From the NCBI GenBank assembly GCA_034189385.1, contig JAXHVD010000001.1, positions 160,001 through 224,000 of the forward strand: a stretch of 64,000 nt of DNA, in the 5' to 3' direction. Below the pieces are notes generated by a model, which was given only the letters and a program-made list of their open reading frames with translations, had not been told where the DNA came from and ran no database searches. Of the stretch, positions 1 through 64,000 are shown in pieces. The translations under genes and the position numbers were made by a program. Every line of letters begins with the position of its first letter. Within the stretch, counting starts at the first letter, position 1. This DNA comes from Thermodesulfobacteriota bacterium. GTDB taxonomy: Bacteria; Desulfobacterota; Desulfobacteria; Desulfobacterales; C00003060.

Positions 1-113
1 CAAACTTGTAAAAAGTCTCTTTGCTCACTCCGTGACCATTTGCGCCTGCTGGCTTTTTCCCTCCGCCACGGCGGACTTAACGTCCTTGGCAAGAGACTTT
101 TTTCGAAACCGTT
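1..113. repeat. MITE/REP-like palindromic element, left end probably cut by the window edge
   Basis: Inverted repeat aaaaagtctctt (10-21) / aagagacttttt (91-102), with an internal tccgcc-ac-ggcgga hairpin. Confidence 0.6.
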
Positions 114-190
114 TTTGTCATCCATCGCAGCAAGACATGATGGAGTCCTTAGAAAAAGGCGTAGTATCAAGGAGATGAGGGAGGTTTATT

Positions 191-1216
191 TTGGACCGTA
201 CACCCCACCTTGCCATTTGCATCCTACTCTTTGTGCTCATGATACTCGGTGGCACTGTGGGTTATATCGTCATCGAAGGCTGGCCATTCATGGACGCCCT
301 TTATATGACGGTGATTACTCTGAGCACTGTGGGTTTCGCCGAGGTTCAGGTGGTTTCTCCCGTGGGACGTATCTTTACCATGGCACTCATCATCTTGGGC
401 GTGAGTTTTGTTTTCTACGTCCTTGGCAGTGTGATCCAGTTTATGATGGAAGGTCACATAAGAAGAATTCTCGGGAGGCGCAAATTGCAGAAAGAGATTC
501 GTGGGCAGAAGGATCATTACATCATCTGTGGGTATGGCCGCGTGGGGACGAGTATCTGCGATGTCCTTGCTGCAAAACCGTTGGGAATCGTTGTCGTTGA
601 ACGGGCACCTGACAGGATAGCCAGGCTGGAGGAACGGAACCTCCTGCATGTTGCTGGAGAGGCCACTGATGAGGAGAACCTCATCAAGGCAGGAGTGGGA
701 AAGGCGCGGGGACTTGTGGCGGCGTTGAAAACAGACAGCGACAACGTATACGTGACTCTCACTGCCCGACAGCTAAATCCCGGACTTTTTATCATAGCCC
801 GGGGAGGGGAAAGAAAATCGGAGAATAAGCTACTTGCCGCCGGTGCCAGCAAGGTCGTTTCTCCATACAGTATGGGCGCCCATAGGATAGCACAGATGAT
901 TCTCCGTCCAACGGTCACTGATTTTCTGGAATTGACCCTCATGGACAGAGACCGCAACATCCGCATGGAAGAGATGCCTGTCCATCCTTCGTCGGATCTA
1001 GTGGCCTTGGCACTGCAAGATTCTGGTATCCGGAAAGATTACGACCTCATTATCGTGGCCATCAGAAAACCAGGAGGCGAGATGTTGTACAACCCCTCTT
1101 CCCATACCAAGCTGCACGGGGGCGACACTGTGGTGGCGATTGGCGAGAAGAAGAACCTAGAGCGTGTTGAAAAGATATTGAACCCCTTGCCCAGTGCCCA
1201 TCCCCGAAGGCATTAG
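191..1216 (+). CDS. Potassium channel protein (2-TM pore plus TrkA-N/TrkA-C RCK domains)
   Basis: TLSTVGF pore motif, ICGYGRVG Rossmann motif, C-terminal TrkA-C-like region. Confidence 0.9.
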   Translation: MDRTPHLAICILLFVLMILGGTVGYIVIEGWPFMDALYMTVITLSTVGFAEVQVVSPVGRIFTMALIILGVSFVFYVLGSVIQFMMEGHIRRILGRRKLQKEIRGQKDHYIICGYGRVGTSICDVLAAKPLGIVVVERAPDRIARLEERNLLHVAGEATDEENLIKAGVGKARGLVAALKTDSDNVYVTLTARQLNPGLFIIARGGERKSENKLLAAGASKVVSPYSMGAHRIAQMILRPTVTDFLELTLMDRDRNIRMEEMPVHPSSDLVALALQDSGIRKDYDLIIVAIRKPGGEMLYNPSSHTKLHGGDTVVAIGEKKNLERVEKILNPLPSAHPRRH

Positions 1217-1262
1217 AAGGAAGTGGCAAGGAAGGGGTTTCTGCTTCTTGCCGATGGAAAGA

Positions 1263-1850
1263 CTAAATCTTGTAAATGACCCGCTTCTCAGTGATGATAA
1301 TGTCTATGTATCGGTCGTGAGGCTCCATGGGAATTTGGGGCACGATCTGACATTCAAAGGCCAGGGCCACTTTTCGGGTCGTCACGTCCAGGTCTGGAAT
1401 GAATCTGTCGTAGAATCCTGTTCCATGGCCAATGCGGCCCCCACGTTCATCAAAGGCGATGCCCGGGATAATAGCCAGTTCAATATTTCCAATGGGAATC
1501 TCCTTACATTGTTGGGCAATGGGTTCCCGTATTTTCCTGTAGCCTACCCTCACATCGCGATCAAGATCGTCAATCTTTAACGGTACGATCCTTTCTTCCC
1601 TTTCGTCTACCCAGGGAAGGGCAACAACCTTTTCAAACTCCAAGGTTTTACGGATCATGCCTTCGGTGGCCACCTCGCTGCCAGTGTCCATATAGAACAG
1701 CACTGTCCTTGCTTCTCTAAAATTGGCAAAGTCAAAGAGGAACTCCATTATCGCCTTGCTCTTCTTGGCGCGGGCTACCTCTGACAGCTTTTGGCGGTTG
1801 GCCCTGGTTTTCCGTCTGATTTCAGATTTTTTTTCCTTCAAGTCCTGCAT
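1263..1850 (-). CDS. 5-formyltetrahydrofolate cyclo-ligase
   Basis: IIPGIAFD..GGRIGHGTGFYDR and EPHD..ID motifs. Confidence 0.92.
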   Translation of the reverse strand: MQDLKEKKSEIRRKTRANRQKLSEVARAKKSKAIMEFLFDFANFREARTVLFYMDTGSEVATEGMIRKTLEFEKVVALPWVDEREERIVPLKIDDLDRDVRVGYRKIREPIAQQCKEIPIGNIELAIIPGIAFDERGGRIGHGTGFYDRFIPDLDVTTRKVALAFECQIVPQIPMEPHDRYIDIIITEKRVIYKI

Positions 1851-2199
1851 GGTACATTGCCAAATCTGTCTGATTCCTTATATTGTTTAGGCTGCCGGCC
1901 TTATAGCAAAAATTGTGAATAAAGTCAAGTAATAATAATCATTGACTAAATGATATCATCATGGTAGGCGGAAGTGTAACAACTTTCCAGTTTGTGTGAG
2001 CCCAGAAACCACGTGATGATCCCCTTCGAGTCATAAACGTGACACGTTCTCTGCGTTCAAAGGCGATGCCTTGCACAGGGCACAGACTTAAACAATGGGA
2101 CTTGACGTTCTTCTTTTGTCTCACGGCCCTCGGCCGCAGCAGGTCTTCCCGTTGCGCGGGTAGCCCTTTATTCAGTCTGGACGTCCAAATGGAGTCGAC

Positions 2200-3474
2200 A
2201 TGCTAGAGACGAGATTTGTTCGACAGAATTCGGAACTGGTGCAAGAATCATTGCGCAAGAGGGGGTACGATTATGATCTTGGAAAGTTTCTGGAATGTGA
2301 TTCAAAACGCAGGGCCATCCTCCTTGAGGTTGAAGAGCTGAAGCACCAGCGTAACGCAGTCTCCGAGCGTATTGCACGGATGAAAAGGGAGAGCCAGGAT
2401 GCCTCGGACCTCATCGGCGAGATGAAGACCGTGTCCGGGAACATAAAGGCCCTAGACGAAGCGCTTTCGAAACACGAAGAAACCTTGGAGTCGATATTGA
2501 TCGGCCTTCCAAACCTGCCCCATCCGTCTGTGCCCTTAGGTGAATGCACTGAAGACAACGTGGTCCTAAGGAAGGTGGGCGTCCCGCCTTCCTTTGATTT
2601 TGAGCCATTGGCCCACTGGGACATTGGGACGAGGCTTGGGATTCTTGACTTTGAACGGGCGGCCAAGATTGCCGGAGCCCGTTTTGCCTTGTATATGGGC
2701 CAGGGGGCAAGGCTTGAGCGTGCCCTGATCAACTTCATGTTAGATATTCAGACCAAGGAGCATGGTTACTTGGAGGTACTTCCACCCTTCATGACAAACC
2801 GCACGAGTGCTACCGCTACAGGGCAGTTGCCTAAATTTAAGGAAGATCTTTTCAAACTAGAGGGATGGGATTATTATCTGGTACCCACTGCAGAGGTGCC
2901 GGTTACCAACATCCACCGAGATGAGATCCTGCAGGAGGAAGACCTGCCCAGGCTTTACGTGGCCCACACCCCGTGCTTCCGGTCTGAAGCAGGCTCCTAT
3001 GGCAAAGATACGAGGGGTCTTATCCGACAGCACCAGTTCAACAAGGTGGAGCTTGTGAAGTTTGCCACCCCAGAGAGCTCTTATCAAGAACTGGAAAGTC
3101 TGCTGAGTGATGCAGAGGAGATCCTCAAGCGCCTTGGGCTGTCTTATCAGGTTGTGGTCCTGTGCACGGGAGATCTAGGGTTTTCTGCGGCTAAGACATA
3201 TGATATTGAAGTGTGGATGCCCGGCCAGGCGAAGTATCGTGAGATATCGTCGTGCAGCAACTTTGAAGATTTTCAGGCCAGGCGCGGAAACATCCGTTTT
3301 AAGAGGAAAGGAAAAAAGAGGACGGAGCTGGTCCATACCCTGAATGGATCTGGCTTGGCAGTGGGTCGGACGGTGGTGGCCATCGTGGAGAACTTCCAAC
3401 AAGCCGATGGCTCCGTTGTCATCCCTGAAGCCCTGAGACCATACATGGATGGGGCGGAGAGGATTCATGCCTAG
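2200..3474 (+). CDS. serS: Serine--tRNA ligase
   Basis: [34 protein letters not shown] and HTLNGSGLA motifs. Confidence 0.98.
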
Positions 3475-3492
3475 AGCGAAGGGATTTTCCTT

Positions 3493-5001
3493 GTGAAACC
3501 TGAGACGTTTCCGGAGCACATCCGGCCACACCTCATCCCAAAGGTTGGTGGCCGCGTCGTATACCGCTGTTTGGGCTGTGAGAAGGAATACGGCATTGAG
3601 CGGCTCCTTTATACCTGTCCTGCCTGCGGCAGTGTTCTGCTCCTTGTGGACCTTTCCTTTGACAGGCTCAAGAAGATACCAGCGGATCTATGGCACCAGG
3701 TTTTTGACTACCGAAGGATGCTTAACATCCCCGCTCTGCGAGGGATTTACAGGTACCACGAGTTCATTGGCCCTGTCATACCACTAGATGCAGTCATTTG
3801 GCTGGGTGAGGGGCACACCTCCATGGTTGAGGCCAATGCCTACTTACAGGATCTGGTAGGTGCCCGATTCCTCTTCAAAAACGACGGCCAGAACCCCAGC
3901 GCCTCTTTTAAGGATAGGGGAATGGCCAGCGCTTTGAGCTATATCAATCTTCTACTTAAGTCTGGGAAGCTCGAAGACGTGCTGGCCATCTGTGCCTCCA
4001 CGGGGGACACGTCGGCCTCGGCAGCCGTCTACGCGGCCTATCTCCAACCCCAAGTAAAATCAGCCGTCCTGCTTCCGCACAAGAAGGTGACTTCCCAGCA
4101 ATTGGCACAGCCCCTTGGAAGCGGAGCGATGGTGTTCGAGATTCCCGGTGTCTTTGATGACTGCATGAAGGTCGTAGAGGCCCTGTCTGAACAGTACAAC
4201 GTGGCTTTGTTGAACTCGAAAAACGCCTGGCGCATTTGGGGCCAGGAGTCCTATTCTTATGAGATTGCTCAGGACTTTGACTATGATACGAACCAAAAAG
4301 TCGTGGTGCTTCCCATTGGAAACGCGGGCAACATCACGGCTGTGATGACTGGTTTTCTGAAGTTTTTTGAAGTTGGGATCATCAACCGTTTGCCGAAGAT
4401 CATTGGAGTGCAATCGACGCACGCCAATCCCGTATACAGGTACTACTTGGAGCCAGATGCTGACAAGCGTCGATTTAAGCCTGTGAACGTCCGGCCCAGT
4501 GTGGCCCAGGCTGCTATGATTGGAAATCCAGTATCCATGCCCCGCGTGATACAAATGGTGAGGTCTTATAACGAAAAGGCCGGTGGGCAGGCCGTATTCT
4601 TCGCCGAAGTAGAAGAGCAGGCGATTATGGACTGGCAGCTGACGGCCAACCGCAATGGACACATTGCATGCACGCAAGGCGGTGAATCCCTGGCCGGCTT
4701 GGTTGAAGCCATAAGGCGGGGGATTGTGAACAAAGACGATACGGTCGTGTTAGATGCCACTGCCCACGCCTTAAAATTCGCAGATTTTCAACAAATGTAC
4801 TTTGAAAACCGTTTCCCTCAAGAATTTGAGATCACGCCAAAGGATTCCCTGGTGAATGCTCCCCGTCTCGTTCGACCCAAGGGGTTGGACATCCTTCCAA
4901 GCGCAGAAAGTCCTCTAAAGGGAAAAGCCTTTGAGCGATTTGTCGAGCAAACTGCTGAAGGCATTGCAGATGAGCTAAGACTTACTCGAAAGGGCGATTG
5001 A
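3493..5001 (+). CDS. thrC: Threonine synthase
   Basis: NPSASFKDRG PLP lysine, CASTGDTSAS, PIGNAGN; N-terminal CxxC...CxxC. Confidence 0.93.
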   Translation: MKPETFPEHIRPHLIPKVGGRVVYRCLGCEKEYGIERLLYTCPACGSVLLLVDLSFDRLKKIPADLWHQVFDYRRMLNIPALRGIYRYHEFIGPVIPLDAVIWLGEGHTSMVEANAYLQDLVGARFLFKNDGQNPSASFKDRGMASALSYINLLLKSGKLEDVLAICASTGDTSASAAVYAAYLQPQVKSAVLLPHKKVTSQQLAQPLGSGAMVFEIPGVFDDCMKVVEALSEQYNVALLNSKNAWRIWGQESYSYEIAQDFDYDTNQKVVVLPIGNAGNITAVMTGFLKFFEVGIINRLPKIIGVQSTHANPVYRYYLEPDADKRRFKPVNVRPSVAQAAMIGNPVSMPRVIQMVRSYNEKAGGQAVFFAEVEEQAIMDWQLTANRNGHIACTQGGESLAGLVEAIRRGIVNKDDTVVLDATAHALKFADFQQMYFENRFPQEFEITPKDSLVNAPRLVRPKGLDILPSAESPLKGKAFERFVEQTAEGIADELRLTRKGD

Positions 5002-5106
5002 GCAATCGGCAACGATTGACTGAATCTTGTTCGTTGCTTCTGGTCCCTTCATCAACTGTCCTGAGCAAAAAGCCATGTACCATAACTCTTTCGTGGCACA
5101 GATGCG

Positions 5107-5553
5107 ATGAAACGAGTGACCGCCTTTACAACCATGGAGCTGATGACCGTGGTGGCCATTGTCGGCATTTTGACTGCCGTGGCCATCCCTATCATTGCAG
5201 GTCAGATGCCAAGATATCGTCTGAACGGAGCGACCCGGCAGGTCCTGGGGGACTTCATGTGGTCAAGGATGCAGGCAGTCAGTCAGAAAAATGAGTTCAA
5301 GATATCATTGCTGAGCGATCATGAATACGCCATATTGGATGACGACAATAATGATGGCACCGCCGACACTGGAGAATGGACGAAAACAAGAGACATTCAG
5401 ACGCAGTATCATGATGTGAGGCTTGGCTTGACGGCTGATCCGGTCTTCTTCCCACGGGGAAGTGCGTCTCCAGCCACCATGAACTTGACAAATGGTAGCG
5501 GTTCGAAGAATGTGAAAGTACACATCACAGGACGAGTGAAAGTGGCGGAGTGA
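5107..5553 (+). CDS. FimT/GspH-like minor pilin
   Basis: Prepilin-like A|FTTMELMTVVAIVGIL N-terminus; GspH-like C-terminus. Confidence 0.85.
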   Translation: MKRVTAFTTMELMTVVAIVGILTAVAIPIIAGQMPRYRLNGATRQVLGDFMWSRMQAVSQKNEFKISLLSDHEYAILDDDNNDGTADTGEWTKTRDIQTQYHDVRLGLTADPVFFPRGSASPATMNLTNGSGSKNVKVHITGRVKVAE

Positions 5554-5575
5554 TTCATGAGAGAAAGGAGATAGG

Positions 5576-5959
5576 GTGTGCGATCCACACGACAATAGAG
5601 GATTTACCCTGCTAGAGATTCTTGTTGCCCTGATGGTTTTGTCAATTGGTCTGCTGGGAGTGGCGGGCCTTACAACAGGTATCATGCGTGGAAATTTACT
5701 CAGCAGCAGGATGACTACGGCTACGACGCTGGCACAGCAGAAGATGGAGACTATCAGACTGCAAGGTCATTCTGGCACACCGATGACGGACAACACTAGT
5801 ACGGAAGATTACAATTCCATTGCAAATCATCCGTCGTATAAGAGGGTTACCTCTATCGAGGTGGCGAAACCCGCTCCAGGGATGAAGACGGTGACTGTGA
5901 CCGTGCTATGGGATGGTGACGCCCACTCCACTCTTTTGGCAACGGTTTTTGGACATTAG
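5576..5959 (+). CDS. pilV: PilV-like minor pilin
   Basis: RG|FTLLEILVAL class III signal peptide; position in cluster. Confidence 0.8.
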   Translation: MCDPHDNRGFTLLEILVALMVLSIGLLGVAGLTTGIMRGNLLSSRMTTATTLAQQKMETIRLQGHSGTPMTDNTSTEDYNSIANHPSYKRVTSIEVAKPAPGMKTVTVTVLWDGDAHSTLLATVFGH

Positions 5960-5962
5960 AAC

Positions 5963-6577
5963 ATGTTATGCTCACTTGAAGCAAAATATCAACCACCTGG
6001 TTTTACTCTTATAGAACTACTTGTTGCCATGGCAATAAGCTCTATTGTCCTGAGCGCAATAGTCGCCACATTTGTTGTTCAGCGCAAATCATATATGGCA
6101 CAGGAACAGATGTCAGAGATGACGCAGACTGCGCGAGCGGCAATGGATATGATAGGCCGCGAGGTGAGAATGGCTGGTTATGATCCAACAAGAGTGGGTA
6201 TTGTTGGCATTGCCTACAATGCCTCAAAGCTCCAGATACAGGCGGACTTAAGAGGGGACGGGACAAGTGATGTACCAGACGGTGATACTAACGACCCGAA
6301 TGAAAATATAACCTACAAACACTACGACAGGACCCATCAAATCAAAAGGAAGACCGGCAGAGGATATTTCCAACCCTTTGCTGAGAATATTCAAGATTTC
6401 ACCTTTGCTTACTTGAATAGTGACGGCCACATTACTACCACAACTGCCGATATTCGACAAATACGCATCACCATCACTGCCAGGACGTCGATGCCTGACC
6501 CTAAGTACCCCGGAAACAATGGGTATCGTACCTATACTTTGGTTTCATTGATCACACCGAGCAATCTTGCTTTCTAG
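5963..6577 (+). CDS. pilW: PilW-like minor pilin
   Basis: G|FTLIELLVAMAI and REVRMAGY motifs. Confidence 0.8.
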   Translation: MLCSLEAKYQPPGFTLIELLVAMAISSIVLSAIVATFVVQRKSYMAQEQMSEMTQTARAAMDMIGREVRMAGYDPTRVGIVGIAYNASKLQIQADLRGDGTSDVPDGDTNDPNENITYKHYDRTHQIKRKTGRGYFQPFAENIQDFTFAYLNSDGHITTTTADIRQIRITITARTSMPDPKYPGNNGYRTYTLVSLITPSNLAF

Positions 6578-6769
6578 GAGTCATCTCGGTTTTGGGAGAG
6601 ATTCGCAGCAGCCTCATGGGATATGTGCAAAGACCTTGTCCAGAGACCCTTGAACAACCCCTTCTCACTTGGTTCTGCAGGCTTTTTGATCGGCCAGGGC
6701 GGGCCGCTCACCCCGACGGAGTCTGGAATAGGTGCGCCGGAAAGGCCACAATGACCGTTTGAAAGAATT

Positions 6770-8059
6770 ATGCAAAAGTCCCCGTTTAGTAGGAGTTGCA
6801 GGTGCATGGAATCAGGGTACGATGGCAGGGTAGCGTCTGCATGCTTTACATGTAGTAATGAAAAGGGGATGGTTCTTGTTATTGCTCTCATCTTCACGTG
6901 CGTGTTAGCAATGCTGGGGACTACAGCTGTCATGACAACTACGACGGACGTAAAAATTGGGGCCAATTACAGGGATAGTGAGCAGGCGTTTTATACAGCC
7001 CAGGCGGGGGTCGAGGAGGCGACAGCAAGGTTGCGGGCTCAGGCTGTAGGTGCCATCAATGACCAGTTGCCTCTGGAAATAGGGTGGAGATCCTACATAG
7101 GGAGTATGGCAAAGGCCAGGGACAGAGGATACGATTCCACTAGCGACATGCACGAGCGATATGCGAGTCTTCAATCAGATCTTGACTATATGGTTGTGAT
7201 TAGACATCAAACCGATGCCCAGGGCCATATCATGTATTGGGGTGATGCTGACGGCAATGGTGCCAATGAGCGAAATACCATTTCAGGAGAGAATGTTTAC
7301 CTTGTCACAAGTTACGGCTCTTTCAGTGATTCGCACAAGACCATAGAGGTTGAGACAACAAGGGTGCCGCCCATTACAGTGCCGGCGGCTCTTTATGCAG
7401 GGGCCACAACAACCGTTCATGGCGGTGAGACGAACATTAACGGGACCGATGCTTGTGGAGGAACCGACAAGCCTGGGATTGTCACTACAGAGGCTGCGGG
7501 GTCTGTCACCACCAGCGGAGATCCTCATATCACAGGCGCAGGAGGCAGTGAGCCAGACATTGTGTACAACGGGAGGAACAGCGACATTGAATCAATTGTT
7601 GATTCTTTCAAGGAGTCGGCAGACTTCTCCTACAGAGTAGACAGTGCTACCCACACCGTGAACACGGCGCCTGGACCTGGAGAAGGATGGGGGGACCCTA
7701 TCCCCGGCCCCAGTCTTAAAGACCCTTACTCATGCACTGCCAACTATGTCGTTCATTATGACACAAATGGGACCTACGTCAGACTTGGCGATGGTGTCTC
7801 GGGGTGTGGCGTTCTTCTCATTGAGGGCGACTTGGAGATAGAGGGCAGCTTTTCCTGGTATGGCATTATTGCCGTGACAGGATCTGTTCTTTTTGGTGGC
7901 CCTGGAGACAGGAATATCACAGGTTCGGTAATGGCGGGGGAGGCGGCAGTTCTGGACGTTACGGGAGGCAGCACCAACATCGTCTATTGCAGTTCGGCAA
8001 TTACTGCACAGACCCAGAAGCTACCCCTAAGGCTTCTCAGCTGGAAGGAGGATATGTAG
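6770..8059 (+). CDS. pilX: PilX N-terminal domain pilus assembly protein (start uncertain)
   Basis: NEKG|MVLVIAL and AFYTAQAGVE motifs; C-terminal LSWKE. Confidence 0.78.
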   Translation: MQKSPFSRSCRCMESGYDGRVASACFTCSNEKGMVLVIALIFTCVLAMLGTTAVMTTTTDVKIGANYRDSEQAFYTAQAGVEEATARLRAQAVGAINDQLPLEIGWRSYIGSMAKARDRGYDSTSDMHERYASLQSDLDYMVVIRHQTDAQGHIMYWGDADGNGANERNTISGENVYLVTSYGSFSDSHKTIEVETTRVPPITVPAALYAGATTTVHGGETNINGTDACGGTDKPGIVTTEAAGSVTTSGDPHITGAGGSEPDIVYNGRNSDIESIVDSFKESADFSYRVDSATHTVNTAPGPGEGWGDPIPGPSLKDPYSCTANYVVHYDTNGTYVRLGDGVSGCGVLLIEGDLEIEGSFSWYGIIAVTGSVLFGGPGDRNITGSVMAGEAAVLDVTGGSTNIVYCSSAITAQTQKLPLRLLSWKEDM

Positions 8060-8082
8060 CACAGATTGTGCTTGCAGTAAAG

Positions 8083-8664
8083 TCACTCCCACCAGTCAGG
8101 AAGGACACCCTTATTTTTGGCCTTTAGTTCCTTGGCAAGACCATGTAGTTTCTTGGAGATCGCTGTTATATCCTGAATAGCTTCTTGCTTTGCCTGCAAA
8201 TCTTTGCTGCCTGATGCTTCCCGAAATCTTTTTGTAGCTTCCTTCATTTCAGACTTAAGCAACAGCCTCTGATCCTTGAAGTCTTCGTAACGTGTCTCTT
8301 CATGTTTACCATTGGCCATGAAGTCCACTTTCACTTCCCCAATGCTGTTGTTGGCCGGCCCCTTTGCCGTTTTGCCAGGGATGATTGCGGATTCTTCATC
8401 AGCCTGCTGCGTTTTGCCAGCATGTCTTAAGAAGGCGTCTTCTTGGGCAGGGGGCCTATCTGATTCCCTAATGTTTCTGACAAGATGCATAGGTATGGCC
8501 ACAACGCCACCATGAAAATAAAATGCTATCTTTCCGTTATTCTTCCAATGAGAATCAACAACCACTTCACTTCCGCTTTCCAGCTCTATAACGTAGAATG
8601 GAAAACAGATGGAGGAAGAGGTCAGAAGCGACAGGATCGCTAGGGGCAGAACGGATACTTTCAT
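8083..8664 (-). CDS. Hypothetical exported protein
   Basis: 193-aa ORF with signal-peptide-like N-terminus and helical C-terminus. Confidence 0.65.
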   Translation of the reverse strand: MKVSVLPLAILSLLTSSSICFPFYVIELESGSEVVVDSHWKNNGKIAFYFHGGVVAIPMHLVRNIRESDRPPAQEDAFLRHAGKTQQADEESAIIPGKTAKGPANNSIGEVKVDFMANGKHEETRYEDFKDQRLLLKSEMKEATKRFREASGSKDLQAKQEAIQDITAISKKLHGLAKELKAKNKGVLPDWWE

Positions 8665-8936
8665 GAGCCATTTTCACCGATGGTTAAAATCTATTCCCTG
8701 ATCTTCCTAACCCTAAATCGAGGCAAAGTCAATACCGGGGGAGTGTCCAGACCACCTATTCCTATATCAGAGAAGGTGTACATACTCAATGGTTGTCTTC
8801 AGATTGGAAGAGGCGAACAGGAGCGTCTTATGGATTGATAAAGAAGAAAGGGATGTTTCTACAGCCCCGAATAGGGGGAAGACTATGTCCAGTGCAAACG
8901 TGAGAGGTGAACCGGCGGGCAGTTCATGCGAAGGCG

Positions 8937-9149
8937 CTAAGACTCACGGCGCGCCCACATACCGTGAGAATTGAGTTCTTGCTCCATGATATTTCCTATG
9001 GCCGTGGCGCATTCGAGTTCCTGTCGTTTCCCTTTTGGGCAGTAAATCGAGATGTTGCGGCCGTCGATGTCGACACGGTCTATGATACATCCCATTCGAG
9101 AAGTAACTACCGACACCACTTGGAGGAAATTCAGCTCCTCTTCTGTCAT
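8937..9149 (-). CDS. Small hypothetical protein
   Basis: 70-aa ORF MTEEELNF... with protein-like composition. Confidence 0.5.
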   Translation of the reverse strand: MTEEELNFLQVVSVVTSRMGCIIDRVDIDGRNISIYCPKGKRQELECATAIGNIMEQELNSHGMWARRES

Positions 9150-9489
9150 GTCATTTACCCGTCGCGTTGTGTTTCTCATTTGTTACCCACAAAAACGCGA
9201 ATTTTCCATGCCAATTTCTCTCCAAAAATGGGACTTGCTATATTCTCTATCGGATCAGTGGTTGATAAACTGAAGAAAAAGATGAGCAGTATGCCATTCT
9301 TTATGATGATGACACAGCGGAAAAGATGCTAGAAAATGATGAGAGCAAATGGATAAAGAAAGGGAAAAAATAGCTATTCTAAATGGTTTCCATCGAATTT
9401 GCTTGGGGAAGAGGGTCCAAGGGTTGCGGCTTTCGCCTTAAAAAGATGCAAGGGGTGCAAGGGCCAAAAGGGGCGCCACTGGCATACGG

Positions 9490-10506
9490 TTAGTAAAAGC
9501 GCGCCATCACTCGGGAGATATCCTTTGCCGTGGCCACAACAGTAATCACTGTCAGCCCGGTTTTTTTTCGAAGGAGGTCTTGGGCGTAATACTTCGTAGG
9601 GTCAGCAACAGCGATGGTCAACACCTTTTCCTGAAAACTCAGAGGGATGATTCTCCACCGCTTAGCAAGATCTGCAGGCACCAGCTTCCGTAGCTGAGGA
9701 TCAATTGTCTGCCTGCCAATGTCAATGAAAGGGAGATTGTGTTGGAGGGCCAAGGCAATGCCGATCATCTTATAGGTGGCGCACCCCATATCCACCATGA
9801 TCTGGCCCAGTTTCCTGCCCCGCTTGCTTTCCTGAGCTTCCAGTGCTTCATCCAGTCGCCCCCGGTCAATGAAGCCCTGTTCCAAGAGAATGTTCCCGAT
9901 TTTCCTTTCATCTCTTTGTTTTTGGTGAGACAATCCTTGGGCCAATTGTGCATCGCTGATGGCCTGGCTTTTCACTAGGATTTCCCCGAGTCTGTTACCA
10001 CGGAGTTCCTCCTGCTTTTCCAGGGCACGCTCAATCATATCAGGTGTAGCCATGCCCTTTTCAACCAGAATGCCTCCCAACCGTTTGACGGAAACAACGT
10101 CACGTATGGCCGATATAGGAACATAGATGCGTTCTATGTCTGCGAGCGCCGTGGGAACCAGAAAAAGCACTCGACGGGTCCCCCCATAGCTCTGAGCCAC
10201 ACCACAAACCGTTTCGTCGTCTAGAAACCGGACGGTAACAAGTCTGGCAGTGGACGGGAATGTAACTTTGCCTCTTTTCGCACTTTGGTCGCGCAGAAAG
10301 GAGACCATCTTGACGTCGTCAAACCTGATCTGTCTAGCCGTCAGTTCTCCCCCGGCCTCCTTAAAGTGAAGCGAGAACGCTGGCCGTTGTGGATTCAAGT
10401 TGTGAATCTTTCCTCGCAGCTCTATCCCGTCCAAAAGGGAGACCACGGCTTCAGCGGCTACGGCGCCGCCCAGTAGTCTCGCCTGTCGCCCTGTACCAAT
10501 ACTCAT
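9490..10506 (-). CDS. MshEN/GspE-N domain protein without an ATPase domain (putative c-di-GMP receptor)
   Basis: Four tandem (R/K)(L/I)GxIL/M-type motifs followed by a T2SSE_N-like domain (IAVADP); no Walker A. Confidence 0.8.
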   Translation of the reverse strand: MSIGTGRQARLLGGAVAAEAVVSLLDGIELRGKIHNLNPQRPAFSLHFKEAGGELTARQIRFDDVKMVSFLRDQSAKRGKVTFPSTARLVTVRFLDDETVCGVAQSYGGTRRVLFLVPTALADIERIYVPISAIRDVVSVKRLGGILVEKGMATPDMIERALEKQEELRGNRLGEILVKSQAISDAQLAQGLSHQKQRDERKIGNILLEQGFIDRGRLDEALEAQESKRGRKLGQIMVDMGCATYKMIGIALALQHNLPFIDIGRQTIDPQLRKLVPADLAKRWRIIPLSFQEKVLTIAVADPTKYYAQDLLRKKTGLTVITVVATAKDISRVMARFY

Positions 10507-10783
10507 CGCACTTCCGACTCCTTTTGCTGTGTATATGCCTGCCCGGCCAAGTGCTTACTCCACTGCGGAAACACAGTTACGTTCTATTGAAAAGGTGCTC
10601 CTTGCGTTGCCGACAGGAAGAGGCTTTGTCTCAGCCGCGAATATAGGGGAGAGGCAGTTGTGTGTCAACGGAAAAAGGCCCGCAACATATAGTGTTTCAG
10701 CCTATTCTTCCTGGTGTCAGAGTCCTTATTCGACTTCGGCGTAATTCTGCTTGGATACCCCGCAGGTTCTGCCTAATGGCACT

Positions 10784-10821
10784 GGTTCTGCCCGTTGGCA
10801 GTGCTAGCGCGGCGCGGGCCG
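10784..10821. repeat. 38-bp segment identical to 58967-59004, inside a REP-like palindrome
   Basis: ggttctgcccgttggcagtgctagcgcggcgcgggccg occurs at both sites. Confidence 0.85.
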
Positions 10822-11038
10822 GGGGGAGCTTCATTGGACCTTGGACCTTCGGCAAGGACCCTTTGGTGGGTGGGGTAATTCGCTAGCGAAAAAGGTATAA
10901 GTGGCTTCCAAGGAAATGATGCTTCAATTCGCAGGGTGGGAGTCTTACCCTCTGGCTCCCAAAAGAGCGGAACCTGCACTCTGTGCCAACTTCCGATTCA
11001 TTATGCAGACAGTGCAGCCTTGTTCGGTCCGGCCATGA

Positions 11039-11068
11039 TTGACAATCCATTGCCGGCTGACGTATAAT
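11039..11068 (+). promoter_or_regulatory. Sigma70-type promoter for the response regulator
   Basis: TTGACA-N18-TATAAT about 90 bp upstream of ATG 11158. Confidence 0.7.
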
Positions 11069-11157
11069 TTATAAAAGTAGGGGTAAGTCTACCTGGATCG
11101 ACTCTAACGGAAACGCTTATGGGACGGCAATAACGTTTTCCATTTTCTGGGCCAGGC

Positions 11158-11814
11158 ATGAACTCATCAGGGGTTGGATATCGTGTAGTGGTAGCAGACC
11201 ACCACGTCCTGTTTCGCCAGGGCCTGAAGCATATCCTTCAAACCCTGGAGGACCTGGAAATTGTGGGAGAGGCGGGTGACGGCCTCAAGGTACTGGAGCT
11301 CGTGCGGGAATCGCTTCCAGACATGGTGATACTGGACATATCCATGCCGGGCCTTGGGGGCATCGAGGCCACCCGGAAGATAAAGGCCATCGATAGTCAC
11401 GTCAAGGTATTAATCGTCACCACGCATAAAAGTGTTGAATATTTGAATTTTGCTATTCGGGCAGGGGCAAGCGGATACCTGTTGAAAGAAGATGGTGACA
11501 CAGAGCTCTTCTCTGCCATAAAGACCATTCGGCAAGGAGGGGTCTATATATCGCCGATCCTGTCCGTGGAATTGGCGGCCATTTTGGCGGAAGGGTCCTA
11601 TAAGGGTGAGACCATTGACCCTGAACCCTTGACGTTGCGTGAGACAGAGGTCTTAAAGCATATTGCTGAAGGTGAGACGAACAGAGAGATTGCCGTTTCC
11701 CTATGCATGAGCATCCACACTGTCCAACACCACCGCGGAAATATCATGCGAAAACTGAATCTCAGGAGAATGGCCGATTTGGTCCGATACGCCATCCGCA
11801 AAGGGTACGCTTAG
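11158..11814 (+). CDS. NarL/LuxR-family response regulator
   Basis: REC domain (ILDISMPG) plus LuxR HTH (LTLRETEVL..HRGNIMRKL). Confidence 0.95.
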   Translation: MNSSGVGYRVVVADHHVLFRQGLKHILQTLEDLEIVGEAGDGLKVLELVRESLPDMVILDISMPGLGGIEATRKIKAIDSHVKVLIVTTHKSVEYLNFAIRAGASGYLLKEDGDTELFSAIKTIRQGGVYISPILSVELAAILAEGSYKGETIDPEPLTLRETEVLKHIAEGETNREIAVSLCMSIHTVQHHRGNIMRKLNLRRMADLVRYAIRKGYA

Positions 11815-12003
11815 GCCATCTAGGTTTCATAGAGGTCCTAGGTACGGGGCCGATCAATTGTCTCGGTCCACATTCCCTTGCTAACCCTGGAGCGATCCGT
11901 GATCCATGCCCTGGTTTTGCCTTTAAGTTTTCCTTGAAGATGACCGATATAGATCATAGAGGACTACAAGAAGAGTCCATTTTCCCAAGGAAAAAGGGTC
12001 GAG

Positions 12004-12267
12004 ATGATCACCATTTCCCAATACCATCCCGTGACTCCAGAGCACACCAATCAGGTCGGCATGGCCCAGCTGCAGGAGAAACAGGATGAACGAAAAAAGA
12101 TAACCATACAAGATTCCAAAGAATCGGAGAAGCTTCGGTTTGAAAAAGAGAAAGATAAGCAGGAAAAACAGAAAAAGAAACGGAAATCTCAACCAGAAGA
12201 AGCCCACGTCCCAGGCGAAGAGAATGCCCAGCCTTCTCCAAAACGACTCTTGGACGTAACCGTCTAG
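12004..12267 (+). CDS. Small charged hypothetical protein
   Basis: 87-aa Lys/Glu-rich ORF ending LLDVTV. Confidence 0.55.
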   Translation: MITISQYHPVTPEHTNQVGMAQLQEKQDERKKITIQDSKESEKLRFEKEKDKQEKQKKKRKSQPEEAHVPGEENAQPSPKRLLDVTV

Positions 12268-12492
12268 CCTTTTTTCTGACAGAAACCCACCTTCACCCAC
12301 ACACCATGGCAGAGCCTTTTGATGCGGTCCTTCAGATCGTCTCGGTCTGGGGCCTTTGACCGGCAAAGCGGCCTCCAAACCCAGAAGGGCGGACACCCCT
12401 GTGCTTCCCGAAGGGGAATGGTTATCCATCGGCAAGAGGCAATGGAAGCCATGACCTGGCCATCCAAACTGTACAATAAATAGGGGCCTCGT

Positions 12493-12526
12493 AAGAAAAA
12501 GATACAATATATTGTATCTTTTTCTT
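12493..12526. promoter_or_regulatory. Perfect 34-bp palindrome with an NrdR-box-like core
   Basis: aagaaaaagatacaata|tattgtatctttttctt upstream of the ParA-family gene. Confidence 0.6.
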
Positions 12527-12611
12527 GCAAAGGATTCATGGGTTTGATATGCCGACGGTTCATCAAAAACATGCCACCAATCCCAGGTGAGTATTAGAAA
12601 GGAGGCCGTTT

Positions 12612-13496
12612 ATGAGAATCATTGCGAGTGCAAATCAGAAAGGTGGGTGTGGTAAAACAACGACAGCCATCAACCTGTCAGCTTCGTTAGCTGCAAGAGG
12701 CCAGAAGGTGCTGCTGATCGACTTTGACCCTCAGGCCCATGCCACCATGGGGCTCAGTATAAGGCCTTCCGATCTGAAAGGAACGATCTACGATGTCATG
12801 AAGCCGGGAACGAACGGGTTTGTGGGGCTTGACGACATCATTATCCCTGTCCGCGACAACCTCCACCTTGCCCCCTCCAATGCAATGCTCAGTGCCGTTG
12901 AGCAGGAGCTTTCAGGGGTGGATGGTAGAGAGAGCAGGCTTTTGTGTGTCATCGAGTCAGTGAAGAAAGCCTTTGATTATATTATCATTGATTGTCCCCC
13001 TAGTATTGGCCACTTGTGCTTCAATGCCCTTCGGGCCTGTAACGAGGTGATCATCCCTATTGACTTAAGCCTTTTCTCTCTTCGCGGTGTTTCCAAACTC
13101 ATGGAGATCGTGATCTTGCTAAAGGAGAAGCTCGGCGATGATATAGAAACACGGGCCTTGATAACCATGTATGACCACAGGACGCGATACGCCAGACATG
13201 TTTTGGAGAAGGTGAAGGAGGAATTTGGAGAGAACGTCTTTAGCACAGTCATTCGTTACAATATTCGTCTCAGAGAGACGGTGGATTCCGGCCTGCCCAT
13301 TGGAGAGTATGACAAGCATTCCATCGGCTATAAGGACTATGAAGACTTGGCCCAAGAGGTGATGCACTCAGGGACGGCAGATGTGGATCATATCCTCGAC
13401 ACGTTGAATGCGGCGCAAAGTTTCTTGCAGAAAAGGGATGACGCTGCCGACACTGCCCAAGAAGCACCGCGGAGTCAATGGTCGGTGCCTGTATAG
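12612..13496 (+). CDS. ParA/Soj-family ATPase (orphan)
   Basis: NQKGGCGKTT deviant Walker A, DFDPQ, IDCPP. Confidence 0.93.
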   Translation: MRIIASANQKGGCGKTTTAINLSASLAARGQKVLLIDFDPQAHATMGLSIRPSDLKGTIYDVMKPGTNGFVGLDDIIIPVRDNLHLAPSNAMLSAVEQELSGVDGRESRLLCVIESVKKAFDYIIIDCPPSIGHLCFNALRACNEVIIPIDLSLFSLRGVSKLMEIVILLKEKLGDDIETRALITMYDHRTRYARHVLEKVKEEFGENVFSTVIRYNIRLRETVDSGLPIGEYDKHSIGYKDYEDLAQEVMHSGTADVDHILDTLNAAQSFLQKRDDAADTAQEAPRSQWSVPV

Positions 13497-13688
13497 GGCC
13501 TCTTCCCTTCCAGTAAAGTGCCCTGACGCCGAAGAGCGACGATTTCACAGCCCTGCCGTGGGCGCGTTTTTTTTCGTCTTCCACGACGGGTGAGAAAGGG
13601 ATCGAAAACCAAGCCCAATGCAACTTAGATCCGTGGAAATGGTTTCGGGTTGCATCCTTGTCGTATGCGCAAAGGAGATTGTGGGGAA

Positions 13689-14051
13689 ATGGCACAGAAA
13701 AGCCCTGTTCACGAGTTAGCAAGAATCTCTGACCTCTTTGTATCATCGAGTGACCAAGAAGAAATCGGCCCAACGGGCTTATACGAAGGCCAAGGGACCT
13801 GCTCGGACGAGGTGGGAGATGAATCAGAGGTGGAAGAAACTGTAACTGTTTGCAAAAGGATTGCATATTCCAACACGGAAAATGCCCAGGAGAAGATCAA
13901 GAGGTCTTTGTTCAAATACCTTGAGGAAGATTACATGATATGCCGTGTGGAGCTGAAAAAAACCAAGGAGATGTCCCTACCAGGGACCAAGAAAAGGACC
14001 CAAGAGGAGATCCTTATAGTCCTTAAGGACTCTCTCCCTCCAATAAATTGA
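13689..14051 (+). CDS. Hypothetical protein
   Basis: ORF MAQKSPVHELARISDLF... downstream of the ParA gene. Confidence 0.55.
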   Translation: MAQKSPVHELARISDLFVSSSDQEEIGPTGLYEGQGTCSDEVGDESEVEETVTVCKRIAYSNTENAQEKIKRSLFKYLEEDYMICRVELKKTKEMSLPGTKKRTQEEILIVLKDSLPPIN

Positions 14052-14270
14052 ATAGCCTGAAAATCTGTGATACAGGACTATATGGGGCAATACCTTTTGG
14101 TCTTTGTGAACCAAAACATTCGGTGCCAGTGTCTTATGAGATCTATTCTCGCCAATACTGGGTCCATGCTCTTGCCAGGAGTTCTGGCCCTTCTCATGGG
14201 AGTCTATACTTGCGGATATGCCTTTGAGAAGGACTCTCAGAAACCAACGACAAAAAGGGGGGAATTGGCA

Positions 14271-14741
14271 ATGACCATGACAATCAGCTCACCGGCATTT
14301 CCGCCAAACGGGGAGATTCCTAAGCGCTATACCTGTGATGGCGAGGATATTTCACCTGCCTTGGATTGGTCAGGCCTGCCTGAAGGGGCCAAAAGCATGG
14401 TTCTGATTGTGGATGATCCTGATGCTCCAGATCCCGCGGCACCTAAGATGACGTGGGTCCACTGGGTGCTATATAACATCCCTTCCGAGGCCTCTGGATT
14501 AGCCGAAGGCGTTCGATCCGAAGATCTTCCCAAGGCCACCAAAGAGGGACTCAACGACTGGAAACGCACCGGATACGGTGGGCCCTGTCCGCCCATAGGC
14601 CGTCATCGTTACTTCCACAAGCTCTATGCTCTAGATATTGTTCTCCCAGATCTGGGCAAGCCGAACAAGAAGGAACTCGAAAAGGCAATGGAGGGAAATA
14701 TTCTAGCAAAGGCAGAGCTTGTCGGGACATATCAGCGTTAG
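14271..14741 (+). CDS. YbhB/YbcL (PEBP/RKIP) family protein; a longer start is possible
   Basis: DDPDAP, WVHW and GYGGPCPPIGRHRY motifs. Confidence 0.93.
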   Translation: MTMTISSPAFPPNGEIPKRYTCDGEDISPALDWSGLPEGAKSMVLIVDDPDAPDPAAPKMTWVHWVLYNIPSEASGLAEGVRSEDLPKATKEGLNDWKRTGYGGPCPPIGRHRYFHKLYALDIVLPDLGKPNKKELEKAMEGNILAKAELVGTYQR

Positions 14742-15021
14742 CAACACGCTTCTCGTTTTCAGCACGATTCCACCGTCCAGCACATCACAACCTTTCACAA
14801 ACCGACCGGATATTCTCGATAAACATGTGCGTTTTCTATATGTTACCTCTTGGAAAGGTGTCCATGGTTCCGATGACCTGGGCTAATCCACAATATCTTG
14901 TGCCAATTTCTCTTTGCCTTCTGCAATCCTGAAAGGTTTTAAATTTCCCGGTTTTCGTGATATTTCAATCGAATGGAACAGGTGTTGTATCGGGTTTTTC
15001 AAATTCCATGGTAAGTAGGCG

Positions 15022-16737
15022 TTGGTCGTGAAAATCTTCTATTCTGTAATCGTTATTATCGTGCTGACCACGTTGGCCTATTGCAGCGTTCCTTCGCACG
15101 AATTCACCCGCTACGATGATGACATCAACATCTATGAGAATCCCTATTTTTACCCCATCAATCTAGACAACACGCTCCATTTTTGGAAGCATACCTATGA
15201 GCATCTTTACATCCCCGTGAGCTATACGGCGTGGGCCGCCCTGGGGAGGCTGTCTAACTTCTTCGCACGAAGTCAGGAAGGACAAGTCTTTAATCCCCAT
15301 CTCTATCACTCAGCCAACCTGGTGGTTCACCTACTCAATGCGCTCGTGGTTTTTGTGCTGCTTTTGCACCTTGTGAAAAACCATTGGGCCGCTTGTGCAG
15401 GGGCGTTGCTTTTTGCCCTTCATCCTGTTCAAGTGGAAACAGTGGCGTGGGCCTCTGGATTCCGCGACGTCCTTTCCGGTCTCTTTTCTTTGGTGGCCAT
15501 ATGGTGCTTTATTGTTTACGCAACAGGGGATCCCCGGAATGAAAAGTCGGGATGCCCGCCACGGCGCTATTATGTTTACGCCCTATGCTTCTTTCTCTGT
15601 GCCATGCTTGCCAAGCCTTCGGCCGTGGTTATTCCTCCTGTATTGTTTATCCTTGCCTACATTATCTTTACCAAGCCTGTGAAGCAAAGCATCAAGGAAG
15701 CCCTTCCTTTTTGTGTGATTGCTGTCCCCCTTGTTGTCATAACGAAGTTGTCCCAGCCCGATGCTCAGATGTCCTTTGCCCCGTCTTTTGTGCAATGGCC
15801 CCTGATTCTGGGCGATACGCTGACCTTTTATGTCTCCAAGTTGGTGTGGCCCCTGATGCTGGGTCCCGATTATGGAAGAACGCCTCTGAAGGTTCTGGAA
15901 AGCAGCTGGGTCTATGTAACAGGAACCGTTCCTTTTGCCCTGTTGGGTGTTGTTTTGTGGCGCTATCGCAGGCCCCTTGCCATGGCCGCTATCGGTATCT
16001 TTCTGATTGCTGTCCTGCCGGTTTCAGGTGTTGTTCCATTTAATTTTCAGAATATCTCCACCACGGCAGACAGGTATTTGTATGTTGCCATGTTTGGCCC
16101 ATCCCTTGCTGTGGCATGGGGGCTCTCAGTGTACAAGGGGCGGGCCCTTTTATATCTATGCTTTTGTGGGATACTGCTTCTGGGGATGCGGACCTTTTTT
16201 CAAGCAAGGTACTGGCAAAACTCAAGGTCCCTTTTTGAGCATGCTCTGGCAGTCAATCCGAACAGCTCGATCGCCCATAACAACCTCGGCCTCGAATTCT
16301 ACAAGCAACGGCGCTACGAAGAGGCCTTCAAACACTTCAAGCGGGCTGTTGCGTTGAATCCCGGCCATGATGCGGCCTATGTCAACCTTGGGGTCCTGGC
16401 CGCCATGAAGAATGATCAAGAGGCTGCGCTTGAGTACTACTCCAAAGCGCTGGAACGTAATCCCGCTCATGGAAGGGCTCACAACAACATGGCTAACGCA
16501 TATGTGAAAACAGGGCGCTACGAAGAGGCGATGAAGCACTACAAGAAGGCGCTCTCGCTGGTACCACAACTGGCCCCTGGTATTTACTTCAATATGGGAG
16601 TGCTCTACGAGCAACAGGGACAAACAGAAGAAGCCCTAGACTGTTACGATAAGGCCTTTCGCCTCAATCCCGATTTTGGCGAGGCACAGGAGAGCCGCCA
16701 GAGACTCATGCAACAGGGCGTGGGCCGGCAGCCATAA
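15022..16737 (+). CDS. Membrane GT-C/TMTC-like protein with C-terminal TPRs
   Basis: YDD, ALHPVQVETVAW and ADRYLY motifs; TPR repeats. Confidence 0.85.
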   Translation: MVVKIFYSVIVIIVLTTLAYCSVPSHEFTRYDDDINIYENPYFYPINLDNTLHFWKHTYEHLYIPVSYTAWAALGRLSNFFARSQEGQVFNPHLYHSANLVVHLLNALVVFVLLLHLVKNHWAACAGALLFALHPVQVETVAWASGFRDVLSGLFSLVAIWCFIVYATGDPRNEKSGCPPRRYYVYALCFFLCAMLAKPSAVVIPPVLFILAYIIFTKPVKQSIKEALPFCVIAVPLVVITKLSQPDAQMSFAPSFVQWPLILGDTLTFYVSKLVWPLMLGPDYGRTPLKVLESSWVYVTGTVPFALLGVVLWRYRRPLAMAAIGIFLIAVLPVSGVVPFNFQNISTTADRYLYVAMFGPSLAVAWGLSVYKGRALLYLCFCGILLLGMRTFFQARYWQNSRSLFEHALAVNPNSSIAHNNLGLEFYKQRRYEEAFKHFKRAVALNPGHDAAYVNLGVLAAMKNDQEAALEYYSKALERNPAHGRAHNNMANAYVKTGRYEEAMKHYKKALSLVPQLAPGIYFNMGVLYEQQGQTEEALDCYDKAFRLNPDFGEAQESRQRLMQQGVGRQP

Positions 16738-16773
16738 AATGAATGGGAGGGAAACAGGTCAGGGTGAGCGATG

Positions 16774-16961
16774 GCCCTGCCTTCTTACGTCAATACCCAT
16801 AAACCGCAGTACCCGGTAATCGTCTTGGAGTTAGGTATACCTGCTATCGACCTTGGTTTTGACGGCGTTACGTATAGTGCCCGATTATCCTCAATTCCTA
16901 AGACGAACCGAGATGCGAAATTGATGCTGTCTAAGTCCACTGCCGGTGAACAGAAGAGGGC
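16774..16961. repeat. Long imperfect palindrome (MITE-like or ncRNA)
   Basis: gccct..cttct / agaagagggc ends; internal tcgtcttggagtt / aattcctaagacga arms. Confidence 0.45.
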
Positions 16962-17033
16962 TTCAGATAGGCTTTTCAAATCTCTCGTCTGAAACTGGGA
17001 GATGGCTTCTGACCCTGCCATGCCAATCCTATG

Positions 17034-17570
17034 TCAGGAGTCAAGCCTGGCCTTAAAGGCCTCCAGGGCCTGGCGGAGCCGACGCCGTACGAAGGCGTGT
17101 TTGTCGGCCGTGACAAGCTTCTCATAGGCCTGAAGATCGGGATCTGTTTGGGAAAGGGTAGGGGCCTTTTCCTTGCATTCCATCTTGATTCTTTGAGCAT
17201 CATGGACCATGTCAAGGATGCTGTACGTCATACCAGAAAAGCCGGTCAGCCATTCCAACCGATGCATCATTTCAAGGCGCACCTGATCTGCTAGGAAGAG
17301 ATGGATGTCCATGACCGTCATCTGTTCTTCGTTGGGGAGGTAATAGAACTTCGGTGCCGCTCCAAGCCCAAGGATTCCCATGATCAATTCATAGAAGGCC
17401 ATGGCCGTCTCCTCGCCAGGCTGGGCCAGAAAATAGAGGGTTCTATCTGAAAGGTCGGAAAGCCTGGTCTCAGCCCCGTAGGATTCCCCAAACCTCTTGC
17501 ACCAGGGCTCAAAGCCTCTGTCTCCGGCGCTCTTGGTCCGGTAGTCTTGAAGATCAATGACTTTGGGCAT
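17034..17570 (-). CDS. Hypothetical protein
   Basis: 178-aa ORF MPKVIDLQDYR... Confidence 0.75.
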   Translation of the reverse strand: MPKVIDLQDYRTKSAGDRGFEPWCKRFGESYGAETRLSDLSDRTLYFLAQPGEETAMAFYELIMGILGLGAAPKFYYLPNEEQMTVMDIHLFLADQVRLEMMHRLEWLTGFSGMTYSILDMVHDAQRIKMECKEKAPTLSQTDPDLQAYEKLVTADKHAFVRRRLRQALEAFKARLDS

Positions 17571-17597
17571 GGGTTAATGGGTTTTCGGTGTTAAGTG

Positions 17598-17821
17598 TTA
17601 ACGGGCTGTTGCCCAAACAAGAATTCCTTTGAGCGGGCATTAAGGCGTCTTTTGCCAACAAATGTTGGCAAAGTGGAAGACTTGCGATGTCAACTGCTCG
17701 AGCCCGAAGGGCGAGTATAGCGCAAAGCTTCACTACGTGCGATATCGCCTGGAGCGAGCCCTACATTTGTCAAAAAGCGCCTTAGCCCAAGCGAAAAGGG
17801 ATTTGGGCAACAGCCCGTTAA
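17598..17821. mobile_element. MITE (non-autonomous IS derivative)
   Basis: 20-bp perfect terminal inverted repeat ttaacgggctgttgcccaaa / tttgggcaacagcccgttaa; no transposase. Confidence 0.8.
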
Positions 17822-18179
17822 GATGTTAGGTGCCTGGTTGTGGACATGGTATCTCCTAACAGATGGCCGGCCACAGGTCAACGGGAGGCCTTCAGTCGGG
17901 AGAAACAAGACGGCAGACGGGGAAGAAGGGGCCCGTAGAGAACAACCAATTCATAGGTCGGGGTTTCAAGGCCTTTTGGCACCTATACTTTGCCCTTGCA
18001 AAATTTGGGGGGTATGGTACATCTTGACATATCATAGTAACAGGTATCGGCAAACCATAAGATATTATTGGTAATAGTTCGGGCCTCTTAGGAAGATGCA
18101 CGAGGGTATTCAGGATCTTGCTGGGTACCCTTTTTTCTACAGCCCGGATGCCCCTACTAGATGGAGAGCGCTAAGGAAG

Positions 18180-18644
18180 ATGAAGAAATTTGACTTAAAG
18201 GTGGGCAACAAGTCCTACAAGGTAGATATTGAACAATTTAACGGCAAGCGCGCCGTGGTGAAGGTGGACGGAAAGCCCTACAGTGTGGACGTTGAAAAGG
18301 GTGACGAGACCGCCTTTCCACCGCCTCCTGTATCGCCTTCGCCAAGTGTGACGCCAGGAGCAGCACCAACACCCCCACAGCCCCCTGTGGCACCTGAGCC
18401 GCCCACAGCCCCTGTCGCCTCTGCCCCGTCAGGGGGCCAGGTCCCTGCCCCCATGCCCGGCATGATACTGGAGGTCATGGTCTCTGTTGGAGATACCGTT
18501 TCGGCAGGGACCCCTGTGGTGAAGATGGAAGCCATGAAAATGGAAAACGAGATTCCAGCCCCTGCGAACGGGACGGTGAAGGAGATTATGGTCAAAGTGG
18601 GCGACAGGGTCTCAACGGACGAGACCCTCTTGGTGATAGGTTAG
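18180..18644 (+). CDS. Biotin carboxyl carrier protein
   Basis: EAMKM biotinylation motif; Pro/Ala-rich linker. Confidence 0.93.
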
Positions 18645-18679
18645 AGATAGGCCAATGTTGCCTGTGGAGAGATGAGGTC

Positions 18680-20230
18680 ATGGCAAACGAAGAGAAGATT
18701 CAAGGGTTGATTGAAAAGAGTTCCCAGGCTGAGCTGGGTGGGGGCCAAGGCCGGATCGACATCCAGCACAAGAAGGGAAAATGGACGGCCCGGGAACGGA
18801 TCCATCAGCTTCTGGACAAAGACAGCTTTGAAGAGATGGATAAGTTTGTCCTCCATCAGGCCACGGATTTTGGCATGGACAAAAAGAGGTTCCCCGGCGA
18901 CGGCGTGGTCACAGGCTACGGCCGCATTAACGGCCGGCCGGCCTATGTCTTTGCCCAGGATTTTACCATCCTGGGGGGGTCCTTGAGCCTTGCGGTGAGC
19001 GATAAGATCTGCAAGGTCATGGACCTGGCGCGCAAGAACGGCGCCCCCCTCATCGGCCTAAACGACTCAGGAGGCGCACGCATACAAGAAGGTGTCTCCA
19101 GTCTGGCGGGATATGGGAACATATTCATGCGAAATGTCCTTGGAAGCGGCCTGATTCCACAGATATCGGTCATTATGGGTCCGTGCGCCGGCGGTGCTGT
19201 CTATTCCCCGGCCCTTACCGATTTCATCTTCATGGTGGAAAACACGAGCTATATGTTCATCACGGGTCCCCAGGTCATCAAGACCGTGACCCACGAGGAG
19301 GTGACCCCTGAAAGGCTTGGAGGTGCCCTCACCCACAACACGACGAGCGGCGTTGCCCATTTTTCAGGGAAGAACGACCAGGAAGTCCTTGCTATGGTGC
19401 GTGAGCTTTTGACCTATCTGCCTCAACATTGCCGCGAAACCCCTCCTGCTGTGGAGCCTACTGATGATCCCAATCGCGTTGACATGGAGCTTCGGGACGT
19501 TGTGCCCGACATTCCGAGACACCCTTATGACATGCGCAAGATCATCCATTCAGTGGTGGACCATCACCGGTTCTTTGAGGTCCAAGTCAGTTACGCGCCC
19601 AATATCATCATCGGATTTGCCCGCCTAAACGGGATGACGGTGGGTGTTGTGGCCAACCAACCCTCTTTTTATGCAGGGTGTCTGGACATCAATGCGTCCA
19701 TAAAGGGTGCCAGATTTGTTCGATTCTGCGATTGTTTTAACATCCCACTCATTACCTTTTGTGATGTGCCGGGGTTTCTCCCGGGCACGGCTCAGGAATT
19801 CGGCGGGATTATCAAACACGGTGCCAAGCTGATCTATGCCTATTGCGAGGCCGTGGTCCCCAAGATTACGGTGATCACACGCAAGGCCTATGGCGGGGCG
19901 TACATCGTGATGTCCAGCAAGCATCTGTGGGGAGACATCAATTATGCCTACCCCTCTGCAGAGATTGCCGTCATGGGGCCTGAGGGGGCCGTGAACATTG
20001 TCTTTAAAAAGGAGATCAGCGCGGCAGAGGACCCAGCCAAGAAGGAAGCGGAGATGATAGAAGAATACCGCAGGACCTTTGCCAGCCCCTATCGCGCTGC
20101 AGAAAGGGGCTTCATTGATGAGATCATCCTGCCGGAGCAGACCCGCCCCAAATTGATCAGGGCCCTTGAATCCCTCAAGAATAAGAGGGAGCGGATGCCC
20201 GAGAAGAAACATGACAATTTGCCGCTCTAG
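18680..20230 (+). CDS. Methylmalonyl-/propionyl-CoA carboxyltransferase subunit
   Basis: [37 protein letters not shown]. Confidence 0.93.
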
Positions 20231-20326
20231 GTTAATGAAATGGCAAGAGATTCCTTTTGCGGGTCTGTCATAAGTCAACAGCAATTTCCTTTGGACTTTG
20301 AACCTTGACCTCTCAGCTCAGGAGAG

Positions 20327-22009
20327 ATGGCTATGTTCGATGACAAGAAGCTGAAGGAGATCGAAAAGGCCTCGGCTGCCTGGTCTGAAGCAACCGAAAA
20401 GGTCCTGACGAAGCGTCCTGAGCGTCAGGAGAGCTTTCAAACCCTATCTGGAATCCCTCTGGAGCGCGTCTACACCCCCCTTTCTGAACGTGAATCAGAC
20501 TACCTAGAGGACCTGGGCTTTCCCGGAAGATACCCCTACACACGGGGGGTACAGCCGACAATGTACCGCGGCCGTTTGTGGACCATGCGGCAGTACGCTG
20601 GCTTTGCCAGTGCTGAGGAGTCCAACAAACGCTACAAGTTCTTGCTGGAACAGGGCCAGACCGGGCTTAGTGTTGCCTTTGATCTGCCGACCCAGATCGG
20701 ATACGATTCCGACCACCCCTTGGCCCAAGGCGAAGTGGGCAAGGTGGGCGTGGCGATCGATTCCTTGATGGACATGGAGGCCCTCTTTGACGGTATCCCC
20801 TTGGATCGGGTCAGCACGTCTATGACCATCAACGCGCCGGCTGCCATTGTCCTGGCCATGTACGTGGAGACGGCCACAAAACAGGGCATCTCTGCCGAGA
20901 AGCTAACGGGGACCATCCAGAATGACATCTTAAAAGAGTATGCGGCCCGCGGCACCTACATCTTTCCGCCAGGGCCTTCCATGCGGATCATTACAGATAC
21001 CTTTGCCTTCTGTTCCCGCCATATTCCCAGATGGAACACCATTAGCATTAGTGGATATCACATCAGGGAGGCAGGCTCTTCAGCCGTGCAAGAAGTGGCC
21101 TTTACGTTGGCCAATGGGATGGCCTATGTGGAGGCGGCAACAAGGGCGGGCCTCAAGGTCGATGACTTCGCCCCGCGGCTTTCTTTTTTCTTTAATGCCC
21201 ACATGGACTTTTTTGAAGAGATCGCCAAATTCAGGGCTGCACGGCGCTTGTGGGCCCGGATCATGAGCACCCGTTTTGGCGCCACCTCTCCTAAGTCTCT
21301 TATGCTCCGTTTTCATACCCAAACAGCCGGTTGCACCCTTACGGCCCAGCAGCCCCAGAATAACGTGATGCGCGTCACCCTTCAGGCACTCTCTGCTGTC
21401 CTTGGCGGCACCCAGTCGCTGCACACGAATTCCATGGATGAGGCTTTCTCTTTGCCTTCTGAGGAGGCCGTACAGATGGCCTTAAGGACCCAGCAAGTGA
21501 TCGCCCACGAGTCTGGCGTGGCCGACACGGCAGATCCCTTGGGGGGGTCCTTTTATGTGGAACACTTGACCGATGAGATCGAGCGAAGATCCCAGGCCTA
21601 CCTTGACGAGATTGACAAGATGGGTGGCGCTGTGGCCGCTATTGAACAAGGGTTTGTTCAAAAGGAGATCCAGGAAAGCGCCTATGCCTATCAGCGGGCA
21701 GTGGAGTCGGGTGCCCAGATCGTCGTGGGCCTCAACAAGTTTCAGCAGGACGACAGCACCCCCAGGGGTCTTCTTCGGGTGGACCCTGCTGTGAGAGAAT
21801 CTCAGATGGCCAAGCTGAAACAACTGAAGAGCCAGAGGGACGACACGGCAGTGGGTCGCGCCCTTGATAAGCTCAAAGGCTGTGCCCGGGGTACGGACAA
21901 CCTCATGTCGCCGATCACGGAGGCGGTGACGTGTTATGCTACTTTGGGGGAGATCTGTGATGCCCTGAGGTCGGTGTTTGGAGAGTACAGGCCTGTTTCG
22001 ACATTGTAG
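20327..22009 (+). CDS. Methylmalonyl-CoA mutase family, large (substrate-binding) subunit
   Basis: [36 protein letters not shown]. Confidence 0.95.
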
Positions 22010-22074
22010 AGGCAGGACAAAGAAACGACGCGTCAGTTTTACGCAAATGCGTGCAGAGTTTTTGAGATTAGGTC

Positions 22075-22278
22075 GGGCGACAGGTAATTAAATTTGAAAA
22101 CGTCTGAAACTCGCTTATAAGTGAGCCTAAAAAAAGGCGTATTGATGACGTTAAAAGGCCGGTCCTCGGATGTGGAGGTCATGGATCTTAAAAAACCAGT
22201 CCGAAAGCTGTCTCGTTTTTCTTAAGGCTCACTAATGCGCTCAAACAGTCAGCCATTTTCAAATTGAACCGCCTGCCC
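22075..22278. mobile_element. MITE-like palindromic insertion between the mutase subunit genes
   Basis: Arms aatttgaaaa..tga / tca..ttttcaaatt and agtgagcct / aggctcact; a related end lies at 34311-34341. Confidence 0.6.
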
Positions 22279-22359
22279 CCCTCAAGTCCCGATGGGTGGG
22301 AAGAATTATGAACGGCAGGTGAGCCGTCACCACCACCACCGACCACCGGAGCTTAAGCA

Positions 22360-22761
22360 ATGAACGACAGAAGAATCAGAGTGTTAGCGGCAAAGCCAGG
22401 GCTGGATGGTCATGATCGGGGTATCAAGGTCATCTGCTATGCCCTCCGTGACGCCGGCATGGAGGTGATTTACACAGGCCTGCGTCAGACACCCGAGCAG
22501 ATTGTTCAGGCGGCAATCCAGGAGGGCGTGGATGTCGTTGCCATGAGCGTCTTGTCTGGGGCCCATGACTATCTTTTCCCCAGGGTGATGGAACTTCTAC
22601 GGGACGCCGGGGCCGCTGACATACTGGTAATCGGTGGCGGTATCATCCCGGAAGAGGACATCGCCGATTTGCAGCAGGTGGGCATTAGGGCCATATTCGG
22701 CCCAGGCACGCAGACGGGTGATATCGTTCACTTCATAGAAGAAAACGTTTCCAGGTCGTGA
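22360..22761 (+). CDS. Methylmalonyl-CoA mutase B12-binding small subunit
   Basis: [10 protein letters not shown] motif, GGGIIP. Confidence 0.95.
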
Positions 22762-23510
22762 AGATCTCGCCATCTTCCCATGGTCTCATCCTGTTCTTGC
22801 TTTGTTTTCTGGTTGTCCTGCCCAGTTGTGCACGGCCCAAGAAAATCCCAACTCCCCGCCCAGCGCACCCCTCGGCATACAAGATTGGCAACAAGTGGTA
22901 TTATCCCCTGAAGGAAGCCCGGTCTTTTCGTGAGCGAGGCACGGCATCGTGGTACGGGAAGGAGTTTCACGGAAGAAAAACGTCCAACGGTGAGATCTAT
23001 AATATGTATGCCATGACAGGGGCTCACAAGACCCTGCCCTTTGGGACCTACGTCAGGGTTGACAACCTAGAAAATGGCAAGAAAGTAGATGTTCGAATAA
23101 ATGATCGAGGCCCCTTTGTCCGAGGCAGGATCATTGATCTTTCCTATAGGGCCGCCAGCGAGATTGGGTTGGTAGGCCCAGGCACTGCACCAGTGGAGAT
23201 TGCGGCACTGGGGATCCCCAAGGAGACCCGGGTCCATGGGAAGGTGAAACGCACACTAGTGCCCGGCAACTATTATGCCGGCAACTTTGCAGTCCAGGTG
23301 GGGGCCTTTAAAAACCGAACTAATGCCCGTAGGCTCAGGGACAGGGTGGCACAGATACACAAGGATGCTTACATCACGGTGTACGAAAGCAGGGAGGGCA
23401 AATACTACAGGGTTCGCGCTGCAAAGTGCACGACCTTAGACCAAGCCAGACGGTACCAGAAGATGCTGGAAGAGGACGGGTACCGAGATGCTTTTGTCGT
23501 GGTTCCTTAG
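22758..23510 (+). CDS. rlpA: Septal ring lytic transglycosylase RlpA (lipoprotein, SPOR domain)
   Basis: ASWYG, AHKTLP, INDRGPF, IIDLS; LPSC lipobox. Confidence 0.93.
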
Positions 23511-23791
23511 GGGGTGTTGATCTTCTTTCTTAAGATCCCAGAGGTCTTAAAGACAACGACTCTCCGGGCGCGCAGCTGCAAGTCCTCTCGGGTCTGTGGG
23601 TTGCGGCCACGCCTGGCCCTCTTTTCTTTTACCACAAACTTCCCGAAACCACTTACCAGGAGATCCTCACCATTGGCCAGGGTGCGCTTCATGATTTCCA
23701 GGAGTTGCTCGACGACTTCCCTGGCGTGGTTCTTCTTTAGACCAAGTTTCAGGTACACTTCATTGATAATCTTGTCTTTGGTCAGGGCCAT
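23507..23791 (-). CDS. ihfA: Integration host factor subunit alpha
   Basis: MALTK.., SGFGKF, RGRNPQT. Confidence 0.88.
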
Positions 23792-24108
23792 GAAGTCCTC
23801 TCCTTTCACGCCGCATTGCAGTCGTTCCAGAGTTTCGTCAGCTTCTTTTGACTCGAATATGCAACGAATTCAAGAGACTGTCAAGTATTTATTAGTGATG
23901 ACGGGGCAAAAACCCTTTTGTACACCACGTGGGGTCTTCTGGAGAAAAGACATGGACGTGGCTCAACTCAACTAATTGCATTTTTTTCAATAAGTTAGCC
24001 GAAAAACCTCCGGATTTTGGCTGGGCCGCGCAGATGTGGACGGCCACGAATGGGCTGAACAACATCCTGTTTTTACAAAACCTTAAGGAGAGTAGAAAGA
24101 TAGAGGCA

Positions 24109-24663
24109 TTGAAGACGGTCTTCTTAGACAGAGACGGGGTGATTAACAGGGATCGAACCGATTATGTGAAGAGTTGGTCTGATTTCGAGTTCCTGCCAAG
24201 GAGTCTTAATGCCTTAAGGCTTCTGTCCCTTCATGGGTACAGGGTCATTGTCATCACCAATCAATCGGTCATCAATCGTAACATGGTGACAAAGGCAGGG
24301 CTTGAGAAGATACACGACAAGATGAGAGCGGCCGTGGCTGCCTACGGCGGCCACATAGAGGCCGTCTATTATTGCCCTCATGTTCCTGAAGACGGCTGTC
24401 ATTGCCGAAAACCAGAGCCCGGCTTGATCTTTCAAGCCCAAGCCGACTATGGGTGTGATCTAGCCGCTACATGCGTGGTAGGAGACAGCCTTAAGGACAT
24501 CCAGTGTGCCCGCCGGGCACGATGCGGTAAAGCCCTGCTGGTCCGCACAGGCCATGGTGCGCAAACCGAGCGGCTTTGCCAGAAAGGGGAGGTCACGCCG
24601 GACTACGTGGCAGACGACCTCATGGCCGCCGCGGAGTGGCTCCTTGGCCCAGGCTCAACCTAA
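24109..24663 (+). CDS. gmhB: D-glycero-manno-heptose 1,7-bisphosphate phosphatase (start uncertain)
   Basis: FLDRDGVIN, TNQS, CPH..CHCRKP, GDS..D. Confidence 0.92.
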   Translation: MKTVFLDRDGVINRDRTDYVKSWSDFEFLPRSLNALRLLSLHGYRVIVITNQSVINRNMVTKAGLEKIHDKMRAAVAAYGGHIEAVYYCPHVPEDGCHCRKPEPGLIFQAQADYGCDLAATCVVGDSLKDIQCARRARCGKALLVRTGHGAQTERLCQKGEVTPDYVADDLMAAAEWLLGPGST

Positions 24664-24765
24664 GAAGCTGATCTCTCTCACCTTTGGGCCTTCCGTCTTG
24701 ATGACAGCACCAAGTGAGCAACAGGGACCTGCTGCGAAACGTTGCGCCCTGCCCCTTCCAGCTTT

Positions 24766-25533
24766 TCATCCATTTGCCAGAGCGTTTATAAGGGCCGCGA
24801 TGTAGCCTGCGCCGAAACCGTTGTCTATATTCACCACGCTGACATTGGAGGCACAGCTATTGAGCATGGCCAGGAGAGCCGTCATCCCCCCGAAGCTCGC
24901 CCCGTAGCCGATGCTGGTCGGAACGGCGATCACCGGTTTGTCCACAAGACCCCCAACCACACTGGGCAAGGCCCCTTCCATGCCGGCTACGACGACAAAC
25001 ACCGATGCCCCAGACCATAACCCCTTGTGGCCCACGAGACGATGGATGCCCGATACCCCGACGTCATAAAGGGTTTCTGTCCGGTGCCCCATGGTGGTGG
25101 CCGTCACGGCAGCCTCTTCGGCCACCGGTATGTCCGACGTGCCTGCCGAGATGACCATGACAAGCCCCTTTCCGGCCGGCTTGATGGGCCGAGACGAGTG
25201 CACCAGGACTCGGGCCTTGTGGTGATAGGTGGCCTCTGGAAAGTGGGAAGCTACCTCTTTTGCCTTCTCCGCGGAGAGTCGGGTTACCATGACCGTGTCT
25301 CCCTCTTTGACCATGGCCTTCATGATGCCCAAGATCTGGTGAGACGATTTGCCTTCCCCGAAAATCACTTCGGGAAAGCCCTTTCTTAAAGGTCGGTGGT
25401 GGTCCACTTGGGCGTAAGTGAGGTTTTCAAAGGGAAGACGCTTGAGCCTGTCTACGGCCTCATCCACGCTTACCTGACCGCAAGCAATCGATTCCAGGAA
25501 TCTTCTTAAGGTGTTGGCATCCATGGGGTTCAA
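24766..25533 (-). CDS. larB: Nickel pincer cofactor biosynthesis protein LarB (PurE-like)
   Basis: GFPEVIFGEGK, AGTSDIPVAEEA, AGMEGAL, VVNIDNGFGA. Confidence 0.92.
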   Translation of the reverse strand: MNPMDANTLRRFLESIACGQVSVDEAVDRLKRLPFENLTYAQVDHHRPLRKGFPEVIFGEGKSSHQILGIMKAMVKEGDTVMVTRLSAEKAKEVASHFPEATYHHKARVLVHSSRPIKPAGKGLVMVISAGTSDIPVAEEAAVTATTMGHRTETLYDVGVSGIHRLVGHKGLWSGASVFVVVAGMEGALPSVVGGLVDKPVIAVPTSIGYGASFGGMTALLAMLNSCASNVSVVNIDNGFGAGYIAALINALANG

Positions 25534-25798
25534 ACCTCAGCAGGGTCGAAGCGACTCTCTTTCTTATTACCGACAGTGGCTTCCCACCCATGCAGGCAAA
25601 GGGATAGGGTTTTCTAGCATTGGGCCCTGGTGCAGTCAATCACAATCATGTCCGGCCCGAAAGGCCCCACCCGTTGCAAGACATCCTCCTTGATTTACAA
25701 ATCAGATGTGGTAATTAGACACAATGCAGGGCGACACGACGGATCCATCTTTTTACGCTTACAGGCCTGGCAGAGCACTTGTGTAGAGACAACCCTCA

Positions 25799-26257
25799 AT
25801 GAAAAAGGCAGATTCCATCGTAGCGTGCGAGTTTGAGGGAGGCCGCTCCTTCCTTGGAAGACTTCCCCACCGAAGAGACCTTATCACGGCTATCGAGGAT
25901 TTTTCTGTGGGCCATTCCATTCGAACAGGGGTATTCTCAATCATTGGATCTGTGACCTCGGCCACATTGGGATCATATGATCAAAACCAGCAAGTATATG
26001 TGACTTTCAAGCGGGAGGGACCCCTTGAAATCATTCATTGCACGGGCAACATATCTTTAAAAGAGAGCAAGGTGGCAATCCATGCCCATGGTGTGTTCTC
26101 TGACATGGAGGGCGAGACCATAGGAGGGCATGTCTTTTCAGAGACGACTGTCTATGCAGGAGAGATTTTCGTAAGAGAGCTTCTGGGAAGGCCGCTGGCA
26201 CGGGAATACGACACAGACACGGGGCTCTTTCTGTGGAAGGTCGAACCAACCACCTGA
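25799..26257 (+). CDS. PPC domain (DUF296) protein
   Basis: EIIHCTGNIS, HAH and GGH motifs. Confidence 0.88.
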   Translation: MKKADSIVACEFEGGRSFLGRLPHRRDLITAIEDFSVGHSIRTGVFSIIGSVTSATLGSYDQNQQVYVTFKREGPLEIIHCTGNISLKESKVAIHAHGVFSDMEGETIGGHVFSETTVYAGEIFVRELLGRPLAREYDTDTGLFLWKVEPTT

Positions 26258-26321
26258 GTCTTCACCAGGAGAGCAAGAGGTGGGACCATCGGGGATACTG
26301 GAAGTAGGAGGGAAGGAGACA

Positions 26322-27392
26322 ATGGAGCTGAAGATCGAAGAGGTTAAGACACGCAAGGAACTACCTGACGATTCCAAGTTGGGATTTGGGCAGATTTTCA
26401 CCGATCACATGTTCAACATGGACTACACACCAGAATCTGGGTGGCATCATGCCCGCATTGAACCATATGGTCCTATTGTCATGGATCCTGCCACCATGGT
26501 CTTGCATTACGGGCAGGCCATTTTCGAGGGGCTAAAGGCATATCGGTCCTCTGATGGTAACATCCAGCTTTTTCGACCGGATGAAAACGTGGCAAGGCTG
26601 AATCGATCTGCAAGGCTTGTGTGCATTCCAGAAGTCGAAGAGACTTTTACGCTCAATGCCATAAAGAAACTCGTCGCCATTGAAAAGGACTGGGTTCCGA
26701 GGGCACCGGAAACCTCTTTGTACATCCGTCCCACCATCGTGGCCATGGACCCTTACCTTGGCGTTCGGCCTTCTCACACCTATCGTTTTTTTGTGATTTT
26801 GTCTCCCGTGGGTGCCTATTATCCTGAAGGGTTCAACCCTGTGAAGATATGGGTGACGGACAAATACGTTCGGGCTGTTCGCGGCGGCTTGGGAGAAGCC
26901 AAGACACCGGCCAATTATGCTGCCAGCCTTTATGGCGCAGAGGTGGCCAAGAAGGCCGGATACACCCAGGTCCTGTGGCTCGATGCCGTTGAACAGCAGT
27001 ACATCGAAGAGGTGGGCACCATGAATATCTTCTTTGTCATCGCAGATCAGCTGATAACCCCTGCCCTTGGAGGGAGCATCCTGGCTGGGATTACGCGGGA
27101 CTCTGTTCTTGCTCTCGCTAGACATTGGAACATCTCAGTGGTTGAGCGATCGATCTCCATAGGTGAAGTCATGGAGGCCCACAAGAAAGGGACGCTGCAA
27201 GAGATATTTGGCTCTGGAACGGCTGCCGTTATTTCTCCGGTGAGTCATCTGGCTTGGGAAGACACGGTGATCACTGTGGGAGATGGTGGGGTCGGACCCA
27301 TGGCCCACAAGTTGTACGATGCTATTACCGACATACAGTACGGTCGCGCAGAAGATCCTTTCGGTTGGGTTGTCCCCCTGGGAGAGGAATAG
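26322..27392 (+). CDS. ilvE: Branched-chain amino acid aminotransferase
   Basis: FTDHM, LHYGQAIFEGLKAY, EEVGTMN, GTAAVISPV. Confidence 0.96.
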   Translation: MELKIEEVKTRKELPDDSKLGFGQIFTDHMFNMDYTPESGWHHARIEPYGPIVMDPATMVLHYGQAIFEGLKAYRSSDGNIQLFRPDENVARLNRSARLVCIPEVEETFTLNAIKKLVAIEKDWVPRAPETSLYIRPTIVAMDPYLGVRPSHTYRFFVILSPVGAYYPEGFNPVKIWVTDKYVRAVRGGLGEAKTPANYAASLYGAEVAKKAGYTQVLWLDAVEQQYIEEVGTMNIFFVIADQLITPALGGSILAGITRDSVLALARHWNISVVERSISIGEVMEAHKKGTLQEIFGSGTAAVISPVSHLAWEDTVITVGDGGVGPMAHKLYDAITDIQYGRAEDPFGWVVPLGEE

Positions 27393-27396
27393 GAGA

Positions 27397-28044
27397 ATGA
27401 TTGTCAAACAGTTGACAGTCGGCTTTATGGAGGTGTTTTGCTATATCCTGGGGTGCGAAGAGACACAAAAGGCCCTGTTGATAGATCCGGCCGGGGACGA
27501 AGAGCGCGTCATCGACACTGCCCGCGGGCTTGGCCTCACCATAGAATCGGTGGTCAACACCCACGGTCACCCCGATCACACCTGTGGTAACGCAAAGGTA
27601 AAAGATCTTACGGGAGCCAAGATCTATATGCACGCCCTGGACGACCGGCTATTCAATACGCCTGAAGGTCAATCTATGGCTAGACAGATGGGATTTGCCA
27701 TATCGCCCCCAGCAGATGTGCATGTGGACGATGGGGAAGTGATCGCCTTCGGCAACAGCGAGTTGGCTGTGCTCCATACTCCGGGACATAGCCCTGGCGG
27801 GGTCTGCCTCTATGGGGAGAACAACCTCTTTACGGGGGATACCCTTTTTGTGGGGGCCGTGGGAAGGACCGATTTGCCGGGAGGGTCCTTGGATACAATG
27901 CTCAAGTCCATCAAGGAGAAGATACTCCCCCTCCCAGATGATACGATCATCTGGCCGGGCCACAACTACGGGGCTAGTCCCACGTCTACAGTCGGACTGG
28001 AGAAACAACACAACCCCTATATCACTGATTTTAGTCTCGTGTAA
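27397..28044 (+). CDS. MBL-fold metallohydrolase
   Basis: THGHPDH, HTPGHSPG, TGDTLF, PGH. Confidence 0.93.
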   Translation: MIVKQLTVGFMEVFCYILGCEETQKALLIDPAGDEERVIDTARGLGLTIESVVNTHGHPDHTCGNAKVKDLTGAKIYMHALDDRLFNTPEGQSMARQMGFAISPPADVHVDDGEVIAFGNSELAVLHTPGHSPGGVCLYGENNLFTGDTLFVGAVGRTDLPGGSLDTMLKSIKEKILPLPDDTIIWPGHNYGASPTSTVGLEKQHNPYITDFSLV

Positions 28045-28078
28045 TAAGATCAGGCCCAGGGAAGCCTGAAAGAACAAT

Positions 28079-28615
28079 ATGGTCAACGACTTTGAACCAA
28101 AGCAGTTTCTAGCGAGCTTCTTTGGCACGGCCAAGGCTGTCTTGTTATCTCCCCGGCCCTTTTATGAGGGCATGAAGACCCAAGGGGGCTTTGGGAATCC
28201 TTTCGTGTTCTTGGTATGCTGTATAGCGGTTCACTCCCTGCTCGCCGGATTGGTCCTAAATAACGCAGCGTTCATAGCCCGCAATCTAGTCTTAGGCATT
28301 GCCATGCCTTTTGTGACGTCTGGACTTTTCTTGTTTTTCCTCATCCATTTTTTCAAGGCCTCAGGAACCTATGAAGCAGCCTTCAGGGTAAACGCCTATG
28401 CAGGGGCCATATCGCTCCTGTCCTGGGTTCCAGTGGTTGGCCTCATCCTTGAGTTCTATAGGATATACTTACTCGTCGTCGGGCTAAGTGCCGCTTTTTC
28501 CGTGAAGGTTTCGCGGTCCTTTTTGACTGTCTTGATGACGCTGTTTACATATATGGTTTTGGGTGCTGCCATATTCCATATCACAGGAGGCCGATGGCCC
28601 GGGGCACCGTCTTGA
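28079..28615 (+). CDS. YIP1-family membrane protein
   Basis: Multi-TM ORF with LLSPRPFY N-terminal motif. Confidence 0.75.
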   Translation: MVNDFEPKQFLASFFGTAKAVLLSPRPFYEGMKTQGGFGNPFVFLVCCIAVHSLLAGLVLNNAAFIARNLVLGIAMPFVTSGLFLFFLIHFFKASGTYEAAFRVNAYAGAISLLSWVPVVGLILEFYRIYLLVVGLSAAFSVKVSRSFLTVLMTLFTYMVLGAAIFHITGGRWPGAPS

Positions 28616-28712
28616 GACGGTGAGCCTCTGGGAGGAAAGGGCAAGGATGTAAGACGTTACATCGTGGCCACGAAGATCGCCTCATGAAGCTCGGCAATAG
28701 GAAGTAAAGCAG

Positions 28713-30296
28713 ATGGGAAAAGACAGCGACAAGATCAGGAAAATGGAAAAAAATGTGCGGGACAGTGAGGCGCAATATCGAAGGCTCGTTGAAATCGTCG
28801 ATGACGGTATTATTATTGTTCAAGACGGCATAGTCGTGAAGAGCAATACCCATTTCGCAGCGATGTGCGGCCAAAGCGTTGATGAGGTCCTTGGATCGAT
28901 CTTTGATGACCTTTTCCCTTCTCCAGATAGTGGTCGTCCACGAGGCCTTAAGAAAAGCAGTCATGAAAGAGGGGATGTCTCGCGGTTCTGTGAAGGCAGC
29001 ATGCAGCATAAGAACGGTCACAGATTTCAAGTGCACATCAATTCGGGCCCGATCTCCTATCATGATAGGCCGGCGGATCTCATGGCCGTGCGAAATATAT
29101 CTCGTGAAATAAAGATGGAAAAGGAACTTGAAAAGGCCAAGCAGCTTGAGTCCATTGCCGCCCTTTCTGGCGGCATTGCCCACGACTATAATAATTTACT
29201 CACTGCCATCATCGGGAATATCTCACTGGCACAGTCGTGTTTTGAACCTGGCGACGAGGCTTTCAATATGCTCCATGAGGCCTATGAAGCGTCCATGCTG
29301 GCAAAGGACTTGACCCAGAAGCTGATCACCTTTTCCAGGGGTGGTGCGCCGGCCACTAAAACCGTTGCTATTTCTCCATTACTCAGGAGTGTCACTGAGT
29401 TCACCTTGAGTGGTTCCAACATCAAGTATAAGTTCTCGTTCCAGGGCGGGCTTTGGCCGGTACAGATTGATCCAAACCAGATTGGTCAAGCGATACACAA
29501 TCTGGTTGTCAACTCAAAAGACGCTATGCCCGAAGGAGGTTTGATTACGGTCGGTGCTGAAAACATGAATGTTGCTGAAGAAAGCTCGAACCTGAAAGCG
29601 GGAAGGTATGTGAAGATATCCATTGAGGATGAGGGGATAGGTATACCTGAGAAGGATTTGGAGGTCATCTTTGATCCCTATTTTTCAAGCAAAGAGATAG
29701 GAACAGAGAAAGGTACGGGACTGGGGCTTTCCATTTGCCATTCCATCATCAAGAATCACGGCGGAGATGTCTTGGTAGAATCACAAGAGGGAATCGGGAC
29801 TGTTTTTCATGTTTATGTCCCTGCGTCGGAGGGAGAAGTCATTGAGGAGAAGCCTTCAATTGAGGAGCCGCTGGGTGCAGAACCTATTTTGGGAAAGGGA
29901 AGGATTCTCGTCATGGATGATGAAAGGAGAATACGAGAACTTGCCAGCAAGATGATGAATCGCTTGGGCTATGATGTCGTATTCTCGCGAGATGGTGCTG
30001 AAGCCGTTGAGATGTACAAAAAAGCAATGGACTCAGGTCAGCCGTTTGATGCAGTCATTTTGGATTTGACCATTCGAGGCGGCATGGGCGGCAAAGAGGC
30101 CATCAAGAGACTGATCAAAATCGACCCGCATGTCAAAGGGATTGTGTCAAGCGGTTATTCCGACGATCCTGTGATGGCTAATTACAGAAAATACGGCTTC
30201 AGTGGTGTTGTTGCCAAACCGTACAGTATTGTTGAAATAAGTCACAATCTAAGTAGGGTGTTGACCGATTCTGGATCAAGTGCCGAGAAGAGGTAA
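28713..30296 (+). CDS. Hybrid PAS histidine kinase/receiver
   Basis: GGIAHDYNN H-box, DEGIG, GTGLGL, C-terminal REC. Confidence 0.95.
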   Translation: MGKDSDKIRKMEKNVRDSEAQYRRLVEIVDDGIIIVQDGIVVKSNTHFAAMCGQSVDEVLGSIFDDLFPSPDSGRPRGLKKSSHERGDVSRFCEGSMQHKNGHRFQVHINSGPISYHDRPADLMAVRNISREIKMEKELEKAKQLESIAALSGGIAHDYNNLLTAIIGNISLAQSCFEPGDEAFNMLHEAYEASMLAKDLTQKLITFSRGGAPATKTVAISPLLRSVTEFTLSGSNIKYKFSFQGGLWPVQIDPNQIGQAIHNLVVNSKDAMPEGGLITVGAENMNVAEESSNLKAGRYVKISIEDEGIGIPEKDLEVIFDPYFSSKEIGTEKGTGLGLSICHSIIKNHGGDVLVESQEGIGTVFHVYVPASEGEVIEEKPSIEEPLGAEPILGKGRILVMDDERRIRELASKMMNRLGYDVVFSRDGAEAVEMYKKAMDSGQPFDAVILDLTIRGGMGGKEAIKRLIKIDPHVKGIVSSGYSDDPVMANYRKYGFSGVVAKPYSIVEISHNLSRVLTDSGSSAEKR

Positions 30297-30447
30297 TGGC
30301 TTGGGTTGAAGGTGCGGGCCCATGGATCCTTACTGCCTTGACATCTTCCCGGTGTCAAGGTAGCGTGACATTTCCGCTGCAGGTTATGCAGATAGGGCTA
30401 TGTCATGTGAAAGGCTGCATCGAAGCCACAAGAGGTTCTAGCGTGCC

Positions 30448-30690
30448 ATGGACAAAAAGCAGTTCATAACGGCCTATAAACAGGAATACCGAACCATCTT
30501 GGCGGTGCTACAAAAGGTGGGAATAGACTACATCAACAGTGGTCATCTGAAGGGCGACCCCTTAGAACACCTTGAGTACGTACTCAATTCTGTTCGAGAC
30601 TCTTGCGAAAAGACCATATGTGTCGTGTGCGAGAAACAGAGAGAAGAAGAGAAGAAGGATCAGAAGAACAGGTTGAAAATCATCAAGTGA
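30448..30690 (+). CDS. Small hypothetical protein
   Basis: 80-aa ORF. Confidence 0.55.
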   Translation: MDKKQFITAYKQEYRTILAVLQKVGIDYINSGHLKGDPLEHLEYVLNSVRDSCEKTICVVCEKQREEEKKDQKNRLKIIK

Positions 30691-30775
30691 CTTCATGATT
30701 TCAAGGAGGGTGGGCCCCTGTCCTGCCCAGAACCCCCAGTATCATTTACAGTCTTATGCACGACTGGAAACACAA

Positions 30776-31930
30776 ATGGGCAGATTCAGATCAGCCGTAT
30801 TCTTTCTCTCCTACTTCCTTCATTTTTTCACCTTTTGGATGGTACTGGCCTACTTACCTCTTCTCCTGGCATCCTACGGCATTGCAGACCAGCAGATAGG
30901 TTTTGCCATTGGCCTCAATTCCCTTTCGAGCATCCTCTTAGTCCTTCCCTTTGGTGTGTTGTCGGATTACTTCTCTCCGAAGAGGACACTGACCTTCGGC
31001 GCTGTCTGTTACAGTGCCTATTTTTTGCTCCTTCTCACCTTAAAAGATTTCGTCAGCATTTGCCTTGTGCTTGTCATCGGTGGTGTGGGAGCAGCGGCAG
31101 TGAGGGTGATTTTGACATCTCTATACCTCAAGCTCATGGGCGGGACAGGGCGGGGGAAGAAGGTGGCTTTCCTGCAGCTGGGTGGATACCTGGGTTTCGG
31201 ATTGGGGCCTCTCGTGGGGGGGTATGTTTACGAAACCTTTGGTGCAGGTCTCATGATAAAGGGGGCATGGGGTTTGTCGATTGTCATCATCGTGCTTACG
31301 CAGCTCCTGAAAGATCCCCCACCTGTGGTTTTCAGCTTCAGAGATTACAGGCGAGACATCAAAGAGCCGAATGTCCTGTTCTTGGTGGCCGTCGTCTTTG
31401 TGCTTGGCACCCACTTCGGGGCAGAACAGACGAGTATTAGCCTCCTGATGAAGGACATCATCGGTTTGACCAAGAGGCAAATCGGAGTCATATTTTTTGT
31501 TTTGGGGGCCTGGATGGCTCTTCTTGTTCCCTTTGCTGGCAGGCTCATGGACAAAAGGCACAGCGTGTTTCTCTTCCTTCTGGTAGGGCTTTTGATTTCT
31601 AGTTGTTTTCAGTTCATCACGGCCTTCACCCACACGTTTTACAGCCTCCTGATCGTGAGGGTGATCCACACCATGGGTGATACCTTGGCCATCTTGGAAT
31701 CTGATGTGCTGACCGCCCAATTCTTTCCGGCTGGGAGACTGGGGGGAAATTCTGGCCTGATCTTCTGTGTCAGGACATCGGCCATCTTCCTGTTTGCCGC
31801 TTTTTCGGGATGGCTCAACCAGGGATGGGGTTACAAAATGCCTTTTATTATAAATGGAATTATGGTATTCGCATTCACCCTGACAGCCCTGTTATACCGC
31901 GACAAAGCGGTTCAACTGAGGGCCAGGTAA
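30776..31930 (+). CDS. MFS transporter
   Basis: About 12 TM segments; GVLSDYF and GRLMDK loop motifs. Confidence 0.88.
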   Translation: MGRFRSAVFFLSYFLHFFTFWMVLAYLPLLLASYGIADQQIGFAIGLNSLSSILLVLPFGVLSDYFSPKRTLTFGAVCYSAYFLLLLTLKDFVSICLVLVIGGVGAAAVRVILTSLYLKLMGGTGRGKKVAFLQLGGYLGFGLGPLVGGYVYETFGAGLMIKGAWGLSIVIIVLTQLLKDPPPVVFSFRDYRRDIKEPNVLFLVAVVFVLGTHFGAEQTSISLLMKDIIGLTKRQIGVIFFVLGAWMALLVPFAGRLMDKRHSVFLFLLVGLLISSCFQFITAFTHTFYSLLIVRVIHTMGDTLAILESDVLTAQFFPAGRLGGNSGLIFCVRTSAIFLFAAFSGWLNQGWGYKMPFIINGIMVFAFTLTALLYRDKAVQLRAR

Positions 31931-31968
31931 AGGGCCCTTATGCCCGGAGGCGATGCAAAGGAAAGGTC

Positions 31969-32586
31969 ATGACAGATAAGCAATGGTTGGTTTTGGCTAC
32001 GCAGAACCCTGGAAAAACCAGGGAGATAACGGAGCTTTTGAAAGATTTTCCTGTTATCATCAAGAACTTGGACGATTTTGGTCCCATACCGAACGTTGAG
32101 GAAGACGGGGCTACATTTGATGAAAATGCCTTTAAGAAGGCATCCTTTACGGCCAAGGTCCTTGGGTTACCGGCCCTGGCAGACGATTCCGGCCTAGAGG
32201 TGGAAGCGTTGGGAGGTGCCCCAGGGGTCCATTCGGCCCGCTATGCAGGACCGTCTGCCACTGATCAGGAGAGAATGGCCAAATTACTCCAGGAGATGGA
32301 AGGGAAGACAAACCGGGCGGCAGCCTTTATGTGCGTGATTTCCATAGCAGTTCCATCTGGCGTTGCCCTCACCTATGAAGGTCGGTGTGAAGGGGTGATT
32401 GCCGAGGCCCCTGCCGGGGAGAATGGGTTTGGTTATGATCCCGTCTTCTATTACCCGCCCCTGAGGAAGACCTTTGCCCAGCTTTCTGGAGAGGAAAAGA
32501 ATCGGGTCAGCCACCGGGGAACGGCCCTGGCAGAACTGAAAGAGGAGTTTGACAAAGTCTTGGTCTGGATTCGGCAGCACTTGTAA
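31969..32586 (+). CDS. rdgB: XTP/dITP diphosphatase
   Basis: ATQNPGK, ADDSGL, GFGYDP, SHRG. Confidence 0.95.
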   Translation: MTDKQWLVLATQNPGKTREITELLKDFPVIIKNLDDFGPIPNVEEDGATFDENAFKKASFTAKVLGLPALADDSGLEVEALGGAPGVHSARYAGPSATDQERMAKLLQEMEGKTNRAAAFMCVISIAVPSGVALTYEGRCEGVIAEAPAGENGFGYDPVFYYPPLRKTFAQLSGEEKNRVSHRGTALAELKEEFDKVLVWIRQHL

Positions 32587-32702
32587 CATTTTTCGGCGCC
32601 TTTTCCTGAGGCTTTTTTGTTGACACCGTTTGAACCATAATATTATGGTGGCTCGGAACAATACCCAGCAGGGAACTGGGATAAGGCTTGGAGGATTCTG
32701 GT

Positions 32703-33941
32703 ATGAACAGAAAGAGAGTCGTTATTACTGGGGTGGGACCTGTAACGCCTATCGGCTGTGGTAAGGAAGCATTCTGGGACGCCCTCATGGAGGGAAAGTC
32801 CGGTGTTGACCTTATATCAAGGTTTGACACGTCTAACTTCAAGACCAGGATAGGGGCAGAGATTAGGGACTTCAACCCCAAAGACTACGGCATTAACCCG
32901 AAGGATGCCAAGAGAATGGATCTCTTCACCCAGTACGGGGTTGCTGCGGCATCTCTTGCCATCAAAGATGCCGACCTCGATTTGGCCGAATACAACGACA
33001 GTGTGGGGACGATGATAGGAACGGGGATCGGGGGGTTAATGACCCTTGAAGAGGAGAAGAGGAAGCTCATTGAAAGCAAGAACCCCTCAAGGGTGAGTCC
33101 CTTTCTCATCCCCATGATGATGCCGAATGCGGTGAATGCCTATGTGAGTATTCTCCACAAGCTCACAGGGACCAGTCCTTGCACGGCCAATGCCTGTGCC
33201 ACAGGTGCCTATGCTCTGATCTATGCTGATAAGGACATTGCCTTGGGAGATTTCGATGTCATCATAGCCGGTGGCAGCGAGGCGATCCTCACCGAGATTG
33301 CGGCAAGCTCATTTGCCAACATGAAGGCCTTGTCTCGAAGAAATGACGATCCCCAAAGGGCTTGTCGACCCTTTGACAAAGACAGGGACGGCTTCGTTAT
33401 AGGGGAGGGCGCAGGGGTGATGGTCCTTGAAAGCCTTGAGCACGCCTTAGCCAGAGGGGCAAAAATCTATGCAGAGATCGTGGGGTATACGACCAACACA
33501 GATGCCTATCATATTACAGCCCCCGATCCAGGGGCTCGCATGGTCAAGAAGGCCATTCGCGATTCCCTCAACATGGCAGGCATAGAGCCCACAGAGGTCG
33601 ATTATGTCAACGCCCATGGCACGTCCACTCCACTCAATGACAAGGCAGAAGCCGTTGCTATTAGAGAAGTCTTTGGGGACTACAGGGTTCCGGTCAGTTC
33701 CACCAAGTCCATGATTGGGCACCTTATCGGGGCAGCAGGGGCTGTTGAAGCCATTGCCTGTGCCATGGCTATGGAAAAACAGATTATCCCGCCCAACGTG
33801 AATTACGAGAGCCCAGACCCGGAGATGGATCTTAATATCATCACCGAGCCCACGCCTGCAAAGATAGATGTGGCTATGAATAACTCCTTTGGCTTCGGTG
33901 GGCACAATGCCGTTATGGTGCTGAAGAGATACGGCGGATAG
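32703..33941 (+). CDS. fabF: Beta-ketoacyl-ACP synthase II
   Basis: ACATG, NAHGTST, KSMIGH, NSFGFGG. Confidence 0.95.
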   Translation: MNRKRVVITGVGPVTPIGCGKEAFWDALMEGKSGVDLISRFDTSNFKTRIGAEIRDFNPKDYGINPKDAKRMDLFTQYGVAAASLAIKDADLDLAEYNDSVGTMIGTGIGGLMTLEEEKRKLIESKNPSRVSPFLIPMMMPNAVNAYVSILHKLTGTSPCTANACATGAYALIYADKDIALGDFDVIIAGGSEAILTEIAASSFANMKALSRRNDDPQRACRPFDKDRDGFVIGEGAGVMVLESLEHALARGAKIYAEIVGYTTNTDAYHITAPDPGARMVKKAIRDSLNMAGIEPTEVDYVNAHGTSTPLNDKAEAVAIREVFGDYRVPVSSTKSMIGHLIGAAGAVEAIACAMAMEKQIIPPNVNYESPDPEMDLNIITEPTPAKIDVAMNNSFGFGGHNAVMVLKRYGG

Positions 33942-33968
33942 AAGAAAGGGGCGGCCCTCCTGGGCAGC

Positions 33969-34256
33969 CTAGGGTTTCAACAGCGATTTGATACGATGGC
34001 AGGTGGCCGACCGTACCTGTACCTTCTTGGCCCTGCTACGGTGTCCGTGAACGATCTCCACGTCTGATTTTCTCACCTTCAAGGACTTGGCCAAAAATTC
34101 CACGCACATCTTGTTGGCAGCCCCCTCAACTGGAGGGGCCGTCAACTTGAGCTTTAGGGCGTCGCCCTGTAAGCCCACAATTTCATTCCTTGCCCCCCTG
34201 GGTTGGACGGCCACCTTGAATACGACCCCGTTTTTAGTTTCTCGCATCCAAAGCAT
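33969..34256 (-). CDS. DUF167 (YggU) protein
   Basis: VQPR, APPVEGAAN, G..SR.K. Confidence 0.9.
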   Translation of the reverse strand: MLWMRETKNGVVFKVAVQPRGARNEIVGLQGDALKLKLTAPPVEGAANKMCVEFLAKSLKVRKSDVEIVHGHRSRAKKVQVRSATCHRIKSLLKP

Positions 34257-34528
34257 AGGCGTAAGTTCTCAACAAGTTCGGGCAAAGCTCCTAAGGTGAA
34301 GTCGGCCGAGAGCCATTTTCAAATAAAACGATCTGTCGCCCTCGGTTTTCAAGAAACAACACACAGGCCAGCCAATGGTCATGGGGTACGTCGCAGTCGA
34401 AAACCCGCGGACAACACCGCTCATCGAAAAAAGAGCCATTTATGGATGGACACTAGGCTAGCCAATGGTCCCGGGTGTGACCGGTTTTCAGGAAACGGAA
34501 GTTGCTTCAAAGGCCGCCTGTCGTGCCA

Positions 34529-35989
34529 TCACACTGTCTGTTCCTTTATCTGGTTGATGATTTGGGTTGAGGAAACAGGTTCAGTAATCTGGATAAGGGC
34601 GACGCGGCCATTGTACTTTTCCACGATTTTCCGACCCAACACCGTTTCAGTGGTGTAATTGCTCCCTTTAGTGAGGATATTGGGGCGAATGGCCTCGATG
34701 AGGGGCTCAAGATCGTTGGTCGAAAAAAGGGTCACATGGTCTACGCAATCGAGGGCGCTGATAATGCCGAGCCGCTCTCGAGCGCCAATAATAGGACGGT
34801 CTTTTCCCTTCAGCATCCGCACCGAGTCATCATCGTCAATGGCCACAATGAGCACGTCGCCCATCTTCTTGGAGGAAGAGAGCAGTTTCACATGTCCAAC
34901 GTGGAGCAGATCAAAACACCCGTTCGTCATGACAATGGTCTTGCCTTCAGCCCTGAGACCCTCTGCCAGGGCGGTCAACTCTGACACGGTTTTATACTTG
35001 TCGGCTAAGGCCTCCACAGACGGTGAAAGCGCCTTGGCAAGTTCTTCCGCAGAGACCGATGCCGTGCCTACCTTGCCCACGACAATACCTGCTGCCACGT
35101 TGGCCAGGCCTGCCGCCTGTTGCAAAGACGCTCCAGAGGCCAGGACCAATCCGAGCACAGCCAAGACCGTGTCACCGGCCCCTGATACATCGAAGACCTG
35201 TCGAACGTCTGCTGCAATCCTGTGGGGCGTCTTACTGTTTTCAAACAACACCATACCGTCCTTGCCGCAGGTGATGAGCACCTGTTGGGTCTGAATCTCG
35301 CGGAGCAATGCCTTGCCTGCGGCCATTAAGGACTCATGGTCGACAATTTCTATGCCCGTTGCTAAAGAGGCCTCCTTTTTGTTGGGCGTAAGGAGAGTTG
35401 CGCCCGTGTATTTTTTAAAATCGAGTCCTTTAGGGTCCACAATCACAGGCCGTTGCCTTTTGTCCGCCTCTTCAATGACCTGTCGCAACAAGGTGTCTGT
35501 AAGGAGCCCTTTGCCATAGTCGGAAAGAAGGACAATGTCGAACTCGTCAATACGGTCTCTAAGAAATTGAGCTAACTGGTTCGCTTGCTCGTCGGATATC
35601 TCCTGTCTTGTTTCCCGATCGATCCGAAGCACGTGCTGATGGCCGCCTATGATCCGTGTCTTTCTGGTTGTTGGTCTCCCTGGGTCTTGGATCAGACCGG
35701 TGGTGTCCACCCTTCGTTCCGTAAACATGTTGAGCATTGAACCCGCCTTATCGTCTGTCCCTATGATCCCAGCCACGGCCACTTGCGCACCGAGGGCCAC
35801 TAGGTTGTTCACCACGTTTCCTGCCCCGCCCAAGGTCGTGGTGTCCCGTAGCACCGAGACCACCTGTACGGGTGCCTCAGGGGATATGCGATCTACCTCA
35901 CCCCAGAGGTATTCGTCGATCATCAGGTCGCCCATCACTAGGACGTGGCACCTATGAAATCTTGACACATCAACACTCAAAACAGCCAT
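34529..35989 (-). CDS. hldE: Bifunctional heptose-7-phosphate kinase / heptose-1-phosphate adenylyltransferase
   Basis: RISPEAPV, DVSGAGDT, TNGCFDLLHVGH. Confidence 0.95.
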   Translation of the reverse strand: MAVLSVDVSRFHRCHVLVMGDLMIDEYLWGEVDRISPEAPVQVVSVLRDTTTLGGAGNVVNNLVALGAQVAVAGIIGTDDKAGSMLNMFTERRVDTTGLIQDPGRPTTRKTRIIGGHQHVLRIDRETRQEISDEQANQLAQFLRDRIDEFDIVLLSDYGKGLLTDTLLRQVIEEADKRQRPVIVDPKGLDFKKYTGATLLTPNKKEASLATGIEIVDHESLMAAGKALLREIQTQQVLITCGKDGMVLFENSKTPHRIAADVRQVFDVSGAGDTVLAVLGLVLASGASLQQAAGLANVAAGIVVGKVGTASVSAEELAKALSPSVEALADKYKTVSELTALAEGLRAEGKTIVMTNGCFDLLHVGHVKLLSSSKKMGDVLIVAIDDDDSVRMLKGKDRPIIGARERLGIISALDCVDHVTLFSTNDLEPLIEAIRPNILTKGSNYTTETVLGRKIVEKYNGRVALIQITEPVSSTQIINQIKEQTV

Positions 35990-36159
35990 CTAGACCCCAT
36001 TCGTCGAAGATCACTGCCTTTCTATTACTATTGAATGATCATGGAGGCAAGGGGCAATTGCACAGGCCTCAGGCTTGATAAATGCGTTTACGCAATCCAC
36101 TGAAGATATAGATTGACTCCTCTTTGCATTTCCTTGTAAATGATAGTGCTTCGACTCTA

Positions 36160-36264
36160 TTGAATCCTCCCTGTGGCGACTCGACTGCCCTCGGCCATGA
36201 GCTCGGGCCGAATGGAACTCGTCGAAGTCAAGCCACGGGAAATGCGCTTGCTTATTCGGTTCAA
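36160..36264. repeat. REP-like element (ttgaa...ttcaa), related to 58913-59018
   Basis: ccctgtggc/gccacggg stem plus aatgcgcttgcttattcggttcaa; a near reverse complement starts at 58913. Confidence 0.7.
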
Positions 36265-36371
36265 CGGGGTGGCGTGTCGCAGTCTACCTCCATCGTGGGT
36301 CGACAAGAGTGGGCCCCAAGACTCGATGCCCAACAGCCCGTTCATACGAACTGATGTACAGAAAGGCTCAC

Positions 36372-36851
36372 ATGTTGGAACTAAAAAGAATTCTAGTGGC
36401 GACTGATTTTTCTAGATGCTCTGAAACAGCTTTTAAGTATGCTAAATTTATTGCAAAGCGCTTTTCTGCCAGCATCGAGATCCTCCATGTTGTAGACAAG
36501 AGAGATGTAGAGAAGATTGCCGAGCTCTATGGGGAGTCAGAAGATAGCGTCTCCCAGAGGCTGTGCCTGCAAGCCAAAGAAAGGTATCAGGCCTTTTTGG
36601 CTGAGCACCTCCAAGATGGGACAGTCTTCGAGCAAGAGGTGGCAGTGGGGATTCCTTTTCAAACCATTGCGCTCAAAGCCCAAGAACGGGCTGTTGACAT
36701 GATTGTGATGGGTGGACATGGAAAGATGGGTTCTGGCCAGATCGATAAGATCTTTTTCGGAAGCAGGGCTGAAAGGGTCGTGAGGATACTCCCTTGTCCG
36801 GTCCTGTGTGTTCCACCAGAGACTGCCGATCCACAGACATCCTCGGGATAG
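36372..36851 (+). CDS. Universal stress protein
   Basis: ILVATDFS, DMIVMG, GSRAERVVR..PCPVL. Confidence 0.92.
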   Translation: MLELKRILVATDFSRCSETAFKYAKFIAKRFSASIEILHVVDKRDVEKIAELYGESEDSVSQRLCLQAKERYQAFLAEHLQDGTVFEQEVAVGIPFQTIALKAQERAVDMIVMGGHGKMGSGQIDKIFFGSRAERVVRILPCPVLCVPPETADPQTSSG

Positions 36852-36902
36852 AAGGCGTGTCGATTCGGGGGTTGCCCGCCGCCGCCAGAAGGAGGCTGCG
36901 GT

Positions 36903-37835
36903 TCAGCCGGCTGGAAAGTTGGCCTCATAGCGTTTCCAGAACGCCCTTTGGGTAAATCGGTGCTCTTGTGTGCCGTGATACTCTACGGCGTAGCTTGCGC
37001 ACGTGGCGCCCATGCGGGCGGCCTCGGACAGATCTTTCTTCATGGCCAGGCCTTTGATCAGTCCTGCCCGATAGGCGTCTCCAGCCCCAGTAGGGTCCAA
37101 GACTTGAGAGGCCTTGGCGGCAGCGACCTTGGTCTCCCCATTTCGGGTTGAAACAAGAGACCCGTCTTCTCCCAAAGTCGTGATAATAGCCTCGGTGTGT
37201 TGAAGAAGTTGGTTCTTTTTGAGCCCCGTGTTCCGTATAATCATTTCCAGTTCATAGTCATTGGAGATCAACAGGCTGGAGCCCTTGATAGCAGCTATCA
37301 AATGGTCTGCTGAAAGGGCTGGGATGGACTGACCGGGGTCGAATATATAGGCTACGCCCTCTTCTTGCCATGTGCGGGCATAGGAAATCATGTCTTGCAG
37401 GTTGCCCGGTGCTATGATGCCTAGTGATGCCTTGGGGTCTACACCATCGAATGTGAATGATGAGGGGTACTTCATGGCCCCCGGGTTAAACCCGGTGATC
37501 TGATTGTCGGATTTGTCCGTCGTGATGTAAGCCCCTGCAGTCAATTCCTCTGGAATGCGGCAAACTCCTCTCAGGGAAAGGTGGCGTTCCCGCAGCCATG
37601 CTTCATATCTGTCAAAATCTTTGCCCGCTGAAGCTAAAATGATGGGCTCTTCCCCCAACAGGGCAAGACTGTATGCGATGTTACCGGCTGTGCCGCCGAA
37701 CTTTTCCTTCAGGCCATTCACCGTAAAGCAGATGTTAAGGACGTGAATCTTATCGGGTAGAATATGATCTGAGAATCTCCCCGGAAAGTCCATAATTCTG
37801 TCGTAGGCTAAAGAACCGGAGACAAAAATGTTCAT
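36903..37835 (-). CDS. PfkB-family carbohydrate/adenosine kinase
   Basis: GSLAYD, GGTAGNIAY, DPTGAGD. Confidence 0.92.
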   Translation of the reverse strand: MNIFVSGSLAYDRIMDFPGRFSDHILPDKIHVLNICFTVNGLKEKFGGTAGNIAYSLALLGEEPIILASAGKDFDRYEAWLRERHLSLRGVCRIPEELTAGAYITTDKSDNQITGFNPGAMKYPSSFTFDGVDPKASLGIIAPGNLQDMISYARTWQEEGVAYIFDPGQSIPALSADHLIAAIKGSSLLISNDYELEMIIRNTGLKKNQLLQHTEAIITTLGEDGSLVSTRNGETKVAAAKASQVLDPTGAGDAYRAGLIKGLAMKKDLSEAARMGATCASYAVEYHGTQEHRFTQRAFWKRYEANFPAG

Positions 37836-37850
37836 ACGAAGGCTCCTCTG

Positions 37851-40079
37851 CTAGCTGCTCTGTTCCAAAGGCAAGGATATGGTGATCACGACGCAGTTGT
37901 CCTTCTTCTTGTTCACGTTGATAATACCGCCGTGTTTATGAATCACTACGCTACAAATGGGCACATCAATGATATCTCTGTCCCGAACCCCGCTTTCAAA
38001 GGGATAGTCGATGACAAAGGGATAAAAGAAGTGCTCTATGTCATCATCGGAAATGTATGGTACTTCGTAGGCAAGGATGACGGTGGCATATCCGCCGTTT
38101 CTCCCGGTCGTTACTTCAATCTCTCCCTTCTGGCGCATTCTGTAGAATGCGTTTTCCATGAGATTGATAAGGACCTTTTCGAATAGCTGGCAGTCCAGTT
38201 TTAACATGTGGGGGTTCTTATCCAAGCACGATTTGACTGAAAAGTCTTTGTCATGGAATTCAGCCTCTATCTGCTGAATAGCCCTCTGGACAACACTGTT
38301 CAGATCACAGGAACGGAGCTGAATCGACTTAGGTTCGATATAGGCCGTCATCATCTTGAGTATTCTTTCAAGTTTCTTCACTTCCTCTACGATGAGCTCG
38401 CCCTTTTTTCTTCTTGGATCCGATGCCTCAAAGGATTTCAGCAGGCGCCTGGTCAGCCCCCCTATGGAGGTGAGAGGATTTCCGATCTCGTGGGCGAGCC
38501 GGGCCGAGACCTCACTCAGGGTCTCCAGTTCTTCGGTTTGTACGATTCTTTCCTGAAGCTCTTTCCGTGCGGTGACGTCCAGTATAACGCCATCCATCCT
38601 GATGAGTCCATTTTGCTCGTCAAGCACGGGAACAGCATGATCAACGACATAGACCGTATGGCCGTCTCTGTGCGTCATGCGATACTCTGCGTGGAACTCT
38701 CTACCCTGTTGGAGACACTCGTCGAACTGGGCAAGAACACGTGTCCTGTCAGGGGAGTGGATGTGTTCAGCCCATGCTTCGTGATGTCCGCTCAACTCTT
38801 GTGGTTCCACCCCCAAAATCTCTTCAACAAAGCGGTTCAAAAAAATGGCTGTCCTATCAGGCATCACAAGATAGACAATGACCGGTACATGTTCGACGAG
38901 GGTTCGATAGGTTTTTTCAGATTCTTCCAGGGCCTTGGTCCGATGCTCAACCATCTGTTCCAGGTTCTCTGCATAATCCTTTATTTTTTTCCGTGACTCT
39001 TCCAAGGAGACCAACATATCATTGATGGCGCGGGCCATGATTCCTAGCTCATCGGCGCTCTTTACTGTGATTCTGGTATCACGCTGGCCCCCAGCGATGT
39101 CTTTGGTTGCAGTGACAACCTTTCCGATGCGTTTGGTAAAAACCACGGATATGAACCAGACAAAAGACATGGACAAGGCAAGGCCGATAAGGCCAATGGC
39201 AATGGCAATGGATCCATATCGCTTGAGCAGGGCCAATGTTGAGCCCCGATCAACATGAATCTCCACCACGGCCGCAATCTTGGAAGAAAAATCACGAACC
39301 GGCCCGGCCACGAAGGCAATATCCCGGCCTTTCCATTTGGTAGTGTCAAATACCACCTCTCCTGAGTGAAAGGACTTGATGAAGAGTTCTCGTGAAAAAG
39401 GGGCGTGGCTCATCGTTGAGGCAATGCCCATTGGTTTTTGGCTGCCAGGTTTTTCCGGTACATAGAGGGTCAGGTCTACTCCATAGCTTGCCTTAAACTC
39501 ATCAAGTAGGGGCTCCTCAAAAGATTCTCCAAGCCCCAATGTGCCAACCTGCTCACCCTCAAAAAAGACCGGTACGACACCGCGCACTCCAAAACCGGTA
39601 ACGCCCCATTCTAGACCCCCAACGCCCTCACCGGTATCCCTGGCAACGTTGATGGTGTGCCTGTAGGCTTGCATCTCCTCTCCATATTGACCTGGCAAAT
39701 GAAGACGCAAGAAAGAGGTGGCAGGAGGCACATGGAAGTGAAATTGCTTGATCCCAAAGTTTTCGTGTAACTGTTCGTAGGTGGGATGAAGGAGCTCTAT
39801 CAATCGGTTCCGGTCCCTCTTGGCAAAGGTCTCAGCCACAACAGGGTTCTGGGCCACTGCATAGGCCAGGCTCAGGGCGAGATCCCCTTTGGCCTTAATG
39901 AGATCCAAGAAGTACTGATAACTATTCTTAAGTCGTTTTTCTTCGTTTAAGTGAATCAGATCGGCCTGGAAACGATAGGACACCACAAATAGAGCGGTGG
40001 CGCCCACAAATGCAAGGGAAAGGAATGGAATAAGGAGTTTCCACTTAAGGCTAATATCGTGCAACCGGTTCAAGCTCAA
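37851..40079 (-). CDS. Cache-HAMP-PAS sensor histidine kinase with degenerate HATPase
   Basis: Two TMs, HAMP (DELG), PAS, H-box AHEIGNPL; G1 and G2 boxes absent. Confidence 0.85.
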   Translation of the reverse strand: MSLNRLHDISLKWKLLIPFLSLAFVGATALFVVSYRFQADLIHLNEEKRLKNSYQYFLDLIKAKGDLALSLAYAVAQNPVVAETFAKRDRNRLIELLHPTYEQLHENFGIKQFHFHVPPATSFLRLHLPGQYGEEMQAYRHTINVARDTGEGVGGLEWGVTGFGVRGVVPVFFEGEQVGTLGLGESFEEPLLDEFKASYGVDLTLYVPEKPGSQKPMGIASTMSHAPFSRELFIKSFHSGEVVFDTTKWKGRDIAFVAGPVRDFSSKIAAVVEIHVDRGSTLALLKRYGSIAIAIGLIGLALSMSFVWFISVVFTKRIGKVVTATKDIAGGQRDTRITVKSADELGIMARAINDMLVSLEESRKKIKDYAENLEQMVEHRTKALEESEKTYRTLVEHVPVIVYLVMPDRTAIFLNRFVEEILGVEPQELSGHHEAWAEHIHSPDRTRVLAQFDECLQQGREFHAEYRMTHRDGHTVYVVDHAVPVLDEQNGLIRMDGVILDVTARKELQERIVQTEELETLSEVSARLAHEIGNPLTSIGGLTRRLLKSFEASDPRRKKGELIVEEVKKLERILKMMTAYIEPKSIQLRSCDLNSVVQRAIQQIEAEFHDKDFSVKSCLDKNPHMLKLDCQLFEKVLINLMENAFYRMRQKGEIEVTTGRNGGYATVILAYEVPYISDDDIEHFFYPFVIDYPFESGVRDRDIIDVPICSVVIHKHGGIINVNKKKDNCVVITISLPLEQSS

Positions 40080-40124
40080 CGATATTTCCTAATAGCATCT
40101 TTCATCTTCTACTTACAGGTTCAC

Positions 40125-40853
40125 TCAGCCACTCTGCGAGCGGACCCTGATTGCCCAGCTGTCAAAGAGTCTATTGTATCGTATGATATGTGTTGACCCG
40201 TCATCCGTCTCTACTTTGAAATAATCGGCAACTCCCGATTTTGTGTCTATACTGGCGTCATACCAACGGTCAAGGATCTTCGTGATGTGAAATGTCCCGC
40301 CTTTCCATTCAAAGGATCGTGGGGATTCATTTGCCCTATAACCCTCATAGCAACTCATCTGAATGGGTGCGAAGACCACCGTGGGGCTGGACAGATATTC
40401 TGCCAGGCCTGAAACTGCATCCTCAATATCAAGAAAGCAGAAACGATATGCCTCATATTGAAGCCCATACGGATCGGCAATGCCTCGCCTTCTGGAGCCA
40501 TGACGCCCAAAGTGCCTGAGCAACAAGACCTTTCCAGCTGCGTCAGGAATCGCAGATAAAAGGGTCTCTTCCTGAGATCTTTCCATGACCAAGACAAGGT
40601 CGGACCAGGCCAGAAGGCTCTCGGACGCAGATTTTGCCCTGTGGTCTGAGAGATCCACGCCGAATTCCTCAGCAGCTTGTTGGGCCAGGTGCGTCACACC
40701 ATTACCCGGAAGGGCGAGTAGACCTGCCGAGTCCACTGCAATGCCTTTAAGGCCTTTTTCTGCAACAATGTTCTTTAACAAGCCTTCAGCAAAGGGACTG
40801 CGACATATGTTTCCCGTGCATACAAACAAAATGTTGTGTATCTGGCCAGTCAT
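40125..40853 (-). CDS. LMW protein-tyrosine/arginine phosphatase fused to a DUF6504-like C-terminal domain (start may extend to 40922)
   Basis: FVCTGNICRS and IADPY motifs; C-terminal YEGYRANESPRSF..DRWY..YFKV. Confidence 0.85.
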   Translation of the reverse strand: MTGQIHNILFVCTGNICRSPFAEGLLKNIVAEKGLKGIAVDSAGLLALPGNGVTHLAQQAAEEFGVDLSDHRAKSASESLLAWSDLVLVMERSQEETLLSAIPDAAGKVLLLRHFGRHGSRRRGIADPYGLQYEAYRFCFLDIEDAVSGLAEYLSSPTVVFAPIQMSCYEGYRANESPRSFEWKGGTFHITKILDRWYDASIDTKSGVADYFKVETDDGSTHIIRYNRLFDSWAIRVRSQSG

Positions 40854-40922
40854 GTCAAAAAGCTTGGGAGTGTGCATCCAGACCAAAAGTGGCCCGTGGG
40901 AAATAGCAGTGATAAGTTCCAA

Positions 40923-41408
40923 TTAGTCAATGGCCTCGCACGGCGGGGCCTTTTCCCGGAGGCTCCTTTTCCTTTCCTCTGTCAATACCTGTTTCAGCTT
41001 CCAGGTTGTCTGGCTAAATGCATCCTTTTTCTTAATAAGGAGCCAATTGTTCTTATCTTGTCCTTTCATCTTGACAAGGGTGAAAGCTCCTTTGAGCCTA
41101 TTGCCGTCAAGGACCATGCTGATTTTCCCAGATTCCACGGCCTTTAACGGATCTTGTTCCTCAAGGAGGCTGTAAGCACCTTCGTCCCACACCAATACCG
41201 GACCCGCCCCAGAGTGACCTACCGGGATGATTCCCTCAAAACCGAAGTAGTCCAAGGGGTGGTCATGTACCATGACTGCCAGTCTCTTCTCTGTCGGATT
41301 CATAGATGGCCCTTTGGGCAGGGCCCATGATTTCAAGACCCCGGCCATCTCCAGTCGAAAATCGTAGTGGAGACGCCGCGCGTGATGTTCCTGTATCACA
41401 AAACGCAT
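40923..41408 (-). CDS. Stand-alone LigD 3'-phosphoesterase domain protein
   Basis: FVIQEHHARRLHYDFRLE, LKSWALPKGP, EG.IP, VWDEG, WLLIK. Confidence 0.93.
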   Translation of the reverse strand: MRFVIQEHHARRLHYDFRLEMAGVLKSWALPKGPSMNPTEKRLAVMVHDHPLDYFGFEGIIPVGHSGAGPVLVWDEGAYSLLEEQDPLKAVESGKISMVLDGNRLKGAFTLVKMKGQDKNNWLLIKKKDAFSQTTWKLKQVLTEERKRSLREKAPPCEAID

Positions 41409-41991
41409 TTCAATGATTCACCACAAACCCCACCGCTGATTCCGGTGGCCGCCCCCAAGGCTCGACACGTTGGGCGTACGAGAAATCCTGTCTATGTAAC
41501 CACTCTCATGCCCATGAGAGACGGTGCCTTCGGGGTGCCATCATGTCAAACAGACAGTAGACCATAGAGCGCCGGATTGCAAGTATCACCTCCTGCGGGT
41601 TCCAACATTCTGTAATAAAATGGCATTTGGGCAATTTCAAAAACACATTCGAAGCGTTTTCAAAGGAGTGTCCTTGTTTCCTATCTCATGGTTCAGGCCC
41701 TCCTCTTTTTGATGTGGCTCGCTTCCATCCATAAATGGCGCGTCAATCCACAGGCAGGGGGTAAAATGACACTCTTGAACAACCTGATTATGTTTGACAA
41801 TTTTTTCTTTTTGCAGCAACATTCGAGATGAAGCCGTTGACAATGATCCTCCCCACACCCGCCACCATTTCAGCCTTCGTGTGCCTTTGGCAAACGTTGG
41901 CCAAGCCTATCCAAGGGGGCGGAAGTCGTGTGACCCTGTAGTAAGCCCCAGGGAATCACCAAGGAGAAAAAGGAGTCTGTTCAGATACGCT

Positions 41992-43065
41992 ATGTCTTTG
42001 CCTCAAAAACGAAAACCGACCCGCCAGATATCCATCGGAGGAGTTCAAATAGGCGGTGGCGCCGAGATCACGGTGCAATCCATGACCAATACCTTTACCC
42101 ACGACGTCGCCGCCACTGTGGCGCAGATACATCGTCTAGAGGCCGTGGGTTGTGAGCTGGTGCGGGTGGCCGTACCAGACCAGGCGGCTGTCGAGGCGAT
42201 TGCACCGATTAAAGAGCAGACCTCTATCCCTCTGATTGCAGATATCCATTTTGACTATCGCCTGGCCTTGGCCGCTATCAGGGCTGGCGCAGATGCCTTG
42301 CGGATCAATCCGGGAAATATTGGCGGGGCAAAGAAGGTAAAGGCCGTGGCCGAGCTGGCTGCCGAACGGAGCATCCCCATTCGCGTGGGCGTGAATGCCG
42401 GTTCCCTTGAAAGGGACCTCCTTAAGAAATTCGGGGCTGCAACAGCTGAAGCCATGGTGGAGAGCGCACTGCGGCACATTCAACTCCTCCAATCATTGGA
42501 CTTTCACGACATAAAGCTTTCTATCAAGGCATCTGACGTAGCCCGCACTGTGGAAGCCTATCGACTTCTGTCTTCTGAAACGGATTTTCCCCTTCATGTA
42601 GGTGTTACAGAGGCTGGAAGTCTGGTCACCGGTACCGTGAAGTCAGCCCTTGGCATTGGAATGCTTCTTGCTGAAGGCATCGGAGATACCATTCGCGTTT
42701 CTCTCACCCGAGATCCGGTGGACGAAGTCCGGGTAGGCTTTGAGATCTTAAAGGCCTTAAGGATCCGACAGCGTGGGCCGGAGATTGTGTCCTGTCCAAC
42801 CTGTGGCCGGTGTCAGATCAACCTGGTGGAGGTGGTGGAGCGGGTGGAGTCGGCCATGCTCACCAAGACCACCCCCGTGCGGCTTGCTATCATGGGGTGT
42901 GTAGTGAACGGACCGGGCGAGGCACGAGAGGCAGACATCGGCATCGCAGGAGGGAAGGGACACGGGGTATTGTTCAAAAAGGGAAAAGTAGTGCGCAAAG
43001 TGAAAGAAGAGAGACTGGTTGAAACGCTTTTTGAAGAAGTGGAGGCATACGAAAGAAGGGACTAG
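41992..43065 (+). CDS. ispG: HMBPP synthase
   Basis: VQSMTNT, ADIHF, RINPGN, CPTCGR, GCVVNGPGE. Confidence 0.97.
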   Translation: MSLPQKRKPTRQISIGGVQIGGGAEITVQSMTNTFTHDVAATVAQIHRLEAVGCELVRVAVPDQAAVEAIAPIKEQTSIPLIADIHFDYRLALAAIRAGADALRINPGNIGGAKKVKAVAELAAERSIPIRVGVNAGSLERDLLKKFGAATAEAMVESALRHIQLLQSLDFHDIKLSIKASDVARTVEAYRLLSSETDFPLHVGVTEAGSLVTGTVKSALGIGMLLAEGIGDTIRVSLTRDPVDEVRVGFEILKALRIRQRGPEIVSCPTCGRCQINLVEVVERVESAMLTKTTPVRLAIMGCVVNGPGEAREADIGIAGGKGHGVLFKKGKVVRKVKEERLVETLFEEVEAYERRD

Positions 43066-43066
43066 C

Positions 43067-44584
43067 ATGGCAAAAGGACAGAAGACAGCCATTTCGCCAA
43101 CGCGGCACGAAGACTATCCGGTATGGTATCAACAGGTTATTAAGGAATCGGACATGGCAGAGAACTCGCCTGTCAGGGGATGTATGGTCATCAAACCGTG
43201 GGGCTATGCCCTATGGGAAAACATAAAAGAGATCCTCGATGGCCTGTTCAAGGAAACAGGGGTCAAGAATGCCTATTTCCCCCTCTTCATACCGAAGCGG
43301 TTTCTTGAAAAAGAGGCCGAACATGTGGAAGGCTTTGCCAAGGAGTGTGCGGTGGTTACCCATCACCGTTTGGAAGTTGCCCCAGACGGTGGGCTGATCC
43401 CTGCGGGCCCTATTGAGGAACCTCTGGTTGTGAGACCCACTTCTGAGACGATAATAGGAGAATCCTTTTCCCGGTGGGTCAGCAGCTACCGGGACCTGCC
43501 CCTCCTGGTGAATCAATGGTGCAATGTGGTCAGATGGGAAATGAGGACGCGCATCTTCTTAAGGACCAGTGAGTTTCTGTGGCAAGAAGGGCACACGGCC
43601 CATGTCAGCCCTAAAGAGGCCATGGACCGGACCCTTCAGATGCTGGACATTTACGAAAAGGTCACAAGGGACTACCTTGCCCTGCCCGTTATCAAAGGCG
43701 AAAAAACAGCGTCTGAACGATTTCCTGGGGCGGTGAACAGCTTTACGCTTGAAGCAATGATGCAGGATCGAAAGGCTCTGCAGGCGGGCACTTCCCACTT
43801 TCTTGGACAGAATTTCGCCAAGGCCTCTCAGATCAAGTACCAATCGGCAAAAGAGAAAGAAGAATATGCCTGGACCACTTCCTGGGGTGTTTCCACCCGT
43901 TTGATTGGCGCTATTATCATGACACACAGCGATGACAACGGGCTGGTTCTGCCACCGGCCATCGCGTCCTCGCATGTGGTTATTATGCCCATCGCAAAAA
44001 AGGCAGAGGACAAGGCCTCTGTCATGGACTACACGCATAGATTGGCTCAAGAGCTAAGAGCCATCACCTACCATCACCGAAAGATTATGGTCGAGATCGA
44101 TGAGAGGGAAACCGGGGGCAGGGGATGGGATTGGATCAAGAAAGGGATACCTCTGCGGGTGGAGATAGGTCCCAGAGACATTGCCCAAGATGCTGTTTTT
44201 GTGGGACGAAGGGACAGGGGCCCCAAAGACAAGGAATCGATCGGCCGTCAGGAGTTTGTGGCGACCATTGTGCATGTCTTGGACGACATCCAAAGCCAGC
44301 TTTTTGATCGGGCCATGCGATACCGCGATGAACATACCGTACCGATCAATTCAACAGATGAATTCTATGCCTTTTTTACACCCCAGGATGCCAAAAGGCC
44401 TGAGATCCACGGAGGCTTTGCACGCTCCCATTGGTGCGGAGGCGAAGGGTGTGAGGAAAAGATCAAAGATGACTTGAGCGTGACGATCCGTTGCATTCCC
44501 CTTGAAGGCGAAACCGAAACCGGGACTTGCGTGGTCTGTGGGGGAAAGAGCAGCAAACGCGTGGTTTTTGCTAAGGCGTACTAG
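43067..44584 (+). CDS. proS: Proline--tRNA ligase (eukaryotic/archaeal type)
   Basis: RPTSET, VRWEMRT, QAGTSHFLGQNF, C-terminal FAKAY. Confidence 0.96.
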   Translation: MAKGQKTAISPTRHEDYPVWYQQVIKESDMAENSPVRGCMVIKPWGYALWENIKEILDGLFKETGVKNAYFPLFIPKRFLEKEAEHVEGFAKECAVVTHHRLEVAPDGGLIPAGPIEEPLVVRPTSETIIGESFSRWVSSYRDLPLLVNQWCNVVRWEMRTRIFLRTSEFLWQEGHTAHVSPKEAMDRTLQMLDIYEKVTRDYLALPVIKGEKTASERFPGAVNSFTLEAMMQDRKALQAGTSHFLGQNFAKASQIKYQSAKEKEEYAWTTSWGVSTRLIGAIIMTHSDDNGLVLPPAIASSHVVIMPIAKKAEDKASVMDYTHRLAQELRAITYHHRKIMVEIDERETGGRGWDWIKKGIPLRVEIGPRDIAQDAVFVGRRDRGPKDKESIGRQEFVATIVHVLDDIQSQLFDRAMRYRDEHTVPINSTDEFYAFFTPQDAKRPEIHGGFARSHWCGGEGCEEKIKDDLSVTIRCIPLEGETETGTCVVCGGKSSKRVVFAKAY

Positions 44585-44718
44585 TCCTATTTGCAGGAGC
44601 CCACTTCATATCAATCATGCCTGATTTCGAACTGTTAAGGGAGACATTACCCTTTCCACTGGCAGCTGGCGCAGCCAGTGGATTGCCACCATTTTAATGC
44701 TCAGATGTGCCACTGACT

Positions 44719-46863
44719 ATGATCCGCATCACCGACATCTTAGACGCCATCAGTGCCTATTACCCGGAGGGAGATTTGGATTTGGTAGAACGGGCCTATG
44801 TCTATTCTGCCCGCGTCCATGAAGGTCAGGTGAGACTCTCGGGCGAACCGTATCTTTCCCATCCCTTGGAAGTGGCCGGGCTATTGACAGAGTTAAAGCT
44901 GGACACAGTCAGTGTGGCCGCTGGGCTCCTCCACGATGTATTGGAAGACACCGATGCCACTGCTGAGAGACTGACAGAGATGTTTGGTCCCCGGGTCACC
45001 CATATTGTGGAAGGTGTGACCAAGTTGGGCAGTCTCTCCTTTAGGAGCTCTGAGGCCCGGCAGGCTGAGAGCATACGCAAGATGATTCTGGCCATGGCCG
45101 ATGACATACGGGTCATTTTGATCAAGCTCTGTGACAGACTCCACAACATGCGGACCCTTCGGTTCCAAAAGGAGCATAAGCAGATTAAGATAGCCCAGGA
45201 AACCGTTGACATCTATGTTCCTATTGCAAATCGCTTGGGCATTTACTGGATGAAGAACGAGTTGGAGGACATCTCATTTTTGTACCTTCTTCCTCACGAA
45301 TACCGAGATATTGCAGGCCAAGTGGCCAGAAAGAGCGAAGAACAACAAAAATACATTGAAACCATCAAAGAGATTATCGGAAACAAGATGGCCGAGGCCG
45401 GCATCAACTGTGAAGTGGAGGGGCGCCACAAACATTTCTACGGGATTTACCAGAAGATGGTAGCCCAACAGGTGAGCTTTGAGGATGTGTATGACATCCT
45501 GGGCTTTCGCATCATTCTTGATACGGTCCAGCAATGCTACGAGGCCTTGGGGGTCCTTCATTCTATCTGGAAACCCATTCCAAAGCGTTTCAAGGATCAT
45601 ATAGGCATTCCCAAGCCGAACATGTACCAATCCCTTCACACCACCGTCATAGGGCCGTTTGGCGAGCGGGTGGAGATTCAGATCCGCACCAAAGAGATGG
45701 ACCGGGTGGCGAGAGACGGCATTGCTGCCCACTGGCAATACAAAGAGGGAGAGGCCTTTGACAAGAACGACAGTCAGGTTTTCGCCTGGCTCCGAAAGCT
45801 TGTGGAGGAGCAGAAGCATGTTCAAGACCCGCAAGAGTTCATGGAGACCGTGCGGATCGAGCTGTTCCCCAACGAGGTCTATGTGTTCACCCCTCAGGGC
45901 GACGTGTTGAGCCTGCCCAAAGGGGCCACCCCCGTCGATTTTGCCTATGCCATCCATTCTGAGGTAGGCAATCAGTGTATGGGCGCCAAGGTGGATGGGC
46001 GCATGGTGCCTCTGAAGTACCAACTGAAGACCGGACAGAGGGTGGAGATTTCCACCTCTTCTAAGCACAGACCCAGCAAAGACTGGCTGAGCTTTGTAAA
46101 GACAGCAAAGGCCCGTTCTCGCATACGCCAACACATCAAGGCCGAGGAAAGAAAACAGAGTCTGGAACTTGGCCATGAGATGTGCGAGAAGGCCTTTCGG
46201 AAATACCACTTGAGTTTCAACAAGCAGTTGAAATCAAGTGAGATGGCAAAAGCCATCCAGGACCTTGGCTACAAGACGGCCGATGACCTTATTGCCGGTG
46301 TGGGATATGGCAAAGTCACAGCCCTTCAGGTGGTCAGGTATTTTGTTCCCAAGTCGGAACTGAAGGAGACAAAAGAGAGCATCGTCGGAAAACTGAAGCA
46401 GCGTATCCGGGGCAAGAAGCCTAAGTCAGGTATTCTCGTCAGGGGGGTGGATGACGTACTGATCCGCTATGGCAAGTGTTGCAGCCCTCTGCCCGGCGAC
46501 CCTGTCGTTGGATATATTACCCGGGGGCAGGGCGTCACAGTGCACCGTAAGTCGTGCCCCCATGCCCTCAGTATGGACTCAGACCGTCGGATTGAACTCG
46601 AGTGGGTACCGGAGTCGGATGAAGTCTATCCTGTGACGATCCACGTTCTTTGTCAGGATAAGATGGGACTTCTTGCAAACATCACTGCTGTGTTGAGTGA
46701 GGGGGCGGCAAATATACTCAATGCCACCGTAAAGACCCTTGCAGACGGCCGGGCAGAGTGCTACTTCACCGTTTCTGTATCAGGCGCCGAGCACTTGGAC
46801 AAACTCATGAAATCCGTTCACAAGATTAAGTACGTCATAAAGGTGAGCAGGCTGGCGGCCTAG
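44719..46863 (+). CDS. relA: Bifunctional (p)ppGpp synthetase/hydrolase
   Basis: LLHDVLED HD domain, YQSLHT, EIQIRT, TGS and ACT domains. Confidence 0.96.
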   Translation: MIRITDILDAISAYYPEGDLDLVERAYVYSARVHEGQVRLSGEPYLSHPLEVAGLLTELKLDTVSVAAGLLHDVLEDTDATAERLTEMFGPRVTHIVEGVTKLGSLSFRSSEARQAESIRKMILAMADDIRVILIKLCDRLHNMRTLRFQKEHKQIKIAQETVDIYVPIANRLGIYWMKNELEDISFLYLLPHEYRDIAGQVARKSEEQQKYIETIKEIIGNKMAEAGINCEVEGRHKHFYGIYQKMVAQQVSFEDVYDILGFRIILDTVQQCYEALGVLHSIWKPIPKRFKDHIGIPKPNMYQSLHTTVIGPFGERVEIQIRTKEMDRVARDGIAAHWQYKEGEAFDKNDSQVFAWLRKLVEEQKHVQDPQEFMETVRIELFPNEVYVFTPQGDVLSLPKGATPVDFAYAIHSEVGNQCMGAKVDGRMVPLKYQLKTGQRVEISTSSKHRPSKDWLSFVKTAKARSRIRQHIKAEERKQSLELGHEMCEKAFRKYHLSFNKQLKSSEMAKAIQDLGYKTADDLIAGVGYGKVTALQVVRYFVPKSELKETKESIVGKLKQRIRGKKPKSGILVRGVDDVLIRYGKCCSPLPGDPVVGYITRGQGVTVHRKSCPHALSMDSDRRIELEWVPESDEVYPVTIHVLCQDKMGLLANITAVLSEGAANILNATVKTLADGRAECYFTVSVSGAEHLDKLMKSVHKIKYVIKVSRLAA

Positions 46864-46882
46864 TGTCAATAGACAGGCCGGT

Positions 46883-47074
46883 TCAGGCCGGCTTTACGAC
46901 CAAGCCGGAACGGAGGCACCTTGTACATACCTTGATGCGCTTGACTCGGCCGTTGCTGATGGCGCGAACGCGCTGTAGATTTGGGTAGAAGCGTCGTTTG
47001 GTCAGGTTGTGGGCATGACTGACATGGTGACCGGTCATAGGTTTTTTTCCACATATTTCACAGACTTTCGCCAT
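46883..47074 (-). CDS. rpmB: 50S ribosomal protein L28
   Basis: [27 protein letters not shown]. Confidence 0.96.
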
Positions 47075-47221
47075 AATATCAAGACCTCCAAAGTTCAAAA
47101 AAGTTGCCCCTATCATGCTAAAACACTTACATCTATCATTTAAATAGCCATTTTGCAAACTTTTTTTACCCATAAGGTGTCACACTGCAACGTGTGTCTC
47201 CCTTTTCACTCTGGCAGCGTT

Positions 47222-47680
47222 TTATGACTTATTACTGTCGGCGCTTATTGCCCGGGCTCTAACCTCCTCAACTTGTATTCCTTCCCGCACAAAGAGGGCC
47301 GCTGCCACACCGATGGGTCGTTTCCGCTCACCTGAACGGCCCCCTAAGCCTCAAGAAGGGCTCTTGTCTTTCAGAAAGCAGATCTCAATCTTATTTTTCT
47401 TGATCATGTCAAGGGCGGCAAAGGCACCGTTGACAAAGGCCGTGGTCACGTCGTCACCGGCAGGGGTGACGACCCTGGCCCGACCCTCTAAGACATCAAA
47501 GCCGTCGCCTCCGTCAAGGTCTGAGCGTGGCCTGGGGGTGGGCAGCCCTCCGAGTTCTTCAGGGCAGAGAGCAAGCACGGCTCCCTCAGAGATCCTCTCT
47601 AGGAGGGCCGGGCTGGGACTGGTCCGGCCATCGTAACGGCAATAGTGGCCCAGAAGGCAGGCACTTGCAGCAATCATCAC
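47222..47680 (-). CDS. DUF523/TudS (2-thiouracil desulfidase-like) protein, probable selenoprotein (UGA at 47351-47353)
   Basis: SACLLG..CRYDG, CPEELGGL.TPR, LKDKSPS-TGA-G; family-like GVAAALF..GI.V continues in frame to TAA at 47222-47224. Confidence 0.82.
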
Positions 47681-47990
47681 AAAAACTCCTCCATGGTTTT
47701 TACAAAGACCGCTAGAGTTATTTCCTGGCCCTTTCAAGGTTCCCTGTGCGGCAAAACAAGGTCGACGCTTTCTTCACTCTTCTCACGGCGGCAGAAGGTG
47801 CAGACAATATAGGGCCGACCAAGAAAAGGCAAGCGTATTTGTCCTCCCTTGCGGGCGGAGGGCGTCACTATTTCCTTGAGAACCATCCAGGGGCCATGTA
47901 GGATGCTTTCCGTCTTTTGAAAGGGCGCTGGATGGCGTCTGCAGGCAGCCAAGAAGAAATTGGCATTTCAGTCAGTTCAGAGGAAAGCCT

Positions 47991-48773
47991 TTGCTTGAGC
48001 ATACCTTTATTCATATTTCGGGCATCGGGCAAAAGACAGAGCAGCGTCTCTGGCAGAGAGAGATCCTCACGTGGGAGGCATTTCTCACCCATGGAGACAA
48101 GGGCCTTTTCTCTCCAGCTCGGCATGCCTACGTGCGACGCAACATAGAAGCCTCCATAGAGAACCGGGATGACATCCGCTTCTTTCAGGACCGTCTGTCT
48201 TCGGCTCACATGTGGCGGGTTTTTGACAGGTTCCGTCATCGGGCCATTTACCTTGACATCGAAACCAGCGGTGGAGGCGGCAACGAGGAAGAGATAACGG
48301 TGATAGGCCTCTATGACGGTTTCTCCGTCCAGACCTTTGTAAATGGCATGAACTTGAAAGACTTTGAACCGGCAGTGGCACGGTACGACCTGGTCATCAC
48401 CTTTAACGGAAGCCAGTTTGATCTTCCTGTTATCAGGCGTCACTTCCCGCACATCGCCCTTCCGCCTGCCCACATTGATCTGCGCTTTTTGTTGAAAAGA
48501 CTGGGTTATGGCGGTGGTCTTAAGGCCATTGAGAAACGTTTTGGCCTGGCCCGTGATGGAGAAATTGATGGTTTGAACGGCTACGACGCAGTCATGCTCT
48601 GGAATGCCTACACATGGGGAGACCAAAGCGCCTTGGACCGCCTGATTCAATATAACACGGCAGACATCGTTCACCTGAAGCCCCTCATGGAAAAGGGGTA
48701 CCAGGAGACCAAGGCACGGTTATTGTTCCCAGGACCATCACCACCGCCGGCCCTTGGGGCCTGTCGGCTTTGA
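47991..48773 (+). CDS. RNase H-like (YprB/RNase_H_2) exonuclease domain protein
   Basis: YLDIETSG, TFNG..FDLP, HIDL, GGLKAIE, YN..D. Confidence 0.88.
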   Translation: MLEHTFIHISGIGQKTEQRLWQREILTWEAFLTHGDKGLFSPARHAYVRRNIEASIENRDDIRFFQDRLSSAHMWRVFDRFRHRAIYLDIETSGGGGNEEEITVIGLYDGFSVQTFVNGMNLKDFEPAVARYDLVITFNGSQFDLPVIRRHFPHIALPPAHIDLRFLLKRLGYGGGLKAIEKRFGLARDGEIDGLNGYDAVMLWNAYTWGDQSALDRLIQYNTADIVHLKPLMEKGYQETKARLLFPGPSPPPALGACRL

Positions 48774-48915
48774 GGGAGGTAGAGGCTGATGGAAAATGCA
48801 CATGTTCAAGTCATCCCTTTCTCTTCAAGCTCAGAAGCTCAGAGGCTAAAGAATCAGGCGTACTGAAGTGTTATTAGAGCAAATAGAAGGAGATCGGCAG
48901 AGACAAGGAGATCTT

Positions 48916-49392
48916 ATGGATGCAGGCGCTCTTAGTGCGTATTTTAAGAAATGCTTTCTGGCCGCAGATGGCCTGTGGTTTATGATGCTGGAAAAGGAGG
49001 ACTCCTTCGACAAGGCCCTTAAGATTGATAGAAAGGTGTGGGAGATCCTTCCCAAGATTCAGGCTAGAAAGATAAAGGAGCTATTTAATCTCAAGGGCGA
49101 ACATCAAGGGGACCTCCTCAAGGCCCTTGAATTCAAGTTGAGGGCCGAGGATTTCTTAAGCGACATCCAGTGCCAAGACGGTCGCATCAAGATTACCATC
49201 AGAAAATGTCCTTGGCTTGCACTGTTAAGAAAATCCCGGAGGGAGCACTTGGCAGAGAAAATCAGTGATGCCATATGCACGATAGAGTACGCGACGTTCG
49301 CCAACGAGTTTGTGAAGGGCTTAGACTTTCAGATCACATCAAGGCGTTGTTCCGGCAATGAGGTCTGTGCCTTCCTCCTTGGGCGGCCCTAA
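48916..49392 (+). CDS. DUF6125-like (V4R-related) protein
   Basis: AADGLWF motif with spaced Cys residues (CPW, IC, C..C). Confidence 0.65.
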   Translation: MDAGALSAYFKKCFLAADGLWFMMLEKEDSFDKALKIDRKVWEILPKIQARKIKELFNLKGEHQGDLLKALEFKLRAEDFLSDIQCQDGRIKITIRKCPWLALLRKSRREHLAEKISDAICTIEYATFANEFVKGLDFQITSRRCSGNEVCAFLLGRP

Positions 49393-49466
49393 CCAGCCAC
49401 ACCCAGCTGGCCCCCTGGTGATGACAACATCTGATTCATGGAAGGCCAGGTTGGCTGAACGCGCCC

Positions 49467-50114
49467 TCAAGCGACCAGAACAGAGGCCAGCCTCTGTACG
49501 CCCACGAATCCGAACCAGAAACCAAAAAGAGTCAAGGTGCAAGCACAGAGGCCTATAACCCCTTTATAGGTCTTGTCCCCAATGAACCATCGCCCCTTTG
49601 AAACAGCAAAAGAGACCGCAAGGTACCACCCAAAATCGGCGGAAATATGCCCGGAGAAAAAGGCAATCACGCCTACCGTCCCGAACTCCATGGCGTAGAT
49701 GATATAACCTAGTCCGATCGTCGCCCACCATATGAACCAGTAAGGGTTTGCAAGGGTCATCAGAATTCCCGATAGAACGGGATGGGTCCCAGAGGAGGCA
49801 TTCGGTTCCAAATTTAGCGTCAGGGACGGAATGGACCGAAACATATTAATAGCCATCCATATTAAGATCAAAGCTCCCAAGAATCCAATCACACCAAAGA
49901 CCAGGTCTTGCCTCAGGTAGGGCCCGAGTCCGAGGAGTAATAGGACAACTAGACACAGCTCAAGTATGCCGTGGCCCAGAATGATCAGCGGACCTGCCCA
50001 AATCCCCCGCTTGGAACTCTCGCTGATGGTGACCGTCAAGACAGGGCCTGGCATAAGGGCGCCTGACAAGGCGAGCACAAAGGAGGTCCCAAAAATACCA
50101 AGAAGAACCATCAT
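49467..50114 (-). CDS. LysE-family translocator
   Basis: SGALMPGP, GHG..E, NPYWFIWW. Confidence 0.92.
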   Translation of the reverse strand: MMVLLGIFGTSFVLALSGALMPGPVLTVTISESSKRGIWAGPLIILGHGILELCLVVLLLLGLGPYLRQDLVFGVIGFLGALILIWMAINMFRSIPSLTLNLEPNASSGTHPVLSGILMTLANPYWFIWWATIGLGYIIYAMEFGTVGVIAFFSGHISADFGWYLAVSFAVSKGRWFIGDKTYKGVIGLCACTLTLFGFWFGFVGVQRLASVLVA

Positions 50115-50379
50115 GAAATCTTTGTATCAGAAAACCTCCTCACCCGAAAGAAGAATAGATTTGGGAGCAACATTTAGACTGATTTTTTAGCTGCCTACCG
50201 GGGGTGTTTGCCTTAACCTTCAAAGGTCACCGATAAATTGCCCTATGGAGGCACAAAACACTTGACTTTTACAACCACGTATTTTAAAAGGCGTAACTTG
50301 CGTCCTTATTGCCTTGTTGATGCGGGGATCTCGTTCTTCTCTTGACTGCTTCGATTCCGAGTCTGGTACGGGATAGGTC

Positions 50380-50685
50380 ATGAACATATTGCGTGTTAAG
50401 TGTGTCAGGTGCGGTAAAGAGTGGCAAAAGGGCTCTAAGGTCTCATGGGGACCAGAGGATATCAGCTCATCCCTTTGCAATGCTTGCTTCAGAGAAGTCA
50501 TCTCACCGATCATTCGCAAGAAACAACTCAGAGAAGGCAATTTCGACTGCTTTGGTAAAGCGGGCGCCTATTGCGATCAACTTGAATGCAAGTATAGGGA
50601 GTGGTGCCTGCGCATGGAAGAGGTGGAGAAGACCCACGACGATCAAGAAAAAGGAAGTCGAGCCAGGGCAGGGGTTAGCCGTTGA
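50380..50685 (+). CDS. Small Cys-rich putative metal-binding protein
   Basis: CVRC, CNAC and EGNFDCFG..CDQ..C....C. Confidence 0.7.
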   Translation: MNILRVKCVRCGKEWQKGSKVSWGPEDISSSLCNACFREVISPIIRKKQLREGNFDCFGKAGAYCDQLECKYREWCLRMEEVEKTHDDQEKGSRARAGVSR

Positions 50686-50833
50686 TACTCTGCCTCTTTG
50701 ATGACTACATCTGCTACCCTAACAACATTCACCGTTTTACTTGCATCGTTTTCTTCTTTTTCCTCATGGCCAAGCCACCTGCAATGATCGACTACCAGTA
50801 AGGTCCACAGTTTTACCCCAACGCTGAAAAAGG

Positions 50834-52120
50834 TTACGAATGGCCCCTTTCATCAAAAACTCGCTTGCTCTTTCTTTCTGTGCGGGGAAGGGTGCCGTGG
50901 TCAACCAATTCCACCCTGCCTCGTACAAGCAGGTGTCGCCTGATGGCGTCTTCCAGTCCAGCTGCGATGGCGTCGTCCTTAGAAGAATCTGTGGCTTCGG
51001 CCCGCTCCACCCGAATCATCATGTGGTCCAGTCCGTCCCTGCGTGTCAGTCTAACCTGGTATTCACTGCCTACCTTGTCTTCCTCAGAAAGGAGATGATC
51101 GATCTGGCCTGGATAGATGTTTACTCCCCGGATGATAAACATGTCGTCTGTGCGGCCCAGTAGAGGGCCGTGCATGGGAAGTACGCTTCCACAAGAGCAT
51201 GGTTCAGGTATCAAATGGGTCAAGTCCCGCGTCCGGTATCGGATAAGGGGTGTTGCCTCCTTGCGTAGCGTGGTGACGACCATCTCACCCGTTTCCCCTG
51301 GCGGCAAAGGCTCCAATGTCTCAGGATCAATGATTTCCAGAATGTAGTAATCCGCCCAGAAATGAATCCCCTCATGCTTTTCGCACTCAAGGCCTGAGCC
51401 CGGTCCGTAAAGTTCTGTCAGCCCTGGAATGTCGAAGCTTCCTTCAACTCCGAAATACTCCTCAATCTTGTGGCGCATGGTAGTGCTGTGGCGCTCGGCG
51501 CCAAATATCACCTTCTTCAGAGCAATTTTATCTGAAAGCCCTCGGCGGTGGATCTCCTCTGCCATCAAAAGACCCATGGATGCGGTGCAGCAGAACACGG
51601 TGCTTTGCAGGTCGACCATGACCTCACAATGCATGTCTCGATTTCCAGGTCCCACTGGTACGGCCATGGCCCCAAATCGTTCGCACCCGAGTTGAAAACC
51701 CACGCCGGCCGTCCAAAGCCCGTAACCCACTGCAATCTGCACCCGGTCTTCCCTGGTCAAGCCTGCCATTTCGTAGCACCTGGCAAACATGTCGGCCCAG
51801 TTGTGGAGATCTTTCTGGGTGTAACAAAGTACCTTCCTTTTTCCCGTGGTGCCGGACGATGAGTGGATGCGCACGACCTTTTCAAGGGGTACGGAAAGAA
51901 GCGGGAAGGGATAGTCGGCCCTGAGATCCTGGGCCGTGGTAAAGGGAAGCCTTTGTAGGTCATCGTAAGTGCTTACGTCATCTGGCTGCACACCCGCCTC
52001 ATCCAACTTGTTCCTGTAAAAAGAAGACCCCCCATAGGCATGGACCACTGTCCATTTGAGCCCTTGTAGCTGATAGGCCTCCAACTCCTTCTTTGAATGA
52101 AAATCCGGCATAAAGGTCAT
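50834..52120 (-). CDS. paaK: Phenylacetate--CoA ligase family
   Basis: HSSSGTTG, GLTELYGPG, IRYRTRD, GRTDDM. Confidence 0.9.
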   Translation of the reverse strand: MTFMPDFHSKKELEAYQLQGLKWTVVHAYGGSSFYRNKLDEAGVQPDDVSTYDDLQRLPFTTAQDLRADYPFPLLSVPLEKVVRIHSSSGTTGKRKVLCYTQKDLHNWADMFARCYEMAGLTREDRVQIAVGYGLWTAGVGFQLGCERFGAMAVPVGPGNRDMHCEVMVDLQSTVFCCTASMGLLMAEEIHRRGLSDKIALKKVIFGAERHSTTMRHKIEEYFGVEGSFDIPGLTELYGPGSGLECEKHEGIHFWADYYILEIIDPETLEPLPPGETGEMVVTTLRKEATPLIRYRTRDLTHLIPEPCSCGSVLPMHGPLLGRTDDMFIIRGVNIYPGQIDHLLSEEDKVGSEYQVRLTRRDGLDHMMIRVERAEATDSSKDDAIAAGLEDAIRRHLLVRGRVELVDHGTLPRTERKSKRVFDERGHS

Positions 52121-52363
52121 ATGTCACCTCTCTCTGGGTCCCGTGATTTCTCGTTTGGCCCTTCCTAACATGAATAAAGGGTTTCCTGTCAAGAAGAAGG
52201 TCTTTTGTGACAAAGGCCATCTCCTTTCTTTGGGGATGGTTGTTTTTTTATTGACCGACCTTTGGTTCCAGAATAAGGTACAAGATGACGATCAATATTC
52301 CGGCAACTAGCTTATTTTAAAGCAAAATAATACTCCACCCAAAGGTTGAAAGGAGACCCAAAA

Positions 52364-53008
52364 ATGAAGAGGACCATTTCCACACTTGTAGTTATCCTTT
52401 TTTTGGCGACCCTGTTCGCCTGTGCAGGACAGACAAAACAGCAACGAGGCACAGGTACCGGGGTAGCTATTGGGGCAGGACTTGGCGCAGCTCTTGGACA
52501 GGCCATCGGGAAAGACACTGAAGCCACCCTCCTTGGGGCAGGCATTGGTGCTGTTCTTGGAGGAATCGCGGGCAATCAGATCGGCGCTTACATGGACAGA
52601 CAGGAACAGGCACTGAGAGACGCCGTGGCCGCCTCTGACGCCGTAAGTATCCAGAGAACACAGGACGTGCTGACGGCCACGTTCAAAGGAGATGTGTTTT
52701 TCGACTTTGACTCTGCCACCCTGAAGCCTGGGGCCTATACCGAGATAGACAGGGTCTCCACCGTGTTGAACAGTTATCCACAGACGACCATCAGGGTTGA
52801 GGGGCATACGGACTCAACGGGCTCCGAAACCTACAATCAACAATTGTCGGAAAGACGGGCAGAGTCGGTAAAGAATGCCATCATCCAGAAGGGGATAGAC
52901 CCAAGAAGGATGCAGGCCATTGGCTATGGTGAGTCCCAGCCCATATCTTCAGACAACGCCATGAACAGAAGGGTGAGCGTCGTCATCACGCCCATCAGGC
53001 AAGGATAG
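52364..53008 (+). CDS. OmpA-family lipoprotein with glycine zipper
   Basis: LFAC lipobox, Gly zipper, GHTD..NQQLSERRA, NRRV. Confidence 0.93.
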   Translation: MKRTISTLVVILFLATLFACAGQTKQQRGTGTGVAIGAGLGAALGQAIGKDTEATLLGAGIGAVLGGIAGNQIGAYMDRQEQALRDAVAASDAVSIQRTQDVLTATFKGDVFFDFDSATLKPGAYTEIDRVSTVLNSYPQTTIRVEGHTDSTGSETYNQQLSERRAESVKNAIIQKGIDPRRMQAIGYGESQPISSDNAMNRRVSVVITPIRQG

Positions 53009-53066
53009 GTGGAGTAAAACTCTCTGCCGCGGCTGATCAAACACGTGGTATTTGTGAACATTGAGC

Positions 53067-53726
53067 ATGCACTTTCAAGCTGTCATCTTCGATCTGGATG
53101 GAACACTCCTTGATACCCTTGATGACATCGCCAACTCGGCAAATAGCGTGCTGCGTCGCCACGGTTTCCCCACCCACGAGGCAGATGCCTATCGAGACTT
53201 CGTCGGTGACGGCGTCACCATGCTCATGTCCCGGGCACTGCCTGTAGAAGAGCGAAGCGATAGCCTGATAGCAGGCTGTGCCGACGGTTTTCGCGAGGCC
53301 TACCTGCGTACCTGGAACGTGAATACAAGGCCATACGCGGGAATCCCGGAACTCTTGGCTGCCCTTTCCGCCAGGGATGTGAAGATGGCCGTGCTTTCCA
53401 ATAAGCCCGACGATTTCACAAAACTCTGTGTTCACGAATTTCTGGGTGACTGGTCCTTTGAGATGATACTGGGCCTCCGCCATGGAGTGCCCCAAAAGCC
53501 CAACCCAACCGGGGCCCTTGAGATAGCCGAACATCTGGCCATGACACCGGCTCGGATGCTCTGTTTGGGGGACAGCGCCGTGGACATGAAGACGGCCGTC
53601 ACTGCCGGCATGTTTCCAGTGGGAGCCTTGTGGGGGTTTCGGCCCCTGGAAGAGCTACTGGAAAACGGGGCCCAGGCCGTCATCAAAGAGCCCATGGAGC
53701 TTCTGGACCATTTGGACGAGCCGTAA
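53067..53726 (+). CDS. HAD-family hydrolase (phosphoglycolate phosphatase-like)
   Basis: FDLDGTL, SNK, KP.P, GDS..D. Confidence 0.92.
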   Translation: MHFQAVIFDLDGTLLDTLDDIANSANSVLRRHGFPTHEADAYRDFVGDGVTMLMSRALPVEERSDSLIAGCADGFREAYLRTWNVNTRPYAGIPELLAALSARDVKMAVLSNKPDDFTKLCVHEFLGDWSFEMILGLRHGVPQKPNPTGALEIAEHLAMTPARMLCLGDSAVDMKTAVTAGMFPVGALWGFRPLEELLENGAQAVIKEPMELLDHLDEP

Positions 53727-53744
53727 CGCGCCGCAGCCCGTCGC

Positions 53745-53781
53745 AAAAGTGGAGGGGGCCCAAAGGGCCCCCCATTTTTTT
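53745..53781. terminator. Bidirectional intrinsic terminator
   Basis: aaaagtggagggggccc-aaa-gggccccccatttttt between convergent genes. Confidence 0.8.
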
Positions 53782-53817
53782 CTATTGTGGCCATACTGGC
53801 TGTTAGTTGCAGCTTCC

Positions 53818-54057
53818 TCAACCGTTGTTCGTTGGAGTCAGCATGCCCCAAAGCCAACTCGGTATTGTGGGATACCTGCCCATGACCGTGTATGGGTCAA
53901 AGGGGTTTGCCAGAACCATGTAGCCACAGCCACCGCCTAAGACTGCCGTGCCGTCAGGCAGGTTGCCGGGGTCCGGGCAACCGCCGAATACGCCTGCCAT
54001 GTCCTTGTCGTCCAGTTCCTTTGCCATTTCCAGGTCTCTGATTTCGATGGTTGTCAT
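53818..54057 (-). CDS. 79-aa peptide with a double-glycine-type leader
   Basis: MTTIEIRDLEMAKELDDKDMAGVFGG|CPDPG...; SD AAGGAG upstream. Confidence 0.72.
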   Translation of the reverse strand: MTTIEIRDLEMAKELDDKDMAGVFGGCPDPGNLPDGTAVLGGGCGYMVLANPFDPYTVMGRYPTIPSWLWGMLTPTNNG

Positions 54058-54112
54058 TTTCTCTCTCCTTTTATTAGATTTTTTTGTCTGAGTATGTTTG
54101 CTTAGTCCTATC

Positions 54113-54129
54113 TGCAGCCCCCATGCCAA
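54113..54129 (-). promoter_or_regulatory. Sigma-54 (-24/-12) promoter
   Basis: TTGGCAT-GGGGG-CTGCA with canonical GG-N10-GC spacing, about 55 bp before the peptide ATG. Confidence 0.7.
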
Positions 54130-54311
54130 CAGGGAGATGGCTCGCGAAGGTTTCTTGTAACGTTGCGCAATTAATGCGAAAAAACAGAATACTCCTATTT
54201 CGCCGGTCTTCATCCCGTCTGTCCCCTCTGGATGGTTGTTGTCTGTGACCGAACATAGTCAAGGCAGGATGTTTGTTTCTAATGAACGTCTGAAAGCTGG
54301 AGATTGAGAAC

Positions 54312-54350
54312 AAAAAAAGCCCCATCTCGAAAAGATGGGGCTCCTTTTTC
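54312..54350 (-). terminator. Intrinsic terminator after the ABC substrate-binding gene
   Basis: agccccatct-cgaaa-agatggggct stem flanked by A7 and T5 tracts. Confidence 0.8.
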
Positions 54351-54391
54351 TCCAAGTGGTCAGGTAGCCGTATCTGTAGCCACCGTCGGTG

Positions 54392-55543
54392 CTATTTTTT
54401 TACTAGGCGGAACTTTCCTTTTTCCACCTTGATGAGTATCACATCAGCCAAGGACAGACCGTTGTGGTCCGACGGTGACATATTGTAGACACCGCTTAAC
54501 CCCACATAGCCCTTTGTGTTTTCAATGGCGTCCCGAATAGCAGACCGATCGTCTCCGGCCTTTTTCAGGGCCTCCACCACGATATAGGCCGCATCGGCTC
54601 CATAAGAGACCATGACGCCTGGCTCCTTGTACGCCTTGGTGTACTCAGGCACAAATTGGGCTATCAGGGCCTTTTGGGGGTCAGTGTCGGCCAGTTCGTC
54701 CGCCACATAGATCTTCGTGGCGGGCATCATGACACCTTCTGCTGCTGAACCGGCGATTTCGATGAACTGATAATTGGCCTCACCATGACACTGGAAAAGG
54801 GGAACCTTGAAATCGAGCTCCTGCATGTTTTTTGCGACCATGGGACCGGCCGGCCCAATGGTCCAGCACAGGATGGCCTGAGGCTTCTTGGCCCGCAGAT
54901 TTACAAGCTGCGGTTTCATATCCACATCCTTACCCCCAAAACTTTCAATGCCCACCATATTAAGACCATATTCAGGGGCAAGCTTCTCCGCGTTTTTCAG
55001 GCCGTCTTTTCCAAACCCGCCCTGGATATACATGAAGCCGATATTCTTCAACCCATGATCACGCATATAGGTAAAGACCCGACCCATGGCGTGACTGGCA
55101 CGATAGGGTGATTTGAAGGCCCAGTGTGTAGGTGGTTTGTCTACAATGACGTCGCTTCCGCAATGCATGAAGGCCGGCACCTTGGCCGAATCAAGGTACG
55201 GCTTAATGGCCATGCCCACGCCCGTTCTTACAGGTCCGATGATGACACTCACCTTTTCTTGCTCTACCAGTCGCTTTGCCGCGAGCAATCCCTTGGTGGG
55301 GTCCCCTTCTGTATCAGCTTGAATGAAGTCAATCTTCCGACCGTTCACGCCCCCTGCCGCGTTCACCTTATCAAAGACAAACTGGCAACTGTTTTTCTGA
55401 TCGATGCCGATGTGCGCCCAGGGACCGGAAAGGGCGAACAGGCCGCCAACCTTCATGGGCTCTGCCGCCATACTCGAACTACTTATGGCAGAAAGCCCTG
55501 CAACGAAGAATAGAGCTACCAACATCCTGATCACACGATTCAT
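54392..55543 (-). CDS. LIV-family ABC transporter substrate-binding protein
   Basis: Signal peptide, GGVNGRKI, DTEGDP, G.SG.YNMS..DH.GL. Confidence 0.92.
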   Translation of the reverse strand: MNRVIRMLVALFFVAGLSAISSSSMAAEPMKVGGLFALSGPWAHIGIDQKNSCQFVFDKVNAAGGVNGRKIDFIQADTEGDPTKGLLAAKRLVEQEKVSVIIGPVRTGVGMAIKPYLDSAKVPAFMHCGSDVIVDKPPTHWAFKSPYRASHAMGRVFTYMRDHGLKNIGFMYIQGGFGKDGLKNAEKLAPEYGLNMVGIESFGGKDVDMKPQLVNLRAKKPQAILCWTIGPAGPMVAKNMQELDFKVPLFQCHGEANYQFIEIAGSAAEGVMMPATKIYVADELADTDPQKALIAQFVPEYTKAYKEPGVMVSYGADAAYIVVEALKKAGDDRSAIRDAIENTKGYVGLSGVYNMSPSDHNGLSLADVILIKVEKGKFRLVKK

Positions 55544-55642
55544 GACTTCCTCCTTTTCTTGTTCTCTCTTTACTCCTCTTTGCCCAACTTCTCATTCAGT
55601 TTAAGACCCCAACCTCACCTCCTTGTTATAGAAATACATATT

Positions 55643-55764
55643 CACCGCAAAGGCGCAAAGAGCGCAAAGTCTTTTTGTCTTTTCCGCTGAGACGCGGAAA
55701 AACAAAAAAGCCGGATTTCTTTGCGTCCTTTGCGTCTCAAGCGAGTGAATGCGAGCGGGCGGTG
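55643..55764. repeat. REP-like palindrome
   Basis: caccgcaaaggcgcaaagagcgcaaag ... ctttgcgtcctttgcgtct ... gcggtg. Confidence 0.75.
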
Positions 55765-55810
55765 CATGTCTAAATATCAATGAACTCCTTAGTCAATCCT
55801 AAAACCCCTT

Positions 55811-56563
55811 TCAATCATCTCCCAAATAGGCGGCTATGACCCTATCATCGTTTTGGATATCGAAAGGCGTGCCTTGGGCCAGTTTCTCGCCATAATTCAG
55901 CACGACGATCTTATCAGAAACCTGCATAACAAAATTCATGTCATGCTCCACCAGCACAATGGTGATGCCTGATTCCTTCAGTTTGACGATGAGCTCCGCC
56001 ATGTCGGCTGTTTCAGAAGTGTTCAGCCCGGAGACCGGTTCATCCAGAAGGATCATCTTGGGGCGACTAATAAGGGCCCTTGCCAACTCCAATCGCTTCT
56101 GGTCCCCGTAAGGAAGGGCAGCACCCGGCTGATGCTCTCTGCCAGCCAGATTGACCCATTTGAGCATCTCCGCGGCCCTCTGCCGAACCTGCCTCTCCTC
56201 GCGCCTCACTTTCCAGGACCGGGCCAGACAGGCCACAAACCGGGCAGATGTGCACGAGTGAAACCCCACCATGACATTTTCCAGCGCTGTCATGTTGTGA
56301 AAGACCTGCAGGTTCTGAAAGGTCCGGGTGATTCCCAAGTACGCTACCTCGTGGGGTGGCATGCCAGTGATCCTTTTCCCATCGAAAAGGACCTCCCCTG
56401 AACTTCCAAGGTAAACACCGCTAATGATATTTAGAAGTGTGGTCTTTCCTGCCCCATTGGGACCGATAATGGCAGTAAGACTTGCCGGGTCTGCATGAAA
56501 AGAGACATTCATCAGGGCCATGATCCCGCCAAAGGATTTGCAAAGTTCAACCACTTCCAACAT
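55811..56563 (-). CDS. LIV-family ABC ATPase (LivG-like)
   Basis: GPNGAGKTT, RTFQ, LLDEP, VEHDM. Confidence 0.93.
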   Translation of the reverse strand: MLEVVELCKSFGGIMALMNVSFHADPASLTAIIGPNGAGKTTLLNIISGVYLGSSGEVLFDGKRITGMPPHEVAYLGITRTFQNLQVFHNMTALENVMVGFHSCTSARFVACLARSWKVRREERQVRQRAAEMLKWVNLAGREHQPGAALPYGDQKRLELARALISRPKMILLDEPVSGLNTSETADMAELIVKLKESGITIVLVEHDMNFVMQVSDKIVVLNYGEKLAQGTPFDIQNDDRVIAAYLGDD

Positions 56564-56646
56564 GGCGTCAACCTCTCTCTTCCGTCCCGAGGGATTCCCT
56601 TTTACCGTAACACTTCATGGCTTTCAGAAAACGAACCTTTTGCCCT

Positions 56647-57693
56647 TTATAGCGTGTTACCCCCGAAAGGCGACTCCAATTCCTCACCTAAGATCACGTT
56701 GGGGGATCTCTTTTTCCGGATGAGATGTAAGATGCCAGGGATAAACCCTTCCGGGAAAAAGATCATGACAACCATGAGAATGAGCCCCATGGCCACTACG
56801 TTGAACTTTTCCATAATATGAAGGAACTCCGAAAGCAGGGTCAGCATGACAGCGCCAAACAAAGAGCCCCAAACGCTACCCAACCCTCCCACAATTACCA
56901 TGATCACCACCTGGATGGAATAAACGATGTCGCAGGACTTGGGCGTGATCACGGTAATATAGTGGGCATACAGACTCCCTGCAAGGGAGGCAAACATGGC
57001 ACTGAGGACAAAGACCTTCACCTTGTATCTATGGGTGTTGATACCCAGCGTGTTGGCTGCCACCTCGCTTCCGTGGATGGCCCTGAGGGCCCTTCCCACC
57101 CGCGAGTCCACCAGGCTGAGAGAAGCCAGCAGTGCCACCAGGCTTAAGCCCCATATGAGAAAGTAGAATTTCAGGTCAGAGTCGAATCGGAGTCCACCCA
57201 CTGTCAGGTGGGGAATGCCGGCCATCCCATTGGCCCCACCTGTCACAGAATCCCACTCTACAAGGACTATTTCAAAAATGATGTTCAGGCCCAACGTGGC
57301 CATGACCAGATAGTTCCCCTTTAATCTCAAGGTGGGAATTCCGATCAAGTATGCCACAGCCCCCGTAAGCAGCATGGCCAGAAGAATGATGAACCAAGAT
57401 AGAGACCATTGAGGAAACCAGGATAGGGACCAGGGGCACAGGTCCATGTTGGTGGTGAGTACGGCCGACACATAGGCGCCCATGCCATAGAAGGCGGCGT
57501 GTCCCATGGAGATCTGCCCTGCATAGCCGACCAGAAGATTGAGCCCTACCACCACCATGGTATTAAGACCGATCACATTGAGAACGAGAAGGTAATAACT
57601 CGTCTCTATGAACAGGGGCAATATGGCAATGGCCAGGGCCAGAACCATCAGGTAGAGGAGATGGTGATGCTTCTTGAGGTCGGAAGATTCCAC
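56647..57693 (-). CDS. LIV-family ABC permease (LivM-like)
   Basis: GQISMGHAAF, LRLKGNY, TGGANG, GGLGS. Confidence 0.93.
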   Translation of the reverse strand: MESSDLKKHHHLLYLMVLALAIAILPLFIETSYYLLVLNVIGLNTMVVVGLNLLVGYAGQISMGHAAFYGMGAYVSAVLTTNMDLCPWSLSWFPQWSLSWFIILLAMLLTGAVAYLIGIPTLRLKGNYLVMATLGLNIIFEIVLVEWDSVTGGANGMAGIPHLTVGGLRFDSDLKFYFLIWGLSLVALLASLSLVDSRVGRALRAIHGSEVAANTLGINTHRYKVKVFVLSAMFASLAGSLYAHYITVITPKSCDIVYSIQVVIMVIVGGLGSVWGSLFGAVMLTLLSEFLHIMEKFNVVAMGLILMVVMIFFPEGFIPGILHLIRKKRSPNVILGEELESPFGGNTL

Positions 57694-58577
57694 TAGATCC
57701 TTTCTGCCTCTGGCGATCCCAGAAGGCCACTAGGGCGAACAAAGAGGACCAGCAACAGGATGATGAAGGCTATGGCATTCTTATATGCTGATGAGATCAA
57801 TCCCGTGGCCAAGGATTCAATGACGCCGAGCAGCAATCCGCCCAAGATCGCGCCAGGCATGCTGCCATAACCGCCAAGCACGGCAGCGGAAAAGCCCTTC
57901 AGGCCCAACATGAATCCTACATCATAAGAAGTCGTGGTTATGGGTGCGATAATAATCCCTGCCACGGCTCCTAAGGCCCCGCTCATGGCAAAAGAGAGAA
58001 GGGTCATGCGGTTGACACAGATGCCTGACAGGGCCGCAGCCCGTTGATTGCAGGAGACAGCCCTCATGGCCTTGCCTGTGACGCTCTTTTTAAAAAAGAA
58101 GTACAAGGCGATGACAACAAACAGGGTGATCGCGAAAATCCACAGGTTTTGAGACACGATGGTTGCCTTTAGAAGATGGATCGGCTCATTTCCAGAGAAA
58201 GGGGGGAGGACAAAGGGATCTGATCCCCATATGATTAAAGCCAATCCCTTAACAGAAATGGAGGCACCAATGGTGATAAAGATCAGGACCAGGATCTGTT
58301 GGGACCTGGCTGTTCGGATGGCTGATCTCTCAAAGAGGGCACCTATCAAAGTGACTGTGGTGATGGCCAGAGGAATCGAGATGGCCAGGGGGACCCCTAT
58401 GAAGGCGTAGAAGGTGACGGTGATCATCCCTCCCAGGGTAATGAACTCGCACTGGAGCAGATTCATGATGCCGCTGGCATTGTGAACCACACCAAAGCCT
58501 ATGGCAATGAGCCCATAGATGCTCCCCGTGGTGAGACCGGAAAAGAGAAATTGTGAAAGGTTGTCCAATAGAATCAT
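57693..58577 (-). CDS. LIV-family ABC permease (LivH-like)
   Basis: SGLTTGSIYGL, GKAMRA, KGFSAAVLGG. Confidence 0.93.
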   Translation of the reverse strand: MILLDNLSQFLFSGLTTGSIYGLIAIGFGVVHNASGIMNLLQCEFITLGGMITVTFYAFIGVPLAISIPLAITTVTLIGALFERSAIRTARSQQILVLIFITIGASISVKGLALIIWGSDPFVLPPFSGNEPIHLLKATIVSQNLWIFAITLFVVIALYFFFKKSVTGKAMRAVSCNQRAAALSGICVNRMTLLSFAMSGALGAVAGIIIAPITTTSYDVGFMLGLKGFSAAVLGGYGSMPGAILGGLLLGVIESLATGLISSAYKNAIAFIILLLVLFVRPSGLLGSPEAERI

Positions 58578-58580
58578 GGC

Positions 58581-58619
58581 AAAAAAAAGCCGCAGGTTTC
58601 AAGGAACTGACCGCGGCTT
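58581..58619 (-). terminator. Attenuator terminator
   Basis: Minus strand: aagccgcgg...cctgcggc followed by a run of 8 T, directly before the permease gene. Confidence 0.85.
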
Positions 58620-58642
58620 CACTCCGTTCATGTCTTTAAGAT

Positions 58643-58741
58643 CTAGCGCTCGCTGCGGACAGACCCCTCCTTTGTGCTCTGCCACCACCAGCACCAAGGG
58701 CTAAAAAAACCGATGAAACATATGCGGATCTGTCGCCCCAT
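58643..58741 (-). CDS. Phe/Trp-rich attenuator leader peptide (32 aa)
   Basis: MGRQIRICFIGFFSPWCWWWQSTKEGSVRSER*; precedes antiterminator and terminator. Confidence 0.82.
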   Translation of the reverse strand: MGRQIRICFIGFFSPWCWWWQSTKEGSVRSER

Positions 58742-58912
58742 AGCGAAAAAGTCTTTAACAGAACGAGAGGCCTCTGTCAAGTTGCGAGGCCCTTATTTTG
58801 TTCCAGAAGACCCCGTCCTCTCTCCTTGTGGGAAAAGACCCATCTGTGATATATGGCTCAGAAAAAGATTATACAAGAATACGCCGATGCACTTAGCTCC
58901 TGGACTCACGTT

Positions 58913-59018
58913 TTGAACCGCATAAGCGAGCGCATTCTCCACAGGAGAGCTACCGCAGCCCCCGTAGGTTCTGCCCGTTGGCAGTGCTAGCGCGGCGCGG
59001 GCCGCGGGGAATGTTCAA
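58913..59018. repeat. REP-like element carrying the 38-bp insert
   Basis: ttgaaccgcataagcgagcgcatt matches the 36160-36264 element in reverse; contains the segment identical to 10784-10821. Confidence 0.7.
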
Positions 59019-59062
59019 TTCCGGACATGAACCGTTGGCAGATCGTGATAAGATTCTGGAAA

Positions 59063-59143
59063 CGTCATTCCGGCGAAGGCCGGAATCCAGTTTCTTTTCA
59101 AAGCGTTTGGCACTCTGGATGTCGGATCAAGTCCGGCATGACG
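59063..59143. repeat. REP-like palindrome
   Basis: cgtcattccggcgaaggccggaatccag ... ctggatgtcggatcaagtccggcatgacg. Confidence 0.8.
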
Positions 59144-59249
59144 AAAGAAATTTGAGCTCTGCAGTCTTCTGCAATTGTTTCTTTGATTGGACGAAGACGA
59201 TTGGGAACAAGACGCATAAGCATTTACAGAGAATCTCTTGGAGGCTCAT

Positions 59250-59435
59250 ATGAGAGCGCTTGACGAACAGGTTTTAAAGGTGACCAAAGAGATGGTGGCC
59301 AAGTTCATAGAGGTAGGCCGTGTCTCTCCCACCTCCTTTGACGAGACTTTCAAGAGTGTCTACAGGAGTGTGAAGGAGGCGATCCTGGGCAACAGCGAAC
59401 CCCTGCCGGAAAAGGGCGATGAAGAAGAGCCCTAG
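59250..59435 (+). CDS. Small conserved hypothetical protein
   Basis: LKVTKEMVAKFIEVGRVSP..F..VY; SD GGAGG. Confidence 0.75.
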   Translation: MRALDEQVLKVTKEMVAKFIEVGRVSPTSFDETFKSVYRSVKEAILGNSEPLPEKGDEEEP

Positions 59436-62140
59436 TGGACGTTCGCCCAGTTTTGGCCTACCTTAATGTCCACCTTGAGCGGCACTCTGAGTTCATAGAC
59501 CCCTTCCATGAGGGAGGTGACCAGTTTTCTTGCGCTGTCGAGTTCCTCATGGGGGATCTCAAAGACCAGCTCGTCATGGACCTGTAGCAGCATCTTGGCC
59601 TTTAGCCCCTGCCGGTCCAATGCCTCGTGTATGCGTATCATGGCCACCTTGATAAGATCGGCAGCGGTGCCCTGAAGGGGCGTGTTAACGGCTGTGCGCT
59701 CTGCCGACTCCCGGGCGGTGCGGTTTGGGCTTGCAATATCGGGAAGCCACCGGTGACGACCCAGCAGCGTGGTCACCTTCTTAACCTTCCGAGCCTCCTC
59801 AATGGTCTCGGCCGTGAAGCGCTTCACCCCTTTGTACCTGTCAAAATAGTGGTCAATGTAGGTCCTTGCCATCTTGTTGCTGATCCCTAACTCGTTGGCC
59901 AGCCTGAAGGGGCCCATCCCGTAAATGATCCCGAAATTGATGACCTTGGCCTGACGGCGCATCTCCTGCGTAATCATGGAGGGAAAGAGTTGGAAGACCT
60001 CAGCCGCTGTGCGCGTGTGGATATCCTCGTCTCTTTCAAAGGCCTCGACAAGGATGGGGTCTTGAGAGTAGTGGGCTAGGAGTCGAAGTTCTATCTGGGA
60101 ATAGTCTGCAGAGAGCATGACCCAGCCTTGTCGTGGGAGGAAAGCGGCCCGAATCTTGCGACCCTCCTCTGTGCGTATAGGGATATTTTGAAGGTTGGGG
60201 TCACTGCTGCTCAGACGGCCCGTGGCTGTCACCGTCTGATTATAGGACGTGTGGATGCGATCGGTTTCTCCGTGGATCAGATCGACCAGGGCGTCGGCAT
60301 AGGTCGATTTGAGCTTTGCAAGGGAACGGTATTGGAGCACCAGGGCAGGCAATTCGTGTTCTGTTGACAGCGTGGTAAGGACCTGTACGTCCGTGGAATA
60401 ACCGGTTTTCTTTTTGGTCTTTTTCAGGACTGGGAGTTTGAGTTTTTCAAAAAGGATGTAGCCCAATTGCTGGTGGGACTGGATGTTGAATGCTTCCCCG
60501 GCTATGGCGTATATCCGGCCCTGTATCTCATCGAGCTGGCGTTCAAACTCCTTTGATAGGGTCTGCAAACGACCCTTGTCCACACGAATGCCTGACATCT
60601 CCATGTCTACCAGGACCGGTATAAGGGGAATTTCAATCTTTCGGAAAAGGTCCTCAAAGCCCCCTTCTTTCAACTTGGACGCCAGTACCTTGTAGGCCAT
60701 GAAGGTGATGTCTGCGTCTTCACAGGCATAGGGTACGGCATCTGCTATGGGGACCGCTTCAAATCCCCCCCTGTCGCCCTTCCCGCCGGTCACTTCTTCG
60801 TAAGTTATCATCTTGTGGTCCAGGTGTTCTGAGGCAATGGCCTCCAGATTATGGGCCCGAAGGGTAGGGTTAAGGAGATAGGAAGCCACCATGGTGTCAA
60901 AGATGACCCCCTTGAGGTCAATGCCGGCACGTTTTAATACGATCCAGTCGTACTTGATGTTCTGTCCCACCTTGGCCAGGTGCGGGTCTTCCAGCAAAGG
61001 CTTCAATCGGGCCAGCGTCTGCTCAGGGGCAAGCTGTCCAGTTCCCGTTGTCTCGGTGTGCCGCAGAGGGATATATGCCGCTTCATCGGGTCGGCAGGCA
61101 AAGGAGATGCCCACAATAGCCGCCTCCATGGGGTTGATGGCCGTGGTCTCAAGGTCCAGGGCAAAGGCCTTGGTCTTTCTCAGATCATGGATCAGGCCTT
61201 TGAGGGCCTTGTCGTCCACGATGGCCCGGTAGTCTTTGTTGCTCAGGTCCGCCTTGAGCGGAAAGATCTCTTGGAGCTTTCTAAACTCCAAGGTCTTAAA
61301 GAGCCTGGCCAGCTTTTCCTTGTCAGGGCCCAAGACCTTAAAGGTTGACACCTCTGCTGATAAGGGAACCTGCCTGTCGATGGCTACCAGACGTCGGCTC
61401 AACAAGGCCTGGTCCTGATACTGGGTCAGGTTTTCACGGAGTTTCTTCTTGGTGACCTTGTCCAGGTCCTGGAAAAGGGCATCCATGCTTCCAAAGGTCT
61501 TGATTAATCCAAGGGCTGTCTTTTCACCAATGCCTGGCACACCCGGAACATTGTCCGAAGTGTCACCAGCAAGGGCCATGACATCTATCCACTGAGAAGG
61601 CTCCAGGCCGAATTCCTTTCTTAGGCCTTCGTAGTCGATGGTGCGGTCTTTCATGGGATCCCAGATGCTGGTTTGAGGGGAAACCAACTGCTTGAAATCC
61701 TTGTCGCCAGTGACCATAATGACCCTGAATCCTTCTCTCTCGGCGGCCAGGGCGAGGGTTCCTATTATGTCATCAGCCTCATAGCCCTCAAGCTCCAACG
61801 CGGCAATGTTCATCCCTTCGATCACCTCTTTGATATAGGGGATCTGCTCCACAAGATCTTCCGCCATGGGCGGACGATTGGCCTTGTAGGCATGGTACAT
61901 ATCGTGACGAAAAGTGGGACCCTTGGAATCGAAGACCATGGCCACATATTCGGGATGGTGGTCGCCAAGGAGTTTCAGCAGCATGTTCGTGAAGCCGAAA
62001 GTGGCATTAGTGGGCAGGCCCTTGCTTGTGGAAAGGTGGCGCACGGCGTGGTAGGCGCGGTGGATGTAACCGCTTCCGTCAACGAGGTAAATGGCCTTTT
62101 CTGTCAACCTTGTGCTTCCTTCCTGGGTCAGACATACCAT
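59432..62140 (-). CDS. polA: DNA polymerase I
   Basis: 5'-3' exonuclease (YEADD), DLETT, ADYSQIELR, NFGIIYG, LQVHDEL. Confidence 0.98.
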   Translation of the reverse strand: MVCLTQEGSTRLTEKAIYLVDGSGYIHRAYHAVRHLSTSKGLPTNATFGFTNMLLKLLGDHHPEYVAMVFDSKGPTFRHDMYHAYKANRPPMAEDLVEQIPYIKEVIEGMNIAALELEGYEADDIIGTLALAAEREGFRVIMVTGDKDFKQLVSPQTSIWDPMKDRTIDYEGLRKEFGLEPSQWIDVMALAGDTSDNVPGVPGIGEKTALGLIKTFGSMDALFQDLDKVTKKKLRENLTQYQDQALLSRRLVAIDRQVPLSAEVSTFKVLGPDKEKLARLFKTLEFRKLQEIFPLKADLSNKDYRAIVDDKALKGLIHDLRKTKAFALDLETTAINPMEAAIVGISFACRPDEAAYIPLRHTETTGTGQLAPEQTLARLKPLLEDPHLAKVGQNIKYDWIVLKRAGIDLKGVIFDTMVASYLLNPTLRAHNLEAIASEHLDHKMITYEEVTGGKGDRGGFEAVPIADAVPYACEDADITFMAYKVLASKLKEGGFEDLFRKIEIPLIPVLVDMEMSGIRVDKGRLQTLSKEFERQLDEIQGRIYAIAGEAFNIQSHQQLGYILFEKLKLPVLKKTKKKTGYSTDVQVLTTLSTEHELPALVLQYRSLAKLKSTYADALVDLIHGETDRIHTSYNQTVTATGRLSSSDPNLQNIPIRTEEGRKIRAAFLPRQGWVMLSADYSQIELRLLAHYSQDPILVEAFERDEDIHTRTAAEVFQLFPSMITQEMRRQAKVINFGIIYGMGPFRLANELGISNKMARTYIDHYFDRYKGVKRFTAETIEEARKVKKVTTLLGRHRWLPDIASPNRTARESAERTAVNTPLQGTAADLIKVAMIRIHEALDRQGLKAKMLLQVHDELVFEIPHEELDSARKLVTSLMEGVYELRVPLKVDIKVGQNWANVH

Positions 62141-62501
62141 GGGGACAGGTCCTTAGGCAGTGGACCATGCATGGTTAACATGAAACAGGACGCAATACAA
62201 TGCAGTCCGGGGACTTGGGTACAACCAGTTGACATGGCTGATTTTTCCCTTGCCCAAGAGGAATGGCCAGAAGGTGGCCTCATGAGCCGTTGGAACCGAT
62301 TGGGGTTCTGTCACGAGTCCATGGAGACAGGAGACTGGACAATTCAAGTTTCGGCTGATATGGACAATCCCTTGTCTTGTATTACATTACCTTTTGTCGG
62401 ATGCTTTTTCAGGTTGGCTTTGCCGGTTTCATGTCCCTCTGCCAGGGACCCCTTTTGCCAAAGCCGACGGATCAGTGTGAAACCATGCCAGGGCAACACC
62501 T

Positions 62502-62726
62502 ATGGAATCAGAACAGGCTCACAAGCGACCAAGACGCAGGCCCAGAAAGAAGAAGGTCTATTGCTGCCACCTCTGTGGCCGCCGACTTCCCTTCTGCTGG
62601 ACCTGCCGGTGCGGGTTTCAGATCTGTTCTGACTGCATGGAGGAAAACATGTGGGGGATGACCTGTAACGCCATTACGTGGACCTGCCCTGACTGTGGTG
62701 AGCAGCGTGGGTATGGGAACCAATGA
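62502..62726 (+). CDS. Small Cys-rich zinc-finger-like protein
   Basis: Basic N-terminus, then CCHLC..CWTCRC..CSDC..C..CPDC. Confidence 0.65.
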   Translation: MESEQAHKRPRRRPRKKKVYCCHLCGRRLPFCWTCRCGFQICSDCMEENMWGMTCNAITWTCPDCGEQRGYGNQ

Positions 62727-62827
62727 TCCTTGACGCAAGGGTGTGAGCCTGATATTATTAAATTTTAGGGCTGAGAACATAGACTTGGACGATTCCGGGT
62801 AAGCTTGCCCGGTTGTAAGATGATGCA

Positions 62828-62915
62828 GGAGGGATGGCCGAGTGGTTGAAGGCGGCGGTCTTGAAAACCGTTTCCCTGAAAGGGGACGTGGGTTCGAATC
62901 CTACTCCCTCCGCCA
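62828..62915 (+). tRNA. tRNA-Ser(UGA)
   Basis: Cloverleaf, anticodon arm gcggt-ctTGAaa-accgt, long variable arm, GGTTCGAATCC, 3' CCA. Confidence 0.96.
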
Positions 62916-63094
62916 TACTTTTTCGGTCCCGTCCTACTCAAAGAACGGGACTGGGGAGTGACTCCAATGCCTAGCCCAGGGGGCAACACGCGTGAGCGAG
63001 ACAGTTGTTTTCGGGACCAGGGCACCCTGTGGCTGAATGGAAAGGACGAGGTTGCACGTCACTTCTTGTTGCCGTTTGGATAAGCATGAACCGC

Positions 63095-63187
63095 GGAGAG
63101 ATGGCCGAGCTGGCTGAAGGCGCTCGCCTGCTAAGCGAGTGTGGGAGGAAACTTCTACCGAGGGTTCGAATCCCTCTCTCTCCGCCA
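63095..63187 (+). tRNA. tRNA-Ser(GCU)
   Basis: Cloverleaf, ctcgc-ctGCTaa-gcgag, long variable arm, GGTTCGAATCC, 3' CCA. Confidence 0.96.
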
Positions 63188-63271
63188 TGAACACTATGAG
63201 ATCAAGTGTGATGCCATTGTCATCCGTCGAAAGAAAGAGAGATAAGGGACACTGGCGGATATTTCAGAGAC

Positions 63272-64000
63272 ATGGATGATAGAGATAAAGAAAAGGAGAC
63301 TTTTTCTCATCGCATACTTATCGTCGATGACGAAGAGGTGATCAGGGCCACCCTTTGCCAGATCATGAATCACGCGGGCTACCAGTGCTCAAATGCCGCC
63401 AGTGCGAAAGAGGCCCTGCAGTTCTTGGACCACGAAAAGGTTGATGTGGTGATTACGGATATCAGGATGCCTGGTATGAACGGGTTTGCACTCACGGAAA
63501 CCATTAAACAGAAGCATCATGCTGATGTGATCATCATCACTGGTTACGGAGGCCAATTTTCTTATGAAGAGGCCATGGAGAAGGGTGCCAGCGATTTTGC
63601 GCTGAAGCCGGTTCGTCCCAAGGAACTCATTGCAAGGTTGAGACGGGTCCTCAGGGAACGGGCGCTCCTTGCCGAACGCAGGCGCATGGAAGAACAGTTG
63701 CGAGAGCTTACCGTCACTGATGACCTGACGAGACTCCATAACTCCAGGCACTTTTTCAAAATGCTTCAAGATGAAATAGACAGAGCCAGGCGCTATCATT
63801 CTCCTCTCTCTTTGCTATTGATGGATGTGGATGGCTTCAAACGTTTCAACGACGCCTACGGCCACTTGGAAGGAGACAAGGTCCTGTCAAAACTGGGGGA
63901 GGTTATTCGAGACTGTTTGCGGACCAATGACTCAGGCTATCGTTACGGGGGCGATGAGTTTACCGTGATCCTGCCCGTTACCCGTGGCCAGGAGGCAAAG
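63272..64000 (+). CDS. REC-GGDEF diguanylate cyclase (3' end beyond the window)
   Basis: Manual translation: ILIVDDE, TDIRMPG, ND.YGH..GD, RYGGDEF; absent from the ORF track because it runs off the end. Confidence 0.92.
   Translation, partial: MDDRDKEKETFSHRILIVDDEEVIRATLCQIMNHAGYQCSNAASAKEALQFLDHEKVDVVITDIRMPGMNGFALTETIKQKHHADVIIITGYGGQFSYEEAMEKGASDFALKPVRPKELIARLRRVLRERALLAERRRMEEQLRELTVTDDLTRLHNSRHFFKMLQDEIDRARRYHSPLSLLLMDVDGFKRFNDAYGHLEGDKVLSKLGEVIRDCLRTNDSGYRYGGDEFTVILPVTRGQEAK

Follow-up and report, generated by a model that had tools for sequence, protein, structure and literature searches.

A predicted selenocysteine codon at the third cluster-ligand position of a DUF523/TudS-type desulfidase gene

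The minus-strand frame 47680..47222 of the window, by which we mean the whole 64,000-nucleotide stretch of DNA analyzed here, is very probably an intact gene for a stand-alone TudS-type desulfidase (DUF523, PF04463) whose UGA codon 110 is decoded as selenocysteine (Sec), the predicted third ligand of an iron-sulfur cluster. That codon 110 of this DUF523/TudS-type gene is a Sec codon is, in our opinion, almost certain. The positions discussed below are as follows.

47222..47680, minus strand: whole coding sequence of the predicted Sec-containing DUF523/TudS-type protein, from GTG 47680..47678 to TAA 47224..47222
47677..47675, minus strand: ATG at the start position common to most orthologs, from ortholog comparison
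47686..47692, minus strand: GGAGGAG, read from the sequence as a putative ribosome-binding-site-like motif, upstream of both possible starts (5 nt from the GTG, 8 nt from the ATG)
47657..47659, minus strand: Cys8 codon (SAC motif), aligned with TudS Cys10, a cluster ligand there
47564..47566, minus strand: Cys39 codon (CPE motif), aligned with TudS Cys43, a cluster ligand there
47558..47560, minus strand: Glu41 codon, aligned with the catalytic Glu45 of TudS
47354..47362, minus strand: Ser107-Pro108-Ser109 codons; by alignment, Ser107 and Ser109 correspond to the catalytic Ser101 and Ser103 of TudS
47351..47353, minus strand: in-frame TGA at residue 110, predicted Sec, aligned with TudS Cys104 (a [4Fe-4S] ligand)
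47324..47339, minus strand: candidate SECIS hairpin with a 6-bp stem (CCGUUC/GAGCGG) and loop AGGU, conserved among orthologs and with an energy not above that of shuffled sequences
46883..47074, minus strand: rpmB (ribosomal protein L28), the next gene downstream on the same strand, presumably co-transcribed

The initial annotation had described an open reading frame that ends in LKDKSPS at a TGA and remains open beyond it, and both statements hold. Under translation table 11, the open reading frame 47351..47737 (-) stops at the TGA at 47353..47351; with TGA read as U, it continues as U-GLGGRSGERKRPIGVAAALFVREGIQVEEV... to the TAA at 47224..47222 (-). Translated in this way from the GTG at 47680, the frame has 42 further codons past the TGA (U-GLGGRSGERKRPIGVAAALFVREGIQVEEVRARAISADSNKS) before that TAA, and the resulting TudS-type read-through protein is 152 aa long, with U at residue 110.

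The assignment of this protein to the DUF523/TudS family, also made in the initial annotation, is supported by both profile and structural comparisons. PF04463 (2-thiouracil desulfurase, DUF523/TudS) matches with 101.9 bits against a gathering cut-off of 34.7 (E = 4e-29) and is the sole Pfam family in the 152-aa protein, DUF1722 being absent. The match places residues 3–137 of 152 on profile positions 1–136 of 141; family similarity thus runs across the TGA. Among the NCBIfam models, none matches the read-through protein. A phmmer search of the PDB finds a single solved relative by sequence, TudS (6z92_A, E = 2.4e-17). The AlphaFold2 model, built from a 74-row alignment, has a mean pLDDT of 92.2, falling to 68 in the loop that follows the Sec (residues 111–120). 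TudS chains account for all five of the best PDB matches to this model (E = 4.4e-14 to 2.6e-13, TM 0.75–0.76, 40% identity), and the structure search returned nothing other than TudS chains at E 0.001. The resemblance to the family downstream of the TGA is thus found both in the profile match and in the modeled TudS fold (TM 0.76).

The relationship to TudS allows individual residues to be placed. As reported in PMC10611767, the [4Fe-4S] cluster of TudS is ligated by Cys10, Cys43, and Cys104, so that the fourth iron remains available to the substrate; catalysis is aided by Glu45, Ser101, and Ser103, whereas the phosphate of 4-thio-UMP is contacted by Arg17. Among published TudS substrates, 4-thio-UMP is the best. 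In the phmmer alignment, ...LKDKSPS-U-G lies opposite ...LKEGSPS-C-G of TudS, so that U110 corresponds to Cys104, and the earlier placement of the TGA at the cysteine of the SPS-C-G motif is borne out. TudS residues Cys10, Cys43, Cys104, Glu45, Ser101, Ser103, and Arg17 correspond here to C8, C39, U110, E41, S107, S109, and R15; all three ligand positions are therefore occupied, two by Cys and the third by the UGA codon for the predicted Sec. When the protein is aligned with 73 full-length homologs from the database, U110 faces Cys in all 73; in this alignment, E41, S107, and R15 are invariant, and S109 is nearly so. Conservation extends into the C-terminal part of the protein, where G124 is invariant and V125, A127, A128, and L129 are nearly invariant.

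The window protein has its domain, size, and fold in common with TudS (PDB 6Z92, 6Z93, 6Z96, and 6ZW9), a stand-alone desulfidase of thiouracil and 4-thio-UMP, and keeps all three ligand positions together with the counterparts of Glu45, Ser101, Ser103, and Arg17 in place. It differs from TudS in that the third ligand, a Cys in the latter, is encoded by UGA and predicted to be Sec, and in the loop after this ligand (residues 111–120), which is different and is the part modeled with lower confidence (pLDDT 68). RudS, a TudS-DUF1722 fusion that acts as a tRNA 4-thiouridine desulfidase (PMC11417400), likewise has the catalytic domain of TudS, with its cluster site of three cysteines; unlike RudS, the window protein has no DUF1722 domain.

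Several independent observations bear on the decoding of the UGA. The genome from which the window comes (4.13 Mb in 64 contigs, 90% complete) encodes the Sec machinery: selA, a SelB winged-helix domain in a 637-aa frame, one tRNA-Sec (selC) with anticodon TCA, and a selD that itself contains one in-frame TGA (Sec-type SelD). A search with the read-through protein yielded 20 close loci from 61 genomes, in which the column of SPS-x-G is TGA in 18 and TGC in 2. Among the 19 orthologs of the genus, 18 have TGA at this column, the exception being locus L013, which has TGC; the other Cys form (L026, also TGC) lies outside the genus, in another family. Over the 44 loci examined, TGA occupies the column in 29, from four families of the order, and Cys in the remaining 15. 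The 29 UGA loci comprise the 18 genus orthologs and 11 loci from three other families.

The 32 codons downstream of the UGA are under purifying selection. In the 19 genus rows, their mean pS is 0.550 and mean pN 0.182 (pN/pS 0.331, compared with 0.257 upstream of the UGA), with pN below pS in 169 of 171 pairs downstream and in all 171 upstream. Variable columns after the UGA, counted over these 32 codons, number 20, 14, and 31 at the first, second, and third codon positions, respectively. Strain-variant contigs covering the codon (two in sequencing run X1 and one in X2) show no difference at the TGA among the matches listed. Downstream of the UGA, 9 of the 11 strain differences among the matches listed fall at third codon positions.

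TGA also serves as an ordinary stop codon here. Within the window, 10 of the 37 long open frames end in it, and 11 of the 20 orthologs have it as their true terminal stop; a reassigned genetic code therefore does not explain the data, and a single mRNA of these orthologs would have one UGA read as Sec and a second read as a stop. In the orthologs ending in TGA (found among L010, L012, L014–L021, L023, and L024), this second UGA lies 35–77 codons after the Sec UGA.

Bacterial SECIS elements are stem-loops located just downstream of the UGA, with a G in the apical loop, as in the criteria of bSECISearch. The hairpin that had been pointed out 11 nt after the UGA, with its loop starting at 17 nt, is present as described: CCGUUC (47339..47334), AGGU (47333..47330), and GAGCGG (47329..47324). 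Its support comes from conservation and not from folding energy. Across the 18 Sec loci (17 distinct sequences), 89% of cells in the 6-bp stem are paired. One pair, which joins the third letters of an Arg codon and an Asp or Glu codon, is unbroken in all 17 sequences (AU in 8, GC in 5, GU in 3, and UG in 1); in the window, this wobble-wobble pair is U-G, arrived at through a synonymous CGA>CGU change plus a GAU>GAG change. When the partner is shifted by 1–3 columns, pairing of the whole tested structure falls from 75% to 28–54%. The covariation score of the hairpin is matched by 43 of 500 shuffles, and the RNAalifold consensus keeps 4 pairs at -0.92 kcal/mol. The 36-nt core folds at -8.5 kcal/mol (z = -0.48), with 57 of 200 shuffles folding equally well, and the 67 nt after the UGA give z = -0.01 against shuffles; energy alone thus lends a SECIS no support. 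A search of Rfam at E up to 10 returned no SECIS family and one chance snoRNA match. We regard CCGUUC-AGGU-GAGCGG as a probable SECIS. What chiefly argues for Sec is the conservation of the codon, the selection downstream of it, and the Cys/Sec column.

A lower helix around the hairpin (columns 7–12 with 36–41) was also considered and was dropped, 60.6% of its cells being paired. The selD of the same genome (contig C29, L003:1528-1566) was used as a positive control. Its in-frame TGA is followed by a strong stem-loop of 7 bp at -14.5 kcal/mol (z = -2.48), and the loop of this structure, CGGGA, begins at 16 nt from the UGA. The two hairpins have the same geometry, and the stem of selD is the stronger one.

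The reading of codon 110 as Sec has to be weighed against two others. If the UGA terminated translation, either the gene would encode a fragment of 109 aa or it would be a pseudogene, and what follows the codon would be the relic of a reading frame. Such a reading agrees with the behavior of gene callers, which stop at this codon (46 of the best 120 protein-database clusters end exactly in ...SPS), and with a hairpin that is energetically unremarkable. It is difficult to reconcile, however, with a UGA that stays in the same column throughout 29 loci from four families (52–73% identity), or with the selection acting on the downstream 32 codons (pN/pS 0.33; pN below pS in 169 of 171 pairs). Moreover, the truncated product would be without the third ligand, the invariant G124, and the nearly invariant V125, A127, A128, and L129. 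We therefore consider termination highly improbable. The other reading takes the TGA to be an assembly or sequencing error for TGC or TGT, or else a codon read as Cys, Trp, or Gly through a reassigned code or near-cognate read-through. The occurrence of TGC at the column in two relatives (L013 and L026) and the origin of the window in a metagenome-type assembly speak for an error, but the same TGA is found in 28 other genomes, and the two strain variants in X1 and the one in X2 that cover the codon show no difference there among the matches listed. The complete Sec system of the genome and the common use of TGA as a true stop count against an error or a reassigned code as well, and this reading deserves hardly any credence. 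Decoding of UGA110 as Sec is thus the reading that we retain.

The Sec form is widespread, occurring in four families of the order. Matches at E <= 1e-15 occur in 121 of 401 genomes sampled from the order. Among the loci fetched, the column shows Sec forms in 21 of these genomes: 10 in the genus of the window, 6 in family f24, 2 in f32, and 3 in f59. In all, the Sec or Cys state was read, column by column, in 44 loci. Because a TGA inside a match is not always at the Sec column, every Sec call was checked by column. Thus, L027, L032, L050, and L053 have Cys at the Sec column; in the first three of these, the TGA flagged in the search closes the reading frame.

In the Sec forms from outside the genus of the window, U-G-x-G is followed immediately by an insert of 14 residues. 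This insert contains a 7-bp hairpin with loop [A/G]G[U/G][U/C], which starts 19 nt after the UGA; 75.7% of its cells are paired and three pairs show changes on both sides, with a score not beyond that of shuffles (64 of 500). The genus of the window has no such insert and has instead the 6-bp hairpin with a loop starting at 17 nt. The close Cys relatives L027 and L032 are also without the insert. The Cys form L034 retains it, with a decayed stem and a loop that has no G.

Sec and Cys have replaced each other repeatedly in this group. The tree was built from 51 rows, consisting of 39 loci and 12 more distant Cys proteins chosen as an outgroup, and was rooted at its midpoint. Parsimony requires 7 changes between Sec and Cys, at least 4 of which are on well-supported branches; since the root is a midpoint root, any direction given to these changes is conjectural. 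The Cys form L013 is sister to the Sec form L015 with support of 100/95.

A Sec-containing DUF523 protein is already in the literature, and the caution of the initial annotation that such variants might have been catalogued was justified. The deep-Sep study (Xiao and Zhang, mSystems 2025) describes a DUF523 protein (COG1683, YbbK) predicted to contain Sec, from Desulfosarcina sp. BuS5 (PMC12013277); the available text of that paper presents it as known from one strain and reports no other TGA homologs (PMC12013277). A review from 2026 enters Sec-DUF523 as PF04463 with the motif SxSUG (PMC13188914). The family as such is therefore known from these two sources. The sequence printed for BuS5 in supplementary Table S2 of PMC12013277 is identical, letter for letter by eye, to the translation of our locus L051. 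The window protein, in which S-P-S-U-G fits the S-x-S-U-G motif of the catalogued form, belongs to the same Pfam family, bacterial order, and clade as the BuS5 protein and has Sec at the same column (SPS-U-G). It is approximately 54–55% identical to the BuS5-type loci L044 and L051, with which it falls in one 36-row clade (support 94/76). The two types differ in that the BuS5 form has the 14-residue insert and the 7-bp hairpin (loop at 19 nt), whereas the genus of the window has no insert and the 6-bp hairpin (loop at 17 nt).

What the present analysis adds to this prior work is a new subgroup, a much wider distribution, a structural reading of the Sec position, the two hairpin layouts, and the repeated exchange of Sec and Cys. 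Our literature search found no link between the Sec-DUF523 selenoprotein and Cys104 of TudS, and nothing relevant came up for Sec in the role of a [4Fe-4S] ligand. The one paper found that mentions both TudS and selenocysteine treats the latter as a substrate of CyuA. According to the text available to us of the 2026 review, binding of metal by Sec has been shown experimentally for FdhA, FrhA, and FrhD only, and Sec-metal or Fe-S binding in other selenoproteins is deduced from their Cys homologs (PMC13188914).

The comparison with TudS suggests how the protein may work. The conserved hairpin with loop AGGU, which is small and begins 11 nt past the UGA, would be recognized by SelB carrying Sec-tRNA, which would insert Sec. 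By analogy with the solved TudS structure, Cys8, Cys39, and Sec110 would hold three irons of the cluster; for Sec110, a ligand role is suggested by its alignment with Cys104. The fourth iron might then bind the thio-group of the substrate, predicted from TudS at about 40% identity to be a 4-thio or 2-thio uracil compound, and Glu41, Ser107, and Ser109 may assist hydrolytic removal of the sulfur via a [4Fe-5S] intermediate. Selenium may modulate the cluster's Lewis acidity or stability, or else the release of sulfide. Searches of the 90%-complete genome yielded no SelU and no ThiI above the cut-off.

We are inclined to go somewhat further and to propose, with moderate confidence, that natural non-redox desulfidases whose catalytic [4Fe-4S] cluster has a selenolate ligand are widespread in sulfate-reducer-type bacteria and not limited to a single strain, with repeated Sec/Cys swaps that include near-identical natural pairs, and with a 14-codon SECIS insert that has been gained or lost. 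An alternative is that Sec110 is inserted and is no simple cluster ligand, serving instead as a reactive handler of chalcogen (for example, through a selenosulfide or diselenide with released sulfide or selenide), or that the enzyme acts on seleno-nucleobases in place of thio-nucleobases. Sec is reactive in most characterized selenoenzymes, metal binding by Sec has been demonstrated in just the three proteins named above, and one RudS variant without a ligand cysteine stayed active (PMC11417400), so that two ligands can suffice. Nevertheless, the Sec110 column is an invariant Cys in the 73 homologs and a crystallographic Fe ligand in TudS, and Sec and Cys exchange repeatedly among close relatives without any other change in the active site, which suggests an equivalent role for the two residues. 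A seleno-nucleobase substrate is disfavored in that SelU, the maker of 2-selenouridine, is one of the proteins not found in the 90%-complete genome. We consider this alternative unlikely and favor the placement of Sec110 as a cluster ligand.

These results matter in two respects. The database clusters that end in ...SPS are gene calls cut at the Sec codon, and consequently many genomes and metagenomes of the sulfate-reducer type have the enzyme wrongly annotated as a fragment. Furthermore, Sec is predicted here at a ligand position of a [4Fe-4S] cluster that would act as a Lewis acid and not as an electron carrier. Natural sister proteins with Sec and Cys, such as L015 and L013, should allow the effect of selenium at an Fe-S ligand position to be studied cleanly. 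If a selenolate-ligated catalytic cluster is indeed formed, they would constitute ready-made matched enzymes for studying selenium as an Fe-S ligand, a role that, in the available text of the review cited above, is deduced for almost all such selenoproteins (PMC13188914).

The DUF523 gene is adjacent to rpmB in 21 of the 39 related loci, with gaps of 20–410 nt; these loci are from several families of the order and include both Sec and Cys forms. In the window, a RelA/SpoT gene follows beyond rpmB and an RNase_H_2-family gene precedes the DUF523 gene, both on the opposite strand. In locus L039 (genome G186), a TGC stands where the sister locus L035 has a TGA stop, and the DUF523 frame continues in frame into rpmB, giving 224 codons in all and apparently fusing the protein to ribosomal protein L28 by read-through.

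The genome of the window also encodes a RudS-type paralog (PF04463 + DUF1722, 318 aa) on the separate contig C23 (L046:994-1950, minus strand). It reads ...NSPSSG..., with Ser at the position of the third cluster cysteine of TudS and RudS; in RudS itself, mutation of the cluster cysteines abolishes activity in most cases (PMC11417400). Elsewhere in the window, a 174-aa open reading frame at 48868-49392 (+) matches DUF6125 and, more weakly and below the threshold, the L-2-amino-thiazoline-4-carboxylic acid hydrolase family.
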